Shown here piece by piece: positions 1 through 60,520 of a stretch of 60,520 bases of DNA. Source of the stretch: Nanobdellota archaeon (GTDB lineage: Archaea > Nanobdellota > Nanobdellia > Woesearchaeales > UBA583). The stretch covers positions 1 to 60,520 of the forward strand of contig JBMCRE010000005.1 of NCBI GenBank assembly GCA_048625195.1, given 5' to 3'. Under the pieces are notes generated by a model. The model was not told the DNA's origin and made no database searches. It saw only the letters and a list, made by a program, of their open reading frames with translations. Positions within the stretch are counted from its first letter, which is position 1; each line of letters starts with the position of its first letter. Both the position numbers and the translations under genes were made by a program.

Positions 1-248
1 AATTTCTCTTTAGTTTTTAAATACATATGTATTTCTAGACCTATTTTTATTTTTCCCATAAAATACTAAAGTGTAAATAATTTATATATCTTGTGATTGA
101 ATAATTACACTATTTTATCTTTTAGATAGTTTTTATAAATATTTATTATTGGATTTATTAGATATTATATATTATTTATAATATGCTACAAGTAAAAAAG
201 TTAAAAAAAATTCAACAGATATTTAAATAATTAAATATTAAATATTGT

Positions 249-1637
249 ATGTCTAAAATTGAAAAATATTTTAAAAAAATTGATGAACAAACAAATTTTG
301 CATATCAAGCTGCTAAGTCCTCAAAATTAAAAGGTTTTGACAATAGTTTATGTGTTGAAATAGGTATTACTAAAGATATTTCTCAAAGAGTTGAAACACT
401 TGTTAGTATTCTTGCTCCACAAGTTTTAGACTCTAGTATTGCAAAAAGAGTTATAGAGTTAGAAAAAAAATATGGAAAACTCGACTGGAGAATTGCTTTT
501 GAAATTGGATATGAAGTTGCAACTGAAAAATTTTGTAAATTTAAAGATAAAAAAGAAGCTATGGAAATTGGAATTCGAATTGGTTTTGCTTATTTAACTT
601 TAGGTGTTGTTTCTGCTCCTATTGAAGGTTTTATTAATTTAGACATTAAAAAAAGATTTGACAATCAAGAATATATTGCTATAAATTACGCAGGACCAAT
701 TAGAGCTGCAGGAGGAACTGCCGGAGCTGTTAGTGTATTATTATGTGATTTTATCAGAAATAAAATGGGATATGCCAATTATGATCCTAACATTCAAGAA
801 CTTAAGAGATATTTTATTGAAATCAAAGATTATAATGATAGGTGTGTAAAATTACAATATATGCCTACTCAAAAAGAAATTGAGTTTTTAATTAAAAATA
901 TTGGTGTTGAAATATCTGGTGAATCAACTGAAAAAACTGAAGTATCAAATTACAAAGATTTAGATAGGGTTAATACAAATAGAATAAGGGGGGGAATGTG
1001 TTTAATTGTGGCAGAGTGTATCATTCAAAAAGCTCCTAAAATTTATAAAAGAATTAATGAATGGGGTAGTGATTTTTCAATGCAAAAATGGTTATTTTTA
1101 AAAGATTTTCTAAATTTGCAAAAAAAAATAAAGTCAGAATCCAATAATTCTTTAAATATAAATACTTTAGAGAAATTTAATAAAATATTACCTAATTACA
1201 ATATATTAAAAGATGTTATTGCAGGTAGGCCAGTTTTTTCATTTCCGATGAAAAAAGGAGGGTTTAGATTAAGGTATGGGAGAAATAGAGTTTCTGGATT
1301 TGCATCATCGAGTATTTCTAGTGCAACTTATGAAATTTTAGATAACTTTATAGGAGTTGGAACTCAACTTAGAATTGAAAGACCTGGAAAATCTACAATT
1401 ATAACGCCTTGTGATACTATAGAAGGACCAATTGTTAAATTGAAAAATGATGATGTTGTAAAACTTAATAAAAAAGATGATGCTATAAAATTAAAATCTG
1501 AAATAAAAGAAATCTTACATCTTGGTGATATTTTGCTTAATTATGGTGATTTTTATGAAAATAATCATATTCTTGTTCCAAATGGTTATTGTGAAGAAGA
1601 ATGGGTTTTAGAATTACTTAATAATATTAATAATTAA
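249..1637 (+). CDS. polD2: DNA polymerase D large subunit DP2, N-terminal portion only (462 aa; split or truncated)
   Basis: DP2 motifs GVVSAPIEG, YAGPIRAAGGTA, RIRGGMCL, GRPVFS, GFRLRYGR, GTQLRIERPGK, LGDILLNYGDFYENNH, GYCEEEW. It stops at about 40% of normal DP2 length, with no continuation in other frames. Confidence 0.9.
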   Translation: MSKIEKYFKKIDEQTNFAYQAAKSSKLKGFDNSLCVEIGITKDISQRVETLVSILAPQVLDSSIAKRVIELEKKYGKLDWRIAFEIGYEVATEKFCKFKDKKEAMEIGIRIGFAYLTLGVVSAPIEGFINLDIKKRFDNQEYIAINYAGPIRAAGGTAGAVSVLLCDFIRNKMGYANYDPNIQELKRYFIEIKDYNDRCVKLQYMPTQKEIEFLIKNIGVEISGESTEKTEVSNYKDLDRVNTNRIRGGMCLIVAECIIQKAPKIYKRINEWGSDFSMQKWLFLKDFLNLQKKIKSESNNSLNINTLEKFNKILPNYNILKDVIAGRPVFSFPMKKGGFRLRYGRNRVSGFASSSISSATYEILDNFIGVGTQLRIERPGKSTIITPCDTIEGPIVKLKNDDVVKLNKKDDAIKLKSEIKEILHLGDILLNYGDFYENNHILVPNGYCEEEWVLELLNNINN

Positions 1638-1644
1638 ATCCATG

Positions 1645-1827
1645 TTAAATATCTTTTGCATTGTCTATAGAAATTTGACTAACATTATTCATAACTTCTG
1701 AATTAGGCAAATAATGATTTAAAAAAAAAAATATCATAAATAATAAAACAATTATTGCTATAATATATGTAATTATTTTTGTTAATGTTAATTCGACACC
1801 TTTTTTATTATTTATAATATAGTTCAT
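1645..1827 (-). CDS. small pilin-like protein with archaeal class III signal peptide
   Basis: Basic N-terminus NNKKG|VELTL followed by a long hydrophobic helix, typical of archaeal prepilins. Confidence 0.6.
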   Translation of the reverse strand: MNYIINNKKGVELTLTKIITYIIAIIVLLFMIFFFLNHYLPNSEVMNNVSQISIDNAKDI

Positions 1828-1830
1828 ATT

Positions 1831-3231
1831 CTAATTGCCAATACTTGTGAGTATATTTTTGAATAAATGAAACGCTAATTGGTCATCATTTTCTACTTGA
1901 TTTATTTTCTTAGAAACGATTTCAATTTTTTTACCATTACATCGAACTTCTGTATTAGCATTTATAGTACTTTGTGGATTATATTTTTTTAGTGTTTTTG
2001 TACATAAATTAGTATTAAAATCACCTCCAAATGCTGATAAATCTATAATATATAATGGTTTTAATTCTTCTTTGTAAGTATCTATTCCAGTTAAGCTTAG
2101 TGATTTGTCATAACCATATAATTGTATAATTTCGTTTGTATTATCTTTAAGGGTTTGTTTTAGTAAAATGACTCTTGATAAATCATCTATTTTGCTTATA
2201 TCAAAAATTGTTGTGATATCTTTATCTAATACCTCATTAGAATTTGTTAAACTATAAAATGCATCATAATTATCGTATTCAAAGAAAAATGTATCTTGAC
2301 TTTTATTTGAATAAAATTCGTATCTGCCTACATTGTAATCAATATCATGATAAACTGTATATACTGAGGCAGAATTTTTTCCACTTCCTGTTTCTCTAAC
2401 ATATTCAAAATCACTAGTACTAGGAAAGCCTGAAGTATTAATCAAAAAATGCATCGTCTCTTCGTGGCTTTTTTTAACATAATTGTGTGTTGCACCACTT
2501 AACGGCCCTCCTCCTTTACCAGAATTTTCTATAGGTATTTTATTATATGGAACATATACAGTAGAAATATATGTATTATGTGTAATATTATGAGAACCTA
2601 CTTGTGAATTAAAATCTAACTGATTTAAAACTGGGCCTATACGTGTTGTGGAATTGAAATAATATTTAGAATCTTCATCTATAAGATTATTTCCAACATC
2701 AAATCCATATAAAATTGTGTTATTCTCTGTAATATTCTTGTTAATAACTGCACATGCCTTGTATGTATTTATTTGATTAATGATGTAGTCATAATTAGTA
2801 TCTTGGTGATTTAAATTACTACCGTCGTTACAATAAATGATTAAATTATGATCTTTCCATGAGGATGGTATCTTGATTCTCTTTAAAATATCTTTTGCAG
2901 TTTTACAATAATATAGTTTAAATGTTTTATTATATAAACTATCACCTGGAGATGCATCATTAATAACTCTAACTTTATATTGTCCTCCAATCATACAAAA
3001 TGGTTCAGATGGATTTTCTCCATCATACTCATTTAAAAGTTTAAATTTATCACCAACACTTGTCTCAGTTTGACTTGAAGTTACTTCACTATTATAATCT
3101 GCTTGAGAATCTTGTACTGATGTTCCAAATGGACTTATAATAGTATGTTCTAATAATCCTCCAATAGAGAGGTTAAAAAGAAATATTATTGATGCTAGTG
3201 TCACTAAAAATGTTAAAAATAATTTTTTCAT
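1831..3231 (-). CDS. secreted/membrane-anchored hypothetical protein (466 aa)
   Basis: N-terminal hydrophobic signal/anchor; Asn/Ser/Thr-rich polar body; 3 nt upstream of the pilin-like gene. Confidence 0.6.
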   Translation of the reverse strand: MKKLFLTFLVTLASIIFLFNLSIGGLLEHTIISPFGTSVQDSQADYNSEVTSSQTETSVGDKFKLLNEYDGENPSEPFCMIGGQYKVRVINDASPGDSLYNKTFKLYYCKTAKDILKRIKIPSSWKDHNLIIYCNDGSNLNHQDTNYDYIINQINTYKACAVINKNITENNTILYGFDVGNNLIDEDSKYYFNSTTRIGPVLNQLDFNSQVGSHNITHNTYISTVYVPYNKIPIENSGKGGGPLSGATHNYVKKSHEETMHFLINTSGFPSTSDFEYVRETGSGKNSASVYTVYHDIDYNVGRYEFYSNKSQDTFFFEYDNYDAFYSLTNSNEVLDKDITTIFDISKIDDLSRVILLKQTLKDNTNEIIQLYGYDKSLSLTGIDTYKEELKPLYIIDLSAFGGDFNTNLCTKTLKKYNPQSTINANTEVRCNGKKIEIVSKKINQVENDDQLAFHLFKNILTSIGN

Positions 3232-3396
3232 ATTTTATTATTACAAGAGCCAGTATTTAAAATGATTTAATTACTGTTTAGTTAATATCTTGAGTTATAT
3301 TAATCAAAAATTAAATACATACTACTAAGTAATTTTATGTGGTCTTATATAATAATTTTTAATAAAATTTATTAATTCTAGAAATTTTATGTTTAT

Positions 3397-4509
3397 ATGG
3401 ACACTATTGTATTGCAAAATATTAAACCAGAATATTTTGTAAAAGAATTGAAAATGTTAAAAATAACATCCGAAATGAATTTTTTAGTAACAGATGGGCT
3501 TGCTAAAAATATTAATATCTTAATCTATTACTTAAAAAATCAAAAAGTTAAAAAAATTATTTTCCATAAAGAAAATGAAAACTTAGATGTTTTATGTTAT
3601 AGAGTTTTTTCGATATATCTTGAAAAATGGTACTTAACAATAAGCAAAGATATAGAAATCTTATTTTGTGGCTATTTAGATGAAGATTTACAAATGTTAC
3701 TTAAAAAAAGATTTTACCTTAATTATTGTAGTAATATGAATATAAAACCTAAGTGGCATAAATATGCCCTAAAAAAAGAGATGTCAAAAATAAAGACTAA
3801 TAAACATTTATTAAAGTATGATATTTTTGCAACATTAGTAAAAGAATTTAAAAATTTTCCTTTTTCATTTTTTAATATTCCAAATCAAGAGAACTATGAT
3901 AGATTTGTTTTTTATTTTTATATGTATGATGAAAACCAAAAAAATGAAATAATTAATCTTTTAAATAAATTAAATCTTACAAAATATAAAAAAATTGTTA
4001 GTTTAATAAAAACAAATAAAATAAATGAAGAAGTTTATGGATATGCCTTAGGTTTTGTATATAAAAATAATAAATTAAAAAGATTAACTTTGTATAGTAA
4101 ATTTACTGACAAATATATACTTCAAAATAAACCTTATAACTTCTTATTAGAAAAACACAATTTGAAAATTGATCCTAGTAAAAAATTATTAAGATATTAT
4201 GCATATGATATTTATTTGGAAAATGATATGATAGAGATAAAAGTATACTTTGAGCAATATACTTTTGATATAGAAATCTTAAATAAAACACTTAATACTA
4301 TATTATATAATAAAAGCTGTGTAAGAGTAGAAAAATATAGAAATAATATACAAGTCAATGAAAAATTTGAGTTTGAATTTAATGTGGGATTTAACACTAA
4401 AGAGTTGAAGCATTTAAAAAAATTAGGACTCTATGATGAAAAATATAAAGTTCTTGCAATTTATTTGAAAAAAAATAAAATTGTAGATAAAGTTCTATAT
4501 GAACTTTAA
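3397..4509 (+). CDS. hypothetical protein (370 aa); C-terminal part has beta-hairpin/helix periodicity resembling an ABBA PT-barrel
   Basis: Long ORF with no recognised family motif; the fold suggestion comes from sequence pattern only. Confidence 0.5.
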   Translation: MDTIVLQNIKPEYFVKELKMLKITSEMNFLVTDGLAKNINILIYYLKNQKVKKIIFHKENENLDVLCYRVFSIYLEKWYLTISKDIEILFCGYLDEDLQMLLKKRFYLNYCSNMNIKPKWHKYALKKEMSKIKTNKHLLKYDIFATLVKEFKNFPFSFFNIPNQENYDRFVFYFYMYDENQKNEIINLLNKLNLTKYKKIVSLIKTNKINEEVYGYALGFVYKNNKLKRLTLYSKFTDKYILQNKPYNFLLEKHNLKIDPSKKLLRYYAYDIYLENDMIEIKVYFEQYTFDIEILNKTLNTILYNKSCVRVEKYRNNIQVNEKFEFEFNVGFNTKELKHLKKLGLYDEKYKVLAIYLKKNKIVDKVLYEL

Positions 4510-4940
4510 TTTTCTTTTTCTTTTAATTCTCTAAGTACTGCCTCTGGTACAACATAGTCTTGGTCTTTCAAATCAATACCTGAACCTCCTCCTCCGTTTC
4601 CAGTAACAGAATTACCACTACCATCTGTATGATTATAATGATTAGCATGCCATGTTTCAATTGATTTACTTTCTACTTTATGAGTAATATTATCTGTTGG
4701 ATTTGTTCCTGCATGAATTCCAGTTCCACCATGAAGAGGGGCATTTACATCATTTTGATGATTAGTATGATTGCCATGGCCTTTTGCATTTGCATCTTGA
4801 GTGTTAGCTAATGCACTAATAGCTAAAAATGATGCTGTAATTGCAATTTTTGTAGCAGCTTTGTCCATAACTTTTGCATCTTCTTCTAAAATAAAAGATT
4901 TTAAATTTTTTTTAGGCTTTGGAAGATTATCTTTTAACAT
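4506..4940 (-). CDS. His-Xaa-Asn repeat protein, putative RiPP precursor (His-Xaa-Ser repeat HxsA-like)
   Basis: Basic leader, hydrophobic segment ending ANA, then HGN-HTN-HQN and HAN-HYN-HTD triplets and a Gly-rich tail. Confidence 0.65.
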   Translation of the reverse strand: MLKDNLPKPKKNLKSFILEEDAKVMDKAATKIAITASFLAISALANTQDANAKGHGNHTNHQNDVNAPLHGGTGIHAGTNPTDNITHKVESKSIETWHANHYNHTDGSGNSVTGNGGGGSGIDLKDQDYVVPEAVLRELKEKEN

Positions 4941-5132
4941 ATATAGTTTAAAAAAAACTTTTGTTTATATATTTTTTTATTTTTTTTAAATAGTAAATCT
5001 ATTTAATGTTTATTTTTAAATATATTGAATTATATTTGATTGAATAATAATTAAGAAACAACCAAAAAAATTTATAAAGAGACAATAACCTCTATTAAAT
5101 TATAAAATAATTTTTAATTATTAATTTATAAT

Positions 5133-5215
5133 GCCAAGATCGCATAACTCGGTATTGCGCTACACTGCTAATGTAGTTCCTTATGGAATTCTGGGTTCAA
5201 ATCCCAGTCTTGGCG
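5133..5215 (+). tRNA. tRNA-Ser(GCT)
   Basis: Acceptor GCCAAGA/TCTTGGC, anticodon arm CTACA-CTGCTAA-TGTAG, long variable arm TTCC-TTAT-GGAA, T arm CTGGG-TTCAAAT-CCCAG, discriminator G. Confidence 0.95.
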
Positions 5216-5310
5216 TTCGTTTCACTCACTTCAATTCTGTTATTTTCACCATTGTGCATTCACTCATTTCATTCGTTCTAGCAAATTGTGAGACTCCGCT
5301 TACACAATTC

Positions 5311-5331
5311 TTCAAATCCCTGTCTTGGCGT
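5311..5331 (+). repeat. second copy of the tRNA-Ser 3' end (att-like direct repeat)
   Basis: TTCAAATCCCTGTCTTGGCGT versus TTCAAATCCCAGTCTTGGCGT at 5196-5216; 20/21 identical. Confidence 0.8.
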
Positions 5332-5517
5332 CTCTAGGGGGCAAATTTGCCTCATTACAAATTTCTAACCAACAGTAAATTCCTCAAAATGCAAGAAAAA
5401 GTATATACTTAAAAAAATGCCAAAGAAAAAAATCACAAAAAAAAAATTTAATCACTCTTGACTTAAATAAAAAGAAATAAAACATTATAAATCACCATAA
5501 GGTATATTAATACATAG

Positions 5518-6759
5518 TTAAAGATGTCCTCTAATTCTTTCTGCTTCAAGTATTCTTTCTGCAGCATAGATATAACTTGAAGCTCTAAATGAAACTTTAT
5601 TTTTTATATTAAATTTTAATAAGTTATTATATGCCTTTAAAATTTTCTCTTTTAATTTTATATTGACCTCTTCTTTTTCCCAATAATAATTTTGAATATT
5701 TTGTATCCATTCAAAGTAGCTAACAATAACTCCTCCTGAGTTTGCTAAAATATCTGGAATTATTTCAATTTTTTTATCATTTAGAATCTGATCTGCTATA
5801 GTTGAAATTGGACTATTTGCTACTTCAATAATATATTTAGCTTTGATGTTTGAAGCATTTTTAGAAGTTATTACATTACCTAAGGCTGCAGGTATTAAAA
5901 TATCAATATCTAATTCTAATAGATCTTGATTAGATATTTTTTTTGCATCATAATGAATAAAACTTTTTTTTGTTTTTTTAAATTCAATTAATTTTTTAAC
6001 ATTAAATCCATCTTCTTTATAAATTCCTGTTTGAGAATCGGATAAGGCAACTATTTTAAATCCTAATTCATATAACATTAAAGCAAGATGTGAACCTGCA
6101 TTCCCAAAACCTTGCAAAGCAATTTTAATTTTTGATTTATCTGTATTTTTAAATTTTTCTTCAATTATATAAAATGCACCTTTTGCAGTTGCCTCATCTC
6201 TACCTAAACTCCCTCCTATTAGAAGAGGTTTCCCAGTAAATGCACCTGGATTTTTTTGGTTTGTAAGTTTTTCATATTCATCCATCATCCATGCCATAAT
6301 TTTTGGATTGGTATTAACATCTGGTGCTGGAATATCTTTTTGTGGGCCTAAAAAATTATATATCTCGCGAACATAACCTCTAGATACTCTTTCTAATTCA
6401 CCTTCTGATAAATTTTTGGGGTTGATTTTAACTCCGCCTTTTGCGCCTCCATAAGGAAGATTGACCAATGAAGTTTTTAATGACATTAAAAATGCTAATT
6501 CTGCTATCTCTTTAGAATTCACATCCTGATGAAATCTTATCCCACCTTTTGTTGGACCAAGAGCATCATTATAATGAATTCTTACTGCATTAATCATCTG
6601 AATTTGGCCATTATCCATTCTAATAGGATAATTAATATTTAAAATTCTTTTAGGATTTTCAAGTATAAATAATTCTTTTGAATTAAGACCTTCAACTTGT
6701 TTGATAATTTCAAGTTTTTCTTTACAACTTTTAGATATTATTATTTTTTCATTTTCCAT
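5518..6759 (-). CDS. gdhA: glutamate dehydrogenase (Glu/Leu/Phe/Val family)
   Basis: ALGPTKGGIRFH, PYGGAKGG, DIPAPDVNT, TGKP, QGFGNAG, PDILANSGGVIVSYFEW. Confidence 0.95.
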   Translation of the reverse strand: MENEKIIISKSCKEKLEIIKQVEGLNSKELFILENPKRILNINYPIRMDNGQIQMINAVRIHYNDALGPTKGGIRFHQDVNSKEIAELAFLMSLKTSLVNLPYGGAKGGVKINPKNLSEGELERVSRGYVREIYNFLGPQKDIPAPDVNTNPKIMAWMMDEYEKLTNQKNPGAFTGKPLLIGGSLGRDEATAKGAFYIIEEKFKNTDKSKIKIALQGFGNAGSHLALMLYELGFKIVALSDSQTGIYKEDGFNVKKLIEFKKTKKSFIHYDAKKISNQDLLELDIDILIPAALGNVITSKNASNIKAKYIIEVANSPISTIADQILNDKKIEIIPDILANSGGVIVSYFEWIQNIQNYYWEKEEVNIKLKEKILKAYNNLLKFNIKNKVSFRASSYIYAAERILEAERIRGHL

Positions 6760-6988
6760 TTTTTTCGATATTATTATTTTTTTCTTTTGAATTACTTTTA
6801 TTTTTTCTATTTAAATCTTTACGAAAATCTATCTTTTTTAAATATATTGAAATTAATAGCCAAAAAAGGTAATTTTAAATAAAATATTGCAAGTTTTATT
6901 CTATTATAATAATTAATAAAATTAATATTTTTTATAAATTATTCTAAGAGTGCAAAATTTTATAAAATAACTTTATATACATTAATTT

Positions 6989-8824
6989 ATGGTTAAAAAA
7001 AATAAGAATAATGACAAAAAAAAAGATAGTGTTGATATATTTGAGCAAGAAATTTCAATGCTTTCTGAGGATTATAAAAATAAACTTTTGTCAATTAAAC
7101 CTCAAATTGTAGAATTAGTAGATTTAATAGAAAAGGTATCTATGGGTAAATCTATCGGATTTTATATTAGTATAGAAATGGAGATGAAAAATAGTACTCC
7201 TGTACCTAATTTTGATAAATTAACATTAAATTTTTTGCTTGATGATTATGAAAATCCTATTGGACAATTTAATCCTAAAATTTTATTAGGAAATAAATTT
7301 GATGATTATCTAGAAGAAGAAATAAAAAAAAGTGATGATGGAGAAGAATATTATATTTATAGATTAAAAAATAATAGTAATATTAAATTTGCTGGTACTA
7401 ACATAACTCAAGTAAGAGAAAATTGTTTTGATGCAATTTATGATGATATACAAAAATTAGGTTCTTCATTTATTTTTAGAGATAATAGAGGTTTTATTTC
7501 AGCATTAAAATCTATTGATATACATAGAAATATGCTTTTACAAAAATTTGAAAAATATGTTGTAGTGTATGCTGGTGCTGGTTCTTGGCTTAGAGGAGAA
7601 AAATCTAATGATTTTGATGTTTTTATTGTTGTTGATGATACAGATGTAAAAAGGATGCCAAGAGCTCAAGTTAAGGAACAACTTTCTAAAATTGTTTGGA
7701 AAATGGCCGGAGAAGTTGCACAACTAACAAAAATACAACTTCATTGTCAAATTTATTTGCTAACTGATTTTTGGGAAGCATTAAAAGATGCTCACCCTGT
7801 TATGTTTACATTTTTAAGAGATGGAGTACCTTTTTATGATAGAGGAATTTATAGTGCCTGGACAGAATTATTGAAATTAGGTAAAATTAGACCTTCTTCT
7901 GAGGCAATAGATATGCATATGAATGTTGGTACTCAACTAATTGATAGGGCTAAAAAAATGTTTACAGAAATTGTTGCAAATGATATATATCATGCAGTTC
8001 TAAATCCGGCACAGGCAATTTTGATGTTAAAAGGATATAATCCTACTACTCCTAAAGAAACAGTTAATATGTTTAAAGATGTTTTACTGGGAAAAGAAAA
8101 ATGTATTACTAAAGAAGAGCTTAAAACTTTAGAAAATACCGTTAAAATGTTTAAAAAAATAGAACATGATAGAGAAGACACAAAAATTACTGGCGCAGAT
8201 ATTGATAATATGATTAGAGATGCAGATAATTTTTTGAAAAAAATGAAAAAAATGTTTGAAGAAATTACCGATAATAAAACAAAAGAATCTATTTTATCTA
8301 CATATAGTGAAATATTAAATCAGATGAGTTCTTTACCACAATTAAATGATTTGGATGAAAAAGATGTTTTTAAAAAATTTGAAACTAAATATATTAATAC
8401 TGGAAAAATTCCTTCTTTTACTAAAGCTTCAATTAAATCTTTATTGAAAGCTAAAAAAGATTATGAGAAAGGAAACCTTAGTGTAACTGAAGTAAATAAA
8501 GTTTTAAAAGAGATAAGAACTGTTTTAACTGAAATAAAAGATTACAAAAGTAAAAGTTTAGTTGATACTTATTTGAAAGATAAAAAAATATTAATTAATT
8601 ATAATGATAATAAAAGTGCACAATTAATTAATTATAATGATAATATTTATTTGATGGATTTGGAAAAAGATGATTTGTATAAGTTAAATAATGATAAATT
8701 TGAAAAAATCCAATATGATGAAAAAGAGTTTTTAGATCCTAAAGAATATAAAAATATTAAATTTGATGAAAGCTTAATAGGAAAAGTTAAAGAAATTTTA
8801 AAAACAAAAGAAATATATTTATGA
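6989..8824 (+). CDS. nucleotidyltransferase (MNT-like) plus HEPN-like multidomain protein
   Basis: GSWLRGEKSNDFDVFIVVDD pol-beta NTase motif; helical C-terminal region YHAVLNPAQAILMLKG resembles HEPN. Confidence 0.7.
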   Translation: MVKKNKNNDKKKDSVDIFEQEISMLSEDYKNKLLSIKPQIVELVDLIEKVSMGKSIGFYISIEMEMKNSTPVPNFDKLTLNFLLDDYENPIGQFNPKILLGNKFDDYLEEEIKKSDDGEEYYIYRLKNNSNIKFAGTNITQVRENCFDAIYDDIQKLGSSFIFRDNRGFISALKSIDIHRNMLLQKFEKYVVVYAGAGSWLRGEKSNDFDVFIVVDDTDVKRMPRAQVKEQLSKIVWKMAGEVAQLTKIQLHCQIYLLTDFWEALKDAHPVMFTFLRDGVPFYDRGIYSAWTELLKLGKIRPSSEAIDMHMNVGTQLIDRAKKMFTEIVANDIYHAVLNPAQAILMLKGYNPTTPKETVNMFKDVLLGKEKCITKEELKTLENTVKMFKKIEHDREDTKITGADIDNMIRDADNFLKKMKKMFEEITDNKTKESILSTYSEILNQMSSLPQLNDLDEKDVFKKFETKYINTGKIPSFTKASIKSLLKAKKDYEKGNLSVTEVNKVLKEIRTVLTEIKDYKSKSLVDTYLKDKKILINYNDNKSAQLINYNDNIYLMDLEKDDLYKLNNDKFEKIQYDEKEFLDPKEYKNIKFDESLIGKVKEILKTKEIYL

Positions 8825-8900
8825 TTTTTTTGTTTTTATGTTTTAAATCTTTGAAGTAAATATTGATTTATTATTTCTAAGAAAATATAAATTATAAATA

Positions 8901-8972
8901 AGCTATTGCCGGGAATTGAACCCGGGATCTCTTGCCTACCAAGCAAGCGTTCTACCACTAAACTACAACAGC
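8901..8972 (-). tRNA. tRNA-Thr(GGT)
   Basis: On the reverse strand: acceptor GCTGTTG/CAATAGC, anticodon arm CTTGC-TTGGTAG-GCAAG, T arm CCGGG-TTCAATT-CCCGG. Confidence 0.95.
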
Positions 8973-9159
8973 AATTAAATATAAGTATTTTAGATTATTT
9001 ATAGATTTTTGTATTTTGTTTATTGTTGTTGTTTTATTTAACTTTTTTTATTTTATTTATTATTTTTATTTGTTTTTCTTTTATTTCTTTTTACTTTAAA
9101 TTTGTTTTCACTTTCTAATAAAAAGGAAATTTATTAATTTAGTTTTAAAAATATATTTT

Positions 9160-10665
9160 ATGTTTAAAGTTAAAAAAATTGATATAGATGCAGAAAATGA
9201 ATTAATTGCTATTTTAAATAAAAAAGATGCTTATAAATTATCTTTATATCCTAACCAGAGAATTAAAATTTTTAATTCTAAAAACAAACAAAGTGTTATA
9301 TGTGTTTTAGAAGTTTTAAATGGTGTAAAAAAAAGAAATTTTGACCTTGATAAAGAAGAAATAGGTTTGTATGCTAGAGCATTTGAAAAATTAAATATAA
9401 AAAAAGGAAGCAGGATACAAATTATACCAGCTGAAAAACCAGAATCTTTAGAATATGTTAAAGAAAAGATAAAAGGAAAAAGATTAAATTTAAATCAATT
9501 TAATGAAATTGTTTTGGATATTGTTGAAAATAGATATTCACAAATTGAAACTACTTTTTTTGTAATTGCGTGTACAATTAATAGTTTAAATGATACTGAA
9601 ACTATTGCTTTAACAAAAGCTATGACAAATGTTGGACAATGCTTGAATTTTAAAAAAAATGAAAATGATATTATAATTGATAAACATTGTATTGGTGGAC
9701 TACCTGGTAATAGAACTTCTATGATTGTTGTTCCTATAATTGCAGCTGCAGGATTAAAAATACCTAAAAGTTCATCAAGAGCAATAACATCACCTGCTGG
9801 AACTGCTGACACTATGGAAGTTTTAACAAATGTTGAAGTTCCAATTAATAAAATGTATAATGAAGTACAAGAAATAAATGGATGTTTAGTTTGGGGAGGA
9901 TCTTTAAATTTAAGTCCTGCAGATGATTTAATAATTAAAGTGGAACATCCTTTAGAAATTGATAGTGAAGGACAAATGATTGCATCTATTTTGTCTAAAA
10001 AAAAAAGTGTTGGTTCAACTCATGTGTTAATAGATATTCCTGTTGGACCTACTGCTAAAATTAAAAATATTAATCATGCAAATAAATTAAAAAAAAGATT
10101 TGAAAAAATTGCAAAAGCAATAGATTTAAAAGTTAAGATTATAATTACAGATGGCAATGAACCTATCGGAGATGGAATTGGTCCTAAGTATGAAGCTTTA
10201 GATGTATTAAAAGTATTAAAGAATGAAGAAGGAGCATCTATTCAATTAAGGAGAAAAGGGTTATACTTAGCTGGTCTAATGTTAGAGATGGCAAAAGTTT
10301 GTAAAAAAGGAGAAGGTTATGCAAGAGCAAGAGGGATTTTAGATAGTGGTATTGCTTTTGAAAAGTTTGATGAAATTTTAAATTATCAAGGGAAAAATAC
10401 TAACATCCCTGTTGCAAAATATTCTTATAAAGTTCAAAGCATTACCAAAGGAAAAGTTTATGGTATTGACAATATGAAAATTGCAAAGATTGCATTTATT
10501 TTAGGTGCTCCTGAAGATAAAACTGCAGGTTTAATTTTACATAAAAAATTATCATCTATTGTTGATAGTAATGATGTTTTATTTGAAATTTTTACTAATT
10601 CAAAATTAAAATTGAAATATGCTCAAGTTTATCTCGAAAATAATATTATTTATAGTGTTAAATAA
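9160..10665 (+). CDS. deoA: AMP phosphorylase (archaeal thymidine phosphorylase family)
   Basis: DKHCIGGLPGNRTS, PKSSSRAITSPAGTADTMEVL, LSPADD, SILSKKKSVGSTHVLIDIPVG; about 500 aa with the N-terminal extension. Confidence 0.92.
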   Translation: MFKVKKIDIDAENELIAILNKKDAYKLSLYPNQRIKIFNSKNKQSVICVLEVLNGVKKRNFDLDKEEIGLYARAFEKLNIKKGSRIQIIPAEKPESLEYVKEKIKGKRLNLNQFNEIVLDIVENRYSQIETTFFVIACTINSLNDTETIALTKAMTNVGQCLNFKKNENDIIIDKHCIGGLPGNRTSMIVVPIIAAAGLKIPKSSSRAITSPAGTADTMEVLTNVEVPINKMYNEVQEINGCLVWGGSLNLSPADDLIIKVEHPLEIDSEGQMIASILSKKKSVGSTHVLIDIPVGPTAKIKNINHANKLKKRFEKIAKAIDLKVKIIITDGNEPIGDGIGPKYEALDVLKVLKNEEGASIQLRRKGLYLAGLMLEMAKVCKKGEGYARARGILDSGIAFEKFDEILNYQGKNTNIPVAKYSYKVQSITKGKVYGIDNMKIAKIAFILGAPEDKTAGLILHKKLSSIVDSNDVLFEIFTNSKLKLKYAQVYLENNIIYSVK

Positions 10666-10701
10666 CTTATATTAATTTGTTATTTGTTTGTTATTTATTT
10701 A

Positions 10702-11367
10702 TTATTTATATCTTCTTATCTCATTTCCGTCTAATATGCATTGATGTAATTCTACTGGTCTCCATTCATCTTCAATGAGTATTGCATTTAACCACTTGGC
10801 TATTTCCTTAGCATTTCCAATAGTTGCACTTAATCCTATTAATCTGATTTTTGGATATTTTGATTTAAAGATGCTAAGTAAGACTTCAAGTGTGGGTCCT
10901 CTTTTTTCATCATTTAATAAATGTATTTCGTCTGCAATTACTAAACCTAAATTGTCAAGAATATTTTTGTTATGTCGAATAATCGAGTCTAGTTTTTCTG
11001 TAGTAACTATTAATATGTCATAGTTATAATTGTATTTTTCTGTTTGTAATTCTCCAACAGATAATCTGATTTTAAATCTCTCCGAGTAGTTGTTACGAAA
11101 TTCTTGAAATTTCTCAGAAGCTAGAGCTTTGAGAGGTACGATGTATATAACTTTCTTGTTTTTATTAAGTAAGCAATTGAGCATTGCAAGTTCTGCAATT
11201 AAAGTTTTACCAGACGCTGTTGGAGCAGAAATTACTTGATTTTTATTATTTTCAAAGAGGCCTTTTTCAATAGATTTAATTTGTATTGGTCTAAAACCGA
11301 TGCTATTATATTTTTGAAGAAAGATTTGAATGTTTGAGGGGATTTTGTCTGAAATTATTTTATTCAT
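10702..11367 (-). CDS. hel308: Hel308/Ski2-like SF2 helicase, N-terminal RecA-like domain only (221 aa; split or truncated)
   Basis: Q motif (FRPIQ), APTASGKT, VPLKALASEK, TTEKLDS, DEIH, LSATIGN, WRPVEL, then stop; helicase domain 2 is absent. Confidence 0.85.
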   Translation of the reverse strand: MNKIISDKIPSNIQIFLQKYNSIGFRPIQIKSIEKGLFENNKNQVISAPTASGKTLIAELAMLNCLLNKNKKVIYIVPLKALASEKFQEFRNNYSERFKIRLSVGELQTEKYNYNYDILIVTTEKLDSIIRHNKNILDNLGLVIADEIHLLNDEKRGPTLEVLLSIFKSKYPKIRLIGLSATIGNAKEIAKWLNAILIEDEWRPVELHQCILDGNEIRRYK

Positions 11368-11512
11368 TTATATAAGTAAGAAAACTAAATTTATAAACTT
11401 AATTGCATTAATTTGAAAATTTATGTGATTTTACAACTAAATACTAAACAAAAGTGGATTTTTACCACTGTTAGGTAGATAAACTTATAAATATGAAAAT
11501 AATACTAAATGT

Positions 11513-11761
11513 ATGCTTAAGTATAAAGTGATCAGTGTAACTTGTTTACTAATATTGTTCTTTGTTTGCATAATTGGTGTAATGGGTATAATCATTAAAA
11601 CTGACAAACAATCTGATATGTTAGATTATTCGACGAAAATAGAAATTGCAAATCAATGTGCTCTAGATGGTTTTTTGATAGAAGAATGCTCTCAAATTAA
11701 TAATTTTGAATTACATAGAAGAGAAGTATTTTTAGAATCTTATATAGATTTGATTAAATAG
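11513..11761 (+). CDS. small membrane-anchored hypothetical protein
   Basis: N-terminal TM helix; TATA-like element upstream. Confidence 0.5.
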   Translation: MLKYKVISVTCLLILFFVCIIGVMGIIIKTDKQSDMLDYSTKIEIANQCALDGFLIEECSQINNFELHRREVFLESYIDLIK

Positions 11762-11877
11762 ATATTTTTGATCTTTAAATAAAAATTAAATAGTTTAATT
11801 GTATCTAATAAATTTGCCTAATAAATTTAATTATGTTTAACTCAAATTGTTTAAAATATCCTAATTGCATTGAATAA

Positions 11878-12531
11878 TTAAATAAATAATATTAATATTA
11901 ATAATAATAAGCCCATTACAGATAAGTAAATAGGTTTATTCCATGCCCATACTTTTTTACCGTCTAAAATCCAAAAAGGTAACATATTGAATATACCTAA
12001 AAATGCATTTACTAGTATTCCTACAGATAACAATATATATAAAAAACTATCCGGAACTGGAGATAATAACACGAATAATAATATGTATATTAGAGCAAGA
12101 CTTAAGTTAACTAAAGGGCCTGCTACACTTATTTTTCCATTTTGTTTTATAGTTGGTCTTCCAAGAATCATAACTGCTCCAGGAGCTAAAAAGGTTACAT
12201 GAAAAATTGATGCTACCAAAAAAGATAAAAATAACATAAAAAAATCTGCTCTAAATTCTGAAATAAATCCATAATATTGAGCTATGAGCTTATGTGCTAG
12301 TTCATGTAATAAAAATCCTAGTCCTACTGAAAAAAAAAATATAATTATAAAACTAACTAAATTAATTTGATTTGATTGGTTAAGGAAACCTCTTTGTAAT
12401 GCCATTATTGTTAATGTTATCATAAAAAAAGCTATTGTTAAATGCTTAAACTCTAAAGTTGAAAAAGAATACCTTCCAAATTTGAACATCTTAGGTCCTT
12501 TAGGGGTATCGTATTTTACATATTCTACCAT
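11878..12531 (-). CDS. site-2 protease (M50 family metalloprotease)
   Basis: HELAH, AGPLVN and NMLPFWILDG motifs in a multi-TM protein. Confidence 0.9.
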   Translation of the reverse strand: MVEYVKYDTPKGPKMFKFGRYSFSTLEFKHLTIAFFMITLTIMALQRGFLNQSNQINLVSFIIIFFFSVGLGFLLHELAHKLIAQYYGFISEFRADFFMLFLSFLVASIFHVTFLAPGAVMILGRPTIKQNGKISVAGPLVNLSLALIYILLFVLLSPVPDSFLYILLSVGILVNAFLGIFNMLPFWILDGKKVWAWNKPIYLSVMGLLLLILILFI

Positions 12532-12656
12532 TATAATATTATAAAAGAGTTTTAATTTATAAGATTAACTTAATATTTTGATTTGAATATTGTTTAATTT
12601 CACTAACTAGATGTAAATAAAAAGTTTTTTAAACTACAACAATTATTGTTTTTATT

Positions 12657-12938
12657 ATGAATAAGAACAAAGAAAGTAAAAGAAGTAAAAATAACAATAA
12701 TAATAAGCCATTGTTAAAGAAGTTAAGTGATGATTATTTTTGGGATAATGTTACTGTAGGAATCTTTTTTTTAGGTGTTGGTTCTATTTTGTTTATATTA
12801 AACATTACAACCATTCTACATGCTTTACAATTTGTGCCATATGGATTATCATTAAATGGAATTTATGGGTCTACGGTAGGCTCATTAATTATAATGCTAT
12901 ACTCATTATATAATATTTACAATAATCGAGACGATTAA
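12657..12938 (+). CDS. small two-TM hypothetical protein
   Basis: Two hydrophobic segments; 8 nt upstream of the prepilin peptidase. Confidence 0.5.
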   Translation: MNKNKESKRSKNNNNNKPLLKKLSDDYFWDNVTVGIFFLGVGSILFILNITTILHALQFVPYGLSLNGIYGSTVGSLIIMLYSLYNIYNNRDD

Positions 12939-12946
12939 TATTACAA

Positions 12947-14338
12947 ATGATAATTAATTATCTTGTCTTATTTGTTATTTTTTTTTATTTTATAATTGCA
13001 TCATTAGAAGATATTAAAAAAAGAGAAGTTTATGATTATCTGAATTATTCTTTAATTTTTTTTATTTTGAGTGTTGGTATTTTTGATAGTATTTTGAATT
13101 ATTCTTTTGAACCTTTGAAATATGTTTTATTTGGTCTGATTGTGGGTTTTGCAATAGGTAGTATGCTTTATTATATTGGTATTTGGGGAGGGGGAGATGC
13201 AAAATTTTTGATTGGTTTTTCAGGAGCTGTTTTTTATTTAATGGAAATTGTACCATCTATTAAATATTCTTCTCAAATATATGACTTTATTTTATTTAAT
13301 GTGAAATATATGTTCAATTTTATTTTGCAGAATTTAACTAATCTTGTACTTTTTTTAAATATTTTATTTTTAATTATATTACTTGTTTTGACTATTTTAA
13401 AAATAAGAAAAAAAACTGATTTATTTAATATTATAATTTTATTTAATATGTTATTGTTATTAAGTTTAGGACTCTATTTTAATTGTCCTGATTATATACT
13501 CGTTTTTATTGCTTTTGTCACATTTATTTTTATTTTTTTTAGTAAAGAAGATGTGTTTAATTGTGCTTATTTTAATGTTAAAAAAAATAAATCTAGATTA
13601 GTTCAAGGGGATATAATTGATGAGGATATAGTTACTCCAAAAAAAAAACTTGATAAAAAAAAATTACAATTAGGCATTTCAAAAGAAGATTTGGATTATA
13701 TAAAAAGAAACTTGAAAAATGATAGAAAAGTAACTGTTAGAAAAATAATACCTTTTTCTTTGTTGATTTTTATTAACTATTTTTTATATATTATTAATAT
13801 AATTTTTTATGATAGAATTAATTTAGAAATTTTAGGATTTTTATTTAAGTTCTTATTTTTCTCTTTCATGATAGGAGGAGCTATTGCTATATTTATTATT
13901 CTATTCAATTTTTTTAGATATTTTAAGAAATTAAATTTTAATTTAAAAATGTTTGAAAAGATGATTCTAGGACTTTTGTTTTTTTCAAGTATTATTTTTT
14001 ATTTTGTTGATATTAAACCCTTGTCTTATTTGATAATATTAGTACCTTTGTATGTCTTCATAAAAATATCAAAACAACTTGAAACTTTGATTTTTGTTAA
14101 AAAAAAAGATTTAAATAAAATTGTGTTGGGAGATTGGATTGTTGAAGATATTTATTCAAAACAAAATAATTTAATTTATAGTGTTAATGATTTTAAATTA
14201 GGAGTTGATGAAAAACAATTAGAAAAAATAAAAAAAATTGCCAAAACAAATTATGATATGAAAAAATTATATGTTAAAGATGGACTTGCTTTTTTACCTC
14301 CATTATTAATTGGATTTATATTAATGTTTTTTATTTAA
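12947..14338 (+). CDS. A24-family prepilin/prearchaellin peptidase with duplicated C-terminal module
   Basis: ASLEDIKKREV (first Asp) and WGGGDAK (GxGD) motifs; multiple TMs; two copies of a GD-I/W-IxEDI...LG module. Confidence 0.85.
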   Translation: MIINYLVLFVIFFYFIIASLEDIKKREVYDYLNYSLIFFILSVGIFDSILNYSFEPLKYVLFGLIVGFAIGSMLYYIGIWGGGDAKFLIGFSGAVFYLMEIVPSIKYSSQIYDFILFNVKYMFNFILQNLTNLVLFLNILFLIILLVLTILKIRKKTDLFNIIILFNMLLLLSLGLYFNCPDYILVFIAFVTFIFIFFSKEDVFNCAYFNVKKNKSRLVQGDIIDEDIVTPKKKLDKKKLQLGISKEDLDYIKRNLKNDRKVTVRKIIPFSLLIFINYFLYIINIIFYDRINLEILGFLFKFLFFSFMIGGAIAIFIILFNFFRYFKKLNFNLKMFEKMILGLLFFSSIIFYFVDIKPLSYLIILVPLYVFIKISKQLETLIFVKKKDLNKIVLGDWIVEDIYSKQNNLIYSVNDFKLGVDEKQLEKIKKIAKTNYDMKKLYVKDGLAFLPPLLIGFILMFFI

Positions 14339-14513
14339 TTTTATCTAAATATTCTTTTAGAGCATTTGCTTGTTTTACGCTTTTTGATATTTGTTGTATA
14401 TTTTCAAGTGCGTTTTCTTCAAAAAATTCTCTAGCATGTGTTTGACAATAATATATTTCTTCATTTTTTATTTTAAATAAAGCTTTATTGTCACAAATCG
14501 AACATTTTTTCAT
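14331..14513 (-). CDS. small zinc-binding protein (CxxC...CxxH)
   Basis: CSIC...YCQTH pattern. Confidence 0.5.
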   Translation of the reverse strand: MKKCSICDNKALFKIKNEEIYYCQTHAREFFEENALENIQQISKSVKQANALKEYLDKIK

Positions 14514-14657
14514 AGTTAATAATAATTGATTTTATTTTATAATAGTTTTGAATTTGTTATTGTCTTTTGATTTTATTTGTTGTAAATTTTAATTAAGTGT
14601 GTGTATCACTTATACCTCTTAGTAAAAATATATAAATAGGCTTGATATATTATTTTT

Positions 14658-15395
14658 ATGTTAAAAAAAACTTTTTGTCATACTAATGGAATTACTTTAA
14701 ATACTGAAAATATTTTATGGTTAAGTGGTATAAATTCTTGGGATGATTTTTTTAAGAAATGTGAAAATATTAATTGTTTAACTCTTTCACAAATTCATAA
14801 AATTAAAACTGAACTAACACTCTCTGAGAGATATTTAGAATTGGGAAATTTGAATTATTTTAGAAATAAGTTACCACCAAAAGAGCATTATCGATTAAGG
14901 GATTATGGTAAAATCGCATATGTTGATATTGAAACAACTGGTTTATCTAAATATTCTAATGATATAACTTTAATTGGTATTTATGATGGAGAAAAGCCAC
15001 ATATATATGTTAGAGGAAAAAATTTAGAAGATGCAAAAGAACATTTAAGACAATTTGATATTATTGTAACTTTTAATGGTAAATTGTTTGACATTCCTTT
15101 TATAGAACATAATTTTAATGAAAAATATGATATAATTCATTTAGATTTGAGGTTTATGTTTAAAGAAATTGGTCTTAGTGGTGGTTTAAAAAAAATTGAA
15201 AAATCAATTGGAATTAAAAGAGGAGAGGATGTAGAAGATATTGATGGATTTGAAGCTGTCAAATTATGGAAGAAATATGAAAGATATAATGATTTAAATG
15301 CATTAAAATTATTATTAAAATATAATAAGGAAGATATAATTAATTTGAAGTATTTGTTAGATTATTATATTGATAAAAAAAATAAATTAACTTAA
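14658..15395 (+). CDS. RNase H-like 3'-5' exonuclease (YprB/RNase_H_2-like)
   Basis: YVDIETTG, VTFNGKLFDIPFI, HLDLR, GGLKKIEK, YNKEDI. Confidence 0.85.
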   Translation: MLKKTFCHTNGITLNTENILWLSGINSWDDFFKKCENINCLTLSQIHKIKTELTLSERYLELGNLNYFRNKLPPKEHYRLRDYGKIAYVDIETTGLSKYSNDITLIGIYDGEKPHIYVRGKNLEDAKEHLRQFDIIVTFNGKLFDIPFIEHNFNEKYDIIHLDLRFMFKEIGLSGGLKKIEKSIGIKRGEDVEDIDGFEAVKLWKKYERYNDLNALKLLLKYNKEDIINLKYLLDYYIDKKNKLT

Positions 15396-15479
15396 TTAGT
15401 CTGTAATATAATTAATATATTTTTACTACTACTTGTTATAAAGATAATTTTTAAATAAATTATTATTTAATATTTCTGA

Positions 15480-15710
15480 ATGGACTTTATAGATAAAAAA
15501 GAAAAATTTGCTGATTTAATTGAAGCATTTATAGAAAATCAAGATGCTCAAATTGAATTATTAAATTATGTTAAATTATTAGAAAAGGATGAAGATTTTA
15601 AAGATAAGGATTTATTTTTAAAAATATTTGATGATATTAAAACTCTATTGCAAGATTTATCTAAAAGAGAATTAAAACAAAGAGTTTTATTAATTAGAAG
15701 TTATTTATAA
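15480..15710 (+). CDS. hypothetical protein
   Basis: 76-aa helical ORF filling an intergenic gap. Confidence 0.5.
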   Translation: MDFIDKKEKFADLIEAFIENQDAQIELLNYVKLLEKDEDFKDKDLFLKIFDDIKTLLQDLSKRELKQRVLLIRSYL

Positions 15711-15778
15711 CAGAGATAAACTGTTTAATTTATATATTTATTTTTAAAAATTTATTGTTTTATTATAATGTATTAATC

Positions 15779-18700
15779 TTAAAAATCATCATCTAGTAAT
15801 ATTTCTTCTTCATGGTCTGCGTCATGAAATTCGTTATCATTTTGATTTTGAAGCATTCTCATTCTTCTAAGTATAAATAATCCTATTATTAAGAATATAA
15901 CAAATGCAAATCCAATATACCAAAATAATGACATTCCTTTTTCTTGATTATCCTTAGTAATGAATACACTAATAGGTATTTCTTTTTCAAATTGAGAGCT
16001 TGTAGTTAATATTATTTCACTTTTTCCACCAGCTGATAATTGATTTAAAAGTTCTGGGTCTGTTATTGTAAAATATATATCTCTTGTTTCGTTTACAGCT
16101 AAAACCTTTGCTTTTTCTGATGGTTCAATAACACCACTATAATCTCCTTGAATATCCATTGATATTGTTTCTACTTTGTCTCCAATATTTTTTACTTGAA
16201 TATAAAAATCATTGTAATTTTCAATAATTAAATTTTCAGGTGTAACTGAAATTGTTACATTTGGTTTTGTTATACTAATATTTATAGGAATGATGAAAGA
16301 AGTTTCTTTGTTTTTACATGAAATATCAAAATAATAATCTCCTGTATCTTGATTAATATTTGAAACTTCTATTTTTGAAGTTCCATTATTAATTGTTAAA
16401 TCTATTTTTTCATTATTAAATGGATTGTTATATGTGCAATCATAACTAAATACATCAAAGTTATTTACTTTGTCTATTTTTATTATTTTTTCCTTTTCGG
16501 ACATTGAATAATTTTTTGTAATAATATCAAATGGGTTGGTACCCTTAATATTAATTGGAATATTAATTAATTCTATTTCTTTGTTTTGTCCGTTTACTCC
16601 AGTTATTTTAAAAGTACCACTTTTACTTCCTTCTATTTCTTTTATTAAAGTAATATTAAATTCTAAAGATTCTTTACCAATTAAATCTCCTAAATCTTGT
16701 GTATATGAAACATATTCATTAATTTCATTACTTAAAACAACTTTAATATCTTTTAAATTATATATAGTTGGATTTTCAATTTTAAAATTTGTAATATTTT
16801 CTATTTCATTTTTTATTGACATACTTAAATAAGGTTTTAATTTTTCTTTTATAGCGATATATGCAATTGTATTTTTTTCTATACTTGACCACCCATTAAT
16901 TGGCTCATTGTAATATATCCATTTTTTTGCATCTTCGATATGTTCAGCACTAGATATTGCGTTTTGAAGACCTATAGTTGCCCAACTAGTTTGTAATACT
17001 TTATTAGTTATTGTTTTATCATCACCCCAAGAACCATCGTTATTTTGATTGAATTTTAAAAAATCTACTAAATCTTCGTTATTTTTATAAAATAAATATT
17101 TTCCTGTGTCTAATATTTTATCTTCTTGATAAACAAAATTTTCTGAATTTTCTCCTTTATTAATAAAACTATCAACAAAATTTTCTAATTTATTAGAATC
17201 ATCAACAACATTTGAACTAAAAGTGTTAAGAGCATTTATTGAATTTTCTAATTTACAATCATTATCTAAACCAATGCATATATAATCTGAAAAATCTGAA
17301 GGAATTGAATACTTTATATTTTCAACTGATTTATAATCTTGATCAACTTGTTTTCTATCAAATAAATCGTATACTTTTAAATTTATATTTTTTAAATCTT
17401 TATTTTTACATTCAAATTCAATATTAGATGATGCTTTTTTATTTTTGATAGTAACTATATTATCAGACACATCATCTTCATCAAAAGTATAAGGTTGAGG
17501 ATTGTTATTATCAATTTTTAATTCACATTCTATCTCTTCATTATTTAAAAATTTATATTCAAAATTTATTTCAAAATCATATTTATCAAAGTTATCTAAA
17601 TTTAAATAATATTCTATTTCTTCTTCGTTTGGATACTTTTTTTCATCTTTTATTTGAGCATATATATCATACCTTAAAGTGTCAAAATCATCATCACAAT
17701 CAAAAATGATTTCATCATCAAAATAATCTTTTATTATTAGGTCATCTATATCACTATCATTATCAAATACTTTATTCTCAAATATTTCTTTTCCATCAAC
17801 TGTAAAATCACATTCTATTTCTTCATCTTCATTAAAGTCATGTTCTATTTGTATTTTATACATAAAATCTGGATAATAGTTTTTATCATAACTAGATAAT
17901 GTGTATTCAATGTTATCTTCATCATCATTTGTTTTATCATGTATATTTTCTTTATATACTAATAAATCTAATTCTTTTATTTCATAATCACAAATAAATT
18001 CAAAATTTTCATCAAAATTTCTATAAACTCTTAAATCATCAATATCACTTCTATCATCAAAATCATAATTATATTCTTTATCGTTATCAATTTTTAACTC
18101 ACATTCAATATCTTGGTCTAAATCATAATCTATAATATGTAATTCTAATTCATAATCTTCATCTTCATCTTCTTTTATATATTCGTCTGGATCTTCTAAT
18201 ACGTTTCTTTGAATATATATTTCTCCATCTTCTAACAACCTTGAATTAGAATTATATCCTGCAAGTTTTAAATTTCTTAATATTTCTAAAGTTGTTTTTA
18301 AATCACATTTATTTTTAGGCCAACATTTATTATCATTATTTCTTGAATTTTTTAATTTTTCATAAACATTTATGTTTTCTAAATTATTTTTATCTTGTAT
18401 ATTATTTAAAACTATTAAATAATAACTTAATTCAAGATCGTTTAAATCTTCATAATCTTTACTTAAAATGTGATTTATTAATAATGATTCTCTTTGTTTA
18501 ACAAAATTTCTTGTTAGTAATCTATCTTTACCATTGATATTGTAATTTATATTTAATTCGAAATTATCACAAGGTGAATTATTTAAATTATAATTTGAAA
18601 AATAGCAACCTTTTTTTTCATAATTATTATTCACTATTAATTTTTCTTCACTAGAATCACATTTTAATGTGAAAGTTATATCTTTTACATCTTCATTAGA

Positions 18701-18883
18701 ACAAAATTCAAATGATAAATGTTCATTTTCAAGATAATGAATAGAATCATATATATTATTTTGTTCATTAAAATAATTTGGTGCAAAAATTTTTAGATTA
18801 TCATTACTTGTTGCATTTGCAGTTAAAACAAAAAGAGTAAAAACTACTAAAAATACAATTATGTTTTTTAATCTTATATGCAT
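15779..18883 (-). CDS. large acidic cell-surface protein with prenyltransferase/squalene-cyclase-like helical repeats and three internal repeats
   Basis: Signal peptide; C-terminal TM plus basic stop-transfer; QNNDGSWG motif; repeated IEC(E/D)(L/F)xxD...FDxxxD units. Confidence 0.7.
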   Translation of the reverse strand: MHIRLKNIIVFLVVFTLFVLTANATSNDNLKIFAPNYFNEQNNIYDSIHYLENEHLSFEFCSNEDVKDITFTLKCDSSEEKLIVNNNYEKKGCYFSNYNLNNSPCDNFELNINYNINGKDRLLTRNFVKQRESLLINHILSKDYEDLNDLELSYYLIVLNNIQDKNNLENINVYEKLKNSRNNDNKCWPKNKCDLKTTLEILRNLKLAGYNSNSRLLEDGEIYIQRNVLEDPDEYIKEDEDEDYELELHIIDYDLDQDIECELKIDNDKEYNYDFDDRSDIDDLRVYRNFDENFEFICDYEIKELDLLVYKENIHDKTNDDEDNIEYTLSSYDKNYYPDFMYKIQIEHDFNEDEEIECDFTVDGKEIFENKVFDNDSDIDDLIIKDYFDDEIIFDCDDDFDTLRYDIYAQIKDEKKYPNEEEIEYYLNLDNFDKYDFEINFEYKFLNNEEIECELKIDNNNPQPYTFDEDDVSDNIVTIKNKKASSNIEFECKNKDLKNINLKVYDLFDRKQVDQDYKSVENIKYSIPSDFSDYICIGLDNDCKLENSINALNTFSSNVVDDSNKLENFVDSFINKGENSENFVYQEDKILDTGKYLFYKNNEDLVDFLKFNQNNDGSWGDDKTITNKVLQTSWATIGLQNAISSAEHIEDAKKWIYYNEPINGWSSIEKNTIAYIAIKEKLKPYLSMSIKNEIENITNFKIENPTIYNLKDIKVVLSNEINEYVSYTQDLGDLIGKESLEFNITLIKEIEGSKSGTFKITGVNGQNKEIELINIPINIKGTNPFDIITKNYSMSEKEKIIKIDKVNNFDVFSYDCTYNNPFNNEKIDLTINNGTSKIEVSNINQDTGDYYFDISCKNKETSFIIPINISITKPNVTISVTPENLIIENYNDFYIQVKNIGDKVETISMDIQGDYSGVIEPSEKAKVLAVNETRDIYFTITDPELLNQLSAGGKSEIILTTSSQFEKEIPISVFITKDNQEKGMSLFWYIGFAFVIFLIIGLFILRRMRMLQNQNDNEFHDADHEEEILLDDDF

Positions 18884-19121
18884 ATTAATTTTAATTACAT
18901 CATGATTTTATCTTTCTTTATTATTACTCAAAAATAATAAAATAAAAAAAAAGATGCTAAATTAAGATATTAATTTAATTTAATTGGTTTTAATTCAAAT
19001 TGATTGAATTGTGTTTTAACTGTGATAAAAAATTAAAAATAAACATGATTTTAACTTAATTGAGTACCAAAAAAACTTATTAAATATAAATATTTATAAA
19101 AAATCATGTTGTTAATATAAT

Positions 19122-20822
19122 ATGAAAAAAGAAAAAATTGTGGATTTCTTGAAGAAAAATAAAATTGAAGTAAAAGGAAAAATAAATTTTCAATCAAAAG
19201 AAGAAAAAATACAATTTTTAAATAATTTTTATCAGATTATTAAAAATAATGTTTATATAAATCTGATTAATGAAGATATTAAAAATATTATTGTAAAAAT
19301 AAAAATAAACAAAAAAAATCTAGAAATATTAAAACAAATAAATTGGGAGTTTTATTGTAATTTTATTTTAGAAGATAAAACTAATAAATATATTAAAAAA
19401 AAGTATGAATCCTTTATTGAATTTTTAGAAGAAGCATTGGAAATTAAAACTAATAAGTTGTTTATTTATAAAAGTAATTTTAATGTTAATCAGGATTTAA
19501 ATGAAAAAATTAAAAAATATAATGTTGAGATTGTTTCTAACTACAATCAAGAAGGTAAAAAATATAGTATTCAAGATTTTATTTTATATTTTAATAAAAG
19601 ATTAGAATATTTTTCAAATATTTTAATAAAACAAGTTAATCAAAACAATATTATTAGAATTTCTAATTTGAAAGATTTAAATAATACGAATGAAGAAGTT
19701 ACAATTATAGGGCTGATTAGTGAAATCAAGTATACTCAAAGTAATCATTTAATGATTACATTAGATGATAAAAGTGGACAAATAAAGTGTTTTATAAATA
19801 AAAATAAATTATTTTCTTCTTCTAAACAATATGACAAAAATCTAAAATTAATTGTAGATAATTTATGTCTTGATGAAGGGATTGCAATGATTGGAAAAAT
19901 TGGTAATAATATCATTTGGACTGATAATATTATTAGCGTGCGACCTTTTAAAAAGAAACAAATAAAAAAAACTCAAGAAGATAATTTTATTGTGTGCACT
20001 TCTGATATACATAGTAGCTCTAAAAAGTTTAATGAAGAATCTTTTTTGAAGTTTGTTGATTTTATTAGAGGAAAAACTAAAAGTAAAAAATTAAATAATA
20101 TTGCAAAAAAAATTAAATATATTTTTATAACTGGTGATATTATTGAAGGTATTGGTATTTATCCTACTCAAGAGATTGATTCAACATTAATGAGTGGAAT
20201 ACTTCAATATAAAAGAATTGCTAAAATTTTAGATAAAATTCCAAAGGATATTTGTATTGTTTTAATATCAGGGAATCATGATGCAAATAGATTATCTGAA
20301 CCACAGTTAAGTTTACCTTATGATATTGCATATCCTTTATATAATTTAGAAAATTTAATTTGTTTGAGTAATCCGAGTATATTAAATGTTTTTAATTATA
20401 ATTTGAATTCTAAATTAAAATTTCATCTTTATCATGGAGCTAGTTTATTTTATTATGCAGATAATATCAAATATTTAAGAGAAATGGGAGGGGTCAAAGT
20501 ATCTTTAGAAATATTAAAATATTTATTGGAGAAAAAACACCTTGCAATTTCTCACGGAAGTGTTCCATACATTCCTGATTATAAAGAAGACGCACTTATT
20601 ATAAAGGATTTACCTGATTTTTTCTTAGTTGGACACAGTCATAAATTAAGTGTGGAAAATTATAAAGGATGTACACTAGTTAGTGGAGGATGCTGGGTAG
20701 AGATGTCAGATTATCAAGAAAGAGTTGATATTGTTCCTGATGTTGGGAAATGCGTTTTAATTAATACTAAAAATAGAAAAACTCATATACTTAATTTTAA
20801 TAATAAAGATGATAAAAAATAA
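19122..20822 (+). CDS. polD1: DNA polymerase D small subunit DP1 (proofreading exonuclease)
   Basis: OB fold (VTIIGLISEI...LDDKSGQIK) and phosphoesterase motifs SDIH, GDIIEGIGIYP, GNHD, YHG, GHSH. Confidence 0.9.
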   Translation: MKKEKIVDFLKKNKIEVKGKINFQSKEEKIQFLNNFYQIIKNNVYINLINEDIKNIIVKIKINKKNLEILKQINWEFYCNFILEDKTNKYIKKKYESFIEFLEEALEIKTNKLFIYKSNFNVNQDLNEKIKKYNVEIVSNYNQEGKKYSIQDFILYFNKRLEYFSNILIKQVNQNNIIRISNLKDLNNTNEEVTIIGLISEIKYTQSNHLMITLDDKSGQIKCFINKNKLFSSSKQYDKNLKLIVDNLCLDEGIAMIGKIGNNIIWTDNIISVRPFKKKQIKKTQEDNFIVCTSDIHSSSKKFNEESFLKFVDFIRGKTKSKKLNNIAKKIKYIFITGDIIEGIGIYPTQEIDSTLMSGILQYKRIAKILDKIPKDICIVLISGNHDANRLSEPQLSLPYDIAYPLYNLENLICLSNPSILNVFNYNLNSKLKFHLYHGASLFYYADNIKYLREMGGVKVSLEILKYLLEKKHLAISHGSVPYIPDYKEDALIIKDLPDFFLVGHSHKLSVENYKGCTLVSGGCWVEMSDYQERVDIVPDVGKCVLINTKNRKTHILNFNNKDDKK

Positions 20823-21342
20823 TATTAAAAAGAGTGGTAAAAAAATTATTGTGAATGATTTAATGCAAAAAAATTATGTTTATTATTTAACAGAACCAAT
20901 TGGTAAAAATTTTGATGAGAATTTTGAACCTGATTTAAGTCCTAAAGAGATGTTAGAATTAGGAGTTTTTGGGGGGAAATATATGACTGATTGTATTGAT
21001 GAATTTCCTAAATCTTGGTTTGAAAATGCAAAATTGTGTTCAAAAAAATATGATGTGAATTTAAATTATTTTAAAGTAAAAGCCTCACAATCTTTAAAGG
21101 TATGGAGAGAAAAGGGATGGATATATCATGAAGACCCTAGAGGATGGTTTCAGTGGTATTGTAGATATTATATGGGTAGAAGAATTCCTAATGAAGATAT
21201 TAGACAAATAAAAAGATTTAATGCTTTTACTAAAAGACATATTGGAGCAATTAAAAAAAATTGTTTTGCATTTGAATTAAATTGTAGAAAAAAACAAAGA
21301 CAAGCAGTTTTACATTGGGCAATTGATAGTCGAAAAATATAA
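20809..21342 (+). CDS. conserved hypothetical protein (LSPKEMLELGVFGG / DPRGWFQWYCRYY family)
   Basis: Distinctive Trp/Tyr-rich motifs of a widespread uncharacterised family; overlaps the DP1 stop by 14 nt. Confidence 0.75.
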   Translation: MIKNNIKKSGKKIIVNDLMQKNYVYYLTEPIGKNFDENFEPDLSPKEMLELGVFGGKYMTDCIDEFPKSWFENAKLCSKKYDVNLNYFKVKASQSLKVWREKGWIYHEDPRGWFQWYCRYYMGRRIPNEDIRQIKRFNAFTKRHIGAIKKNCFAFELNCRKKQRQAVLHWAIDSRKI

Positions 21343-21420
21343 TTATTAAAAATAATACATATTATATATGTGAAGATTGAAATTTACACAAAACATGTCT
21401 TACTTTTATTTAAGAAAGAT

Positions 21421-22047
21421 TTATTTTATATTTTGATTTTTGTTGTTTTGATGTGGTTGATTATGAGTACTTGAATTAAGATTATTATGGTTGTTATGAT
21501 TTTCTATTGGCTTTTCTATTGTTACATTAGAAGGTTTTATGTAACTTAATAATACTCTTAAATTTTTAATAAATACGTCAATTTCTAATAATTTTTCTAT
21601 TATATATTCATTTTTTTGTGAATTATCTTCTAAAATATCTTTAAAATTAATATTATGTGATTTATTTGATGTTTCTTCTTTTTTGACTGCCTCTTCATGT
21701 TCTTTTATGTCATTTAGTGAATCTATAAGTGTGATTAGATTTGATACTAATCCTGAAATTGTATTTACTGTGCTTTCTAGTCTAGAATCTAATTGCTGCG
21801 TATTCTCTAACAAGTTATCTAAAGTACTTTTGTTTAAATCTTTGATTTCATTTAAATTTTCTAAAATTAATTCTCTTTCTTTTTGAGATTCTCCATGTAT
21901 GCTATTTGTAAGCTCTAAAATTAAATCTTTGATAGAATCATTGTTAGCAAGGTTATCTTTAAGTGATAATTCTTCTTTTAATTTTTTATTTTCTGCTCTT
22001 AAATCTTGAATATGTTGTTTTGATATGAGCTCATAATCATCTTCCAT
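21421..22047 (-). CDS. coiled-coil hypothetical protein
   Basis: Leu/Glu/Asn heptad-rich sequence with a low-complexity tail. Confidence 0.55.
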   Translation of the reverse strand: MEDDYELISKQHIQDLRAENKKLKEELSLKDNLANNDSIKDLILELTNSIHGESQKERELILENLNEIKDLNKSTLDNLLENTQQLDSRLESTVNTISGLVSNLITLIDSLNDIKEHEEAVKKEETSNKSHNINFKDILEDNSQKNEYIIEKLLEIDVFIKNLRVLLSYIKPSNVTIEKPIENHNNHNNLNSSTHNQPHQNNKNQNIK

Positions 22048-22095
22048 AAAGTATTTAAAACTTGGTTAAATATATTAATTTATCACTACTCAAAA

Positions 22096-22338
22096 ATGTT
22101 AGATGTAATATTATTAATAATTGGAATTTCTGGAGTTATAGCTATTGCTCTGAATTTTATATTAGAGGCAACTAATAGGCTAAAATCGGATCATCATAGT
22201 TTTGCAATTATAAATTTATATGGTTCTTGTGCGCTCTTTATATATTCATTATATAATTTAATATGGTTGTTTGTAATATTAAATGGATTTTTAATTCTTG
22301 TAGGTGTATACGGGCTGTATAAAGTTTTAAAAAAATAA
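22096..22338 (+). CDS. small three-TM membrane protein (CBU_0592/PQ-loop-like)
   Basis: Three short TMs; IGISG...NLYGS...N pattern. Confidence 0.5.
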   Translation: MLDVILLIIGISGVIAIALNFILEATNRLKSDHHSFAIINLYGSCALFIYSLYNLIWLFVILNGFLILVGVYGLYKVLKK

Positions 22339-22386
22339 ATCTTAATTAGATATAAAAATATATAAGAATTGCAAAGTTTTTTTATG

Positions 22387-23352
22387 TTAGTTTTTGTTTT
22401 TATGTTTTGTTTCTCCCCTCAATCTTCTAATTCTATCATCAATAGGTGGGTGGGTTGCAAATAGACCTGACATAAATGTTTTTTTATTAGTAAATGGGTT
22501 AGATATAAATAGATGGGCTGTTGCTTTATTTGTATTTTTCATTAACGGATTTGTGTCTGATTTTATTTTTTCAAGTGCAGATGCCAATCCTTCTGGATAC
22601 CTTGTAAGTAAAGCCCCTGTAGAATCTGCCAAGTATTCTCTTTTTCGTGAAATACTAAACTTAATCATTTCTGCAACTATGGGAGATAAAATTAATAAAA
22701 TTATACCTATTACTAATACCAATATTAATAAAGGTCCTGATGATTTTGAATTGTTATTAGAACCACCTCTTGGTGCAAAAATAAACATTCTTATCAATAA
22801 ATCTGTAAGTAAAACCGTTGCTCCAACTAATCCTGCCGCTAATAACATAACTTTAATATCTTGATTTTTTATATGACTAATCTCATGTGCCAATACCCCT
22901 TCTATCTCTTGTCTATTTAATTTGTTTAAAAGGCCTGTGGTTACAACTACATAAGATTTTTCTGGTTTAAATCCAGTTGCATAAGCATTTAATGATGAAT
23001 CGTCTATAACGTAACATTTTGGGGGAGTTCTCATTCCTGCTGCGATAGATAATGCTTCAGTTGTATGATATAAAAAAGGATAGTTATTTCTTTTTGCTTC
23101 AACTGCACCTGTGGATTTTAATATCATTTTTTCTCCGTAAGAAAAAAAAATTAAAATGTAAATTATTGCAATTATTAATGAAATTGTTAATCCACTTAAA
23201 ATATATCCTAAGTTCAATCCACCATAATAATAAATACTTAAAACTAATCCACATAAAACTCCTATAAATCCTATTAATACAAAAAACATAACTATTATAA
23301 AAAAGGATTTTTGTTTATTACTACTTACTTCATCATGTAAATTTACAGCCAT
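22387..23352 (-). CDS. htpX: zinc metalloprotease HtpX (M48)
   Basis: NAYATG, GVLAHEISH, REYLAD, THPP; adjacent to lemA. Confidence 0.92.
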   Translation of the reverse strand: MAVNLHDEVSSNKQKSFFIIVMFFVLIGFIGVLCGLVLSIYYYGGLNLGYILSGLTISLIIAIIYILIFFSYGEKMILKSTGAVEAKRNNYPFLYHTTEALSIAAGMRTPPKCYVIDDSSLNAYATGFKPEKSYVVVTTGLLNKLNRQEIEGVLAHEISHIKNQDIKVMLLAAGLVGATVLLTDLLIRMFIFAPRGGSNNNSKSSGPLLILVLVIGIILLILSPIVAEMIKFSISRKREYLADSTGALLTRYPEGLASALEKIKSDTNPLMKNTNKATAHLFISNPFTNKKTFMSGLFATHPPIDDRIRRLRGETKHKNKN

Positions 23353-23390
23353 TTCTATTTGTATTTTAAAAACAATATGTAAAATTTATT

Positions 23391-23957
23391 TTAAGAAAAA
23401 GATACTTTTGGAACTTCTCTTTCTTGTTGAGTGACTTCGAATAAATCCATTTCTTTAAAATTAAACATTCCTGCAATAATATTAAATGGGAAACTTTCTC
23501 TTTTAGTATTGTATGCCATTACCATATCATTATAATATTGCCTTGCAGCAGATACTTTGTTTTCTGTTCCAACTAACTCTTCTTGTAATTGTAAAAAATT
23601 TTGATTTGCTTTTAAATCAGGATATGCTTCTGCTACTGCAAAAACACTTTTTAGAGCATCAGTTAGCATATTGTCTGCTTGAGCTGCTTTTTTTGGGTCT
23701 GAACCAGCATTCATCATAGCTGTTCTTGCTTGTGTTACTTGCTCAAAAGTTTCTTTTTCGTGTTTTGCATAACCCTTTACAGTTTCAATTAAGTTTGGAA
23801 TTAAATCAATTCTTCTTTTTAATTGAACATCAATTTGGGACCAAGAGTTTTTAACTTGATTTCTAAGTCTTACAAATGAGTTGTATACAAATATAAGTAT
23901 TAATATTGGAATTAAAATAATAACTCCAATAATTATTAATATTGTAGTAGATACCAT
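23391..23957 (-). CDS. lemA: LemA family protein
   Basis: [43 protein letters not shown]. Confidence 0.95.
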
Positions 23958-24208
23958 TGTAATATAATATATTTTTCATTTATTTAAATAGTTTGGTATT
24001 TTTGTAAAGGTTTGAAACAGTATGTACATTAATTTAAATAATACTAAATATCAGATATGTTAAGGTAAATATAATTAATTGATAATTAATAAATCATTTG
24101 TTATATTCTCTGATATTTCTTGTATTATATTTAATAATATTAACTACTATTGTTACTATGCAAGTAATGACAATTCTTTTTAAAAGATCACAAAAGAATT
24201 ATAGTATT

Positions 24209-25087
24209 ATGATTATTGTGAGCTTAAATAATAGTAAAAAATTAGCTAAAAGTGTTGCTAAGAGTTTAAATACAGAATATGGAATTATTGAAATTAATAG
24301 TTTTCCTGATGGAGAATTGCATATGAGGTATGATTGTGATGTGAAAAATAAAAAAGTTGTGATTGTAGAGAGTATGCAACCTGATCCTACTCAAGCACTT
24401 TTAAATTCTATTTTTGCATCAAACACTGCAAAAGATTTAGGATGTAGAAAGGTTATTTTTGTAACACCATATATTGCATATATGAGACAAGATAAAAGGT
24501 TTAATGAAGGAGAGGCAATTAATGCAAAAATTATGGCAAAATTGATAAATGAAAATTTTGATAAAATAATTACCATTGATCCTCATTTGCATAGAATAAA
24601 AAAAATGAGAGATATTTTTAAAATAGCTTCTAAAAATCTAACTGCAAATTTAGAAATTGCTGATTTTGTTGAAAATAAGTTTAAAAATCCTGTGATTGTC
24701 GGACCTGATTGGGAATCTTATCAATGGGCAGAAGTTATTGCCAAAAAAATTAATGTGAATTGTACGGTTTTAGAGAAAGATAGACATAGTTATAGAAATG
24801 TTGATGTCGAGATGACTAAAAAAATTGATATTGAAAATAAGGAGGTAATAATTGTAGATGATATTATATCAACTGGTAATACTATGATAAAAGCATCTAA
24901 AGTTGCAAAAAAATTAAAGGCAAAAAAAGTTATTGCAATTGGTGTTCATGGACTTTTTGTAGAAAATGCTATAAATAAGATGAAAAAACATTTTGATGGT
25001 ATTTATACTTGCGATAGTATTGTTAATAAAAATAGTAAAATTAGTTTAACAAATGTTATTTGTAAAGAATTAAAAAAAGAATTATGA
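24209..25087 (+). CDS. prs: ribose-phosphate pyrophosphokinase
   Basis: FPDGE, PYIAYMRQDK, DPH, GPD, VDDIISTGNT. The start was moved to the in-frame ATG at 24209 (MIIVSL), about 24 nt after a TATA-like box. Confidence 0.92.
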   Translation: MIIVSLNNSKKLAKSVAKSLNTEYGIIEINSFPDGELHMRYDCDVKNKKVVIVESMQPDPTQALLNSIFASNTAKDLGCRKVIFVTPYIAYMRQDKRFNEGEAINAKIMAKLINENFDKIITIDPHLHRIKKMRDIFKIASKNLTANLEIADFVENKFKNPVIVGPDWESYQWAEVIAKKINVNCTVLEKDRHSYRNVDVEMTKKIDIENKEVIIVDDIISTGNTMIKASKVAKKLKAKKVIAIGVHGLFVENAINKMKKHFDGIYTCDSIVNKNSKISLTNVICKELKKEL

Positions 25088-25615
25088 TTTATCTTCTTTA
25101 GTTTTTTTTTCTTTTAGAATAATTACTTTTCCACCCATCTCTTCAACTCTTTGTTTTGCAATTTGAGAGATATCGTTACAAATAATTGTTATTTTTTTAG
25201 AAAGAATACCTCTTCCTAAAATTTTATCATATCCAAAGGCTACGCTATCAAATACATATTCATCTTTTTGCTTTGTAATTATTTTTTTTTCAACTAAGTT
25301 ATCAAAATTTATTTCAATGTAATTTAAAGATAAAACTTTATTAGTTGGTTTAATTGATTTAAAACCTTTTTTTCCAAAATGTTGATATTTTTTTTTAATT
25401 TTTGATACTTTTACTCCTTTGGATGCACTTAGTTGATTAAAAAAACTTTTTGCCTCTGTTAATACTGAAGTTTTTCTTTGATCTCCTCTTGTTCCTGTTC
25501 CAGAGAATCCTTTTCCTCCTCTATTTCCTGCCCCTCTTCTTTTTTTTTTATGTCCTCCTCCATGAGAAGAAGAACCTCGCATTTTTGATGCTTTTGTTCT
25601 TTTTTTGGATAACAT
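25082..25615 (-). CDS. rpl15: 50S ribosomal protein uL15
   Basis: RGSSSHGGG...RGAGNRGGKG, KILGRG, VEEMGG. Confidence 0.9.
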   Translation of the reverse strand: MLSKKRTKASKMRGSSSHGGGHKKKRRGAGNRGGKGFSGTGTRGDQRKTSVLTEAKSFFNQLSASKGVKVSKIKKKYQHFGKKGFKSIKPTNKVLSLNYIEINFDNLVEKKIITKQKDEYVFDSVAFGYDKILGRGILSKKITIICNDISQIAKQRVEEMGGKVIILKEKKTKEDKS

Positions 25616-25948
25616 TAGTATTCACCTAAACTAAAAGAACAATAATTGGTTTATAAAATTTATGAAGTTAGATTGAAATCTTTTATGGGAAAAATTAATT
25701 TTTGATTTAAAATAAATTTAATTTTAAGAAAATGAGATTGTAGTAAAAGATAAAATTGATTTTTATTTGAAAAAATTATTCATTTTTTAAGTATAAAAAA
25801 AGCACTTAAATATTGAATTAGATAAAGTTTAAATTTTATTACTAGCTAAAATCTCTTATCTATTTATATGATAATAAAGATACAATTAAAAAATTGATTC
25901 TTTTAATTTGTGTAATATCTTTTTATCAAAAATTATTTTTTTTATATT

Positions 25949-27274
25949 TTATATGATTAAACTTAATCCTCCAATAAATACTATTAAACTAAATATTATT
26001 AAAATTATTTTAAATAAACTTTTTGAACCCAAATAATATGCAATTCCTGCCTTGAAAAAAGTGTTTGCAAATGCACCAATTATAATGCCTAACTGAGCAG
26101 AACTGTTGCTAATACTTCCTTCTAAGGCTAATTTTGATAATGAAATAGTGATTGCATCTACATCTGTTATACCTGAAATAAATGATATAAAATATATTCC
26201 TGAGTTGCCATAAATTAATGTTAAAAATTTAGTTATAAATAAAACTCCTGTAAAAAGTATTGCAAATTTTAGTGCTGGAACTAATGAAAATGGTGAATCT
26301 ATCTTTAATTCTTTTATTGATTCTAATTGTGTATGTTTTTTATAATATAAATATACTGCAAAAAGTATTCCTGCAATTCCCATCAGTCCTAATGAAAAAA
26401 ATAAATCCCAAAATAAATTAGAATTTAAAATTAAAACTTCAAATAGGACTCTGAAAAACATAACTGATGATGCAATTATTATACCTATTGCAAGTGGAAG
26501 AGATAGATGTTTATATTTCTTACTTTCAATTGAAAATGATGAAGTTAGTGCTGTTGAAGACATTAATCCGCCTAAAAACCCTGTAATTAAAATGCCCTTT
26601 TTTGTACCTATTATTTTAATTAATATATAACCAATATATGCTATTGCAGAAATAAATACTACCATAAGCCATAAGTAATAAAAATTGAAGATGTCTAGAC
26701 CTTTTAAAAGATATTGTGGAATTAAATTTTGATTCATAAGTAAATTATTTAGCACTGGAAAGTCCATAGGAGAATAATTTTTATTAGGCAACAAAGGTAG
26801 TATGATTAATGATATTATTGCAAATTTTAATGTTGCAAAAATTTCATTTTGAGTAATTTTTTTTGCAAAAACATGTAATTTATGACCTAAAAATAAAATT
26901 GTTGTTATGGTTATTGTAAGTGTTATACTAATTTGATAGAGTTTTAGTGATATCATAAAACCTATAAAAAATGCAAGCATTGCAAGCATTTGAGACATTA
27001 AACTTATTTGTTTTTGATTGCTTTGATATGTTATAACATATGTAAGAATTATTAATATAAAAAAACACAATAATGAAATTATAAATAAATTTATTGAGTT
27101 AAAAATATTGAAAGATAAAAAACCAACTAAATATCCAAATAATGAAATAAATATATATGTTCTGAATCCTGCAAAATCTAAAATATTAGTGTGTTGTTTT
27201 CGTATCTCTCTTTCAATTCCAAATAATGCTCCAAGTAATAAAGATAGAGTTATTTCTAAGAAAATATTTTCCAT
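25949..27274 (-). CDS. MgtC/SapB-DUF4010 membrane protein
   Basis: GALFGIERE, AGFRT, GGLMSSTA, SGITDVDAI, NTFFK. Confidence 0.85.
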   Translation of the reverse strand: MENIFLEITLSLLLGALFGIEREIRKQHTNILDFAGFRTYIFISLFGYLVGFLSFNIFNSINLFIISLLCFFILIILTYVITYQSNQKQISLMSQMLAMLAFFIGFMISLKLYQISITLTITITTILFLGHKLHVFAKKITQNEIFATLKFAIISLIILPLLPNKNYSPMDFPVLNNLLMNQNLIPQYLLKGLDIFNFYYLWLMVVFISAIAYIGYILIKIIGTKKGILITGFLGGLMSSTALTSSFSIESKKYKHLSLPLAIGIIIASSVMFFRVLFEVLILNSNLFWDLFFSLGLMGIAGILFAVYLYYKKHTQLESIKELKIDSPFSLVPALKFAILFTGVLFITKFLTLIYGNSGIYFISFISGITDVDAITISLSKLALEGSISNSSAQLGIIIGAFANTFFKAGIAYYLGSKSLFKIILIIFSLIVFIGGLSLII

Positions 27275-27353
27275 TAATTAGTATTTGATATATTTGTTTA
27301 TTTAAAATTATTACTTCTATATAGTAGATTATTTAAAAACTATTAAAAAAAAA

Positions 27354-28766
27354 TTATTTTTTCATAAATCTTCTTAATAATGAGAAATCTTCCATACTTT
27401 CTCTTGTTAACTGTTGATAAAATTGATATATTATCATAACTAATAGCAAAATTCCTGTTCCACTTGTAAGAGCGCTTAGAATATCAGCAGTAGATGCTAG
27501 CAAACCAATACCTATACCACCCATTATTGTTAATGGAACAATATATCTATCTAAAACTCTTTGAATAATTCTTTCATCCTTTCTGAAACCTGGAATCTGT
27601 AGGCCTGAATTAATTATTTGTTTAGCCTGACTTCTTGAATCCATACCTGCAGTTTGAACCCAAAAGTATGAAAAAACTGTTGCACCAATAACCATAAAAA
27701 TAGTATATGAAAACATGTATGGCCAAACTTCTAAAGTATGAAAGTTACCTAGATTTTCCCATAAACTAACAGGATTAATCCATTGTACGAAACCTGAAAT
27801 AGGATTCCCATTTTCACTAACTTGTCCTATAATACTTTTTGAAAAAAAAGCGAAAAAACCACTATCTCCTGTTCTTTGCTGTATTACGGTTGCTAAAAGT
27901 TGAAAATTTGCTCTAAGAGTAGATACTAAAATAATCGGAATTACTCCACTATAGAAAAAGTTTAAAGGCCATTTCATACTTTGACCTTTTACCCTTCCAA
28001 AACTTAATGGAATTTCTACATTTACACTTTGAAAAAATACAATTAAAAAAAATAGTATTATTGTTATTCCTACCGGACCTAAAACAGATATCATTAAATT
28101 AGAAAAATCACCTAATTGTAAATAATATAGGGCAGCCCATAATTTTCCTACTGCAACGTCTTCTCCTATAGGCCACGCCATTTTTCCTAATTGATTAATT
28201 GGACTTAAAATTTGAATAAATACCGCTTGACCAATTCCTCCTGCAATAAATAAAGAAACACCACTTCCTATCCCCCATTTCTTGACAACCTCATCCATAT
28301 AAAATACGATAAATCCTCCTAATGCTAGTTGGAGTGAGACAATCCAAAAGAGATCTTGAGCCTGTGGAGTAACTGCTCCAAATGCTACAAATACTATTGC
28401 CTCTAAAATAATGAATGCAAATGTTAATAGTTTGTGAGTCCCACTATAAAAAAACTTACCTTCTTCAGTAGAAGTGTCTAATTTTAAGATTCCTGATCCT
28501 TTTAACAATTGTAATACAATAGATGAAGTAACAATAGGACCTATTCCTAATGTTAATAATTTACCTATTTTTGCTCCGAGCAATAATTCCATTTGTTGAA
28601 AATATGATGCCTGAGTAATATCTACACCAAATAATGGTATAGTCGCTAAAAACAAATATAATACCAAAATCCACAATGTCCACTTCATTCTACTCTTTAG
28701 AGTTCCTTTTTTAAGTGGAGATTTTACTTCTGGTAAACTAAGTAATAAATTCTTATAAAACGACAT
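27354..28766 (-). CDS. secY: preprotein translocase subunit SecY
   Basis: LGIGPIVTSSI, KWGIGSGVSLFIAG, SGLQIPGFR, TSGTGILL. Confidence 0.95.
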   Translation of the reverse strand: MSFYKNLLLSLPEVKSPLKKGTLKSRMKWTLWILVLYLFLATIPLFGVDITQASYFQQMELLLGAKIGKLLTLGIGPIVTSSIVLQLLKGSGILKLDTSTEEGKFFYSGTHKLLTFAFIILEAIVFVAFGAVTPQAQDLFWIVSLQLALGGFIVFYMDEVVKKWGIGSGVSLFIAGGIGQAVFIQILSPINQLGKMAWPIGEDVAVGKLWAALYYLQLGDFSNLMISVLGPVGITIILFFLIVFFQSVNVEIPLSFGRVKGQSMKWPLNFFYSGVIPIILVSTLRANFQLLATVIQQRTGDSGFFAFFSKSIIGQVSENGNPISGFVQWINPVSLWENLGNFHTLEVWPYMFSYTIFMVIGATVFSYFWVQTAGMDSRSQAKQIINSGLQIPGFRKDERIIQRVLDRYIVPLTIMGGIGIGLLASTADILSALTSGTGILLLVMIIYQFYQQLTRESMEDFSLLRRFMKK

Positions 28767-28797
28767 ATATATTGTAAAAACAGTTTCCTTTAAAAAA

Positions 28798-29331
28798 TTA
28801 ACTTTTTTTTTGATAAATTTTTAATATTATTTGATCTGCTAATTCTGTTAATTTTTTATTATTTTCTATGCAAAATATTTGTTCCTCTTGTCTATATCCC
28901 TCTTCTATACCTTCGTAAAAACATAAATTAAAGTTCTCAACTTCTAAGTTATCATTTCGTTTTTTTATATTATATTTTCTTTTCATATATTCAATCTCTA
29001 ATTCTTTTATGTCTCTATTTAAAATAAATAGATAATCGACTAATTTTGGATCTATAAAATGTGCAAAATGTCCTTCTATTATTAAATTTTGAGATTTGTT
29101 TTCACTTAAATAAGTATTTATTTTTACAATTAGTTTATCAATATCAAAATCAAAAGTTTGTAGTTTTTTGACATCCTCAATTTTATAATCTATTGCCCAA
29201 TCGTTTAAATGAATTATTTTAAATTTTTTATATGTAAATTTAAATTTTTCTTTTTTATTTAATTTTTTTTTTAAAATTTTTGCAAAAGATGTCTTGCCTG
29301 TACCAACACTACCGCTTATACTTATAATCAT
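28798..29331 (-). CDS. putative adenylate kinase (AK6/Fap7-like NMP kinase)
   Basis: GSVGTGKT P-loop and IIEGH motif. Confidence 0.75.
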   Translation of the reverse strand: MIISISGSVGTGKTSFAKILKKKLNKKEKFKFTYKKFKIIHLNDWAIDYKIEDVKKLQTFDFDIDKLIVKINTYLSENKSQNLIIEGHFAHFIDPKLVDYLFILNRDIKELEIEYMKRKYNIKKRNDNLEVENFNLCFYEGIEEGYRQEEQIFCIENNKKLTELADQIILKIYQKKS

Positions 29332-29449
29332 ATATAATAATAATAAGTTTGATTATTTAATTGTTTTGTTTTTTAAATCTTTATTTAATACTAAAGTTAA
29401 TAACATTTTTTTTGCTAAATTGCTAAATCTTATATTATAAAAATTACAA

Positions 29450-29825
29450 ACAGTGTAGACATATAACCTGTCTACCAAACTATTTTTCATATGAATTGGG
29501 TAATACGTCAAAAAATCATTCAAAAAAAATAATTGATTTCATAATTGTCAAATGTTTTTAATAATTTTAAATCTAATATTTGTATGAAAATTATATCCTC
29601 AATCTTGAGTCAAATAAGCAAATTTAATTCATTAATATGAAAAAGAAAAGAAATATTGTATTCAAAAGTAGAGATATTTTTAAACAACAAGACTTCAAAC
29701 CTTGGTATGAATAGATTTGCGATAATAAGAATAATATACTAGTTGATTTTATAGATGAATATAATAAATATTATAATTTTAGTCATAAAGTATATAAAAG
29801 AAATTCTTTATTAATAATTTATGAG
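29450..29825 (+). pseudogene. degraded coding remnant with in-frame stops
   Basis: One frame reads YENYILNLESNKQI*FINMKKKRNIVFKSRDIFKQQDFKPWYE*ICDNKNNILVDF...; product unknown; boundaries approximate. Confidence 0.35.
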
Positions 29826-30768
29826 TGAAATTATCCCGAATTTTTTTATTGTAGGACAGCCAAAGTGTGCTACTACTCAACTATCAGTTAATTTAAATTT
29901 GCATCCTAAAATATATTTTTTAGATTCATATGAGCCTCATTATTTTGCAAAAGATTTAATGAAAGAAGTTGATAAAAATAAAGGGTTTATAGAGAAGATA
30001 ATTAATTTTAATGCAGTATTAAATTGTAGGGATTTAAATGTTTATTTGAATTTGTTTAATAATAATAATAATAATAAAATTGTTGGAGAGAAGTCTACTA
30101 ACTATTTATACTCAAAAGTGGCTGCAAAAGAAATTTATAATTTCAATCCGAATGCAAAAATATTAATTATCTTAAGAAGTCCCAAAACATTTATTCCATC
30201 ATTCCATTCTCAGTGCATTAAATCTTCAGGTGAATATTTGCCTTTATTTGATGCATTGAAATTAGAGAATAACAGAAAAAAAGGTTTTTATTTGAAAAAT
30301 GTTAAAATACCAAGTATCTTATTTTACAAAGAGAGAATAAAATATACTAAACAAATAAAAAGATTTGAAAAATATTTTCCTTCTAAACAAATAAAAATTA
30401 TTTTTTTTGAAGATTACAAAAAAGATAATCAAAAAATTTATAATGAAATTTTTGAATTTTTAGATATTGAAAATATTAAGATTGAAAATAATAAAAATAA
30501 TCATCTTAGAGTTGAACCTAAAAATAATATTTATTTATATATTTATCTCTTTTTAAATAATAATAATTTCTATTTTATACCAAAAAAATTAATCAAAAGA
30601 AAATATTATATTATACTAAGAAAGTATTTATATTTATTATTTTTTAAACAAAAACCATATCAATTTGATTTAAAAGTTGATAAATTTATTGAAGATATAT
30701 CTAAAGATGAAGTTGAAAAATTAGAAAAATATTTAAAAAAAAATATTAAAAAAAAATGGAATTATTGA
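29821..30768 (+). CDS. sulfotransferase family protein
   Basis: PNFFIVGQPKCATT 5'-PSB loop, EPHYF, GEKS, ILRSP...SFHS. Confidence 0.85.
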   Translation: MSEIIPNFFIVGQPKCATTQLSVNLNLHPKIYFLDSYEPHYFAKDLMKEVDKNKGFIEKIINFNAVLNCRDLNVYLNLFNNNNNNKIVGEKSTNYLYSKVAAKEIYNFNPNAKILIILRSPKTFIPSFHSQCIKSSGEYLPLFDALKLENNRKKGFYLKNVKIPSILFYKERIKYTKQIKRFEKYFPSKQIKIIFFEDYKKDNQKIYNEIFEFLDIENIKIENNKNNHLRVEPKNNIYLYIYLFLNNNNFYFIPKKLIKRKYYIILRKYLYLLFFKQKPYQFDLKVDKFIEDISKDEVEKLEKYLKKNIKKKWNY

Positions 30769-30789
30769 AAAATAATATTAATTATATTT

Positions 30790-31536
30790 TCACTTTATCT
30801 CAAATTTATATTTGAATTCTTTGATTTCTTTTTTGAATTTTTTATTAATTTTTAATCTATTTTTATTTGAATAATAGTATGAATAATGTTTTTTGCTAGT
30901 TCTTTGTTTATTTTTTGTGAGGGGCAACTTTTCATAATCTATTTTCAATATTTTACATAATTCTTTATAATCTTCTTCTAAGTTTTCAAATCTAATATAG
31001 TAATCTAGAATTCTATTCCCTTTTTTATCAAAATAATATGCATAGTTAGACCATTCTTTATTGAAGAATAGTATACAACGATTAAAATTTAGCAATAAGT
31101 TAATATTTGTCATCCTGCAAAATAAATCTAGATACGATTTTAATTTAAATAAATTTCTTTTGATTTTTTGAAAAAAGCTTATTTGATTTTGTAAATTATT
31201 TGATGTGAAATATTTATCATAAAAATATCTTGAAACTATTTGATCCCAAGGATTTCTCACAATACCAATCTTATAATACTCATCCCAAATTCTATTTCCT
31301 ACTATTTTTTTTATTTCTTGAGGCTTTAGATGTTCACTTAAATCTTCTGAAATATTTCTATGATATATTTTATATTTAGTAGAATCACTCCTATCATTAA
31401 ACGAATCTATTTTTGTAATTATGTCATTTTTACCACATTGTTTAGATAAATTAATTTCAACGCTAGTTCCTGCAACTTTAGTAGGCTTAACAAATATAAA
31501 TTTATGTTTATGAGAAATAATCATAAATATAAACAT
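30790..31536 (-). CDS. sulfotransferase family 2 protein
   Basis: HKFIFVKPTKVAGTS, VRNPWDQIVS, YIRFENLEED. Confidence 0.85.
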   Translation of the reverse strand: MFIFMIISHKHKFIFVKPTKVAGTSVEINLSKQCGKNDIITKIDSFNDRSDSTKYKIYHRNISEDLSEHLKPQEIKKIVGNRIWDEYYKIGIVRNPWDQIVSRYFYDKYFTSNNLQNQISFFQKIKRNLFKLKSYLDLFCRMTNINLLLNFNRCILFFNKEWSNYAYYFDKKGNRILDYYIRFENLEEDYKELCKILKIDYEKLPLTKNKQRTSKKHYSYYYSNKNRLKINKKFKKEIKEFKYKFEIK

Positions 31537-31642
31537 ATAAATGAAATTATAAATTTATCTTACAAATTCATGTTAAACTTTGAGAATGTAAAGTACAATA
31601 ATAAGTAATTTTATAAAACTTACTTATTACATACTTATTATA

Positions 31643-31891
31643 ATGAAAGAATATCACTCGCAAATCTACCAAGACAAATTTATTCATAAAAACATTTTCA
31701 AAGAATTTAATAAAAATCTCTTTATAGATACAGGAGCATTTGATGAAATAGAGTACTCAAATACCTACTCCTTTGAAAAACATTTGAATTGGAGTGGTGT
31801 ATGCATAGAACCAATTCCTAAATATTTTGAACTATTAAAAAAGAACAGAACTTGTAAAAAAACTCAATCTTTTTATAAACTCAGTATTTGA
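31643..31891 (+). pseudogene. truncated FkbM-family methyltransferase
   Basis: SQIYQD...FIDTGAFD...SNT..FE...NWSGVCIEP N-terminal motif; ends after 82 aa. Confidence 0.7.
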
Positions 31892-31894
31892 AAA

Positions 31895-32650
31895 ATGAAA
31901 ATATCAATTATAATTCCAACTATGAATTCTGCAAAAAATATCAAGAATGCTTTTAATTCTGTTATTAATCAATCATATATGGACTGGGAGATTGTAGTCA
32001 TTGATAAAGAATCTAAAGATGACACAATTCAAATTTTAAAACAATATTTGAGAGAATACCCCAATAAAATTAAAATATATAATCAAAAAAATAATGGCCT
32101 ATCAAATGCGATGAATCTAGGTATACAAAAAAGCACTGGAGAGTTAATTTGTATTCTTGGCTCAGATGATACATTCACAAAAGAATGTTTTAAATATGTT
32201 TATTTGGCATTTGAAAAATACCCTAAAAGTGTATGGTCTTATGGGAATGCATTTTTTAAATATAAAAGTAAGATTGTAAGAAAAAGAAAGTTTGTAAAAT
32301 ACAATTTTACTAAATTATTTTTTCATAGAAGTATTAATCATCAAACTGTTTTTGTAAAGAAAGAAGTATTTAATAAATTAGGTGTCTTTAATCCTAGATA
32401 TAAATATTCTATGGATTATGATATGATTCTTAGGATAGGTGAAAAATATTCTCCTATATATATTAATAAATATTTGTGTTATTTTAATATGTCAGGAAAA
32501 AATATTACTTCAAAATTTTGGAAAGTTCAACTTAAAGAAAAAATAATAATAATGAAAAAATATCTGCCTGTCTACATATATTTATTTTCATATTTATATA
32601 CTCTTGTGATATATATTAAAAAATATATTGAATCGAAATACTTATATTAA
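31895..32650 (+). CDS. glycosyltransferase family 2
   Basis: ISIIIPTMN, VIDKESKDDT, GLSNAMNLG, LGSDD, SMDYD. Confidence 0.9.
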   Translation: MKISIIIPTMNSAKNIKNAFNSVINQSYMDWEIVVIDKESKDDTIQILKQYLREYPNKIKIYNQKNNGLSNAMNLGIQKSTGELICILGSDDTFTKECFKYVYLAFEKYPKSVWSYGNAFFKYKSKIVRKRKFVKYNFTKLFFHRSINHQTVFVKKEVFNKLGVFNPRYKYSMDYDMILRIGEKYSPIYINKYLCYFNMSGKNITSKFWKVQLKEKIIIMKKYLPVYIYLFSYLYTLVIYIKKYIESKYLY

Positions 32651-32775
32651 AAAATACTTTCAAGTTATCTATAATATCCAAAGTACATACTAAATATTTA
32701 TTGAATTTTCTAAAAATACAACTCTAAAATGAAAAATAAAATATTATAAACAATACTTTATTAATAATAATTAAT

Positions 32776-33615
32776 ATGGGTACAAAAGAACCAAATTTTT
32801 TTATACCGGGATTTTCCAAAGCAGCAACTTCTTTTATGTATGAATTACTAAGAAGACATCATCAAATTTATTTGCCAGAAATAAAAGAAACCAATTTTTT
32901 TAAAGATGAAACAGAATTTAAGAAAGGATATAAATGGTATTTAAAAAAATATTACTCTAAGATTAAAGATGAGAAGATTATAGGTGATGCAACACCAAGT
33001 TATATACACTCTGAAAAAGCATTACAAAGAATTAAAACAAATATAAAATCACCAAAAATTATTATTATATTAAGAAATCCAATAACTAGAGCTTATTCAC
33101 TTTATAATATGAAATACTATAATGGAACAGAAAATAAACCAACTTTTCTAGAGGCTATAGAATCCTCACAAATATATATAAAAAAAGGAAAATATGATAT
33201 ATATTTAAATAATGTATATAAATATTTCAAAAAAAAAGATATTTTAATATTAGTATATGAAAAAGATATTTTAAAAAATTTTGAACAAACTTTAATTAAA
33301 ATAAGTAATTTCCTTAATATTGAAAAATTTAATTATAAATTCGACAAACAAATAAATCGAAGAAAAATAGCAAGAGTAGAATTCATCAGAAAGATACTAA
33401 GAATTGATGGCAAATTAGATTTAATACTAAAAAAAATTATTATAAGTCGATATTTATATTTAAGAACTATGAATTTACTCAGAATGATAAATTCTAAAAA
33501 AAGTAACAAACAGTTATCTAAAAAAGAAATTAGCAAATTAAATAAAAAATATTATAGTAAACATATTAAAAATACTGAGAAAATAATAAAACGAAAATTA
33601 GATATCTGGAGATAA
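32776..33615 (+). CDS. sulfotransferase family protein
   Basis: PNFFIPGFSKAATS, KETNFF, GDATPSY, LRNPITRAYS. Confidence 0.88.
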   Translation: MGTKEPNFFIPGFSKAATSFMYELLRRHHQIYLPEIKETNFFKDETEFKKGYKWYLKKYYSKIKDEKIIGDATPSYIHSEKALQRIKTNIKSPKIIIILRNPITRAYSLYNMKYYNGTENKPTFLEAIESSQIYIKKGKYDIYLNNVYKYFKKKDILILVYEKDILKNFEQTLIKISNFLNIEKFNYKFDKQINRRKIARVEFIRKILRIDGKLDLILKKIIISRYLYLRTMNLLRMINSKKSNKQLSKKEISKLNKKYYSKHIKNTEKIIKRKLDIWR

Positions 33616-33635
33616 ATCTTTATTATTTTATTGAA

Positions 33636-33755
33636 TTAACGATTAGTACCATCACTTATACCTTTAAACCAAGCTTTTCTATTTTTCTTGTCAAACCAAA
33701 GTTTGAACTTAAAGTTTAAAAAAAGTAAAATTATTATAATATTAAGAAATTTCAT
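33636..33755 (-). pseudogene. possible C-terminal remnant of a GT2 glycosyltransferase
   Basis: Reverse frame ends ...KKNRKAWFKGISDGTNR*, resembling the KGxxDG tail of GT2 enzymes. Confidence 0.3.
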
Positions 33756-33956
33756 TGTGACATATTAATAAATAAATAAAAATGATTTTTAGTTCTTTCC
33801 ACATATTTGGCTATGGGACAAAAAAGAGAGGATAGGATTACAGTAACAAAAATCCTAATAGACTTATAATGCAATCTATACTGGATGCGAAACTAATTTT
33901 AACCCACAGTCTAATAAATACAAAAGTTTAAATATAAATAACATGAATATTTATCT

Positions 33957-34880
33957 ATGAATTCAAAATTGTATTTTTTAGGAACTTCATGTATGGTACC
34001 TACAAAGGATAGAAATCATATTAGTGTTGCTTTAGAATTTGGTGGAGAAATTTTTTTGTTTGATTGTGGAGAAGGAACACAAAACCAAATAAAAAAGATG
34101 AAATTACATATTGGAAAAATTAGCAAAATATTTATTTCTCATTGGCATGGAGATCATACATTAGGACTTGGAGGATTAATTCAAACTCTTTCTAATACTG
34201 ATAATGTAGATAAAATTGAAATACATGGACCCAAGTATAGTAAACGATATGTTGAATATATTTTAAAGTCATCTATTTTTGATACAAGTATTCCTATTGA
34301 AGTTTTCGAACATATACCAAAAAAAAAGGAATTATTAAAGATTGTGAATAATGGAGATTATGAAATTTTTTGTGCAAAACTCAAGCATAGTGTCGATTGT
34401 ATTGGATATAGATTTTGTCAAAAAGATACTTTGAATATTGATACAAAAAAGTTATTAAAAATTGCTCCTTTGTTAGAAAAATCTCCTATTTTATCTAGAG
34501 CAAAAATGGGATATGATATAGAATATGATAATAAAATCATTAAATATGATGAAATAACTTATAAAAAAGAAGGATTAAAAATAAGTATTGTACTAGATAC
34601 GAGACCTTGTCAAGAAATCAACTTACTTGCCAATCATTGTGATTATTTAGTAATTGAGGCTACTTATTCTAAAAAACAAATAAAAAAAGCTAAAGATTGC
34701 GAACATTTAATCGCAGAAGAAAGTGCACAAATTGCGTTGGAGTCTGATGTTAAAAATTTATATTTAACTCACTTTTCACAACGATATAAAGACGTAAGAG
34801 AAATAGAGGAAGAAGCAAAAGCAATATTTAAAAATACAAATATAAGTTATGATTTTATGAGTGTTAATTTGAAGAAATAA
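33957..34880 (+). CDS. rnz: ribonuclease Z
   Basis: FLGTS, DCGEGTQ, SHWHGDH, DTRP, EATY, LTHFSQRY. Confidence 0.93.
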   Translation: MNSKLYFLGTSCMVPTKDRNHISVALEFGGEIFLFDCGEGTQNQIKKMKLHIGKISKIFISHWHGDHTLGLGGLIQTLSNTDNVDKIEIHGPKYSKRYVEYILKSSIFDTSIPIEVFEHIPKKKELLKIVNNGDYEIFCAKLKHSVDCIGYRFCQKDTLNIDTKKLLKIAPLLEKSPILSRAKMGYDIEYDNKIIKYDEITYKKEGLKISIVLDTRPCQEINLLANHCDYLVIEATYSKKQIKKAKDCEHLIAEESAQIALESDVKNLYLTHFSQRYKDVREIEEEAKAIFKNTNISYDFMSVNLKK

Positions 34881-34947
34881 TTTTTGTTTTTATATGTTTT
34901 AAAATAAAGAATAATATTGATATATTTATTATTTGCAAATGTAATTT

Positions 34948-35319
34948 TTATTCTCTTTTACCTTTATGTATATGCACGTGTTTTGGGGCTGCTAATATCC
35001 AGTTTTCGTGAAATCCTACTAAATCTCCACCTACTGCATTGATAGTTTTTTTTAATTTATCAACTGCCAACTTTAATTCGTCAGGATCTTTATTTCTTAA
35101 TAAATGAATGTCGATTAAACACATTGTTTTATCTCCTCTAATGATATCAAGTATATCTCTAATATTATCATAAGAGTCTAGAACAAAAACTTTAACGTCT
35201 ACAAGCTTTTCTTCGTGCTCTGGTGTAGTACTGTGATCAATTTCTGTAATTGATAGATAGTCTTCATCACTATCCTCTATAAATTCTTCATTTTTCCTTT
35301 TTCCAAAAAATAATGCCAT
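34948..35319 (-). CDS. sepF: cell division protein SepF (archaeal type)
   Basis: ILDIIRG...LIDI...DELKLAVDKLKKTINAVGGDL...WILAAP. Confidence 0.85.
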   Translation of the reverse strand: MALFFGKRKNEEFIEDSDEDYLSITEIDHSTTPEHEEKLVDVKVFVLDSYDNIRDILDIIRGDKTMCLIDIHLLRNKDPDELKLAVDKLKKTINAVGGDLVGFHENWILAAPKHVHIHKGKRE

Positions 35320-35365
35320 CTTATATATTTAATAGAACTATTATATTTATAAATTTATGTTTTTT

Positions 35366-35536
35366 TTATTTTTTAGACCTCATTCTAACTGGTCTGTTTT
35401 TTTTGTATTTACAATCTCTACATACAGCTTTACCTGCAAGCACCTTACTTATTGAAGTTTTAAACTTCTTTTCACATTTTTTACAAACGTATACATTTTT
35501 GAATAATCTTGCCTCTGCTTCTGGAAATGTTGCCAT
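35366..35536 (-). CDS. rpl40e: 50S ribosomal protein L40e (56 aa; not in the supplied ORF track)
   Basis: My translation: MATFPEAEARLFKNVYVCKKCEKKFKTSISKVLAGKAVCRDCKYKKNRPVRMRSKK. Confidence 0.88.
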   Translation of the reverse strand: MATFPEAEARLFKNVYVCKKCEKKFKTSISKVLAGKAVCRDCKYKKNRPVRMRSKK

Positions 35537-35537
35537 T

Positions 35538-35948
35538 TTATATGTCCTCTATTACTTGTTTTATTATTATTCGTCCCATTACTTGCCAAAATAATACTGT
35601 TTGGCCTGCTTGAACTTTATCTTTTACCTCTTCGTCTGCAATTTTTAAGTCTGCATGGATGGTTTCAAATGTTTCCATATCCATTAATTCTGCAAGACTT
35701 TGGTCAATAGATAATACTTGTCCTTTTTTTTTTAATATAATAGGTACTTCTACATTATCATGTCCTGGTTTTACAACTTCTTTTGTTGAACCAGTAATAA
35801 TATCTTGTGCTTTAATTCTAACTTTTGCATGTCCATGTTTACCTGGTCTTGATGTTTGAGTATCTTTTACAATACATGCATTATCATCAATTAAAAGGTA
35901 ACTTCCTGGCTTTAATGCTCCTGCGTGTGTTAATTTTTTTTCTGACAT
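35538..35948 (-). CDS. eif5a: translation factor eIF5A
   Basis: SRPGKHGHAK hypusine motif. Confidence 0.95.
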   Translation of the reverse strand: MSEKKLTHAGALKPGSYLLIDDNACIVKDTQTSRPGKHGHAKVRIKAQDIITGSTKEVVKPGHDNVEVPIILKKKGQVLSIDQSLAELMDMETFETIHADLKIADEEVKDKVQAGQTVLFWQVMGRIIIKQVIEDI

Positions 35949-36162
35949 TCTTACACCTTTGTTATTTGATAAAACTTTATATAAATAGGTTTAAAAGCTA
36001 TATAATAAAAAAATTATAAGTTATTTATATATGTTTCTACAAAATTTTATAATATTTTTTGTAATAAAAACTATTTGAATTAAAAGAAATATTATTTTTA
36101 GTAAAAAACTTTATAAAAGAAATATCAATTTTTATATATAGACTTGGTGTGATATTTATTTT

Positions 36163-36247
36163 GTCGGGGTTGCCAAGTCTGGTCAAAGGCGCAGGACTTA
36201 AGATCCTGTCACTATCGTGTTCGTGGGTTCGAATCCCATCCCCGACA
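36163..36247 (+). tRNA. tRNA-Leu(TAA)
   Basis: Acceptor GTCGGGG/CCCCGAC, anticodon arm CAGGA-CTTAAGA-TCCTG, long variable arm, TGGG-TTCGAAT-CCCA T arm, discriminator A. Confidence 0.95.
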
Positions 36248-36537
36248 CTTATTAAAGAGTTTGGGGCTTGGAGTTTAGGGTTTTGTCTTATTTTAATATT
36301 AAATACTTATATTAGATAGTTAATAAGAGTTGATTTGTTTATTTTTTTATTGTTTCAAAATCGTTTAAATAAATGTCAATAGTTATATTATTCTTGTTTT
36401 TTGTTAGTTTCGGCATTTTTTAGATTTAAAGTATGTATAAATACATTATAAAATTTATATTCAATATAAAATCAAAAAAACTACTAACTTGAAATTGAGT
36501 CAAGTTTATAAAATACATACTATTTATTTTAATTAAA

Positions 36538-36921
36538 ATGTTTAAGGGTGTACATAACAGAAAAATTGATGAAAAAATGAGAATTACTTTACCAAAATCT
36601 GATTTTATTTTAAAAGGTAATAGAGAAATTTATTTTGTTAATCAAATAGATAATATTGGATTGGAATTTCTTTTAGGTTCAACTATTGATTATTTTGAGA
36701 AGAAAATTGAAGAAAATTGTTCTCTTGAAGATTATCCAACAGTTTCTACTCATATTGACAAACAAAATAGAATTATTATTCCTGATTATTTTCGAACCTT
36801 GGTGCTTAATGATATGCAATGCACGTTGATGGGATTTGGGAATTACTTTAGGGTATATTCTCATAATAATGGTAAAAAATATTTGAAAACTATTGCAAAG
36901 AAAATCAATTATATAAAATAA
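36538..36921 (+). CDS. mraZ: MraZ-like (tandem AbrB/SpoVT) DNA-binding protein
   Basis: MFKGVHNRKIDEKMRITLP and IDKQNRIIIP...LMGFGNYFRVY match both MraZ repeats. Confidence 0.7.
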   Translation: MFKGVHNRKIDEKMRITLPKSDFILKGNREIYFVNQIDNIGLEFLLGSTIDYFEKKIEENCSLEDYPTVSTHIDKQNRIIIPDYFRTLVLNDMQCTLMGFGNYFRVYSHNNGKKYLKTIAKKINYIK

Positions 36922-37051
36922 AAATTCATTCGTTAAAAAATTTATTTTTATGCATTGATAAATTTTTACTTCTAAATTTTATATATACAAATTAAATTTA
37001 AACTAAATAATACTTACAAATGTTTATAATATATAAAATTTAATTAATTTT

Positions 37052-37504
37052 ATGGAATTTAATTATATGTTATTTGCTTTATTTCTAGGATATATAGCCT
37101 CACTTGTTGCAGGATTTGGTTTACATTCAAAAAACAAAATAGCATTTGAAAAACACTATGTTGAATATAAAAAGTTATTAATTACACTTATCATACAAAT
37201 TCATATCTTATCAGCAGGATTATTTTTATATGTTGGTAAGTTAGTTGAATTATTTTATTTTTTGTCAGTAATCGAATTATTACTGATAGGATATGTAATT
37301 TATTTATATAAATTTGAAACAAGATGTAGTATTCAACATTTTACAATAATTCATAATTTTTTATTAATACCTTTTATATACTATTCATATTTGATATTTT
37401 CACATATATTTTTGTTTATAATATTAGTATTAATATTTCTATATAACGTTTTAATGTTTCAATTTGCAAAGTATAGTCAAAAACAACCTTTTTTATGGGA
37501 TTAG
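37052..37504 (+). CDS. membrane hypothetical protein
   Basis: Four to five TM segments. Confidence 0.55.
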   Translation: MEFNYMLFALFLGYIASLVAGFGLHSKNKIAFEKHYVEYKKLLITLIIQIHILSAGLFLYVGKLVELFYFLSVIELLLIGYVIYLYKFETRCSIQHFTIIHNFLLIPFIYYSYLIFSHIFLFIILVLIFLYNVLMFQFAKYSQKQPFLWD

Positions 37505-37526
37505 TTACATTAATAATCGCTTTTTG

Positions 37527-38165
37527 TCATTGTTTCATAAAACTCATTAAATCATGAAAAGTTTTTTTTTGAAGTCTTTTTGTTTTAAGATTTTGGATTT
37601 CTTCTTTGATATCTTCTTTATTATGAATATCTGGAATTAGTTTTAAATATAAAATTTGGATGACATCTTCATCAAATATAGAACAATCCTGACATCTATT
37701 ATAAAATCTTTTCATTTGAGATTTGGAATAGAAGTCTGAACTTAAATTGAATCTTTTAAGCCATTTTATTGTGTCTTGTGAGCAATATCCATCTGCAAAA
37801 GTATAAACTTTTTTTTTAGAACTATAAAATTCATCTATATTTACATCATATATGTATAATAAATATTTAACAAATTCATCTATTAAATGATTAAAATCTA
37901 ACTTGTTTATCTGTTTTAAATAATCTTTATTATTATTTTCCAAATAATCTCTAAAAGATTCTATCCTTTTAAGCTCTACTTCGTAGATTCTTCCACAATA
38001 AATATCTTTTTTTTTAGAATATTTTCCTCTTTTTTTTGATGCAGTTCCGTCTGAAAGCTTTTTAGGAGTTTTTTTGAGAGTTCTTTTGTCGCGCTTGTAA
38101 AAACTATCTCTTATGTATAAATAACCTCTTTTGTTAGGATCTTTATGAAGTTTTTCGCGAAACAT
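37527..38165 (-). CDS. basic hypothetical protein
   Basis: 212-aa ORF with a Lys/Arg-rich N-terminus; no motif recognised. Confidence 0.6.
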   Translation of the reverse strand: MFREKLHKDPNKRGYLYIRDSFYKRDKRTLKKTPKKLSDGTASKKRGKYSKKKDIYCGRIYEVELKRIESFRDYLENNNKDYLKQINKLDFNHLIDEFVKYLLYIYDVNIDEFYSSKKKVYTFADGYCSQDTIKWLKRFNLSSDFYSKSQMKRFYNRCQDCSIFDEDVIQILYLKLIPDIHNKEDIKEEIQNLKTKRLQKKTFHDLMSFMKQ

Positions 38166-38221
38166 AAATATTAATAAAATTTAATTATTTAAAAAGTTGT
38201 CCCCCTGAATTCAAAGAAGCA

Positions 38222-38737
38222 TTAAGCAACATCTAACAACTTCTTTAAAGCTATAGACCAAATAATTGAAAATACAATATATGTTCCTAGCCATGCGAAC
38301 TGAACAAATCCTAAGTTTAAGATATCGCCAAAAGGAGAGTATAGGTTTTTAACAAGACCTATAAGTAAAAGCATTGGTATCATTGTTATTATTAGTACTT
38401 TAGGATTCATTGCGTGCTTCATACTCTCAAAAGATTTTTTCATCATTTCTTGCTGAATTGCCTGAGCTTTTTGAGGGTCCTTAACCATATATTTTCTTGA
38501 TTTTTTTTTTAAATCTTTCATTTCTGCTCGCAAAGCCCTAATTTTTACTTGATCACTTAAATATTTATTTATTATTGTTACAAAAGCAGAACCAATAAAT
38601 GCAATAATTAATATATCTAAAAGTGGAGACATGGTAAGAGGAGCTGAAATTCCTAGGAACAAAGGAACTTGAGATATACTATCATTAATTGTTTGATTAA
38701 TACTCGAATTAACTATATTATTAAAACTTTCATTCAT
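38222..38737 (-). CDS. DUF106 / EMC3-TMCO1 (Oxa1 superfamily) membrane protein
   Basis: TM, then coiled coil (MKDLKKK...QQEMMKKSFESMK), then TM, with WLGTYIVFS...KKLL. Confidence 0.85.
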   Translation of the reverse strand: MNESFNNIVNSSINQTINDSISQVPLFLGISAPLTMSPLLDILIIAFIGSAFVTIINKYLSDQVKIRALRAEMKDLKKKSRKYMVKDPQKAQAIQQEMMKKSFESMKHAMNPKVLIITMIPMLLLIGLVKNLYSPFGDILNLGFVQFAWLGTYIVFSIIWSIALKKLLDVA

Positions 38738-38850
38738 ATTTTTGTCTATCCATATTCATTTATAAAGTTTATTTGTATTTGAAAAGTTATTTCAAAATAT
38801 GAGTAATTTTTTATAAAATATTTTTGATTTTTAACAAATGTTTTAAATAA

Positions 38851-39540
38851 ATGATTATAAATTGTTTTATTATGGATTCTCGAGAAAACTTATTAGACTT
38901 TATAGATACAAAAAAGTTTGATAAAATAAAACAAGAAAAAAAAATATGTGTTATAGGGTGTGGAGGAGTGGGAAGTAATCTTTTACATTTACTTGTTAGA
39001 GGAGGATTTTTAAATTTAAGAATAGTAGACTTTGATGTTGTAGATCAGACTAATTTATCTAGACAATTGTTTAAATACAACGATATAGGTAAAAAAAAAA
39101 CTTTTGCTTTAAAATATAATCTTTTAGAAATTAATAAAAATCTTAATATTGAAATATTTGATGAAAAACTTAACTATAAAAACGCTCAATTTATCTTAGA
39201 TGGTCTAGATTTGATTGTGGATGCAACTGATAATTTTGAAAGTAGAAGAATTATTAATAATTTTTGCGAGAAAAAAAATAAAGATTGGTTGTATAATGGT
39301 GCAATTAAAACAGAATTTATAAGTTCTATTTTTAAAGGTAGTGATAAGTTGTTTAATAAAATTTTTAAAGATAGTGTTAAAGATCAAAAAGCTGACTATA
39401 TTGGTGTTTTAAATTCTACACCTATGTTTTGTGCAGGATTAGCTTACAATAAAATTTTTAAATATTTTTTAAATATTGAAGATGATAATATAATAAAAGT
39501 TGATTTGTTTAAATATAACTTATTTAATATTAAAAAATAG
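38851..39540 (+). CDS. ThiF/MoeB/HesA family adenylyltransferase (E1-like)
   Basis: VIGCGGVGS, DFDVVDQTNLSRQ, DATDNFESR. Confidence 0.88.
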   Translation: MIINCFIMDSRENLLDFIDTKKFDKIKQEKKICVIGCGGVGSNLLHLLVRGGFLNLRIVDFDVVDQTNLSRQLFKYNDIGKKKTFALKYNLLEINKNLNIEIFDEKLNYKNAQFILDGLDLIVDATDNFESRRIINNFCEKKNKDWLYNGAIKTEFISSIFKGSDKLFNKIFKDSVKDQKADYIGVLNSTPMFCAGLAYNKIFKYFLNIEDDNIIKVDLFKYNLFNIKK

Positions 39541-39544
39541 TTTT

Positions 39545-40336
39545 TTAATTTTTTTTTGATTCTTGAAATTTTACTAATATATTCTTTTTTTTTGATTTTT
39601 CTTCTAGTAATTTTTTAAATTGATTATAAATTTTATCTGCTGACTTTTTATCTTCATGAATAATTTTTATTTCAAACAATCCTGCTGCTAAATATATAAT
39701 ATTAACTTTATTGTAGTTTAAAGAATTTAAAGATTCTTTTATTAAAGATTTAATATCTTCTATACCATTCTCCTCTTGTGAATTCATATGAAATTTTTGT
39801 TTAAATACTATCTCTTCTGGTTTAATTCTATTATTGATTATTTCAATTAAAATTGTTTTTTCTTGTGGCGTTAGATTATTAAAAATATCTATTTTACTGT
39901 TATCTAACATAATATCATATAAAGCTTCAAATATCATCTCATAATTTTCAAAAATTGGCTCATAAGTTTTTTCAAATAATTTTTCTATTGATATCCCTAT
40001 TTTTTCTGCAGCTTCCTGATAAACTCTTTGCGAATATTCTTCTTTCTTAATTTTTTCTAGTTTTTCCTTCATAATAGGAACAGGAACTCTTCTTAATGAA
40101 ACATCAATTCTTCTACCTTTCTGATCAACTCTTAATACTTTACAAACTATTTTCTTGTTTTCAACAACATATTCTCTTAAGTTCCTAATTCTTCCTGGAG
40201 CAATCTCTGATATAGTTAAAACACCTTCCTTCTCATACTCGTCTAGTGTTACAAATGTTGTATTTCCATAAATTTTTCTAACTGTACACAAAACTATTTC
40301 GCCACTATTTGGATATCCTTCTTTTATATATAACAT
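39545..40336 (-). CDS. eif2a: translation initiation factor 2 alpha subunit
   Basis: GYPNSGEIVLCTV, SEIAPGRIRNLREYV, VCKVLRVD...IDVSLRRV S1 domain. Confidence 0.93.
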   Translation of the reverse strand: MLYIKEGYPNSGEIVLCTVRKIYGNTTFVTLDEYEKEGVLTISEIAPGRIRNLREYVVENKKIVCKVLRVDQKGRRIDVSLRRVPVPIMKEKLEKIKKEEYSQRVYQEAAEKIGISIEKLFEKTYEPIFENYEMIFEALYDIMLDNSKIDIFNNLTPQEKTILIEIINNRIKPEEIVFKQKFHMNSQEENGIEDIKSLIKESLNSLNYNKVNIIYLAAGLFEIKIIHEDKKSADKIYNQFKKLLEEKSKKKNILVKFQESKKN

Positions 40337-40538
40337 TTTAACCTCTTTAGTTATAATAAATTTTTTGTTTATTTACTAATAACTGTTATTTATTTATTAC
40401 AAATCCAATGTATTTTAAAAAGATTGCTAAATAATAAAAAATGTTTGAATGTTTTTTGTTGTCTAATAATAAGAATTAAAATGTAATACAGATAAAATAG
40501 TCATAAACATTTATAAAGTTTTACTTTTTTAATTAATT

Positions 40539-40871
40539 ATGGAAGGCAAAGATATTGAATTTGAAAATGCCATTAAACAATTAAAAGGTGAAGACTCAGG
40601 AAAACAATTTTTAGTTGGATTTATTCTTGGAACTATAAATATTAGTTTGATGATATTCTTTACATCTTTATCTAATAAACTTGAGAATGTTTTTTTAAAA
40701 CAATTCTTGATTATTCTTATCCCAGTAATAATGTTTTTAATTTTGATTTTGTTAACAAGAGGAGCATTTAAAATACAAAATGAATACCTTGCTTATGGTT
40801 TAATTTTTGCAACTTTTTTTATTCCTATATTTCTGTTTTTAACATTTGTCTTATTTTTTGTTATTTTATAA
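40539..40871 (+). CDS. membrane hypothetical protein
   Basis: Three TM segments. Confidence 0.5.
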   Translation: MEGKDIEFENAIKQLKGEDSGKQFLVGFILGTINISLMIFFTSLSNKLENVFLKQFLIILIPVIMFLILILLTRGAFKIQNEYLAYGLIFATFFIPIFLFLTFVLFFVIL

Positions 40872-41592
40872 GCTGAATATTTTCTTGGATATAATTTTTA
40901 TCTTGTTTTTGTTTCTTTTTTATAATTATATTTTCTAGTGTTTTTGGAATGTTTTGAATTTGTTGATTTGAAATGTCAAATAATGATGTTATTTTTTTTA
41001 ATTCATTAAATTTTAATATTTGTTTTTTATCTTCGATTAAATAATTTATATATAAGTTCAAGTTATATTTGTTTGTGAATTTAATATTTTGATTTATTCT
41101 GCCTATTTCTTTTGGAATGTTTTTTTTTGATTCTTCCTTAGCAAAGTTTAAAGATATGAGTATTCCTATTTGTTTGTTTTTTGCAAGATTACATAACACA
41201 TGATTTAGGCCTGAATTAAAATGATGAATATAATCTATTTTATTATAATATTTTGAATTATGAGGGTCTTGGAGTAAGTCTATTTGAGTTTGTTCTATAA
41301 AGAATCGGTTTATTTTATTAGTTCCACCATAACCTATAATTATGTCAAAATCGTTTTTCAGATTATTTATTATCCCTATTGTTGAATTGTCTATTTTTTC
41401 TAAAAATACTTGTATTGCTGTTTTTTCTATTTTATTAGATTGAATAGTTTCTTTAATTTTTTCTAATGATTGTTTAATTTTAGTTTTCTCATTGATAGTT
41501 ATTTGAAATAGAGTAATTGGAGAAAATAATTTTTTATCTATATCTTTTATAATATCATTATAATTAGAATTATGTTTAATAAGTATGTACAT
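40861..41592 (-). CDS. rnp3: RNase P protein component Rpp30-like
   Basis: NRFFIE...IDLL...SGLNHVLCNLAKNKQIGILI PHP-like pattern. Confidence 0.7.
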   Translation of the reverse strand: MYILIKHNSNYNDIIKDIDKKLFSPITLFQITINEKTKIKQSLEKIKETIQSNKIEKTAIQVFLEKIDNSTIGIINNLKNDFDIIIGYGGTNKINRFFIEQTQIDLLQDPHNSKYYNKIDYIHHFNSGLNHVLCNLAKNKQIGILISLNFAKEESKKNIPKEIGRINQNIKFTNKYNLNLYINYLIEDKKQILKFNELKKITSLFDISNQQIQNIPKTLENIIIKKKQKQDKNYIQENIQLIK

Positions 41593-41662
41593 AAATATTG
41601 TGAAGAATTGAGTATTTATAAATTTATGAGTATTTTGTGTGGGATGAATGAGAGAGTTAGTT

Positions 41663-42598
41663 TTAATTAGATATTATTATTTCTTTTAAAACTCCTTTTT
41701 TTACTAATTCTATATTAAATAAATAATCACATAACAGAAAAGCTTCATTTAATGATTTTTTAGTAGTTTTCCAACCTAAACCATCAGTAATCCAAATTAA
41801 ATCTATTCCTTGATTTTTTAAAAAGTTGTATAAATATTGATATTCTCCTGATGTTGATTTTATTTTTGAACCTGTTCCACTATAATAATTAGTTTCAATA
41901 ATAAATATTTTATTTTTGGATTTTTCAAAAACTGCAAAATCAAATTTTCTATTAGTTTTATCTAATTTTATATCAAAATTCCATTTTTCTTTTATTTTTA
42001 ATTGTGTTGCCTGTGCAATATATTCTAAATTATTTTGTTGTGTAAATTTTTTAATTATTTTTTCAACAATACTTTCCATACTTTGACCTGTTCTATTTTT
42101 TCTTGCATTAGTATCCATTCCAACTTCTATTCCAAAGCAATAATCTACTATATTTTTAACATTTTTATTTTCAAAAATATCTTTTAAACCACTTTCATTG
42201 AAAAAAAATATTAAATCTTTTTTTAATTCTGAATTCAATTTTATTTTTGGATCGAATAATGAAATTTTACTCTCTGAACTTAATTCTTCAAAATCATCAA
42301 TAATTTTCAAATCTTTTAATTTATTATTTCTAATTGCTATAATAATAGGTAAAGTTTTTCTAACATTTGGATATTTTATAACTAAATCAATAAATTCATT
42401 TTCAATATTTTCTTTTCCAATTAAAAAATTTAATAAATTTAGTTCTTTTTCTATTTTATAAATATTGATTTTTACTTTTTTAAAATTTACAAAAAAATCC
42501 CATGTAAAAATAGAATCCGTTAAAGTATTTATTAAATAATTAAATACTTCTTCCTCATTATGTAAATTTAATTTCCTATATATTTCTAAATATTTCAT
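41663..42598 (-). CDS. dpnB: DpnII-family type II restriction endonuclease
   Basis: WDFFVNFKKV, GIEVGMDTNARKNRTG, RKFDFA...IETNYYSGTGSK, IWITDGLGW. Confidence 0.9.
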   Translation of the reverse strand: MKYLEIYRKLNLHNEEEVFNYLINTLTDSIFTWDFFVNFKKVKINIYKIEKELNLLNFLIGKENIENEFIDLVIKYPNVRKTLPIIIAIRNNKLKDLKIIDDFEELSSESKISLFDPKIKLNSELKKDLIFFFNESGLKDIFENKNVKNIVDYCFGIEVGMDTNARKNRTGQSMESIVEKIIKKFTQQNNLEYIAQATQLKIKEKWNFDIKLDKTNRKFDFAVFEKSKNKIFIIETNYYSGTGSKIKSTSGEYQYLYNFLKNQGIDLIWITDGLGWKTTKKSLNEAFLLCDYLFNIELVKKGVLKEIIISN

Positions 42599-43458
42599 TT
42601 TTTATTTTTATAATTTCTAACAACAATTTCATTTATTTTTCCTCTTTTATCTCCATTACAATTTATCATTCTTGTTGCTTGAACAAAATCAATATTATAT
42701 TCTGAATATAAATCTTTAATAAATTTTGTATCACTATTACTAAGCATAACATAACATTCTTTTTTATCTAATTTTTTAAATAATTTTGCTAATTTTTCTT
42801 GTTCTTTCTCTAAAAATACATCTTTTGTATATGTTGTAAAACTTTTTTTATTTTTTAAAGGATAATAAGGTGGATCAAAATAAACGAAATCTCCCTTTTT
42901 TGCTAAGTTTAACACTTTTTCAAAAGACATAACTTTAATTGTAACTTTTTGTAATAAATTTGAAACTAATCTTAACTTTTCTTCATTTACAATCTCAGGA
43001 TTTTTATAAGAACCCATAGGAACATTAAATTTTCCTTTTGAATTTACTCTATAAAGTCCATTGAAACATGTTTTGTTTAAGTAAATAAATCTTGCTGCTC
43101 TTTCTAATTTTGGTAATTTATTTACATCTACTGCTCTAATTGTTAAATAATATTTTTTACCCTCAACCATATGATATTCTTTATGTTGTTTTAATTCAAC
43201 AATTAATCTTTCAACATCATCTTTAATTATTTCATAAGTATTAATTAACTCCTCATTAATATCAGAAATTATTATTTTTTTAGGTTTATATTTTTGTATT
43301 ATATAAAAAAAAACTGCTCCACTTCCTAAAAATGGTTCAATATATCTTTCAATATTTTTAGGAAATAATGGTTTAAATTGTTCTAATAATTGACCTTTCC
43401 CACCTACCCATTTTACAAATTTAGGTATTTTAATTGTCATAGTTATTTTTTTCATCAT
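42595..43458 (-). CDS. dpnM: Dam/DpnM-type N6-adenine DNA methyltransferase
   Basis: KWVGGKGQLL, YIEPFLGSGAV, YLNKTCFNGLYRVN, YFDPPY. Confidence 0.92.
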   Translation of the reverse strand: MMKKITMTIKIPKFVKWVGGKGQLLEQFKPLFPKNIERYIEPFLGSGAVFFYIIQKYKPKKIIISDINEELINTYEIIKDDVERLIVELKQHKEYHMVEGKKYYLTIRAVDVNKLPKLERAARFIYLNKTCFNGLYRVNSKGKFNVPMGSYKNPEIVNEEKLRLVSNLLQKVTIKVMSFEKVLNLAKKGDFVYFDPPYYPLKNKKSFTTYTKDVFLEKEQEKLAKLFKKLDKKECYVMLSNSDTKFIKDLYSEYNIDFVQATRMINCNGDKRGKINEIVVRNYKNKK

Positions 43459-43464
43459 TCTTAT

Positions 43465-44247
43465 TTAAATATTTTTGTTATCTATAGAATTAATTCTTTT
43501 CTTTGTAAGTTCTAAAAATTCTTCTTCTTTGTCAATTCCAATATATGTTCTATTTAACATACTTGCCACAACTCCTGTTGTTCCAGATCCATTAAAAGGA
43601 TCTAAAATTATAGCGTTTTCTTTTGTGGAAGATGCGATTATTCTTTTTAATAATTCTATTGGCTTTTGTGTTGGATGTTTTCCATATTTTTTTTCACTTA
43701 TTGGAGTTAATGGAATATGCCAAATACTTCTCATTTGTTTTCCTTTGGGAGTAATTTTATCATCCCATTCTCTCATTAATTCATAATTAAAAATATGTGA
43801 ACTTTTTTCATATTTTCTTGCCCATAAAATTGTTTCATGTGTATGTGCAAAATATTTACAAGATAAATTAGGTGGTGCATTAGGTTTAAACCAAGTAATT
43901 TCATTTAATAATTTAAACTTTAACTTTTGTAGAGAATAACCTACTTGATAAATATTATGCATAGTTCCACTAATCCAAATACTACCATCTTTTTTTAATA
44001 CTCTTTTACAAGCTTTAATCCATTTCAAAGTAAAATCAAAATCTTTTTCAAAACCATTAGATTTATCCCAATCAGCTTTATTCACACATACAACTTTTCC
44101 TGCTTTACAAGAGATTCCTCCATTTGATAAAAAATAAGGAGGGTCTGCAAAAATCATGTCAATTGAATTTTTAGGTAATTCTTTTAAAACATTTAAACAA
44201 TCATCATGAAAAAGCATAATATTTTCTGATTCAAAATAAGGTTTCAT
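43465..44247 (-). CDS. dpnA: DpnA-type (beta class) DNA methyltransferase
   Basis: FADPPYFLSNGGISC, HPTQKP, ILDPFNGSGTT. Confidence 0.9.
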   Translation of the reverse strand: MKPYFESENIMLFHDDCLNVLKELPKNSIDMIFADPPYFLSNGGISCKAGKVVCVNKADWDKSNGFEKDFDFTLKWIKACKRVLKKDGSIWISGTMHNIYQVGYSLQKLKFKLLNEITWFKPNAPPNLSCKYFAHTHETILWARKYEKSSHIFNYELMREWDDKITPKGKQMRSIWHIPLTPISEKKYGKHPTQKPIELLKRIIASSTKENAIILDPFNGSGTTGVVASMLNRTYIGIDKEEEFLELTKKRINSIDNKNI

Positions 44248-44400
44248 TAATATATTAAAATTTTGTTTTATTAAATAGTTTACTATTGAAACTTTAAAAA
44301 AATATTAAAATTAGTGAAATTTGTTTATTTTTAATTAGTTAGTTTTTTATATTAAGATAAATTTTATATTATTAGCCTTTGTTAAAATTATAAACATTTA

Positions 44401-44490
44401 ATGAAGGTACAGCCCACCACAAGAGGATCTTTGCAAGAGTAAATGACATTAGTCTAACTATGAATGCTCAGGTTAGTGATTGTGGGCATC
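44401..44490. ncRNA. GC-enriched intergenic element with a predicted multi-stem fold (candidate ncRNA)
   Basis: GCCCAC(44412-17)/GTGGGC(44482-87) closing stem and CTAACT-A-TGA-ATGC-TCA-GGTTAG inner hairpin in an otherwise AT-rich gap. Confidence 0.3.
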
Positions 44491-44498
44491 ATTTTTAT

Positions 44499-45179
44499 TT
44501 AAAAATCGTTTAGAGTTTTTTGATTTTGATTTGTTATAATATTTTTATATGTTTGCCAACTTTTTCTGAAAATAAAATCGTATTCTTTTGAGTTGTAGTT
44601 ATTTTTTAAAAATTCTTTTGTTTTGGGGTCACTTGGATATCCACTACCAATGTCTTGTTTTATATTATGTTTTATTTCTTCAATTTCTTGTTCTCTTAAT
44701 TGTTTTGCAACAATAGATGCAGCGCTAACTATTGGATATTTTGTATCTGCTTTATTTTCTGATATTATTTTGCAATCTATTGATAATTTTTTTTTAATTT
44801 GCTCTGCAAAGTTTTCAGAATTTGATGTTAGAGCGTCAATTATTACTAAATCTGGCTCGATTTCTTCTAGAACTTTTACTATTGCAGTTATTTCTAGTTC
44901 GTTTAAGTTTTTTCCTGAAAAATTATTGGAATCTATTAATGCAGGAGTTAGTTGTGCATATTTTATTTCCAATTTGTCTCTTAATTTTAAATAAATTGAT
45001 TCTCTTTGTTTTTTAGAGAGTAGTTTGGAATCTTTTACACCAAAATCTTTTTTTAATGTGTCTTGAAAATTATTTAAATCTTTTAGTCCATTTGCTAGAT
45101 ATGCATAACAAAAACCTATGAACATTGAACCTATTACTGGTCCTTTTCCTGCTTCATCTACTCCTACAACTTTATACAC
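44499..45179 (-). CDS. rnhB: ribonuclease HII
   Basis: GVDEAGKGPVIG, GVKDSK, IIDA, KAD...VSAASIVAK, GSGYPSDP. Confidence 0.95.
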   Translation of the reverse strand: MYKVVGVDEAGKGPVIGSMFIGFCYAYLANGLKDLNNFQDTLKKDFGVKDSKLLSKKQRESIYLKLRDKLEIKYAQLTPALIDSNNFSGKNLNELEITAIVKVLEEIEPDLVIIDALTSNSENFAEQIKKKLSIDCKIISENKADTKYPIVSAASIVAKQLREQEIEEIKHNIKQDIGSGYPSDPKTKEFLKNNYNSKEYDFIFRKSWQTYKNIITNQNQKTLNDF

Positions 45180-45212
45180 TTTTATATTTTATTTTAAATT
45201 CTATTTGAATAA

Positions 45213-45533
45213 TTATTTGTATTTTTCAATAATTTTTTTTAGAGCATCTTTACTTAAAAGTCCTCTGTTTTCTTCTACTATTTCTCCATTTTTAAAAAAT
45301 ATTAATGTAGGAATACTCATTATGTTATATTTTGCTGCGATATCTGAACCATCATCAACATTAACTTTAACAAAGTTTACATCATCATATTCTTTTGAAA
45401 TTTCGTCTATAAGTGGAGCTAACATTTTACAAGGTCCACACCATGGTGCCCAAAAATCTACAACAGAAAAATTATCTGCTTTTTCTACTTTTTCACTAAA
45501 TTCACCGCTTTCAATTATGTCTTTGATTGCCAT
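45213..45533 (-). CDS. trxA: thioredoxin
   Basis: DFWAPWCGPC, IMSIPT. Confidence 0.95.
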   Translation of the reverse strand: MAIKDIIESGEFSEKVEKADNFSVVDFWAPWCGPCKMLAPLIDEISKEYDDVNFVKVNVDDGSDIAAKYNIMSIPTLIFFKNGEIVEENRGLLSKDALKKIIEKYK

Positions 45534-45611
45534 AATAATATATAATATAAAATATTTATAAAACTTTGTTCATAATGAAATATGTTTGTTTTTATGCACA
45601 TCATTTCATAT

Positions 45612-46004
45612 TTATTTGTTTAAGTTTTTAAAATATTTTAATAGTTTTTCTTTTTCTATATTTATATCCCCATTACCATTAGTTGGTTGAAATAGTTCAT
45701 ATAGTTTGTATTTTTCTGCAAATGCCATTAAAAACATTATATATTTTCCTGAATCTACATAATTTTTTTCAAAATCTAAATCATCAAATTTTACTTGTAA
45801 TTTTGTTACTCTTTTGTCAAAGTCTCTTGCAAGAGTTCCTTTGTAAATTTTAAATGATTTTGCAATTCTTGTTTTATCTTTATTTTCTATTTGTTTTTTT
45901 TTGTTTTGATTTTTTTTAGTTACATTGGAAAATCTTTGGTTTGTTTTTTTTACCCAGTTTTTATTTATATTTTGTTTGAATGGATTAATTATTTCATCAC
46001 TCAT
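45612..46004 (-). CDS. hypothetical protein coupled to parA (possible partition partner)
   Basis: Overlaps the parA stop by 8 nt; small and basic. Confidence 0.55.
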   Translation of the reverse strand: MSDEIINPFKQNINKNWVKKTNQRFSNVTKKNQNKKKQIENKDKTRIAKSFKIYKGTLARDFDKRVTKLQVKFDDLDFEKNYVDSGKYIMFLMAFAEKYKLYELFQPTNGNGDINIEKEKLLKYFKNLNK

Positions 46005-46803
46005 TTTTTATTACCTCAATTATTTTTTTATAGAGAGTTTCAAAATCTTCTATTGCTTTTTTGTGTTCGTATTTTCTTTTTTCGTCTAATTCGTAATCTA
46101 TTGCAGTTTTTCCTATCATTCTTGCTTTTTTTATATGAGAATTTTCTCTGATTGGATTGGTTATAAATTGAGAATCTATGTTTTCATATAATATATCAAA
46201 TATTTTTTGATTATCTGATTTATATCGTTTATCATATCTGTTTGGAACAACTAAGTAGTTTAAATTTTTTTTTATTAGATTTGCTTGTGATAGTCTTGAT
46301 ACATCTTCTATTGTAAGAATTATTCCAAGTAGTGAGTCAATATCGAAATGTGTTGGACAGATTAATAGATCTGTTACACAAAGTGATATTTCTGTTATTG
46401 TATCACAAACTCCAGGAGATAAATCTAGTAATACGAAATCGTATTTGTTGAATAATTTTTGATTTTTTAAATTTAATAATTTTATATAATAATTTTCTTG
46501 TTGTTCTAAATATCTTGAAACTTCTGATAGTCCTATATCTGATATTATTAAATCCAAGTTTTCATTTATATTATATACATTTTCTTTTATATTAAAACTG
46601 TTATCTCCTAGAAGATTTGAGCTTGTTAATTTGTTTTGATTGGATAGTTGTTTTGTGAAATTTTTTGAAAGATTAGATTGTGCATCTAAATCTATCATTA
46701 AAACTTTATAATTCTTTTTAGATAATATATCTGCAATATTTAAACAAATGGTTGTTTTACCTACACCTCCTTTTGATACTTTATTGGTGATAAATTTTAC
46801 CAT
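45997..46803 (-). CDS. parA: ParA/Soj family ATPase
   Basis: KGGVGKTT deviant Walker A, IDLDAQSNL, LLDLSP, VVPNRYD, IREN. Confidence 0.9.
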   Translation of the reverse strand: MVKFITNKVSKGGVGKTTICLNIADILSKKNYKVLMIDLDAQSNLSKNFTKQLSNQNKLTSSNLLGDNSFNIKENVYNINENLDLIISDIGLSEVSRYLEQQENYYIKLLNLKNQKLFNKYDFVLLDLSPGVCDTITEISLCVTDLLICPTHFDIDSLLGIILTIEDVSRLSQANLIKKNLNYLVVPNRYDKRYKSDNQKIFDILYENIDSQFITNPIRENSHIKKARMIGKTAIDYELDEKRKYEHKKAIEDFETLYKKIIEVIKNE

Positions 46804-46891
46804 AAATTATTGATAAGATTAATTAGTTTTTAAAGTTTACTAGTAAACTCTTATTATGTTTTGTCTGATTAGTTCTCTATAGCTTGATGGT

Positions 46892-49195
46892 TTAGAAAAA
46901 GTTATCTAATCTTGTTTGTTTTTTCATCAGAATAACATTGTCAAAATCTATTCCTAAACTTTCAAGTAAGTCATCACTTACACCTTTTAGTTGTTTTTCA
47001 ATGTAGTGTTCATAATCGTATTTGAAATTGTCTGAAATTAAAGATATATGTTTTGGACCTTTTTCTCCCATTACATATTTTACAGTTCTTCTATTAAAAT
47101 TTTTTAATTCTCTTGCTGCTTTTACATGAGGAGGAGTTGTCTTAGTATATTGATTTAAAGGTTTGGTGATTTTTTTTGTATAAACTAATTTGTCATCAAA
47201 TTTTCCTGATTTTAGTTTTTGAATGTAATTTAATATGTATTTTTCTATTTCTTCTCTTTTTTTATTAGAAAAAATAAGATTTACTAGGTTTATTTGAAAA
47301 CTCCTTGCTAATTGTGTCCAATCTCCCCTTATTGCTTCCATTCCTACGAATTGTATTTTGTTTTTCAATATATCTCTTCCTACATATCTTTTTTTAGATG
47401 CTATAAAAAATTTGTCATAGATTTTTTCTAATTCAATGTTTAAAAAATTTTTAATTTGATATTCTTTATCTATCCAGTCATTAAAATGTTTATTTAATTC
47501 TTTTTCTAGTTGATATCCTGCTTTTTTTAGTGAATCTAAATCAGTTTTTTTTAAATTAGGAATTTTAACAAAAATCGAATCAGTATCTCCGTAAATTACT
47601 TTATTAGATTTATTTGCATATTTTTCTGCCTTTTTAGTTACATGTCTTGCAAATCCAGTTATTGCACCTGCTATTTCACTATTATAAAATCTTGATTTTG
47701 GAGATGCTATTGCCCCCCAAAAAGAGTTCATTGTAGTTTTAAGAGCATAGCTTTTAATATCATCTTTTTGAGATTTCGCAATATCTCTTTCTTTATAAAT
47801 TTGATAAATTAAAGTTGGAAGAATTCCTTTTTGTTTTACAAATTTAGCTCCATTTGGTGCTTGAATTGTTCCATTATTTGGATTATATGTATATGGATCA
47901 ATATTAAAAGTCATTATTATTGATGGATAAAGAGATTTAAAATCAAAAACGAATATATTTTCATAAAAACCTTGTTTAGGATCAATAACATAAGCTCCTT
48001 CTAATTGACTTGTGTCTTTAAAATTATTATTTGTAGGTGCAACTATTTTTTGTTTATGTAATTCTTTTAAATATAATAAGTCTAGAGATGCTATTGGTGA
48101 TTTTACTTTCATTAATGGAGTATTTGTTATTATTGATCTTTGCATTATTAACTCAAGTAAACCGAGTTTTTCTGTAATCTTAGTTGTCAATTCTGAATCT
48201 TTAAAGTTGTATTCGATTAATTTTTGAGGATCTTGTGTTGATAGTTTTTGAATTGTATTTATTTTTTCTTCAAATGTTTCATCTGGATTTAAATCTAATT
48301 GTATTTTTTCGTCTTTTAAAACCTCTTTTGCAACTGTATTTAATTTGTAATCGTCAAAAATTATATAATTTGCTTTTAATAAATGAATTACATCAAATAC
48401 TAATACTCCTGGAATGTGTAGAGAACTATTTGTAAAAAAATCTTTATTAATTCTAAGCTTGTTTTCACCTTGAAATTGAGAAAATTTGAAATCTAAATTA
48501 TAATATTTCATTCTATCTCTTATAATATTAAAATCAAAATCTATGACGTTCCACCCCAAAATTACTTGTACTTCACTTTTAATTATATCATCTTTAAATA
48601 CCTGTAATAGCTCTTGTTCATCTTTTAATTGTATTATAGAATAATTTTTAGGAGTATCTTTTAATTTGTTGTGAGCTATTTTATCTTTGTTTATATAAAC
48701 CTTATTAAAAGATTTATTTTGATTAGAGTGAGTACTTATCATTATAATCTCTTGATTTTCATAATCTCCAACTGTCTCAATATCAAATGAAATATATTTT
48801 AGTTTGGGAATTTGATTTGATTTATTTGAAAAGATGTCTACATCATAATCTATTAAATATCTATGTTCTGGATTTAAATCATCTTCATAAGTGTCAAAAT
48901 TTAGTTCTTTTATTTGTTTTTTTAAATAATCGTATATTTCTTTGTTGAAAATTGTTAATCTTAATACTTCTTCTTCATTTTTGTTATAAAAACACTCTTC
49001 TGATAGAATAATTTTGTCACTTTCAACCTTTAAAGAATCAAAATCATTTTTTTTTAAAAAGATTTGATATGGGATGTGAACTCTATTTAGGTGAGTTTTA
49101 GAAAAAGTATCTAATGAATATATTTCTAATTGAATGTTATTTTCTTTTTCTTTTTTAATTATTTGAAAAATAAAATTATTTCTATAATTATTCAT
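46892..49195 (-). CDS. polB: family B DNA polymerase (Pol II-like)
   Basis: Exonuclease FDIET and GWNVIDFD; polymerase FDFKSLYPSII, KTTMNSFWG, YGDTDS, KKRY; TPPHVKAAR. Confidence 0.92.
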   Translation of the reverse strand: MNNYRNNFIFQIIKKEKENNIQLEIYSLDTFSKTHLNRVHIPYQIFLKKNDFDSLKVESDKIILSEECFYNKNEEEVLRLTIFNKEIYDYLKKQIKELNFDTYEDDLNPEHRYLIDYDVDIFSNKSNQIPKLKYISFDIETVGDYENQEIIMISTHSNQNKSFNKVYINKDKIAHNKLKDTPKNYSIIQLKDEQELLQVFKDDIIKSEVQVILGWNVIDFDFNIIRDRMKYYNLDFKFSQFQGENKLRINKDFFTNSSLHIPGVLVFDVIHLLKANYIIFDDYKLNTVAKEVLKDEKIQLDLNPDETFEEKINTIQKLSTQDPQKLIEYNFKDSELTTKITEKLGLLELIMQRSIITNTPLMKVKSPIASLDLLYLKELHKQKIVAPTNNNFKDTSQLEGAYVIDPKQGFYENIFVFDFKSLYPSIIMTFNIDPYTYNPNNGTIQAPNGAKFVKQKGILPTLIYQIYKERDIAKSQKDDIKSYALKTTMNSFWGAIASPKSRFYNSEIAGAITGFARHVTKKAEKYANKSNKVIYGDTDSIFVKIPNLKKTDLDSLKKAGYQLEKELNKHFNDWIDKEYQIKNFLNIELEKIYDKFFIASKKRYVGRDILKNKIQFVGMEAIRGDWTQLARSFQINLVNLIFSNKKREEIEKYILNYIQKLKSGKFDDKLVYTKKITKPLNQYTKTTPPHVKAARELKNFNRRTVKYVMGEKGPKHISLISDNFKYDYEHYIEKQLKGVSDDLLESLGIDFDNVILMKKQTRLDNFF

Positions 49196-49477
49196 ATTAT
49201 TTTATGTTTCTTTTTATTTATATGCTTTTTGAAGCAATGTTTAATAAATCTATGATAAAAACAATATAAAAACAATTAAATATGTTTTAATTTGAATAAA
49301 TATGTTTAAATATGTTTTTTTATTTTATTTTATGTTTTAATTTTACTTAAAAATTATATATATTAGTTTAATTTAGTATAAAACTCTTAAAAGTTGTTAT
49401 TTCTGCTTTATTTATTTTTATTTTGCAAAAATAATCTTAAAAATTAAAAAAGAGTTAAAATATGATTAAATTTAAAT

Positions 49478-49696
49478 AAAAATGTTTAAATATGTTTTAA
49501 AATAAAATAAAAAGCTTTAATTTTGCTTTAAAATAGTATAAATCATTTTATTTTCTTTTTTTGCCAATAAATAAAATAAAATATAAAAACGAACAAATAT
49601 ATATTTAAAATTGAAAAAACAATCAAATACATTCAAAAATAAACAAAAATGTTTAAATATGCTTCAAAATTAAACAAAAAGCTTTAATTTTGCTTT
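49478..49696 (+). repeat. 52-bp imperfect direct repeat pair in a 0.9-kb AT-rich non-coding region
   Basis: 49478-49529 versus 49645-49696, 48/52 identical; core ATGTTTAAATATG also at 49302-49314. Confidence 0.75.
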
Positions 49697-59725: not shown

Positions 59726-59896
59726 ATAATAGTAATAATAATAATTATAATATAAAAACCTATTGAATTTTTCAGCCCCACCAAGTATAAATTATAAAAA
59801 TTTGGGCGAAGCCTTTTATCTCTTGTCATGCTCCTAAAGGGCTGAAATTTAGTGCAAAGTTCCTAAGGAAAATTTCAGAGTTATTTTTGAGCCCCA

Positions 59897-60145
59897 TTAT
59901 TTGTAAATATTTTTTCTATGTCCTATTTCAACAACAATAATTAAAAGTTTACCAGATTTAATATCAAGAATTATTCGATAATTTCCAACTCGTAATCTAA
60001 AATATGGAGAAGAAACTAATTTTTTAATATAAGAATGTGGTCTAATTCTACATCTTTCTAATGTAGAAATAATTCTTTTAGAATCTTGTTCACTAAGTTT
60101 CTTTAAGAATTTCTTAGATTCGGCTGTAAAAAGAAGATCAAACAT
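59897..60145 (-). CDS. relE: RelE/ParE family toxin
   Basis: FRLRVGNYRII, VEIGHRKNIY. Confidence 0.9.
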   Translation of the reverse strand: MFDLLFTAESKKFLKKLSEQDSKRIISTLERCRIRPHSYIKKLVSSPYFRLRVGNYRIILDIKSGKLLIIVVEIGHRKNIYK

Positions 60146-60146
60146 T

Positions 60147-60365
60147 TTATATTCCTAATTCTCTTTTAACATTTTCAAGAGAATAAACTCTACCTGCTTT
60201 AATATCTTCTTCAGCTAGTTTTATTCTTTTTTTCGTTTCTTCAGATAACTCCATGGAGTCCTCTAAAGCATCCCAGATTACCTCTTCGTAAGATTCTTTA
60301 TCGTACATTTTTCTCTCTTTTAGTTTGGAGAGTAATTCTTGACTTACTGATATTGTTGTTGCCAT
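60147..60365 (-). CDS. cognate antitoxin (archaeal RelB-like)
   Basis: MATTISVS...ESYEEVIW...AEEDIKAGRVYSLENVKRELGI, 1 nt upstream of the toxin; start set at MATTI. Confidence 0.85.
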   Translation of the reverse strand: MATTISVSQELLSKLKERKMYDKESYEEVIWDALEDSMELSEETKKRIKLAEEDIKAGRVYSLENVKRELGI

Positions 60366-60520
60366 AACAACTATATAAGCAACCATATATATAAATGTTT
60401 CGTTTTTGAGGGCTCAAAATAAAATTAGACATAACAATCACGATTTAGAGAAGTTTTTGCGAAGCAGAATTTGGGAAATTCTTGCAAAGAATTTCTTTCA
60501 AATCGGTGTTAGTTGGGAGC

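Follow-up and report, generated by a model that had tools for sequence, protein, structure and literature searches.

A DNA polymerase D large subunit encoded in two dispersed, intein-free pieces in a clade of Woesearchaeales

Most archaea depend on DNA polymerase D (PolD) as their essential replicase, and no other DNA polymerase shares the two-barrel core of RNA polymerases. The large subunit of PolD, DP2, is normally one polypeptide of more than 1,000 amino acids (aa) with the catalytic Asp residues in its C-terminal part, and to our knowledge the catalytic subunit has so far been described as a single chain of that size. We asked what to make of a DP2 gene that encodes only an N-terminal piece, in the genome of a Nanobdellota archaeon (Woesearchaeales; UBA583; GCA_048625195.1), a MAG of 838 kb in 23 contigs with 87% completeness. 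The stretch analysed, hereafter the window, is positions 1-60,520 of contig JBMCRE010000005.1 (60,520 nucleotides). A first-pass annotation had offered two explanations for this gene: a natural two-piece DP2 with its C-terminal half elsewhere, or a recent loss of PolD with the family B polymerase, PolB, taking over replication. We call the window piece DP2-N and its counterpart DP2-C (Table 1).

Table 1. Positions of the split DP2 genes and associated features (window coordinates unless a contig is named)
Feature	Position	Strand	Description
TATA-box-like element	222..229	+	TTTAAATA; ~20 nt 5' of the ATG; read from sequence
DP2-N gene	249..1637	+	462 aa; N-terminal piece of the PolD large subunit
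Conserved basic motif of DPBB-1	1365..1391	+	QLRIERPGK codons; equivalent to P. abyssi K386/R389/K392
Fission point, new C-terminus of DP2-N	1587..1637	+	last helix YCEEEWVLELL, short Asn/Lys tail, TAA stop
Convergent ORF	1645..1827	-	60 aa; its stop codon lies 7 nt past the DP2-N stop
DP1 gene	19122..20822	+	PolD small (exonuclease) subunit, partner of DP2; Metallophos (calcineurin-like phosphoesterase), OB fold, DNA_pol_E_B
DP2-C gene	G000:C11:4024-6468		814-aa ORF with its own ATG

The window ORF is indeed a stand-alone N-terminal fragment of DP2, as first annotated. In Pfam, its residues 6-288 match the DP2 N-terminal domain (PF03833, 8.4e-84), followed by only positions 6-153 of the 372 in the central-domain profile (PF24844) and then the stop; in NCBIfam, it matches positions 2-436 of the 1096 in TIGR00354 with 479.5 bits, the equivalog cut-off of that model being 702 bits. 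The piece aligns to residues 6-469 of Pyrococcus abyssi DP2; beyond the N-terminal domain it reaches ~40% of the way into the central domain and takes in most of the barrel DPBB-1. The P. abyssi counterparts of its conserved basic motif have been proposed to bind DNA in the active site (PMC4996933). The translated protein ends in ...YCEEEWVLELLNNINN, and the window holds no further DP2-like sequence beyond this gene; the annotation had likewise seen no continuation in any frame. The convergent ORF follows so closely that there is no space for a continuation of DP2 downstream; the annotation was right that an opposite-strand gene comes next, and its figure of 8 nt for the spacer becomes 7 nt to the neighbour's stop codon. 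The product of this ORF, annotated as a pilin and at most a putative one, has a hydrophobic, class-III-signal-like N-terminus and a sole Pfam match, to DUF6097, that is weak and below cut-off, and the ORF adjoins DP2-N in one other genome of the clade described below (G008). On the other side of the gene, TTTAAATA may serve DP2-N as its own promoter, transcription then giving an mRNA with a short leader or none; the assignment is tentative, as TATA-like words are common in so AT-rich a region.

A DP2 profile search of the whole 838-kb genome returned exactly two matches, the window ORF and an ORF on contig C11, so that the C-terminal half anticipated by the first-pass annotation is present. 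DP2-C matches TIGR00354 positions 449-1088 (585.6 bits; C11:4108-6444). The central domain continues in it (PF24844 positions 156-366), and the catalytic domain is complete (PF24846 positions 6-299 of 299, 2.3e-110). Its alignment to Thermococcus kodakarensis DP2 spans residues 513-1197 of the latter, NCDGDE and the C-terminal Zn finger included: NLDGDENG at residues 564-571 is aligned to NCDGDEDA of T. kodakarensis, which contains the two invariant Asp residues (D956/D958 in P. abyssi), and CxxC...CxxC at residues 734-753 to the C-terminal domain of 6knb_B (Zn-III / DP1-binding). The complete central domain is thus covered jointly, by positions 6-153 in one piece and 156-366 in the other, and because the two matches abut at profile 153-157/156, nothing has been lost and nothing duplicated. 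Neither piece reaches the TIGR00354 cut-off, and unsplit relatives score 1,170-1,330 bits; no single DP2 polypeptide of more than 1,000 aa is encoded in the genome.

The break is shared by a whole clade. The GTDB genus of this archaeon, which alone represents its family in our sampling, includes 19 further genomes, and the break lies at TIGR00354 positions ~434-448 throughout, at one and the same residue, giving 20 species with an identical break. Both pieces are present in every clade genome of at least 82% completeness; no N piece was detected in G003, which is 71% complete. At the loci that we fetched, the pieces are mid-contig ORFs with stops, and in the two closed chromosomes they lie far apart, at 337,791 and 855,759 (518 kb) in one and at 313,929 and 426,085 (112 kb) in the other. 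The clade genomes are Woesearchaeota / Nanoarchaeota MAGs, the closed genome CP060218.1 and OZ242164.1 among them. The new termini are conserved as well. The N pieces share a C-terminal end, ...YCEEEWALELIEKINNK(K) before the stop, also given as ...EEEWALELIEKINNK, and almost all C pieces start with MD[FY]NxL...ILENPFxNIP. In a MAFFT alignment with 32 unsplit relatives, the sequence reads ...LEKAxVN up to the break point and xFGSLDxxKLSEL... after it, with no residues lost. DP2-N is only 50-64% identical in protein sequence to the other N pieces of the clade, which indicates that the fission is old, and in a maximum-likelihood DP2 tree the split sequences are monophyletic (SH-aLRT 100), requiring a single change, with G052 as the nearest unsplit sequence. 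A length-restricted protein search of public metagenomes added no fewer than 85 clusters, formed at 90% identity, of N pieces that stand alone (454-517 aa, 55-66% identity, on contigs of up to 1.5 Mb).

In the rest of the order, ~400 genomes from 136 other families, DP2 is one gene of ~1,180 aa. Our survey covered 401 Woesearchaeales genomes (136 families) and a 149-genome sample of the phylum, and we re-examined 33 genomes with at least two DP2 matches; no true dispersed split was found among the ~400 other Woesearchaeales or in the phylum sample. The candidates had other causes. Four were contig ends (G088, G125, G135 and G410), and five more were read as such, with matches that begin at the first bases of a contig (G087, G119, G128, G134 and G195). 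A run of N occupies the site in G148, overlapping frames in G242 point to a probable frameshift, the gene of G021 is unsplit and truncated by its contig, and G357 has two adjacent DP2 ORFs cut at position ~725, away from the break site, perhaps again by a frameshift. Three further genomes, G052, G143 and G144, proved to carry in-frame inserts of 68-88 aa at the break site, and the occurrence of such inserts in three families suggests that the site tolerates changes in length. In-frame inteins were a further cause of apparent splits; they occur elsewhere in relatives' DP2, where the profile is interrupted at ~847-852 (G032, G053 and G345). The split is a trait of this clade alone, acquired once.

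To place the break in the structure, we used an AlphaFold2 model of an unsplit relative, L006 (mean pLDDT 82.1, pTM 0.81; TM 0.88 against P. abyssi PolD 8ppt_B). The break maps to residues 459/460 of L006, in a 4-residue turn between helices 443-458 and 463-470 that is modelled with a pLDDT of ~92. In the central domain of P. abyssi DP2 (308-667), DPBB-1 consists of beta7-9, one disordered strand, beta13 and beta18; its strands are interleaved with a seven-stranded sheet (beta10-12 and beta14-17) and a four-helix insert, and a large interface joins the N-terminal and catalytic domains (PMC4996933). We assigned strands to the two pieces from the P. abyssi alignment and the secondary structure of the model. 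DP2-N holds the N-terminal domain, five of the six DPBB-1 strands, beta10-12 and the first helix of the helical sub-domain; DP2-C holds the remaining helices, beta14-17, the sixth DPBB-1 strand (beta18), the loop connecting the barrels and DPBB-2, followed by the Zn modules and the DP1-binding C-terminal domain. On this model, the cut is not at a domain boundary and is predicted to run through the insertion inside DPBB-1. With the cut placed here, the chains would have to complete two sheets, one barrel and one helical bundle between them, on top of the large interface just mentioned, which favours an obligate heterodimer with closely interdigitated chains. Because the break falls in a part of the fold that is tightly packed and modelled with confidence, assembly in trans need not be efficient.

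Both pieces are kept by purifying selection. Across the closest pairs, NG86 estimates of dN/dS range from 0.02 to 0.13 in the N piece and from 0.12 to 0.20 in the C piece. Among 204 columns that are invariant in 29 unsplit relatives, the window genome keeps 183 (75 of 80 in DP2-N and 108 of 124 in DP2-C), and the conservation profile along the split protein parallels that of unsplit enzymes, with no dip near the break. The basic motif, Q[LM][KR]xERPGK, is present in 18 of the 19 clade N pieces, and NLDGDE in all clade C pieces. The marks expected of a pseudogene, namely relaxed selection, sporadic distribution and motif loss, are thus not seen.

These data support, with high confidence, a model in which an ancient DP2 gene fission became fixed in one genus- or family-level clade of Woesearchaeales and the two chains assemble non-covalently, although we infer the assembly itself. 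Judged from the sequences, the enzyme is probably built from two protein chains rather than one. In the proposed course of events, the 4-residue turn between two helices would have been replaced by a stop codon and a start codon, with no residues lost and no intein gained, after which the ancestral DP1-DP2 operon would have dissolved. The two chains would be translated separately and associate through helix packing, completion of the shared beta-sheet and of the DPBB-1 barrel, and the contact surface of the N-terminal domain with the catalytic domain; joined by DP1, they would restore an active PolD.

The alternative that fares best, improbable as we consider it, is that the pieces have taken on separate functions, DP2-C forming a minimal polymerase with DP1 and DP2-N acting as a separate DNA-binding or regulatory factor. 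The two genes are dispersed, each has its own start and probably its own promoter, and the N-terminal region of DP2 (1-300) has been crystallised as a separate domain (3o59) and reported to bind DNA. DP2-N, however, extends beyond that domain to include five of the six DPBB-1 strands and the basic active-site motif that DP2-C lacks, and DP2-C has only the last strand of that barrel; because neither chain has a complete barrel 1, separate functions are unlikely. Columns that are invariant in unsplit enzymes are moreover retained in both pieces, and the two co-occur in the clade genomes at or above the completeness mark given above, both closed chromosomes included.

We consider it very improbable that the pieces are joined covalently, whether by a split intein of the type found in Nanoarchaeum equitans PolB or by a process resembling RNA trans-splicing. 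There is a DPANN precedent in that split-intein polymerase, and the DP2 genes of relatives do bear inteins at other sites. Against this, the N piece stops 4-8 residues past the last helix with DP2 homology, the C piece has no extra residues before its DP2 homology, and the alignment is gap-free over the break, so that neither an N-intein (~100 aa, beginning with Cys/Ser) nor a C-intein (~35 aa, ending in His-Asn ahead of Cys/Ser/Thr) could fit. Pfam likewise gave no Hint/intein match in DP2-N or DP2-C, in agreement with the first-pass annotation, which had seen no split-intein half, and we rejected the intein version on both grounds. The RNA-level version was rejected because complementarity between the 3' flank of the N piece and the 5' flank of the C piece is no better than in shuffled sequence: the longest word is 11 nt, a length reached by 38 of 300 shuffles.

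That DP2-N might be a decaying remnant of a lost PolD, with PolB replicating the genome, is just as improbable. PolB is present in the window at 46892-49195, and the NCBI pipeline names the N pieces of the clade 'hypothetical protein'. The purifying selection on the N piece argues against decay, as do the intact ORF in 19 species at a protein identity to DP2-N of only ~50-64% and the presence, in conserved form, of the catalytic half and DP1. With these and all catalytic motifs in place, the PolB takeover put forward by the first-pass annotation finds no footing. The remaining explanation, an assembly or binning artefact such as a chimeric join near 1640 or a frameshift, has a next to negligible chance of being correct: the genome is a MAG in many contigs, and apparent splits elsewhere in the order were contig ends, an N-gap (G148) or frameshifts, probable in G242 and possible in G357, but misassembly is excluded here because 19 independent assemblies from different studies, two closed chromosomes among them, show the identical break with conserved new termini, and an unrelated convergent gene follows the stop while the C piece begins with a conserved Met-Asp.

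Fission of DP2 has been accompanied by dispersal of the PolD genes. In each of the 30 unsplit Woesearchaeales families compared, DP2 begins where DP1 ends; of the split clade's 18 N loci and 18 C loci, none has DP1 within 1.5 kb. The DP1 gene of the window is intact by its domain content, as had been annotated, and has no cdc6 upstream. PolD is here encoded by three dispersed genes, and the ancestral DP1-DP2 operon has dissolved. Across the clade, the N piece has no conserved neighbours, and the two DP2 genes, at different loci, show no sign of shared regulation. Synteny does not give the order of events, as neither piece is near DP1 and neighbours are unconserved except for one ORF next to the C piece.

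In 14 of 18 clade genomes this ORF, of 80-90 aa, immediately precedes DP2-C, and its stop codon often overlaps the DP2-C start; it encodes an HxsD-like protein (NF038315, 44-55 bits; cut-off 41). In unsplit families that have the gene, it is 4-87 kb from DP2 and never adjacent; the sub-clade of G004, G014 and G019 has a split DP2 but no HxsD-like ORF. In bacteria, HxsD acts as the small partner to a radical-SAM enzyme (PMC13128918). A model of the archaeal HxsD-like protein has a pLDDT of 87.6, and a PDB fold search with it gave no match at E<0.07. We regard it as unlikely, though worth raising, that split PolD is a four-gene enzyme in which the HxsD-like protein serves the C piece as a dedicated partner, helping it to locate or retain the N piece, by beta-sheet augmentation for instance; if this were true, the enzyme would be a heteromeric two-barrel DNA polymerase of natural origin that has its own assembly factor.

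Compared with canonical DP2 (P. abyssi and T. kodakarensis; 5IJL, 6HMS, 8PPT and 6KNB), the split protein has the same domains in the same order, namely the N-terminal domain, the central domain with DPBB-1, DPBB-2 with the two Asp residues, Zn-I and the Zn-III/DP1-binding domain, and DP1 is present. The difference is that canonical DP2 is one chain, whereas here 462 and 814 aa come from distant genes and the operon is gone. In the window genome, the Zn-II region is also replaced and the C-terminal PIP box is missing; the latter is absent from G013 too, is kept in 16 of the 18 other clade C pieces, and falls beyond the end of the contig in G015.

Several components of this arrangement were already known from split replication genes in N. 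equitans, split PolB in Methanothermobacter and split RNA polymerase subunits. PolB of Methanothermobacter thermautotrophicus is encoded by two genes without an intein (Kelman et al. 1999, cited in PMC4104785), and is likewise an archaeal polymerase catalytic subunit in two pieces; the DP2 pieces, as read from their sequences, appear to be of the same kind, separately encoded, intein-free and conserved. That polymerase has a fold unrelated to two-barrel PolD, and its assembly has been demonstrated biochemically, whereas that of split DP2 is our deduction. Accounts of N. equitans (Waters 2003; Choi 2006; reviewed in PMC6349945) list PolB (with a split intein), reverse gyrase, a Hel308-like helicase and alanyl-tRNA synthetase as split genes, and DP2 does not appear among the split genes in the accounts consulted. 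N. equitans, too, belongs to a DPANN lineage with several information-processing genes in dispersed pieces. Its PolB, however, is rejoined by the split intein, and its splits are known from few, very reduced genomes, whereas the intein-free DP2 split is fixed across a broad clade with genomes of 0.5-1.8 Mb. Hel308 is split in both: in the window genome, the DEAD domain is at window positions 10702-11367 and the rest at C2:53299-54993. The split DP2 and the split Hel308 together suggest a lineage-wide tendency to gene fission.

A parallel in the arrangement of barrels is RNA polymerase beta/beta' (Rpo2/Rpo1), in which the basic barrel (DPBB-B, corresponding to DPBB-1) and the Asp barrel (DPBB-A, corresponding to DPBB-2) also lie on different chains, with the same N-to-C order of barrels. 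In an assembled split PolD, the basic barrel residues and the catalytic aspartates would similarly be contributed by different polypeptides. Each RNA polymerase chain has a whole barrel, whereas in split DP2 the sixth strand of barrel 1 is on the chain with barrel 2, and the split state is derived, by fission, and not ancestral. We found no report of a split DP2 in the mainly open-access literature consulted on PolD structure, PolB/PolD evolution, DPANN and Nanobdellota genomes.

The split shows that the DP2 backbone can be cut within its central domain, in the DPBB-1 insertion, and yet be maintained, that the basic barrel motif and the catalytic aspartates can occupy separate chains, and that the otherwise universal DP1-DP2 operon of Woesearchaeales can dissolve completely. 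Split PolD constructs could be modelled on this natural example, which also lends itself to testing how interdigitated folds assemble in trans. As the pieces score below the equivalog cut-off and the N pieces carry no functional name, automated surveys of these DPANN genomes could count PolD as absent or incomplete. The split DP2 and the split Hel308 of this genome carry the Nanoarchaeum pattern of replication-gene fission over to a Woesearchaeales lineage that is widely distributed and non-thermophilic.

The turn between helices at which DP2, the PolD large catalytic subunit, is cut in the split clade (the source genome and 19 genomes of its genus, with DP2 as two dispersed genes) also varies in length where the protein is still encoded by a single gene. 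In-frame insertions of 68-88 aa were found in three unsplit families, at loci L055 (genome G052), L165 (G143) and L166 (G144), and each lies exactly at the cut site of the split clade. This makes the turn a hotspot at which DP2 changes in length.

DP2 may also be divided in two elsewhere in Woesearchaeales, with the apparent cuts at other positions. Genome G032, from another family, may represent a different fission: the first ~105 residues lie in a mid-contig frame on one contig, and the rest, from profile position ~89 and with an intein, lies in a frame on another; DP2 is unsplit in G232, of the same genus. At locus L157 in G357, DP2 occupies two adjacent ORFs, the product of a frameshift error or else of a recent fission that left both parts side by side; G143, of the same genus, carries DP2 in one frame.

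The C piece of the source genome (contig C11, 4024-6468) exceeds its clade homologues by ~55-60 aa and, at residues ~262-358, contains additional sequence C-terminal to Zn-I, at the position of the Zn-II finger of its relatives. Its C-terminus, ...GRDEKNDEDNLK, lacks the PIP box (QKxLxxFF). Of the other 18 C pieces in the clade, 16 retain this motif, as do nearly all unsplit relatives. The motif is also missing from the sister genome G013, and the contig carrying the G015 C piece stops ahead of the PIP-box position. Immediately 5' of the C-piece gene, 14 of 18 split-clade genomes carry an HxsD-like ORF, frequently with overlapping stop and start codons; the gene is absent from the sub-clade G004/G014/G019 and does not adjoin DP2 in unsplit families. 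A confident AF2 model of the protein returned no informative PDB match.

Downstream of DP1, the place held by DP2 in all unsplit relatives is occupied in the source genome by a 177-aa ORF, and no cdc6 lies upstream of DP1. The window also encodes a family B DNA polymerase, adjoined by a ParA-like gene, which is not required to explain the DP2 finding. Separately, a Hel308-type helicase is likewise encoded in two pieces in this genome, one in the window and one on contig C2, a cut of the same kind as that in the Nanoarchaeum equitans "large helicase-related protein".

Coordinates of the features discussed
Feature	Location	Strand	Remarks
Hel308 DEAD-domain piece, 221 aa	window 10702-11367	-	DEAD domain
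Hel308 remainder, 565 aa	G000:C2:53299-54993	-	Helicase_C, HTH_61, archaeal helicase domain 4, HhH
HxsD-like small protein	G000:C11:3709-3978 (outside window)	+	NF038315
177-aa ORF	window 20809-21342	+	14-nt overlap with DP1 stop
Family B DNA polymerase, 767 aa	window 46892-49195	-	exonuclease and polymerase domains
G032 DP2 5' part	G032:C12:41738-42079		129-aa frame
G032 DP2 remainder	G032:C7:3774-8456		1,566-aa frame
L157 DP2 ORFs, 917 aa and 363 aa	G357:C4, 1350-5209		14 nt between; cut at profile position ~725

Stand-alone N pieces (P0019, P0023, P0033, P0034, P0036, P0041 and P0080) carry the name "hypothetical protein" in NCBI annotation, whereas JGI calls them "DNA polymerase II large subunit". 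With such naming, automated surveys may score split DP2 as absent or partial.

Follow-up and report, generated by a model that had tools for sequence, protein, structure and literature searches.

A predicted PT-barrel protein encoded beside an HxsA-like His-rich gene in a Nanobdellota archaeon, and its possible role in peptide prenylation

What is the function of an orphan gene whose end overlaps that of a gene for a His-rich peptide in an archaeal genome? Such a pair lies in the window (the whole stretch of 60,520 nucleotides analyzed here; its genome is G000 below). An earlier note had likened the C-terminal part of the orphan to an ABBA prenyltransferase barrel, judging from sequence pattern alone, and had proposed that it modifies the neighboring peptide, possibly as a His prenyltransferase. 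We refer to the orphan and its family as fam1. The locus comprises the following features.

1645..1827, minus strand: single-pass membrane protein, 60 aa, downstream of P0003 (same arrangement in L001)
1831..3231, minus strand: P0003, secreted protein, 466 aa, divergent from fam1, a syntenic partner (homologue synteny)
3397..4509, plus strand: P0001 (fam1), orphan protein with a predicted PT-barrel fold, 370 aa (open reading frame)
3397..3861, plus strand: N-terminal alpha/beta domain of fam1, residues 1-155 (predicted secondary structure, AlphaFold2)
3868..4500, plus strand: compact predicted PT-barrel of fam1, residues 158-368 (AlphaFold2 structure, invariant columns, strand parity, conservation in the paralogue fam2)
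4506..4940, minus strand: P0002, HxsA-like His-rich precursor or effector, 144 aa (alignment, weak NF038309 match)

The fam1 open reading frame is confirmed as a real, conserved gene. Its stop codon (TAA, 4507-4509, plus strand) overlaps that of the 144-aa reading frame (4506-4508, minus strand), as the earlier note had seen. The gene is kept in 10 of 20 genomes of the same genus, and an exhaustive HMMER search of 1.8 billion proteins brought the family to 29 cluster representatives. A word-indexed homologue search yielded just two or three relatives because its index was swamped by low-complexity AT-rich words; exhaustive HMMER and genome searches gave the rest. Outside its genus, fam1 has no recognizable sequence relatives.

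The label "orphan" was apt. P0001 matched nothing in Pfam and NCBIfam at E ≤ 1, and phmmer and hmmsearch comparisons with the PDB were negative, the profile search returning chance matches only. Among prenyltransferases we considered PF11468 (PTase_Orf2), PF11991 (Trp_DMAT) and the NCBIfam families LynF, TruF and PatF, and none of 22 fam1-family members matched these at E ≤ 0.1. Comparison by hhalign with NphB alone was negative, and comparison with a 26-sequence profile of the NphB/Orf2 family was not significant (probability 0.8%, E 0.07). The sole local alignment sets R229 of fam1 opposite R228 of NphB and is also not significant. At the level of sequence, fam1 is not a member of the known prenyltransferase families.

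The predicted structure places the protein. An AlphaFold2 model built from a 22-sequence alignment reached a mean pLDDT of 95.1 and a pTM of 0.90, with the five models spanning 93.9-95.1. It contains ten strands in five hairpins (residues 158-175, 213-236, 264-289, 307-327 and 352-368), each followed by one or two helices. These coincide with the five hairpin segments that had been picked out by eye in the sequence, and the agreement exceeds chance. The barrel had been assigned to the C-terminal ~230 aa; the region was right and its extent is about 215 residues (158-368), while the domain formed by residues 1-155 was absent from that account. In the model, this N-terminal domain has short strands (26-30, 53-57 and 87-91) that alternate with helices, followed by further helices to residue 153. 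Comparisons by hhalign with the N-terminal domain of fam2 and with HxsC revealed no detectable similarity. A prediction from the single sequence was unusable (pLDDT 46), although its secondary structure nonetheless had hairpins.

When the model was compared with the PDB using Foldseek, the best 50 matches were exclusively ABBA/PT-barrel prenyltransferases, of the AmbP1, AmbP3, FamD1, KgpF, LimF, DciF, PagF, NphB, EpzP and DMATS types. For 47 PDB matches the E-value was ≤ 1e-3; the best 50 had a probability of 1.00, and their lowest E-value was 2.1e-7 (AmbP1). TMt reached 0.52 for KgpF, 0.50 for DciF and 0.49 for LimF; we note that the TM-scores are modest overall (0.31-0.52), with RMSD values of 6-12 Å. 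The check by AlphaFold and Foldseek that the earlier note had suggested thus returned a PT-barrel, with LimF, PagF and KgpF among the best 50 matches, and the predicted fold is well supported. The PT-barrel has been described as exclusive to prenyltransferases and is regarded as confined to those of secondary metabolism in bacteria and fungi (PMC3227686). The model would place it in archaea with genomes of 0.5-1.8 Mb, in a family that escapes sequence searches.

The family alignment has 13 invariant columns, and invariant residues of the barrel include R169, R229, Y233, D271, K282, Y284, K323, E325 and Y368. Based on strand parity, R169, Y173, R229, T231, Y233, D271, K282, Y284, K323, E325, Y356 and Y368 lie on one face of the strands, and the opposite face is hydrophobic. 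The conserved barrel positions are also kept in fam2, which aligns with fam1 at about 18% identity (hhalign probability 95.3%, E 2.2e-8). On the shared face, the conservation of Arg, Lys, Tyr, Asp and Glu suits a predicted diphosphate-binding lumen. A close comparison is with the Orf2/NphB/CloQ/AmbP1/FamD1 family (PF11468), which gave the lowest Foldseek E-values and has the same alpha-beta-beta-alpha repeat order. The invariants of the NphB family are K119-x-Y121, N173-x-Y175, R228 and K284 (entry numbering +2), and comparable strand motifs of fam1 are K282-x-Y284, R169, R229 and K323. Unlike fam1, PF11468 enzymes use small-molecule acceptors and belong to secondary-metabolite clusters of actinomycetes and cyanobacteria.

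The neighboring gene encodes P0002, which has a signal-peptide-like N-terminus, a conserved N-terminal motif (LPKxKKxLKxFILEEDAKVxDK), a hydrophobic stretch whose last residues are ANA, and the run HGNHTNHQN. We take residues 1-30 as its leader and 53-110 as its core. The motif H-x-N-H-x-N (HANHYN) is invariant, as are the histidines H58, H98 and H101. The match to NF038309 (HxsA3) is weak (15.5 bits and E 0.011, with a cut-off of 65), and the repeats are HxN, not HxS. In G017, a genome of the same genus, the P0002 orthologue sits in a cluster ordered HxsC-HxsA-fam2-HxsD-HxsB.

Linkage of fam1 to the HxsA-like gene is well supported. The two genes adjoin in all 13 loci with a visible neighborhood (10 genomes plus L001, L002 and L019), in convergent orientation in 12 and divergent in one, and even the most divergent member (24% identity) keeps the arrangement. 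The linkage of homologues to His-repeat peptides, which the earlier note had made a test of its idea, therefore appears in 13/13 loci. Across these loci the surroundings of the pair vary: the cassettes are of two types, and in G000 the pair has moved. Besides the HxsA-like protein, genes found nearby encode the secreted orphan, fam2, TIM, radical-SAM enzymes, a Cys-rich protein and a protease of the rhomboid type. Homologues of P0003, which has no match in Pfam or NCBIfam, adjoin fam1 or HxsA-like genes in L001, L004, L012 and L015.

The earlier note was right about the His-rich neighbor, and missed both the HXS (His-Xaa-Ser) radical-SAM context and the second barrel paralogue. The window itself contains one further component of that context, 49 kb from the fam1/HxsA pair.

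53578..55044, minus strand: HxsB-type radical SAM/SPASM maturase (TIGR03978)

This protein scores 357.9 bits against TIGR03978, its best family by >200 bits and 12 below the curated equivalog cut-off of 370. Elsewhere in the genome (G000:C6:16493-17404) is an HxsC-like enzyme with 125.5 bits for HxsC4 (cut-off 500) and 107 bits for HxsC (cut-off 268). No HxsD was detected in G000, which is 87% complete; it was found in 9 of 12 other genomes of the genus, three above the cut-off, and in G017 it scores 59.8 bits (cut-off 50). The Hxs components and the barrel paralogue of G000 are scattered over three contigs, as well as 49 kb apart within the window, and the compact operon HxsD-HxsB-HxsC-HxsA is absent from this genome. 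HxsA-like genes and HxsB co-occur in 11 of 13 genus genomes; 10 of these 11 encode a barrel protein (fam1 or fam2), and neither of the two Hxs-negative genomes does. In addition to its place within the G017 cluster, fam2 lies beside HxsD and HxsB in G012, and it has an N-terminal Cys motif with homology to the C-terminal end of HxsC (E 3e-5).

The bacterial HXS antiphage system consists of four genes in fixed order, HxsD-HxsB-HxsC-HxsA (Li et al., Nat Commun 2026, PMC13128918). According to that study, 99.7% of cases are in Pseudomonadota and the system functions without a PT-barrel protein. It shares with the archaeal genus a His-rich exported effector with a removable N-terminal segment, together with HxsB-type, HxsC-type and HxsD proteins. 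The bacterial effector has HxS repeats and a peptidoglycan-binding domain, whereas the archaeal one has HxN repeats and the genes are scattered in G000. Additions in the archaeal version are a TPR-rhomboid protease, a secreted protein rich in Cys, and either one or two proteins with the predicted PT-barrel. The fam1 family is tied to a system recognized as antiphage defense only in 2026 (PMC13128918). PADLOC gave no defense-family match for the barrel proteins or the His-rich peptide, and the radical-SAM enzymes matched generic viperin models only.

Cyanobactin F-family enzymes offer another close parallel: PagF, LimF, KgpF and DciF (PDB 5tu6, 7vmw, 8ye0 and 9lwv) share the PT-barrel with the fam1 model (Foldseek probability 1.00, TMt 0.45-0.52). 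Like fam1, they are soluble and cytoplasmic, and their genes adjoin one for a ribosomal peptide. Structural alignments show 10-14% identity, without NCBIfam, Pfam or profile-level similarity. The fam1 barrel has about 215 residues, compared with about 290 in the F-family, and fam1 carries the 155-residue N-terminal extra domain. The cyanobactin context (PatA/PatG proteases and a PatE-like precursor) was not found across the 13 loci. Unlike the F-family, fam1 is archaeal, and its partner peptide is part of an HXS-type radical-SAM system and has a signal-peptide-like N-terminus.

Building on the fold, the conservation pattern, the strict adjacency and the co-occurrence of HxsA and HxsB, we infer a ligand, an acceptor, a chemistry and a time of action for fam1. 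The protein would be a cytoplasmic two-domain protein, a C-terminal ABBA/PT-barrel with an additional N-terminal alpha/beta domain, and would serve as a dedicated accessory of an archaeal form of the HXS system that is confined to this genus. It would act on the product of the adjacent gene, the HxsA-like His-rich pre-protein. In the lumen, R169, R229, K282 and K323 may bind the diphosphate of an allylic prenyl donor, Tyr 173, 233, 284, 356 and 368 may form a shield, and D271, E280 and E325 may bind metal or act as a base. The prenyl group would be moved onto a residue of the His-rich core, with H58, H98 and H101 as the obvious aromatic acceptors, in the cytoplasm and ahead of export and removal of the N-terminal segment. 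We put this mechanism forward as a whole only tentatively, at something short of an even chance. Its narrower core, a His prenyltransferase acting on the neighboring peptide, is plausible and unproven, and we hold it with similar reserve. Geranylation of His on carbon by LimF (Zhang et al. 2022, as cited in PMC13290415) counts as a precedent. If modification precedes export, fam1 would need recognition like that of the leader-dependent lanthipeptide prenyltransferases, which are reported to recognize their precursor in full, leader included (J Am Chem Soc 2025, PMC12715784). Their precursors, lanthipeptides, are of a different class from the HxsA-like partner of fam1.

Several observations weigh against the proposal: the lack of a sequence link to prenyltransferases, the modest TM-scores, and a bacterial HXS system that functions without such a protein. 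The supply of prenyl donors cuts both ways. HMG-CoA reductase was found in 0 of 21 genomes examined, and the mevalonate pathway is absent from the genus. UbiA was found in 1 of 13 genus genomes (G012). A polyprenyl synthase is encoded in G000 and in 5 of the 10 barrel-bearing genus genomes; it is missing from the other five, including G008 and G001, which are 94-95% complete. In its favor, all five genus genomes with the synthase carry a barrel protein, and none has a UbiA-type consumer except G012. Against it, with no HMG-CoA reductase, scarce UbiA and a patchy polyprenyl synthase, prenyl donors would need to be scavenged. Separately, we considered an association between polyprenyl synthase and the barrel (5/10 versus 0/3 genomes) and set it aside as too weak (estimated one-sided Fisher p of about 0.2).

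The best-surviving alternative, which we consider somewhat unlikely, is that fam1 is a non-catalytic PT-barrel scaffold that binds the HxsA-like precursor, as a chaperone or presenter for HxsB and HxsC or for export, comparable to the partnership of HxsD with HxsC in E. coli. Either the basic lumen or the N-terminal domain could, for instance, contact the acidic leader motif (FILEEDAKVxDK); the leader is indeed invariant and acidic, and the conserved barrel residues are mostly basic. The HxsC-like Cys motif of fam2 and its adjacency to HxsD suggest protein-protein or peptide docking, HxsC-HxsD is the substrate-engaging core in E. coli (PMC13128918), and the lack of a mevalonate pathway in the genus also counts for this reading. 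The intact fam1/HxsA pair in G000, where HxsD was not detected, points the same way, but this is weak evidence because the genome is only 87% complete. Against a scaffold, no non-enzymatic PT-barrel is known (PMC3227686), and the 13 invariant residues, among them K-x-Y, R-x-x-x-Y and K-x-E motifs, look more like a catalytic or ligand-binding set than a peptide groove. Moreover, fam1 and fam2 both retain these motifs despite an identity of about 18%.

A distinctly unlikely alternative is an enzyme that uses another phosphate or diphosphate substrate, for example a nucleotide or a peptide intermediate carrying phosphate, in a different tailoring step on the HxsA-like peptide. The 578-aa fam1-family member P0029 also contains a fused phosphotransferase domain of the APH type (PF01636, E 8.7e-8), and in G001 a weakly APH-like gene adjoins the HxsC-like gene; however, the lone fusion, which comes from a metagenome contig, may be an artefact of gene calling. 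Genes for isoprenoid precursors are absent and the family is too divergent for a sequence tie to prenyl chemistry, yet all structurally characterized PT-barrels are prenyltransferases (PMC3227686), and the barrel protein is found in 5/5 genus genomes with polyprenyl synthase. That fam1 is a small-molecule aromatic prenyltransferase with merely incidental synteny to the peptide gene is very improbable, even though most ABBA prenyltransferases, including the best matches AmbP1, AmbP3 and FamD1, use small aromatic metabolites: the phyletic pattern tracks HxsA and HxsB, no secondary-metabolite genes are seen near the pair in these genomes of 0.5-1.8 Mb, and we rejected this explanation because the adjacency, in 13/13 loci, outlasts every rearrangement seen while all else around the pair changes.

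Returning to prenylation, a broader reading, which we regard as rather unlikely, is that a sequence-orphan PT-barrel clade in DPANN-type archaea lipidates the HXS His-rich effector before export, probably on histidine. This clade would consist of fam1 and its paralogue fam2, the latter fused to a Cys-rich module derived from HxsC; with no mevalonate pathway in the genus, it would have to scavenge its donor from the host. It would then include the first ABBA prenyltransferase in Archaea and the first outside secondary metabolism, as well as the first case in which radical-SAM chemistry and prenylation together mature a protein that is exported and possibly antiviral. If fam1 is catalytic, peptide or protein prenylation, possibly on histidine, would extend to Archaea and to an exported effector, and the source of the donor in a symbiont without a mevalonate pathway would become a question. 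If it is non-catalytic, fam1 would give the first example of a PT-barrel put to use as a binding module. In both cases, the analysis supplies a few residues open to testing and a defined peptide substrate. Alongside full-length P0002, candidate substrate peptides are KGHGNHTNHQNDVN and SIETWHANHYNHTDG.

P0001, a 370-residue protein, is encoded convergently with P0002, a His-rich HxsA-like precursor, and the stop codons of the two genes overlap, as the earlier note had claimed. The features of the window that concern this system are listed below.

1645-1827, reverse strand: membrane protein of 60 aa
1831-3231, reverse strand: P0003, a secreted orphan of 466 aa; no Pfam or NCBIfam match
3397-4509, forward strand: P0001, 370 residues; TAA stop at 4507-4509
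4506-4940, reverse strand: P0002, 144 residues, convergent with P0001; stop at 4506-4508
53578-55044, reverse strand: HxsB-type radical SAM/SPASM protein (357.9 bits)
55209-55817, reverse strand: ORF adjoining HxsB, 202 aa; no family match

P0001 lacks a signal peptide and membrane segments, and comparison with Pfam, NCBIfam and PDB sequences gave no match even at permissive thresholds. When 1.84 billion cluster representatives were searched exhaustively with HMMER, 29 relatives emerged, including 23 at E <= 1e-10. Of 20 same-genus genomes, 10 carry the family of P0001 (fam1) in a six-frame search; it was absent from all 41 genomes representing other families of the order. The gene is real and conserved. 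The genome can be called archaeal because it codes for PolD DP2, AMP phosphorylase and similar proteins.

A single-sequence AlphaFold2 prediction of P0001 was poor (pLDDT 46). Prediction from an alignment of 22 family sequences (22-51% identity to P0001) gave a mean pLDDT of 95.1 and a pTM of 0.90, with the five models ranging from 93.9 to 95.1. In the model, residues 158-368 form ten strands in five hairpins (158-175, 213-236, 264-289, 307-327 and 352-368), each flanked by one or two helices in alpha-beta-beta-alpha order. These are exactly the five hairpin-like segments spotted by eye in the earlier note, which did not describe the separate alpha/beta domain predicted for residues 1-155. Comparison of the model with 350,542 PDB chains using Foldseek returned 47 matches at E <= 1e-3, and the best 50 matches were without exception ABBA/PT-barrel prenyltransferases, in agreement with the fold that had been proposed by eye. 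They include AmbP1 (E 2.1e-7), AmbP3 and FamD1; the peptide prenyltransferases KgpF, LimF, DciF and PagF (TM-scores normalised by target of 0.52, 0.49, 0.50 and 0.46, respectively); EpzP and NphB/Orf2; and the DMATS-type enzymes CymD, TleC, MpnD and AtaPT. The TM-scores are modest (0.31-0.52), which is partly expected because the P0001 barrel has ~215 residues, compared with ~290 in known PT-barrel enzymes. We consider the predicted PT-barrel well supported, and the modelled likeness to ABBA prenyltransferases is one of fold only.

None of the 22 fam1 members matched the prenyltransferase models in Pfam, and a fam1 profile search of PDB sequences gave chance matches only. Aligning the fam1 profile with a 26-member Orf2-family profile, seeded with an NphB sequence 100% identical to 1zb6_A, yielded an hhalign probability of 0.8% (E 0.07). 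The sole local alignment paired R229 with NphB R228 and was discounted as not significant.

The lumen of ABBA prenyltransferases is polar, basic and Tyr-rich with a few acidic residues; it holds the diphosphate and shields the carbocation. Thirteen columns are invariant in fam1 (F90, R169, R229, Y233, D271, K282, Y284, F290, K323, E325, F326, F332 and Y368). By strand parity, one face carries R169/V171/Y173/Y175, R229/T231/Y233, D271/Y273, E280/K282/Y284, K323/E325, Y356 and Y368. The other face is entirely hydrophobic (F170/F172/F174, L230/L232, I281/V283, F324/F326 and L353/I355/L357), as expected if it packs on the outer helices in the model. The Orf2-family alignment has invariant K119, Y175, R228 and K284 (native NphB numbering). 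We infer that the polar, basic and Tyr-rich face of P0001 is equivalent to the diphosphate-holding lumen.

Members of fam1 immediately adjoin an HxsA-like gene in all 13 readable loci, that is, in each of the 10 fam1-bearing genomes and on metagenome contigs L001, L002 and L019. The earlier note had suggested looking for homologues beside His-repeat peptide genes, and the linkage extends even to the most divergent member (L019, 24% identity). The two genes lie tail-to-tail in 12 loci, several with overlapping stops, and head-to-head in one (G011). Among 13 genus genomes (G000-G012, G000 being the window's own), 11 encode HxsA-like and HxsB proteins together; 10 of these 11 carry fam1 or a second, paralogous barrel family (fam2), and both Hxs-negative genomes lack either family. 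We are highly confident that P0001 has a functional connection with both the HxsA-like peptide and an archaeal HXS-type system.

The loci fall into two cassette types. The first (G006, G007, G010, G016, G018 and L019) comprises a TPR-rhomboid protease, a Cys-rich secreted protein, fam2 in some cases, fam1, a convergent HxsA-like gene and TIM. In the second (the window, L001 and G013), a small membrane protein and a secreted orphan of ~470 residues from the P0003 family are divergent from fam1, with the HxsA-like gene convergent. Homologues of P0003 adjoin fam1 or HxsA-like genes in L001, L004 (G013), L012 (G002) and L015 (G009), which suggests that P0003 may be another component, or a target, of the system.

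The HxsA-like proteins have in common an N-terminal motif that never varies (LPKxKKSLKxFILEEDAKVxDK), a hydrophobic stretch that finishes with (D)ANA, a run of H-x-N-H-x-N-H and, towards the C-terminus of the conserved core, an invariant H-x-N-H-(Y/F/H)-N. P0002 matches NCBIfam HxsA3 weakly (E 0.011), and a more distant relative scores 2e-6. Among candidate aromatic acceptors in the P0002 core, the histidines alone are invariant; Tyr102 is Phe or His in relatives.

In 2026 HXS was described as a system that defends Pseudomonadota against phages: HxsA is matured in the cytoplasm by HxsB, HxsC and HxsD (N-terminal processing and a +8 Da modification on an SHRSS motif) and, once exported, prevents phage DNA from entering (PMC13128918). 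That system has no barrel protein among its members (PMC13128918), in contrast to the archaeal one. For instance, the G017 cluster encodes, in order, an HxsC-like radical SAM enzyme (HxsC4, E 9e-31), an orthologous peptide, fam2, HxsD (TIGR03976, 59.8 bits; cut-off 50) and HxsB (TIGR03978, 324 bits); fam2, HxsD and HxsB are also contiguous in G012. In G000 the genes are scattered: fam1 and the HxsA-like gene at 3.4-4.9 kb of the window, HxsB further along it, an HxsC-like gene on contig 6, and a TPR-rhomboid protease (366 aa), a Cys-rich secreted protein (165 aa) and fam2 (454 aa) at G000:C4:50335-51582 (L020 4267-7231). This trio, which in G000 lies apart from fam1 and HxsA, precedes fam1 in G006, G016, G018, G007 and L019. 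The rhomboid protease could remove the N-terminal membrane segment of the HxsA-like peptide. No HxsD was detected in G000 (87% complete); in relatives HxsD is divergent from HxsB, and the window's HxsB has none beside it.

The fam2 proteins (390-455 residues), found among neighbouring genes in related genomes, match the P0001 barrel over their C-terminal part (hhalign probability 95.3%, E 2.2e-8, 18% identity) and share its conserved residues, seen in (D/E)RFV, IRKTLY, G(I/F)D, K(V/I)Y, K, (K)RxD and YY. Their N-terminal motif, CxxCx5CxG...Y..FG.EEF, corresponds to the C-terminal tail found in the HxsC-like radical-SAM enzyme (hhalign E 3e-5). It occurs in L011 604-1962, L016 1816-3075, L008 2597-3823 and L020 4267-5631, and the CxxC part is missing from the G017 protein. 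In fam2, a Cys-rich module derived from HxsC thus seems to have been joined to a PT-barrel. The N-terminal domain of P0001 has no detectable similarity to the fam2 N-terminal part or the HxsC-like C-terminus.

The PT-barrel has been described as exclusive to prenyltransferases (Bonitz et al., PMC3227686). Our leading, still tentative reading is that P0001 is a putative peptide prenyltransferase: it would act in the cytoplasm on the HxsA-like precursor, and prenyl transfer would precede export. Mildly in favour is a polyprenyl synthase without an obvious consumer in G000 (a single copy, G000:C9:5587-6372), G006, G010 and G011. The synthase occurs in 5 of 13 genus genomes, all five with a barrel protein; five further barrel-bearing genus genomes lack it, some of them 94-95% complete. 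HMG-CoA reductase was absent from all 21 genomes searched in the genus and wider order (control archaea were positive), and UbiA-family enzymes are missing from 12 of the 13 genus genomes. The genus thus appears to make no isoprenoid precursors and no ether lipids of its own, so any prenyl donor would derive from scavenged precursors. This donor situation weakens, without overturning, the prenyltransferase reading. Alternatively, the P0001 barrel might lack catalytic activity and bind the acidic leader in order to present the substrate or act as a chaperone, which we judge rather unlikely. Still less probable is an enzyme acting on another phosphate-bearing substrate, an idea prompted by family member P0029 (metagenome protein, 578 aa), which is fused at its N-terminus to a phosphotransferase domain of the APH type (PF01636, E 8.7e-8). 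Incidental synteny is very improbable given the unbroken linkage.

The PT-barrel fold is already known. The literature searched contains no description of the fam1 family, its domain architecture, its archaeal host or its link to a radical-SAM HXS-type system.

In several HxsA-like proteins the C-terminal end carries a Cys (…GGGNC, …SGNC, …GGGCI, …YGCW; L009 1022-1489, L010 1040-1489, L017 4411-4860, L019 8005-8382 and L008 1047-1496). P0002 lacks Cys and has in its place a Gly/Ser tail together with an acidic helix, (E)AVLRELKEKEN, that L001, L002 and G013 also conserve. G009 has tandem HxsA-like genes (L015, G009:C149, 2-514 and 570-1043) followed by a P0003-like gene. In G001 and G002, which lack fam1, a polytopic membrane protein of 480-498 aa with an apolipoprotein N-acyltransferase (Lnt)/CN-hydrolase domain directly adjoins the HxsA-like gene (L011 1969-3465 and L012 1989-3431, respectively), which hints at peptide lipidation by another route. 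A weakly APH-like gene lies beside the HxsC-like gene in G001 (L011 5726-6682). Elsewhere in the window, an 82-aa ORF (59897-60145, reverse strand; …YRIILDIKSGKLLIIVVEIGHRKNIYK) is, judging by its sequence, a candidate RelE/ParE-type toxin.
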